DNA from: Candidatus Hydrogenedentota bacterium | GTDB taxonomy: Bacteria; Hydrogenedentota; Hydrogenedentia; Hydrogenedentales; SLHB01 | Length of the DNA stretch: 10,217 nucleotides | Assembly (NCBI GenBank): GCA_029974275.1 | Contig: JARKSN010000272.1 | Location: 1 to 10,217, forward strand | Direction of reading: 5' to 3' | Shown here: positions 1 to 10,217 of the stretch, piece by piece | Position numbering within the stretch: the first letter of the stretch is position 1 | Layout of the letters: each line of letters starts with the position of its first letter | Position numbers and translations under genes: made by a program | Notes under the pieces: generated by a model | Told to the model about the DNA's origin: nothing | Seen by the model: only the letters and a program-made list of their open reading frames with translations | The model's database searches: none

Positions 1-1326
1 GTATTCGACAATGTTGTCGTTGCCGCCGAGCATGATCGCGATGTGGGGCGCATCGTGGATCAGGTTATGCGCCACGCGCATGCCCACGCCCGAAATCAAA
101 ATGCCCGGCTCGTAGGTCTTGTGGACTTGCCCAATGCCGTGTATATGATTGTTCTCAACAACGTTCTCGCTGGATTCCAGCGTTTTTCTGTCGCCGCCTT
201 GGATAAACACGCCGCCGCGTCCGGTCCCGGAGATATCGTTGCTTACAATGGATATGCGATGGCCGTTTGCGACATGGATGCCGAAACCGCCCGTATTTTT
301 GATCGTGTTCCCGGCGACGTTGATGTCGTGGCAGTCGCGGAGGGAGACGGCGTGCTCCTCCGTCGCTTCCATCGAGAGACGCTCAATCGTCACGTAGGCC
401 GCATGGTCAAACAAGAACAGGTTTTTGATTCGCGGCGCCACGACTTCTCTTGGCGCCCCTTTCTTTTCGGGCTGAAAATAAAGGATGCCGGTGCGCGGGT
501 CGGCGTGCCATTCGCGGGGAGCGTCCAATTCTTCAAACACATTTTGGAAGAAGAAACGGCGTCCTTGGCCGACAGGATAGGCAAATTGCTGGTCTAGCGT
601 GACGGTGCGCGTCGTCAGATCGATTGCCGAGATCGACGCGATCGTATGTATCCAGTTATAACTGGGCCAGATCGACGCCTGCGCGTCTTCAGGATGTTTC
701 CACCGGGCGGGCCTATCGCCTTGATAGCGGAACGCGGAACGCGAGGAAGAATCCGGCGCCGTCGCGGCGACGTAGGCCCACTCGCCGTCAGGCATCCAGC
801 CCTTCTTCTCGTTGGGCCAACGCGCTAGCGTCTGGCGTACGCCGTCACAGAAGAGCGCCTTCATCGACGATGCCGCAAGCCCCGATCGCCGCAGATCGCT
901 CTGCCAGATTTTCGCTGTATAGGGCGTCCAATCGGAAATCCGGACGCCGCCAAAGAGGCGGACCGTTTCGGCCTCGTATGGCCGAATGACGAGCGGGCGT
1001 TCCGATGTGCCGGAGATTTCCGCATCGATGACGATGGCCTCTGGGACGAAGTATTCGCCGCCCCGCAGGTAGATGACCGCCGGCTCCTGGAGTTCGCACG
1101 GTCGCGCCCCAGGCTCGCGCAGTCGCGCAACGGCGCGGTGGATCGTAGCATAAGGGCCATCCGTGCCTGTCGCGTTGGGCGCAGGCAGCGCCCCCGACCA
1201 TGCGTCGTTGCCCGAGGGCGCCACGTAAAAGGCGACCTCCGCGCGACTCGGAGCCGGAACCGCCAACAGGATCGTGGCCGTCCCCAGAGCAAACATCACG
1301 CCAGAAAAGCGGCCCGCAATTTTCAT
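1..1326 (-). CDS. Secreted right-handed parallel beta-helix protein, GH141-like putative glycoside hydrolase (3' end runs off the left edge)
   Basis: Absent from the ORF track because there is no stop in the window. Manual translation from ATG at 1326 is open for 442 codons to position 1: MKIAGRFSGVMFALGTATILLAVPAPSRA-EVAFYVAPSGNDAWSG...DGPYATIHRA...IYLRGGEY...VRLFGG...RQTLARWPN...NVFEELDAPREWHAD...GGDRKTL...NNHIH...VAHNLIHDAPHIAIMLGGNDNIVEY. These motifs are typical of GH141-like beta-helix proteins. Sec-type signal peptide ending S-R-A; G-rich SD-like sequence (AGGGGGGT) upstream. Confidence 0.88.
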   Translation of the reverse strand, partial: MKIAGRFSGVMFALGTATILLAVPAPSRAEVAFYVAPSGNDAWSGALPAPNATGTDGPYATIHRAVARLREPGARPCELQEPAVIYLRGGEYFVPEAIVIDAEISGTSERPLVIRPYEAETVRLFGGVRISDWTPYTAKIWQSDLRRSGLAASSMKALFCDGVRQTLARWPNEKKGWMPDGEWAYVAATAPDSSSRSAFRYQGDRPARWKHPEDAQASIWPSYNWIHTIASISAIDLTTRTVTLDQQFAYPVGQGRRFFFQNVFEELDAPREWHADPRTGILYFQPEKKGAPREVVAPRIKNLFLFDHAAYVTIERLSMEATEEHAVSLRDCHDINVAGNTIKNTGGFGIHVANGHRISIVSNDISGTGRGGVFIQGGDRKTLESSENVVENNHIHGIGQVHKTYEPGILISGVGMRVAHNLIHDAPHIAIMLGGNDNIVEY

Positions 1327-1535
1327 GATCCACCCCCCTACGGTGACGACGTTAACGGCAAGAGTCACTTTGCCTAACGGGGGAATGGATTGCAAGCTTG
1401 CTTCACCGCAGACGCTTGGAGCGCGATCGCGTCTCGCTGCGTGGAGCCAACGCGCGACGAGGGCGCCGCCGCGAACGTAGCGCATGCCATGCGAAACGCC
1501 GTTTCCCATCCACCAACTACGCCATGGTCCGCTTT

Positions 1536-2027
1536 TTAGGTGCGCGCTTTGAGAAACGCCTCGATGATTTCGCATGCTTCACGGGCTTTTTGCTCGTCGA
1601 TGCGCTGACCTTCGATGACGGAACGCTGAAAATCAATGGAACTCGCGACGCCGCTATCCTCAACGAATCCCAGGCTCATCGTTTTCTTCAGGAAATAATA
1701 CACGATGCCCACGATCGCCCCTACCCCAAATGTGAAGACGCCGAAAAGAATGCCCAGCGCCACGGCTTCTTTCCACGGTTTGCGGTACCCATAAAACGTG
1801 GAGCTCACTTTGCTGATCGGAATGATGCGCCGGAAACTCCCCGCCAGGGAACCCTGTTCGAACAGCACCCTGTCTGGATAGACGTGGATGGAAACGATAG
1901 GGCTTATCCCCAACAAGGCGAGCAGCCAGGAGAGAAGCCCTCCCGCCCGGCCGTGAATCTCGATGTTGGGTTTGTCCTGTTGCGGTTCGAGCGTGCAGTG
2001 CCATGACTTGATGACGTACGTGGACAT
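1536..2027 (-). CDS. Hypothetical membrane protein, 163 aa
   Basis: 3' part of the 1536..3002 ORF. ATG at 2027 is preceded by a strong SD (GGGAGGGA). MSTYVIKSW...GRAGGLLSWLLALLGI...AVALGILFGVFTFGVGAIVGIVYYFL...FQRSVIEG is protein-like and has a hydrophobic segment. The upstream part of the ORF is intergenic or antisense to the GH78 gene. Confidence 0.8.
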   Translation of the reverse strand: MSTYVIKSWHCTLEPQQDKPNIEIHGRAGGLLSWLLALLGISPIVSIHVYPDRVLFEQGSLAGSFRRIIPISKVSSTFYGYRKPWKEAVALGILFGVFTFGVGAIVGIVYYFLKKTMSLGFVEDSGVASSIDFQRSVIEGQRIDEQKAREACEIIEAFLKART

Positions 2028-2268
2028 AGTTCCCTCCCGTATGCTTCGAGCCCGTCCCCTGATTCCCTGGACACGAATGCGCGGCGGACCGACGATGTGT
2101 TTTTCGGGACATGACGCCGATAGCCTCCCTACGCCATCGCTCGCTGGCCCCATCTCCGATGAGGTTGCCCCGACATTCCTCGACGGCCCCCCTCGAGCCT
2201 GAATAAAACGCCTTCCTGCGCGAGGGACGAACGCCATCAAAACCATCTCCGGTTCCATCGGCAATGCT

Positions 2269-2297
2269 AGTCTACCATGTCTATGAAACGGTTGCAA
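2269..2297 (-). promoter_or_regulatory. Putative sigma70 promoter for the leftward genes
   Basis: Minus strand reads TTGCAA (2297-2292), a 17-nt spacer, then TAGACT (2274-2269), with an extended -10 TG (TGgTAGACT). Confidence 0.55.
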
Positions 2298-2322
2298 CGC
2301 ATATGTCGGGTCCGATGAAATC

Positions 2323-2351
2323 GTGCGAAATGCAATGCCGCGCGCTATACT
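2323..2351 (+). promoter_or_regulatory. Putative sigma70 promoter for the GH78 gene
   Basis: GTGCGA (2323-2328), a 17-nt spacer, then TATACT (2346-2351), about 55 nt upstream of the ATG at 2406. Good -10, weak -35. Confidence 0.45.
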
Positions 2352-2405
2352 CCCGTCCGCATCTCTCAACGTGGCGATCGGTTGCACTACAGTCGAGGAG
2401 AGCCC

Positions 2406-5237
2406 ATGAAATTCACGGCAAAATGGATTTGGAAGAAACAGGCGAATTACAACGCGTACAACCAGACGATTCTGGCGCGCCGCACGTTCCATGCCCCGCG
2501 CGTGCGGGAGGCGACCGTTGCGATCGCGGCGGACAGCTTTTATAGGTTGTACATCAACGGCGAGTGGGTGAACGACGGCCCCTGTCGCAGTTGGCCCAAG
2601 CATTACCAATATGACGTTATTGATGTGACGCCGTATCTGCGCATAGGGGACAACGAGGCGTTGATCGTGGCGCGCTATTTCGGCGCGGGCACGTTTCATC
2701 AGGTTCCGCAGCAAGCCGGCCTTCTCGCCCAGTTCGATATCGCGCCGGAAAAGGGGAAGCCTATTGTCGTCGGGACGGACGCCTCCTGGCAGGTCGCCGA
2801 GGCCGAGGGGTGGGCGCGCATGACCCCCAAGGTCAGCATCCAGATGGAGCCGTGGGAGCACTACGATGCACGGCGCGCCCAGACGGCCCGTTTCGGCCCC
2901 GCAGCCGAATTGTTTGCGGCGGATCAAGGCCCGTGGAAAGACCTCAACCCGCGCGATGTCGCACTCCTTACGCGACAGCCCTTCGCCCTCAAACGCTTTC
3001 ACGGCGCGAACGTCGTGCGGCCCAGAACTCTAGGCCCCACTTTCCTCACCGCACACATGTTGCATCCCGGTCTCGTCGAGGCGAACCATTCCTGCAGCAT
3101 GGCCCACGCGCTGGCGACGACGATCGTCGCGAAAAGAACAGGGACAGTGACCCTGGATTTCCCATTCCACGACGTGACGGTCAATGGATCCGCGGGCAAG
3201 AACGGAGTGTTTCGCGTCAAGGCGGGACGCAACCTGCTGTTCGCCGCCTATCGCGTCGTCTGTACGCATGACAAGGACGCCCACATCCGTTCGCTTCAAC
3301 TGGGCGGCGCCTCCCTTGAAAATCCGTTAACCGGCAGGCGCGACATGCCGTGGTGCTATGCTACGCTTCCGGAGACCGCCTACGTCGGCAACGACATGAT
3401 TTTCATGGGGCATAAAGACCCTGTTCGGGATGACGTCGAGGTTGCAGCGAAGAGGAGGCTGGAAGAATGGCGCGCCGCGATTCATGACGAATCCACCTTT
3501 AAGACCGTCACGAAAGGCGCGGCGAAACCTGTGCCGCGCGACTGCTTCTTCACCGAGGACGCCGCGCTCGATTTCTTTGCCCGCGACCCGATTGCCCCGG
3601 CGCACAGCCTGATCGCTTCGCCGGAAGCCTTGATGCACGATACGCCTGAAGCTACGGTCGTGAAACCGTCGCGCGACGGCGATATTGAATTGGCCTATGA
3701 TTTCGGCGAGCAGACCTGCGGCTACTATAGTCTTGACATCAGCGCGCCCGCAGGCACGATTGTCGATATCTTTTCACTCGAGTACATCTCCGACGACGGC
3801 GCAGTCCAACTTCCGTGGGGCAACCGAAACGGGATGCGGTATGTCTGTCGTGAAGGCCGCAATCAGTTCGTCTCGTTGAGGCGGCGAGCGGGCCGCTACG
3901 TCTTCATCACGCTGCGTGCTATGACCGGGCCTGTAGAATTGCGCAAGGTGTCGTTGATCGAGTCCACGTATCCGGTCAACCACGCAGGCAGTTTCGCGTG
4001 CAGCGATCCGCATCTCGACAGGATCTGGGAGATCAGCGCCCGCACGTTGAAGCTCTGCATGGAAGACACCTTCACCGATTGCCCGCTCTACGAGCAGACC
4101 CTCTGGGTGGGCGATGCGCGCAATGAGGCCCTCTTCGCGATGACGGCCTTTGGTGCGGAAGACCTTGCCAAACGTTGTGCGACCTTGACGGCGCAGTCGC
4201 TGGACCTCTTTCCGATGGTCGGATGCCAAGTGCCTTCGGCGTGGGAGTGCATTCTTCCCGCGTGGAGTTTCCTGTGGGGAATTTCCGTGTGGGACTGCTA
4301 CTTCTACAGCGGCGACGAGAAGTTCTTGCGGAAAATGTGGCGGTATGTGAAGGCGAATCTCAAGGGCACGGAGAGATTGTGCGCAGACAAGGGCCTCTTT
4401 AGCGCTCCTTACTGGAATCTGCTGGAATGGGCCGGAAACGACGATAACCACCGAACTGTCATTCACAACAATCTGTTGATTGTCGGCGCAATCGATGCCG
4501 CGTTGAAGTGCGCCGTCGTCTTGAAAGACGCCGCGACGCAGAAATGGTTGCGGGCGTTTCGCGCGCGAATCATCAAGGCGACGACTGCCTATTGGGACAC
4601 GCGCAAACGCGCCTACCCCGACAGTATCCACGAGGATGGGACGATTAGCCCCGTTACCTCGCAGCATACGAGCATGCTCGCACTCCTGCACGACGTGATT
4701 CCGGAAAAGGATCGCAAGCTTGCGCTGAAGAACTGCCTGACGCCGCCGGAGGGAATGATCCGGATCGCATCGGGCTTTGCCATGATGTTCATGTATGAGG
4801 CACTGGAAAAAGAAGGCTGCAACGATGACATCCTTGCCTCGATGCGCGAATCGTACTTGCCGATGCTGAAGGCAGGCGCGACAACAGTATGGGAAGTCTT
4901 TCCATCCAGTTGGGCGCGCCCCGAAGGTTTCCCCACCCGCAGTCATTGCCACGCATGGTCGAGTGCGCCGGTCTATTTCCTGAACCGGATAACACTCGGG
5001 ATTCGGCAGACGTCAGTCGGCGGCGCTGCCTATGCGATCAGCCCGTGGGTGAAGGACCTCAATTTCGCAAAGGGTGTGAGCGCGACGTGCAACGGCCCCG
5101 TGTCTGTTCGTTGGGAGAAGAACGAAAAGAATCTTGCCGTGATTGCCTCGGCGCCTGTGGGCGTGAAACTGAAGTTCGTGCGCAATGAGACGCACCGGGG
5201 GATGACCATCACGTTTAACGGGAAAGTTGTTCGTTAG
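2406..5237 (+). CDS. GH78 family (alpha-L-rhamnosidase-like) glycoside hydrolase, 943 aa, no signal peptide
   Basis: SD GAGGAG at 2395-2400 before ATG 2406. N-terminal AKWIW...ADSFYRLYINGEWV..GP...YDVIDVTPYL; YDFGEQ; GSFACSDPHLDRIW; catalytic-domain motifs DCPLYEQTLWVGDAR, GATTVWE and SHCHAWS; C-terminal GPVSVRW. Confidence 0.9.
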   Translation: MKFTAKWIWKKQANYNAYNQTILARRTFHAPRVREATVAIAADSFYRLYINGEWVNDGPCRSWPKHYQYDVIDVTPYLRIGDNEALIVARYFGAGTFHQVPQQAGLLAQFDIAPEKGKPIVVGTDASWQVAEAEGWARMTPKVSIQMEPWEHYDARRAQTARFGPAAELFAADQGPWKDLNPRDVALLTRQPFALKRFHGANVVRPRTLGPTFLTAHMLHPGLVEANHSCSMAHALATTIVAKRTGTVTLDFPFHDVTVNGSAGKNGVFRVKAGRNLLFAAYRVVCTHDKDAHIRSLQLGGASLENPLTGRRDMPWCYATLPETAYVGNDMIFMGHKDPVRDDVEVAAKRRLEEWRAAIHDESTFKTVTKGAAKPVPRDCFFTEDAALDFFARDPIAPAHSLIASPEALMHDTPEATVVKPSRDGDIELAYDFGEQTCGYYSLDISAPAGTIVDIFSLEYISDDGAVQLPWGNRNGMRYVCREGRNQFVSLRRRAGRYVFITLRAMTGPVELRKVSLIESTYPVNHAGSFACSDPHLDRIWEISARTLKLCMEDTFTDCPLYEQTLWVGDARNEALFAMTAFGAEDLAKRCATLTAQSLDLFPMVGCQVPSAWECILPAWSFLWGISVWDCYFYSGDEKFLRKMWRYVKANLKGTERLCADKGLFSAPYWNLLEWAGNDDNHRTVIHNNLLIVGAIDAALKCAVVLKDAATQKWLRAFRARIIKATTAYWDTRKRAYPDSIHEDGTISPVTSQHTSMLALLHDVIPEKDRKLALKNCLTPPEGMIRIASGFAMMFMYEALEKEGCNDDILASMRESYLPMLKAGATTVWEVFPSSWARPEGFPTRSHCHAWSSAPVYFLNRITLGIRQTSVGGAAYAISPWVKDLNFAKGVSATCNGPVSVRWEKNEKNLAVIASAPVGVKLKFVRNETHRGMTITFNGKVVR

Positions 5238-6168
5238 CAGTCGTAAGAGTTGGCCCAACAATAAGGCGGATTGCCTTGGGGATAAGCGAAATCTCCAGCG
5301 GCAATCCGCCAGGTTGTTCTCCGTCGATGTTGACGAGGACATTGCTGTCCGAGCGCGCGGTGATATGTTTGGCGCGGATGTACCGCACTTTGTCGACGCG
5401 ACGGTGCAGGCCGCCGAGATAGACCTTGGGGAGATTGACGAACGACTCGATTTTTCCGACGTCGCCGATGACGTAGACATCAAAAAGGCCGTTGTCCAAC
5501 TGTGCAAAGGGCGCGACGTGCATGCCGCCGCCGTAGTATTGGCCCTTTGCGACGATGATGTTGCTGAACACGCCGCGCAACGGCTCGCCGTCGAAAGTCA
5601 GTTCCATCTCTGCGTTCGTATGGGTCGCGATGGCGGTGAGCACGCCCCATAGAAACGACGCAAACCCGCCGAAGAACTTGCTGGATGCATTCACGCGCCG
5701 CACGACTTCGCCACCGATCCCAAAATCGGTGATGTTCATAAAGTGGCGTGTCTGTGTTGTGCCATCGCTCGCGCGGAATCGCACGCGCCCAACGTCGACT
5801 GCTTTCAAGGTTGCAGTGCGAAGCGCCTGAATCGCGGCGGGGCCCTTCGGTATCCGTACCGTGCGCACAAAGTCGCCGCCGGTCCCAAATGGAATGAACC
5901 CCAAAATCGCATCGGGCCGCACCAGCGCCGCGCCATCAAAAAAACCGTTCAACACCTCATTGTGCGTGCCGTCGCCACCGGCACTCACGATGCGCTCGCA
6001 CCCCGACCGCAACGCCGCTCGCGCGAGCTCGCATGCATGCCCGCGGCGTTCGGTGCGCAACACCTCGCAATTTCCCAACGCCTCACGCACCACGGGTTCC
6101 AGTCGGGGCCACTCGCGCCTCAATCGGCCATTTGCCGCAGCAGGATTGATGATGATGGCGGTTTTCAT
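5215..6168 (-). CDS. Diacylglycerol kinase family lipid kinase (YegS/Rv2252/BmrU-like), 317 aa
   Basis: Motifs INPAAANG, GGDGT..EV.NG, IPFGTGGDF, DVG, YYGGG, DNGLFDV and IDGE. Start placed at ATG 6168 (MKTAIIINP) because the ORF-track extension to 6213 lies in a palindromic repeat. The 3' end overlaps the convergent GH78 gene by 23 nt. Confidence 0.9.
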   Translation of the reverse strand: MKTAIIINPAAANGRLRREWPRLEPVVREALGNCEVLRTERRGHACELARAALRSGCERIVSAGGDGTHNEVLNGFFDGAALVRPDAILGFIPFGTGGDFVRTVRIPKGPAAIQALRTATLKAVDVGRVRFRASDGTTQTRHFMNITDFGIGGEVVRRVNASSKFFGGFASFLWGVLTAIATHTNAEMELTFDGEPLRGVFSNIIVAKGQYYGGGMHVAPFAQLDNGLFDVYVIGDVGKIESFVNLPKVYLGGLHRRVDKVRYIRAKHITARSDSNVLVNIDGEQPGGLPLEISLIPKAIRLIVGPTLTTANEQLSR

Positions 6169-6179
6169 GATTTTGGAAA

Positions 6180-6329
6180 TTGGGGAACCCTTCTTGGAAG
6201 AAGGGTTCCCCAAACCCCTCCCAAGAACTTTTCAGTGGCTCCGCTGGACCGACCACGGAGTGCGAAGCCGGTAAAAGTTTCTAGAAAGGGGTCTGGGGAA
6301 AACCTCTTTTCAAAGAGGTTTTCCCCAGA
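6180..6329. repeat. REP/REPIN-like doublet: two related hairpin units in inverted orientation around a 40-nt spacer
   Basis: Perfect 16-bp IR (6180-6195/6198-6213, TTGGGGAACCCTTCTT) and perfect 18-bp IR (6292-6309/6312-6329, TCTGGGGAAAACCTCTTT). The units 6180-6232 (reverse complement) and 6273-6329 share the pattern AAAAGTT..AGGGGT(C/T)TGGGGAA...TTCCCCA. Confidence 0.8.
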
Positions 6330-6333
6330 TGTC

Positions 6334-7764
6334 CTATACCCTCACATCCGATTTCTTGCCCAATGCGTTTTGATATCGTTCCAATACCGGTTTGATGTCG
6401 TTCTCGACAAATTCGATGACTTGTTGCGGGGCGCGCCCGACGAACTCGCGCATATCGAGGACTGCGTTGATTTCATCGCGCGTCATGCCGATGGCCGGAT
6501 CGCCTGCGAGGCGGTCGAGCAAGTCGTTGTCCTTGCCCTCATCCTTGACGGCGGTGGCAGCGGCGTGACTGTGCATGCGGATGACTTCGTGCAACTCCTG
6601 ACGATCGCCGCCGCGCTTCACGCCCGCCATGATGATGTTCTCCGTCGCCATGAACGGCAGCTCCGCCATCAGGTGCTTCTCGATCACTTTTGGATGCACG
6701 ACGGGGTCTTCAATGATGCTCAAGTACAGGTTCAACACACCATCCGCCGCGAGGAAGGCTTCCGGCAAACTGAGACGCCGGATCGCGGAATCGTCCAGCG
6801 TGCGTTCAAACCATTGCACCGCCGACGTAAAGCCCGTGTGAATTGGCGCGGCAATGAGGAATCGGCCCAAGGCACACGCGCGCTCGCACCGCATCGGATT
6901 ACGCTTGTACGCCATCGCCGAACTGCCGACCTGCTTCTCGCCGAAGGGCTCTTCGATTTCCTTCAGGTTCTGCAGCAGGCGCATGTCCATGCCGAACTTG
7001 TGCACCGTCTCGCCCAACGCCGCCAACGCGCGCAATACATGTGTATCGACCTTGCGCGGATACGTCTGCCCGGTGACCGGGTAGGCTTTCGCGAAACCCA
7101 ACTTCTCCGCGACGCGTTGATCGAGCTTGCGGCACATCTCGGAATCGTTGGTGAACAACGCCATGAACGACGCCTGCGTGCCGGTCGTCCCTTTCGCGCC
7201 ACGACACCGCAAACGGGCGCGCGCCTCTTCCAAATCTTCGATGTCGAAGAGCAGGTCCTGCGCCCACAAACAAGCGCGCTTGCCCACCGTGACCACCTGC
7301 GCCGGCTGGTAGTGCGTGTACCCGAGCGTGGGGAGGTCTTTCCACTTCATCGCAAAATCGACGAGCTTGGCCAGCACGTTCACCGCTTTCGCGATGAGCA
7401 AGTCCAACCCGTCGCGCATGAGCATGAGATCCGTGTTGTCCGTGACATAACAACTCGTCGCGCCGAGGTGGATGATCGGTTTCGCGGATGGTGCAACAAG
7501 TCCATAAGCATGGATATGTGCCATCACATCGTGCCGTGTTTCCCGCTCGAAGGCCTCCGCCGTCGCGAAATCGATGTCCTCGACATGCGCACGCATCTCA
7601 TCCAACTGCGCGTCCGTGATCGACAGCCCCAACTCCTGCTCCGCCTCGGCCAACGCGATCCAACACCTGCGCCACGTCGAGAATTTCTTCTGCGGACTCC
7701 ACAGTTGGATCATTTCCTTTGTTGCAACACGCTGTACAAGCGGACTGACATATTCGGTGGTCAT
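6334..7764 (-). CDS. purB: Adenylosuccinate lyase (ADSL/ADE13-like subtype), 476 aa
   Basis: Fumarase/ASL superfamily signature GSSAMAYKRNP; RHDVMAH, IHLGATS, GYTHYQPAQ, RGAKGTTGTQAS, TGQTYPRK and QWFERTLDDSA. ATG 7764 is preceded by SD AGAGGA. Confidence 0.96.
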   Translation of the reverse strand: MTTEYVSPLVQRVATKEMIQLWSPQKKFSTWRRCWIALAEAEQELGLSITDAQLDEMRAHVEDIDFATAEAFERETRHDVMAHIHAYGLVAPSAKPIIHLGATSCYVTDNTDLMLMRDGLDLLIAKAVNVLAKLVDFAMKWKDLPTLGYTHYQPAQVVTVGKRACLWAQDLLFDIEDLEEARARLRCRGAKGTTGTQASFMALFTNDSEMCRKLDQRVAEKLGFAKAYPVTGQTYPRKVDTHVLRALAALGETVHKFGMDMRLLQNLKEIEEPFGEKQVGSSAMAYKRNPMRCERACALGRFLIAAPIHTGFTSAVQWFERTLDDSAIRRLSLPEAFLAADGVLNLYLSIIEDPVVHPKVIEKHLMAELPFMATENIIMAGVKRGGDRQELHEVIRMHSHAAATAVKDEGKDNDLLDRLAGDPAIGMTRDEINAVLDMREFVGRAPQQVIEFVENDIKPVLERYQNALGKKSDVRV

Positions 7765-7787
7765 CTCAGACAATTCCTCTAGTCTTT

Positions 7788-7834
7788 GTAGCGCCCGGTC
7801 TCCGTGCCGGGCGGTCTTAAACTTTTTCGTGAAT
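7788..7834 (+). repeat. Left arm: GTAG-type REP-like palindrome plus tail
   Basis: GTAG followed by hairpin CGCCCGG-TCTCCGTG-CCGGGCG. 42/47 identical to the reverse complement of 8380-8426. A truncated inverted copy (CGCCCGGC) follows at 7837-7844. Confidence 0.85.
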
Positions 7835-8329
7835 CGCGCCCGGCTGTTCAATCTCCGAGCGATTCACGCAATTCAATTCGTCGAAAACTCGCAACAACCT
7901 GCCATTGGACGAAGCAAAGGAATTAGTGTTCGCCCTATATAGATGATGTTGCAGAAGGTCAGCGTCCTTTAGCGTCTCGCAAAGCGGACTGGTTCCCGTG
8001 TTTTCCTTGTCACTGTGTTCTTCGATTGCGCAGCAAACTGCATTGATTTCGTCCAAGGTGAAGGCAGAAGTTTCCTGCATGATAGCCTTGGCTCTCAATG
8101 CGCTCAAGCGGGCATGATTTTCGGAAGTCCCAGTCATATAAGAAGAGAGGTCATGCAGCATGCCTGCCACACCGCACATCGACGGCTCCAGGCCACGTCT
8201 GCCTGCTAGCAGCACGGCAGTCTGTGCAACACCGTACAGGTGCACAAAACCGCACCGAGCCGCTTCTTTGTCTTCCAGTGCCCAAAGAATACAGTCTACC
8301 CGCTGTCTGATCTTTTCAAGACGATTCAC
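7817..8329 (-). CDS. HD-domain metal-dependent phosphohydrolase, about 170 aa
   Basis: H30 (FVHLYGV), H59-D60 (GMLHD), H72, H105 (AIEEHS) and D122-A-D124. Start placed at GTG 8329, 7 nt after SD AAGGA; ATG 8335 is the alternative but only 1 nt from the SD. Hand count gives 245/480 G+C (51%) for 7861-8340. Confidence 0.85.
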   Translation of the reverse strand: MNRLEKIRQRVDCILWALEDKEAARCGFVHLYGVAQTAVLLAGRRGLEPSMCGVAGMLHDLSSYMTGTSENHARLSALRAKAIMQETSAFTLDEINAVCCAIEEHSDKENTGTSPLCETLKDADLLQHHLYRANTNSFASSNGRLLRVFDELNCVNRSEIEQPGAIHEKV

Positions 8330-8379
8330 GAGCATTTCCTTGCTATGCGATAAAGATCGATGTCTCTGTGCCGGATGAA

Positions 8380-8426
8380 ATTCACGAAAAAGCCCAATAC
8401 CGCCCGGCACAGAGACCGGGCGCTAC
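8380..8426 (-). repeat. Right arm: GTAG-type REP-like palindrome plus tail, inverted relative to the left arm
   Basis: Minus strand reads GTAGCGCCCGGTCTCTGTGCCGGGCGGTATTGGGCTTTTTCGTGAAT. A truncated partner copy GTCTCTGTGCCGG at 8362-8374 pairs perfectly (13 bp) with 8404-8416. Confidence 0.85.
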
Positions 8427-8436
8427 GGAATCCAGG

Positions 8437-9114
8437 CTACGGGTTGATGTCTTGAATGGCCAGTTCGAACCTTGATGCCGCCTGTACCGCGCCGACGGCC
8501 GTCACGCCGTTGGTCATCGTTTTGAATACGCCGCTCTGGAAGAGCCCCGCGCACACGTCTGCTGCACTCTTCACGCCGAACGCGTCGTTCTGGTCCTTGT
8601 CGAGTGTATTGCGCTCATACGTGCTGACATAGTAGCACGTACCATTCGCGCCGGATGCCCCACCGATCACCTGCCGCACTTCAATGCCGTCCTTGCGCAC
8701 GACCGCCAACCACCCCGCGCCATCGCCGCGCGTGTCGGCCACGGCCGTGATGCGCGGCGTGTCTAACTGATCCTTCTCATAGTCCAACGCCATCATCGAC
8801 AACGCCAGCGCGTCGCGCACGCCCATGCCCGCGTCGATCTTTTCCGCGATGGGATCGGTTTGGCTGCCGTTGCTGACGACGACCACGCTGCCGTCGCATA
8901 CCACGCGGACGCAGTTGTACGCGATGTACGGGTTCTTCTGCACGTCCAGCTCAAACCCCGGTTTCGGCACGATGCGCACTGCCGTTCCCGCGTCATTCGC
9001 AACGGCCATCCGGTTCGGAAACGACCGGCTCGACACGCGATACCCCGCCGCCCAACGCCCGTCTTCCGTTTTGCCTACCACGACTAACCGGCCCACATAA
9101 ATATCATTTGGCAT
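8437..9114 (-). CDS. purO: Archaeal-type IMP cyclohydrolase, about 225 aa
   Basis: YVGR, YRVSSRSFPNR, NPYIAYNC, VVSNGSQTD and DYEKD..DTPRI match the archaeal PurO family. It lies next to purB. SD GAGAGGG is 7 nt from ATG 9114 and 1 nt from ATG 9120, so 9114 is preferred. Confidence 0.88.
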   Translation of the reverse strand: MPNDIYVGRLVVVGKTEDGRWAAGYRVSSRSFPNRMAVANDAGTAVRIVPKPGFELDVQKNPYIAYNCVRVVCDGSVVVVSNGSQTDPIAEKIDAGMGVRDALALSMMALDYEKDQLDTPRITAVADTRGDGAGWLAVVRKDGIEVRQVIGGASGANGTCYYVSTYERNTLDKDQNDAFGVKSAADVCAGLFQSGVFKTMTNGVTAVGAVQAASRFELAIQDINP

Positions 9115-9147
9115 GCGCATACCCTCTCAGCCGTTCTGGATTCACCC

Positions 9148-9221
9148 AAAAGAAAAAAGGCACAAAGGCGCCCGAAGGAAGACAAGAATCTTCCGTGTTT
9201 CTCACAGTGCCTTTGTGCCTT
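9148..9221 (-). terminator. Long hairpin plus U-tract after gnd; possible terminator or a third repeat type
   Basis: 15-bp IR with one mismatch (9157-9171 AAGGCACAAAGGCGC / 9207-9221 GTGCCTTTGTGCCTT) and an inner 6-bp stem GGAAGA/TCTTCC (9177-9182/9189-9194). On the minus strand it runs into TTTTTTCTTTT. The 35-nt loop is atypical for an intrinsic terminator. Confidence 0.45.
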
Positions 9222-9244
9222 CGCGCCAATTTCTTTTCTCTTCC

Positions 9245-10217
9245 TTATTCATCCAGCCACTGATAGTGGAAGAACTGCCCGCGCGGTTTGTCGACGCGCT
9301 CGTAGGTGTGTGCGCCGAAGAAATCGCGTTGCGCTTGGAGCATGTTCGCCGGGAGTTGTTCCGAGCGGTAGGCGTCGTAGTACGAGAGCGCCGAGCTGAA
9401 CGCGGGCACCGGCACGCCGTGCATTACAGCCGTCGCCAACACGCGCCGCCACGCCGGTTGCGCTTTGTCGATGACGCCCTTGAAGAACGGCGTCAACAGC
9501 AGATTCACGCAATTCGGGTCAGCGGCGAAGGCCTCCTTGATGCGCTCCAAGAACCGCGCACGGATGATGCAGCCGCCGCGCCACATCAGGGCGATATCGC
9601 CGAAGTTCAGGTCCCAGTGGTATTCCTTCGCGGCATAGCGCATGAGCTGGAAGCCCTGCGCGTACGAGCAAATCTTCGATGCGTACAACGCCTGCTCGAT
9701 GTCGTCGATGAAGGCCTTCTTGTCGCCCGTGAATTTCGCGTCCGGTCCCGTCAAAATCTTCGACGCCGCAACGCGCTCCTCTTTCACCGCCGACAGACAC
9801 CGCGCAAATACGGCCTCCGCGATGGTCGGCGCGGGCGTGCCCATATCGAGCGCGCTGGCCGACGTCCACTTGCCCGTGCCTTTCTGGCCCGCCGTGTCGA
9901 GAATGACGTCTACCATCGGTTTGCCGGTTTCGGGGTCGATCTTCGCGAGAATTTGCTGCGTGATATCGATGAGGTAGCTGTCCAGTTCGCCCTCGTTCCA
10001 CCGCTTGAACACCTCGTGCTGTTCCGGCGCGCTGAGACCGAGGACTGTTTTCATCAACCAGTACGCCTCGCAGATCAACTGCATGTCGCCGTATTCGATG
10101 CCGTTGTGGACCATCTTGACGTAATGGCCCGCGCCGTCCGGTCCGACGTACTGACAGCACGGCGACCCGTCGGCGACCTTGGCCGCAATCGCCTGGAACA
10201 TCGGCTTGATGCGTTCC
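9245..10217 (-). CDS. gnd: 6-phosphogluconate dehydrogenase, decarboxylating, long form (5' end runs off the right edge)
   Basis: [39 protein letters not shown] and [14 protein letters not shown]. The frame stays open past 10201 (ERIKP-MFQ) to the window edge, so the ORF-track Met is internal. Confidence 0.97.

Follow-up and report, generated by a model that had tools for sequence, protein, structure and literature searches.

The purO-purB junction of a Candidatus Hydrogenedentota bacterium holds a single HD-domain gene between two inverted REP sequences, and this raises the question of how the gene came to lie there and what part the repeats played. We analyzed the junction in a window of 10,217 nucleotides (contig JARKSN010000272.1, assembly GCA_029974275.1), together with the remainder of the genome, 40 relatives and metagenome contigs. 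We observed two alleles of the junction with defined breakpoints, a single-copy gene of foreign origin and a REP/RAYT system in the same genome. The REP plainly took part in the event. The arrangement probably arose when a foreign gene was gained or lost at a REPIN, with the REP acting as a site of breakage or recombination and not as a transposon end; the repeat looks like a docking or breakage site for the HD gene and not a vehicle that carries the gene around.

The HD gene and its neighbors

The genes purO, HD and purB all lie on the minus strand. The purO gene (8437..9120) encodes an archaeal-type IMP cyclohydrolase of 227 aa (PF07826, E 7.8e-52) that is present in 37 of 40 relatives, and purB (6334..7764), identified by its translation and by matches to PF10397 and PF00206, encodes an adenylosuccinate lyase of 476 aa. 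The HD-domain ORF is the sole gene enclosed by the arms. It occupies 7817..8335, or 172 aa from the ATG at 8335, and its assignment as a phosphohydrolase rests on PF01966 (E 1.1e-8; 35.8 bits against a cut-off of 22), an alignment and a structure model. The native start is likely the GTG at 8329, which would give MNRLE like the homologues. At the other end, the left arm contains the stop codon TAA (7817-7819) and the nine codons before it, all derived from REPIN spacer; the homologues, mostly ∼154 aa long, end ∼17 residues sooner. Residues H61, D62, H74, H107, D124 and D126 are invariant in the 17 aligned sequences (window and 16 homologues), H32 is conserved in at least 90% of them, and the predicted metal site is intact. 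The structure model (pLDDT 86.6) is helical with a disordered tail; its nearest solved fold is 2pq7 (TM 0.62), and a Foldseek search of the PDB gave no match at E ≤ 0.001.

The GC content of the HD ORF was 0.51, compared with 0.65 in a sample of purO (8701-8940), in line with the first-pass annotation, and with 0.62 in the whole of purO and 0.59 in purB; its GC3 was 0.544, compared with 0.794 and 0.769 in purO and purB. The gene had no match in 39 of the 40 relatives and one weak match in the other (E 2.4e-6, 29% identity), and a search with the HD protein alone gave no match in the genome-contig and metagenome-contig collections. Of 29 loci examined in relatives, 18 had purO and purB next to each other, and at 80 loci with HD homologues neither gene lay within ∼4 kb (0/80). 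In a tree of the HD protein, which the first-pass annotation had suggested building, the window's protein occupies a long branch, surrounded by Chloroflexota, Bipolaricaulota, Thermotogota and unnamed metagenome rows. Because its GC3 is low, no convincing homologue is found in the 40 relatives and its homologues are never near purO or purB, the HD gene is, judged by its sequence, foreign and horizontally acquired.

No promoter-like site was predicted between the right arm and the HD start codon, and no terminator-like site was predicted at the arms. Since it has no predicted promoter or terminator of its own, the gene would depend on the host operon for its transcription, as had been proposed.

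REP copies and RAYT genes in the genome

A repeat search delimited inverted repeats at 7788-7844 and 8370-8426, each of 57 nt, 84% complementary and 525 nt apart. The shorter pair described originally, 7788-7834 and 8380-8426, is indeed identical at 42 of 47 positions, and the full arms extend beyond it. Both arms open at their outer end with GTAG and the hairpin CGCCCGG-N8-CCGGGCG, and the REP core of the left arm is the exact consensus. The core has 96 copies in the genome at ≤4 mismatches, 48 per strand, and the pattern GTAG-CGCCCGG-N8-CCGGGCG has 39 exact copies, compared with 0 matches of a reversed-pattern control in each of 41 genomes. With 96 copies against none for the control, the REP is not a product of chance, and the arms carry genuine REPs, as claimed. 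Neighboring REPs form 20 outward-facing pairs of 80–260 nt. The only Rfam match to the REP was CRISPR-DR29, below threshold (20.2 against 39 bits).

Two RAYT genes are present in the genome, scoring 100.9 and 95 bits with NF047646 against its cut-off of 80 bits. The first, RAYT-1 (L115:1402-1908, on contig C268; 100.9 bits), lies between the REPs 122167(-) and 122805(+), so that a RAYT flanked by the same REP, which the first-pass annotation had proposed seeking, does exist. Its locus consists of a gene between two mutually inverted REPINs (122019+, 122167-, 122805+ and 122953-). The second, RAYT-2 on C195 (95 bits), has diverged REPINs. Both genes pass the curated equivalog model, their translations carry PDHLH and a Y shortly ahead of NPV(R/K), and they are predicted to be intact genes for HUH Y1 nucleases. 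The repeat family thus combines GTAG and a GC-rich hairpin, a high dispersed copy number, inverted doublets and a cognate RAYT with flanking REPs.

Two arrangements from other genomes were considered as REP-bounded units and set aside. In G019, five REP pairs of ∼340 nt sit within a ∼460-nt repeat bounded by terminal inverted repeats of its own. The 6.1 kb framed by 72-nt inverted arms (97%) in G011 hold resident genes for LexA, an OmpA-family protein and an ECF sigma factor; this 72-nt arm is a common dispersed unit with ∼20 near-full copies.

The empty allele and the ends of the indel

Two metagenome contigs (L124 and L125), identical to each other at the junction, lack the HD gene and have a single perfect 75-nt REPIN between purO and purB. 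The REPIN-only allele that had been sought at this junction in relatives therefore exists. Its 102-nt spacer reads purO stop, 5 nt, REP, 23-nt spacer, inverted REP, 22 nt and purB ATG, and its REPIN forms a perfect 26-bp hairpin (-38.3 kcal/mol, z -11.4). The purO and purB proteins are 96% identical between the window and these contigs, and window positions 4881-7844 and 8401-10217 are colinear with L124 at 90.0% (purB side) and 93.2% (purO side) DNA identity. In the BLAST comparison, nothing in L124 besides the repeat itself matched 7845-8400.

The two alleles thus differ by one indel, a 556-bp segment (7845..8400) present in the window and missing from L124 and L125. The colinear segments overlap by 8 nt on L124 (1967-1974), and this overlap corresponds to a direct repeat, CGCCCGGC on the plus strand, whose copies in the window lie at 7837..7844 and 8401..8408. 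Both ends of the indel fall on this repeat, within the 3' stem of the REP on the purO side, and not at the outer GTAG ends; the outer REPs persist in the empty allele. The unit of presence and absence therefore lies inside the REPIN and does not end at the outer ends of the two REPs, and the 639-bp REP-to-REP block once taken for the mobile unit does not correspond to the 556-bp piece, with its ends inside one REP, by which the alleles differ. Removal of 7788-8426 would leave 33 nt, namely 10 nt from the purO stop to the right arm and 23 nt from the left arm to the purB ATG; this arithmetic stands, as does the position of the purB ribosome-binding site (GAGGA) outside the arms, but the observed empty site is the 102-nt spacer with an intact 75-nt REPIN.

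Comparison with the empty allele shows each arm to be an incomplete copy of the REPIN present there, the two being inverted relative to each other. The left arm (7788..7844, minus strand) is the purB-side copy in ancestral orientation, matching positions 19-75 of the empty-site REPIN (52/57), and contains a full REP (7788-7813), the spacer and the final 8 nt of the other REP. The right arm (8362..8426, minus strand) is the purO-side copy and is flipped: it matches positions 1-65 of the inverted empty-site REPIN without gaps (58/65) and contains a complete REP (8401-8426) and the spacer in inverted form, then 13 nt of the second REP, which lacks its final 10 nt. It folds into a 13-bp stem (-15.6 kcal/mol, z -4.2). 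Next to the left arm, motif matches and DNA folding revealed a degenerate REP-like hairpin (7838..7868, minus strand), whose 10-bp stem consists of CGTGAATCGC and its complement in the spacer; this hairpin now encodes the residues VNRSEIEQPGA, and the DNA of 7788-7868 folds at -21.7 kcal/mol (z -4.2). What remains between the arms is the cargo proper (7845..8361, minus strand; 517 nt, GC 0.505), defined by sequence reading and motif matches and composed of a 26-nt leader with AAGGAA, the HD-homologous ORF and ∼20 nt of unassigned origin.

A third lineage (X20), likewise ∼10% diverged, appears to be occupied in the same way. The pairwise differences among the window, X20 and L124 were 40, 45 and ∼43 over 433 nt of purB. 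Since the three lineages are about equidistant and two of them (window and X20) are occupied whereas L124 is empty, this count favors neither allele as the ancestral one. The purO-side REPIN spacer is ∼82% identical both to the purB-side copy and to the empty allele (ACC/TTT triplet excluded), which hints that the second REPIN copy may predate the lineage split; a copy older than the split would favor loss in L124.

Possible routes between the two alleles

Because the indel ends in a REP stem and the arms are incomplete inverted copies of the REPIN, we favor the REP hairpin as the site of breakage or recombination. The region between purO and purB would once have held a REPIN of 75 nt, with 23 nt separating its two inverted GTAG-hairpin REPs, and a promoter-less, horizontally acquired HD gene would have become lodged in this REPIN. 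For the joint we would first propose a fork stalled at the REPIN hairpin and then template switching or joining by microhomology, a step that would also have copied the palindrome in the inverted sense; site-specific recombination at the REP is the second choice. The template switch is pure inference. Alternatively, the hairpin may have been the site of gene loss in the sister lineage. In either case the HD gene would since have been fixed in the operon and read through from purO, the REPIN spacer supplying its last nine codons and stop. One feature, a 9–10-nt spacer motif (CGTGAATCG) at both ends of the HD-homologous segment, is unexplained by this model.

Integron cassettes are promoter-less single ORFs with an imperfect-palindrome site, expressed from an upstream host promoter. 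The HD gene is likewise a single ORF that has a ribosome-binding site but no predicted promoter, lies beside an imperfect palindrome and would be expressed from a host promoter upstream; unlike in integrons, its palindrome is a REPIN, and an HUH nuclease takes the place of the tyrosine recombinase as candidate enzyme. We regard it as unlikely that the gene is a REP/REPIN-borne cassette excised and inserted by a RAYT as a unit. The form of this idea that best fits the anatomy is a circle of one REPIN and the ORF recombining with a chromosomal REP, as an integron cassette does with attC. The occupied order (REP, inverted spacer, partial REP, gene, REP-like hairpin, spacer, REP) is the product expected of circle integration, and deletion between the two same-sense REPs restores the empty allele exactly; the genome also has two intact RAYT genes, one of them likewise between two mutually inverted REPINs.

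The search for signs of mobility told against such a cassette. The cargo is single-copy, with no second copy in the genome, a 342-contig assembly in which 33 of the 96 REP copies lie <200 nt from contig ends, so that copies of the arms or cargo could be unassembled. The extended arm pattern had only two matches in 41 genomes, both at this locus, which leaves the proposed inverted pairs around different single genes without a second example. Besides the RAYT locus, three REP-bracketed segments occur in the genome (C71, C193 and C298), and all are of low GC, as a cassette would predict; no other cargo was found between the same arms, the other REP-bracketed segments share the 26-nt core alone, and the arms of C193 and C298 share nothing beyond that REP. 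Edges of low-GC islands carried a REP in 5 of 212 cases against 1.2 expected under a null that ignores the intergenic bias of REPs and edges alike. Among the assembled contigs of four runs there was no circle or excision joint and no contig of the empty allele; the joints that did occur had a shorter side of ≤25 nt or matched other REP loci. Joints skipping 579–587 nt (7813-7820 to 8395-8401) belonged, with ≤25 nt on the shorter side, to other REP doublets, and a joint from 8426 to 7788 with 14 letters between was the back-to-back REP pair of contig C336. The first reading of the locus as a REP-derived element delivering its gene found no support in a second copy or in other cargo. The inner REPs are moreover truncated or degenerate, the same layout appears to be kept in a lineage ∼10% diverged, and the indel ends in the stem, not at the CT or CA outside the hairpin where characterized TnpA-REP enzymes cut (PMC8266576, available text). 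That REPINs are attachment sites for single-gene cassettes, with an HUH nuclease joining a circle of REPIN and promoter-less ORF to a resident REP in an operon and loss between same-sense REPs restoring a clean REPIN, we consider quite doubtful; if true, REP/RAYT would be a gene-capture device comparable to integrons.

It is also improbable that the HD gene was inserted first by illegitimate recombination, that two REPINs of one then-active subfamily landed later and independently on either side, and that the L124/L125 allele is a later deletion between same-sense REPs. REPs do settle in intergenic spacers, and with ∼55 REP loci we estimate that one gene flanked on both sides is about the chance expectation; the 72-nt REP unit of G011 brackets resident genes with no sign of cargo, and the purO-side spacer seems to predate the window-L124 split. 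Nevertheless, three events would be needed, two of them from a subfamily found nowhere else in the genome, and a perfect 26-bp REPIN would have had to result from the deletion; the purB-side REP required as a direct repeat is unrecognizable at 18 of 26 positions, far beyond the ∼10% divergence. Delivery of the gene as a passenger module by a REP-targeting IS110-type insertion sequence, in the manner of ISPpu9 with transposase-less ssr9, is very improbable: the family inserts at a fixed position inside REPs and its transposase-less modules spread by circles (PMC12288879, available text), but the one IS110-family gene in the genome (C257:21480-21905, 59.3 bits) has no flanking split REP halves and the cargo has nothing in common with any other site in the genome.

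Breakage or recombination at a resident REP, the reading that we prefer, can be set beside several known systems, each cited from the portions available. GTAG-hairpin REPs, inverted doublets at fixed spacings and single-copy RAYT genes flanked by the same REPs are shared with REPIN/RAYT systems, and the hairpin of the empty allele is that of a textbook REPIN; unlike the short, non-coding REPINs described (PMC3116915, PMC3337134), the REPIN here has a protein gene splitting it and is duplicated in part. The word 'cargo' is absent from the available text of the core REPIN/RAYT papers. The order REPIN-gene-REPIN with mutually inverted REPINs is that of the REPtron (PMC3333891), as also at the RAYT-1 locus, but the enclosed gene is an HD hydrolase and not a transposase, and the indel edge in the 3' stem differs from the CT/CA sites of TnpA-REP (PMC8266576). 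As with REP-targeting insertion sequences (ISPpu9/ssr9, PMC12288879; Tobes & Pareja, PMC1525189), the REP is the target, the insert lies at a defined place inside it, and an ssr9-type module can be inserted without a transposase (PMC12288879); here, however, there is no insertion sequence and there are no further copies, and the REPIN is partly duplicated in the inverted sense, which IS110 insertion does not do. In Pseudomonas, REPs have been proposed as integration sites for single foreign genes lacking mobile-element hallmarks, and acquired genes are reported to lie mostly in REP-free regions (PMC3390384); unlike in those REP deserts, the acquired gene here lies within a REPIN, and its site is also known in the empty state.

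REPINs are regarded as short, non-coding passengers that are inherited vertically, and REP-rich DNA is reported to be avoided by acquired genes. At this junction both states of one site are known, in one lineage an intact REPIN and in another a REPIN that a foreign, expressed-looking gene splits and that is duplicated in part. Substrates for assaying RAYT cleavage and strand transfer may be read straight from the two alleles. The locus extends REP/RAYT systems to a little-studied uncultured phylum, in which the same 26-nt REP is kept across genera, and it offers a concrete, testable case in which REP hairpins may be the entry and exit points of operon genes without an integrase or insertion sequence.

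A foreign HD-domain gene between purO and purB

The window (contig C71, 10,217 bp) belongs to a 4.38-Mb assembly of 342 contigs with 60.5% GC. In it, purO (8437–9120; PF07826, E 7.8e-52), an HD-domain gene (7817–8335; PF01966, E 1.1e-8) and purB (6334–7764; PF10397 and PF00206) lie head to tail on the minus strand. The HD gene is flanked by inverted repeats at 7788–7844 and 8370–8426 (57 nt, 84% complementary). The first-pass annotation had described these arms in a 47-nt version (42 of 47 identical); they are real and extend to 57 nt, and reading both of them confirmed that each carries at its outer end GTAG followed by a GC-rich hairpin, CGCCCGG-N8-CCGGGCG. The low GC reported for the HD gene relative to purO also held, with 0.51 for the HD ORF (GC3 0.544) versus 0.59 for purB (GC3 0.769) and 0.62 for purO (GC3 0.794).

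The HD gene is foreign. The first-pass annotation had raised the possibility that relatives lacking the repeats carry the HD gene between purO and purB; among 40 family- and order-level relatives, 39 had no match to the HD protein and the match in the remaining one was weak (E 2.4e-6, 29% identity), so that no convincing match was found. purO was present in 37 of the 40, and purB directly followed it in 18 of 29 fetched purO loci, with spacers of 17–189 nt in 17 of these 18. The other spacer, in genome G020 (L010, 2160–3290), is 1,146 nt long, non-coding and repeated internally, indicating that the purO-purB junction gathers repeats in another genus too. Database homologues of the HD protein are mostly ∼154 aa long, 42–54% identical and derived from Bipolaricaulota, Clostridia, Chloroflexota, Thermotogota, Bacteroidota and others; neither purO nor purB was found within ∼4 kb on each side at any of 80 homologue loci. 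For a quick maximum-likelihood tree, the window protein was combined with 12 database proteins and 73 of the 80 loci (86 rows in all; the other seven loci had an ORF outside 120–260 aa or a match on the other strand). The window protein falls within a mixed clade on a long branch (0.83), its neighbor being an unnamed protein (SH-aLRT 90, unstarred).

All invariant HD metal-site residues are kept in the window protein, and a profile hit points to YedJ. The AlphaFold model is of good confidence overall (mean pLDDT 86.6) with the final ∼17 residues disordered, and the closest solved fold is 2pq7, an uncharacterised HD hydrolase (TM 0.62). A 113-aa database fragment equals the window protein except for a 7-residue deletion and has the same REPIN-derived tail.

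Empty and occupied alleles of the junction

Searching metagenome contigs with purO brought up L124 and L125, from a sister lineage, whose purO and purB proteins are 95.5% and 96.0% identical to those of the window (DNA identity, 93.2% and 90.0% on the respective sides). No differences separate the two contigs at the junction or across the purB stretch compared. Both hold one 75-nt REPIN and no HD gene, the kind of junction that the first-pass annotation had suggested looking for in relatives. The order is purO stop, 5 nt, REP, 23-nt spacer, inverted REP, 22 nt and purB ATG, and the REPIN folds into a perfect 26-bp hairpin (−38.3 kcal/mol, z −11.4). Removal of the 639 bp at 7788–8426 does leave 33 nt, as had been calculated, but this is not the real empty site, in which the REPIN is kept. 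Window 4881–7844 and 8401–10217 are colinear with L124 in alignments that share 8 nt on that contig; a 556-bp indel (7845–8400), the edges of which carry the 8-nt direct repeat CGCCCGGC (7837–7844 and 8401–8408), therefore distinguishes the two alleles.

When the arms were aligned locally to the empty-site REPIN, window 7844–7788 corresponded to REPIN positions 19–75 in the ancestral orientation (52/57), and window 8426–8362 to positions 1–65 of the flipped REPIN (58/65, ungapped). The occupied allele thus has five parts, which are, from the purO side to the purB side, a flipped REPIN minus its final 10 nt, a 26-nt leader that contains AAGGAA, the HD-homologous ORF, ∼20 nt forming a degenerate REP-like hairpin, and the resident REPIN starting at its position 19. 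A portion of the REPIN has been duplicated in the inverted sense, and the REP hairpin was the breakpoint for gain or loss of the foreign gene.

The HD frame continues into the REPIN: residues past ∼155 have no counterpart in most homologues, and the final nine codons plus TAA are REPIN spacer, with TTT where the empty allele has ACC. At the other end, AAGGAA lies 6 nt upstream of a GTG at 8329, and initiation there yields MNRLE as in the homologues, so this GTG is probably the native start. Predictions placed no promoter-like site in the DNA separating the right arm from the start codon, and no terminator-like site at the arms; the HD gene therefore most likely relies on transcripts reading through from purO. 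Each end of the HD-homologous segment also carries, in direct repeat, the 9-nt spacer motif CGTGAATCG (8330–8322 and 7868–7860), the 5′ copy of which overlaps the (M)NR codons common to homologues. These copies may mark microhomology used in joining.

We placed contigs of four public runs on the window. Three of the four runs contain the window's own strain, and their contigs end at the REPs. Run X20, which holds a third lineage, contributed one contig covering 6803–7813 (109 differences) and another that spans 7789–9108 unbroken (77 differences, one gap), so that left REP, HD gene, right REP and purO follow one another uninterrupted. The two contigs overlap within the REP only. The same occupied layout, for which we infer the link to purB, is thus very probably present in a lineage ∼6–11% diverged. 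In a 433-nt comparison of purB, similar distances separate the window, X20 and L124 from one another (40, 45 and ∼43 differences), and L124 shares 21 of the 40 X20 variants. One gain or one loss of the HD gene fits these data equally well, the evidence being one locus of a fragmented metagenome-assembled genome and, for X20, contig placement. Elsewhere in the window, a ∼60-nt stretch within 9236–9330 drew contigs at 30–110x summed depth in all four runs; these are long and otherwise dissimilar to the window, and the stretch probably represents a motif within the ORF there that is repeated or conserved widely.

REPs and RAYTs of the genome

The arm repeats belong to the genome's own REP system, and by all features tested the locus is of the REP/REPIN/RAYT kind. 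The 26-nt REP core has 96 copies with ≤4 mismatches, 39 of them exact and another 39 differing at one position. Each strand carries 48, and 33 of the 96 lie within 200 nt of a contig end. Adjacent copies mostly form outward-facing inverted doublets of ∼100–120 or ∼140–180 nt. Twenty outward-facing pairs measure 80–260 nt, and the only larger ones measure 639 nt (the HD locus) and 1,979 nt (contig C193). A REP of identical type was found in 10 of 40 relatives, of other genera, with 63 copies in G011 (22 exact) and 79 in G032, mostly with compensatory change on both stem sides; a reversed-pattern control gave 0 copies in any genome searched. Several genera of the family (G011, G019, G005, G008, G009 and G012) share the 26-nt REP in identical form, and in G032, from another family of the same order, the main variant is GTAGCGTCCGG...CCGGACG, a compensatory pair.

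The PF01797 profile matches four places in the genome, two of which are complete genes passing the NCBI REP-associated tyrosine transposase model (cut-off, 80 bits): RAYT-1 (L115:1402–1908, contig C268; 100.9 bits) and RAYT-2 (L116:1306–1932, contig C195; 95 bits). Both translations contain PDHLH. RAYT-1 lies between copies of the arm REP at C268 122167(−) and 122805(+), each part of a REPIN, with the two REPINs mutually inverted; a RAYT flanked by the arm REP is what the first-pass annotation had suggested looking for. At RAYT-2 the REPINs are diverged and the spacer is similar to the arm spacer; the gene adjoins two tandem compact REPINs with diverged loops and the spacer CCTTTTCGCGAAT (whole region, C195:3441–4100; L116, L137).

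Only three non-RAYT segments >250 nt lie between adjacent REPs, namely the HD locus, C193 8258–10236 and C298 46020–48080, and all are low in GC (0.48–0.54). ORFs of the C193 and C298 segments gave no Pfam matches, and the sequence common to their arms is limited to the 26-nt core. REPs lie at low-GC island edges in 5 of 212 cases versus 1.2 expected under a null that is too lenient; REP bracketing as a general cargo signal is a lead only. The wider C193 region (8258–11206; L135) is a two-ORF segment of GC 0.50–0.54 between outward-facing REPs, beyond which five same-sense copies are spaced at 241–243 nt. C298:44900–48080 (L136) is a low-GC island (minimum 0.40) with one REP inside, one at its edge and a 485-aa ORF that matches nothing in Pfam. 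Two candidate parallels in relatives were rejected: the G011 arms are a dispersed common unit around resident genes, and the REP pairs in G019 lie within a ∼460-nt repeat with its own terminal inverted repeats (CAGGGCAATCGCACTAA...). This repeat (five copies, at ∼441–900 of each of L119–L123) contains several nested GTAG-hairpin units of differing types and resembles a composite miniature element assembled from REPs.

How the gene came or went

We consider it somewhat probable that the REPIN was a docking or breakage site, not the vehicle. In the preferred reading, replication would stall or break at the REPIN hairpin, the nascent end would switch strand inside the palindrome, which would account for the flipped REPIN copy, foreign DNA would be picked up, and rejoining would occur on the 8-nt homology. 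That REPINs landed independently on either side of the gene, with a later deletion in L124, is unlikely, as more events are required and the purB-side REP must have changed at 18 of 26 positions. Site-specific recombination of a circle of one REPIN plus the ORF with the resident REP would match the layout of RAYT-1's own locus, and deletion between two same-sense REPs gives the exact empty allele. We nevertheless find it rather improbable: the unit occurs once in the genome, the inner REPs are truncated, and the indel edge lies in the stem, whereas TnpA-REP enzymes that have been studied cleave at CT or CA outside the hairpin (PMC8266576). Further copies of arm or cargo, which the first-pass annotation had proposed to count, did not appear; the cargo is single-copy in the genome and the extended arm is confined to the HD locus among 41 genomes. 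Delivery by an IS110-type element, as ISPpu9 delivers the ssr9 module (PMC12288879), has no support beyond one IS110-family gene in the genome. This gene (C257:21480–21905) is the genome's only IS110-family transposase match, with a frame apparently split over two ORFs.

What is new here is the state of a single REPIN, which is split, and in part duplicated, around a foreign protein gene embedded in an operon; an intact allele allows comparison. In a full-text search, the core REPIN/RAYT papers listed did not contain the word "cargo", an absence that does not prove the case to be unpublished. REPs are well known as targets of insertion sequences (PMC1525189); the HD locus contains none. Acquired genes have been reported mostly in REP-free regions, and the same source proposes REPs as recombination sites for single acquired genes (PMC3390384). 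The purO-HD-purB locus would give that proposal a concrete case.
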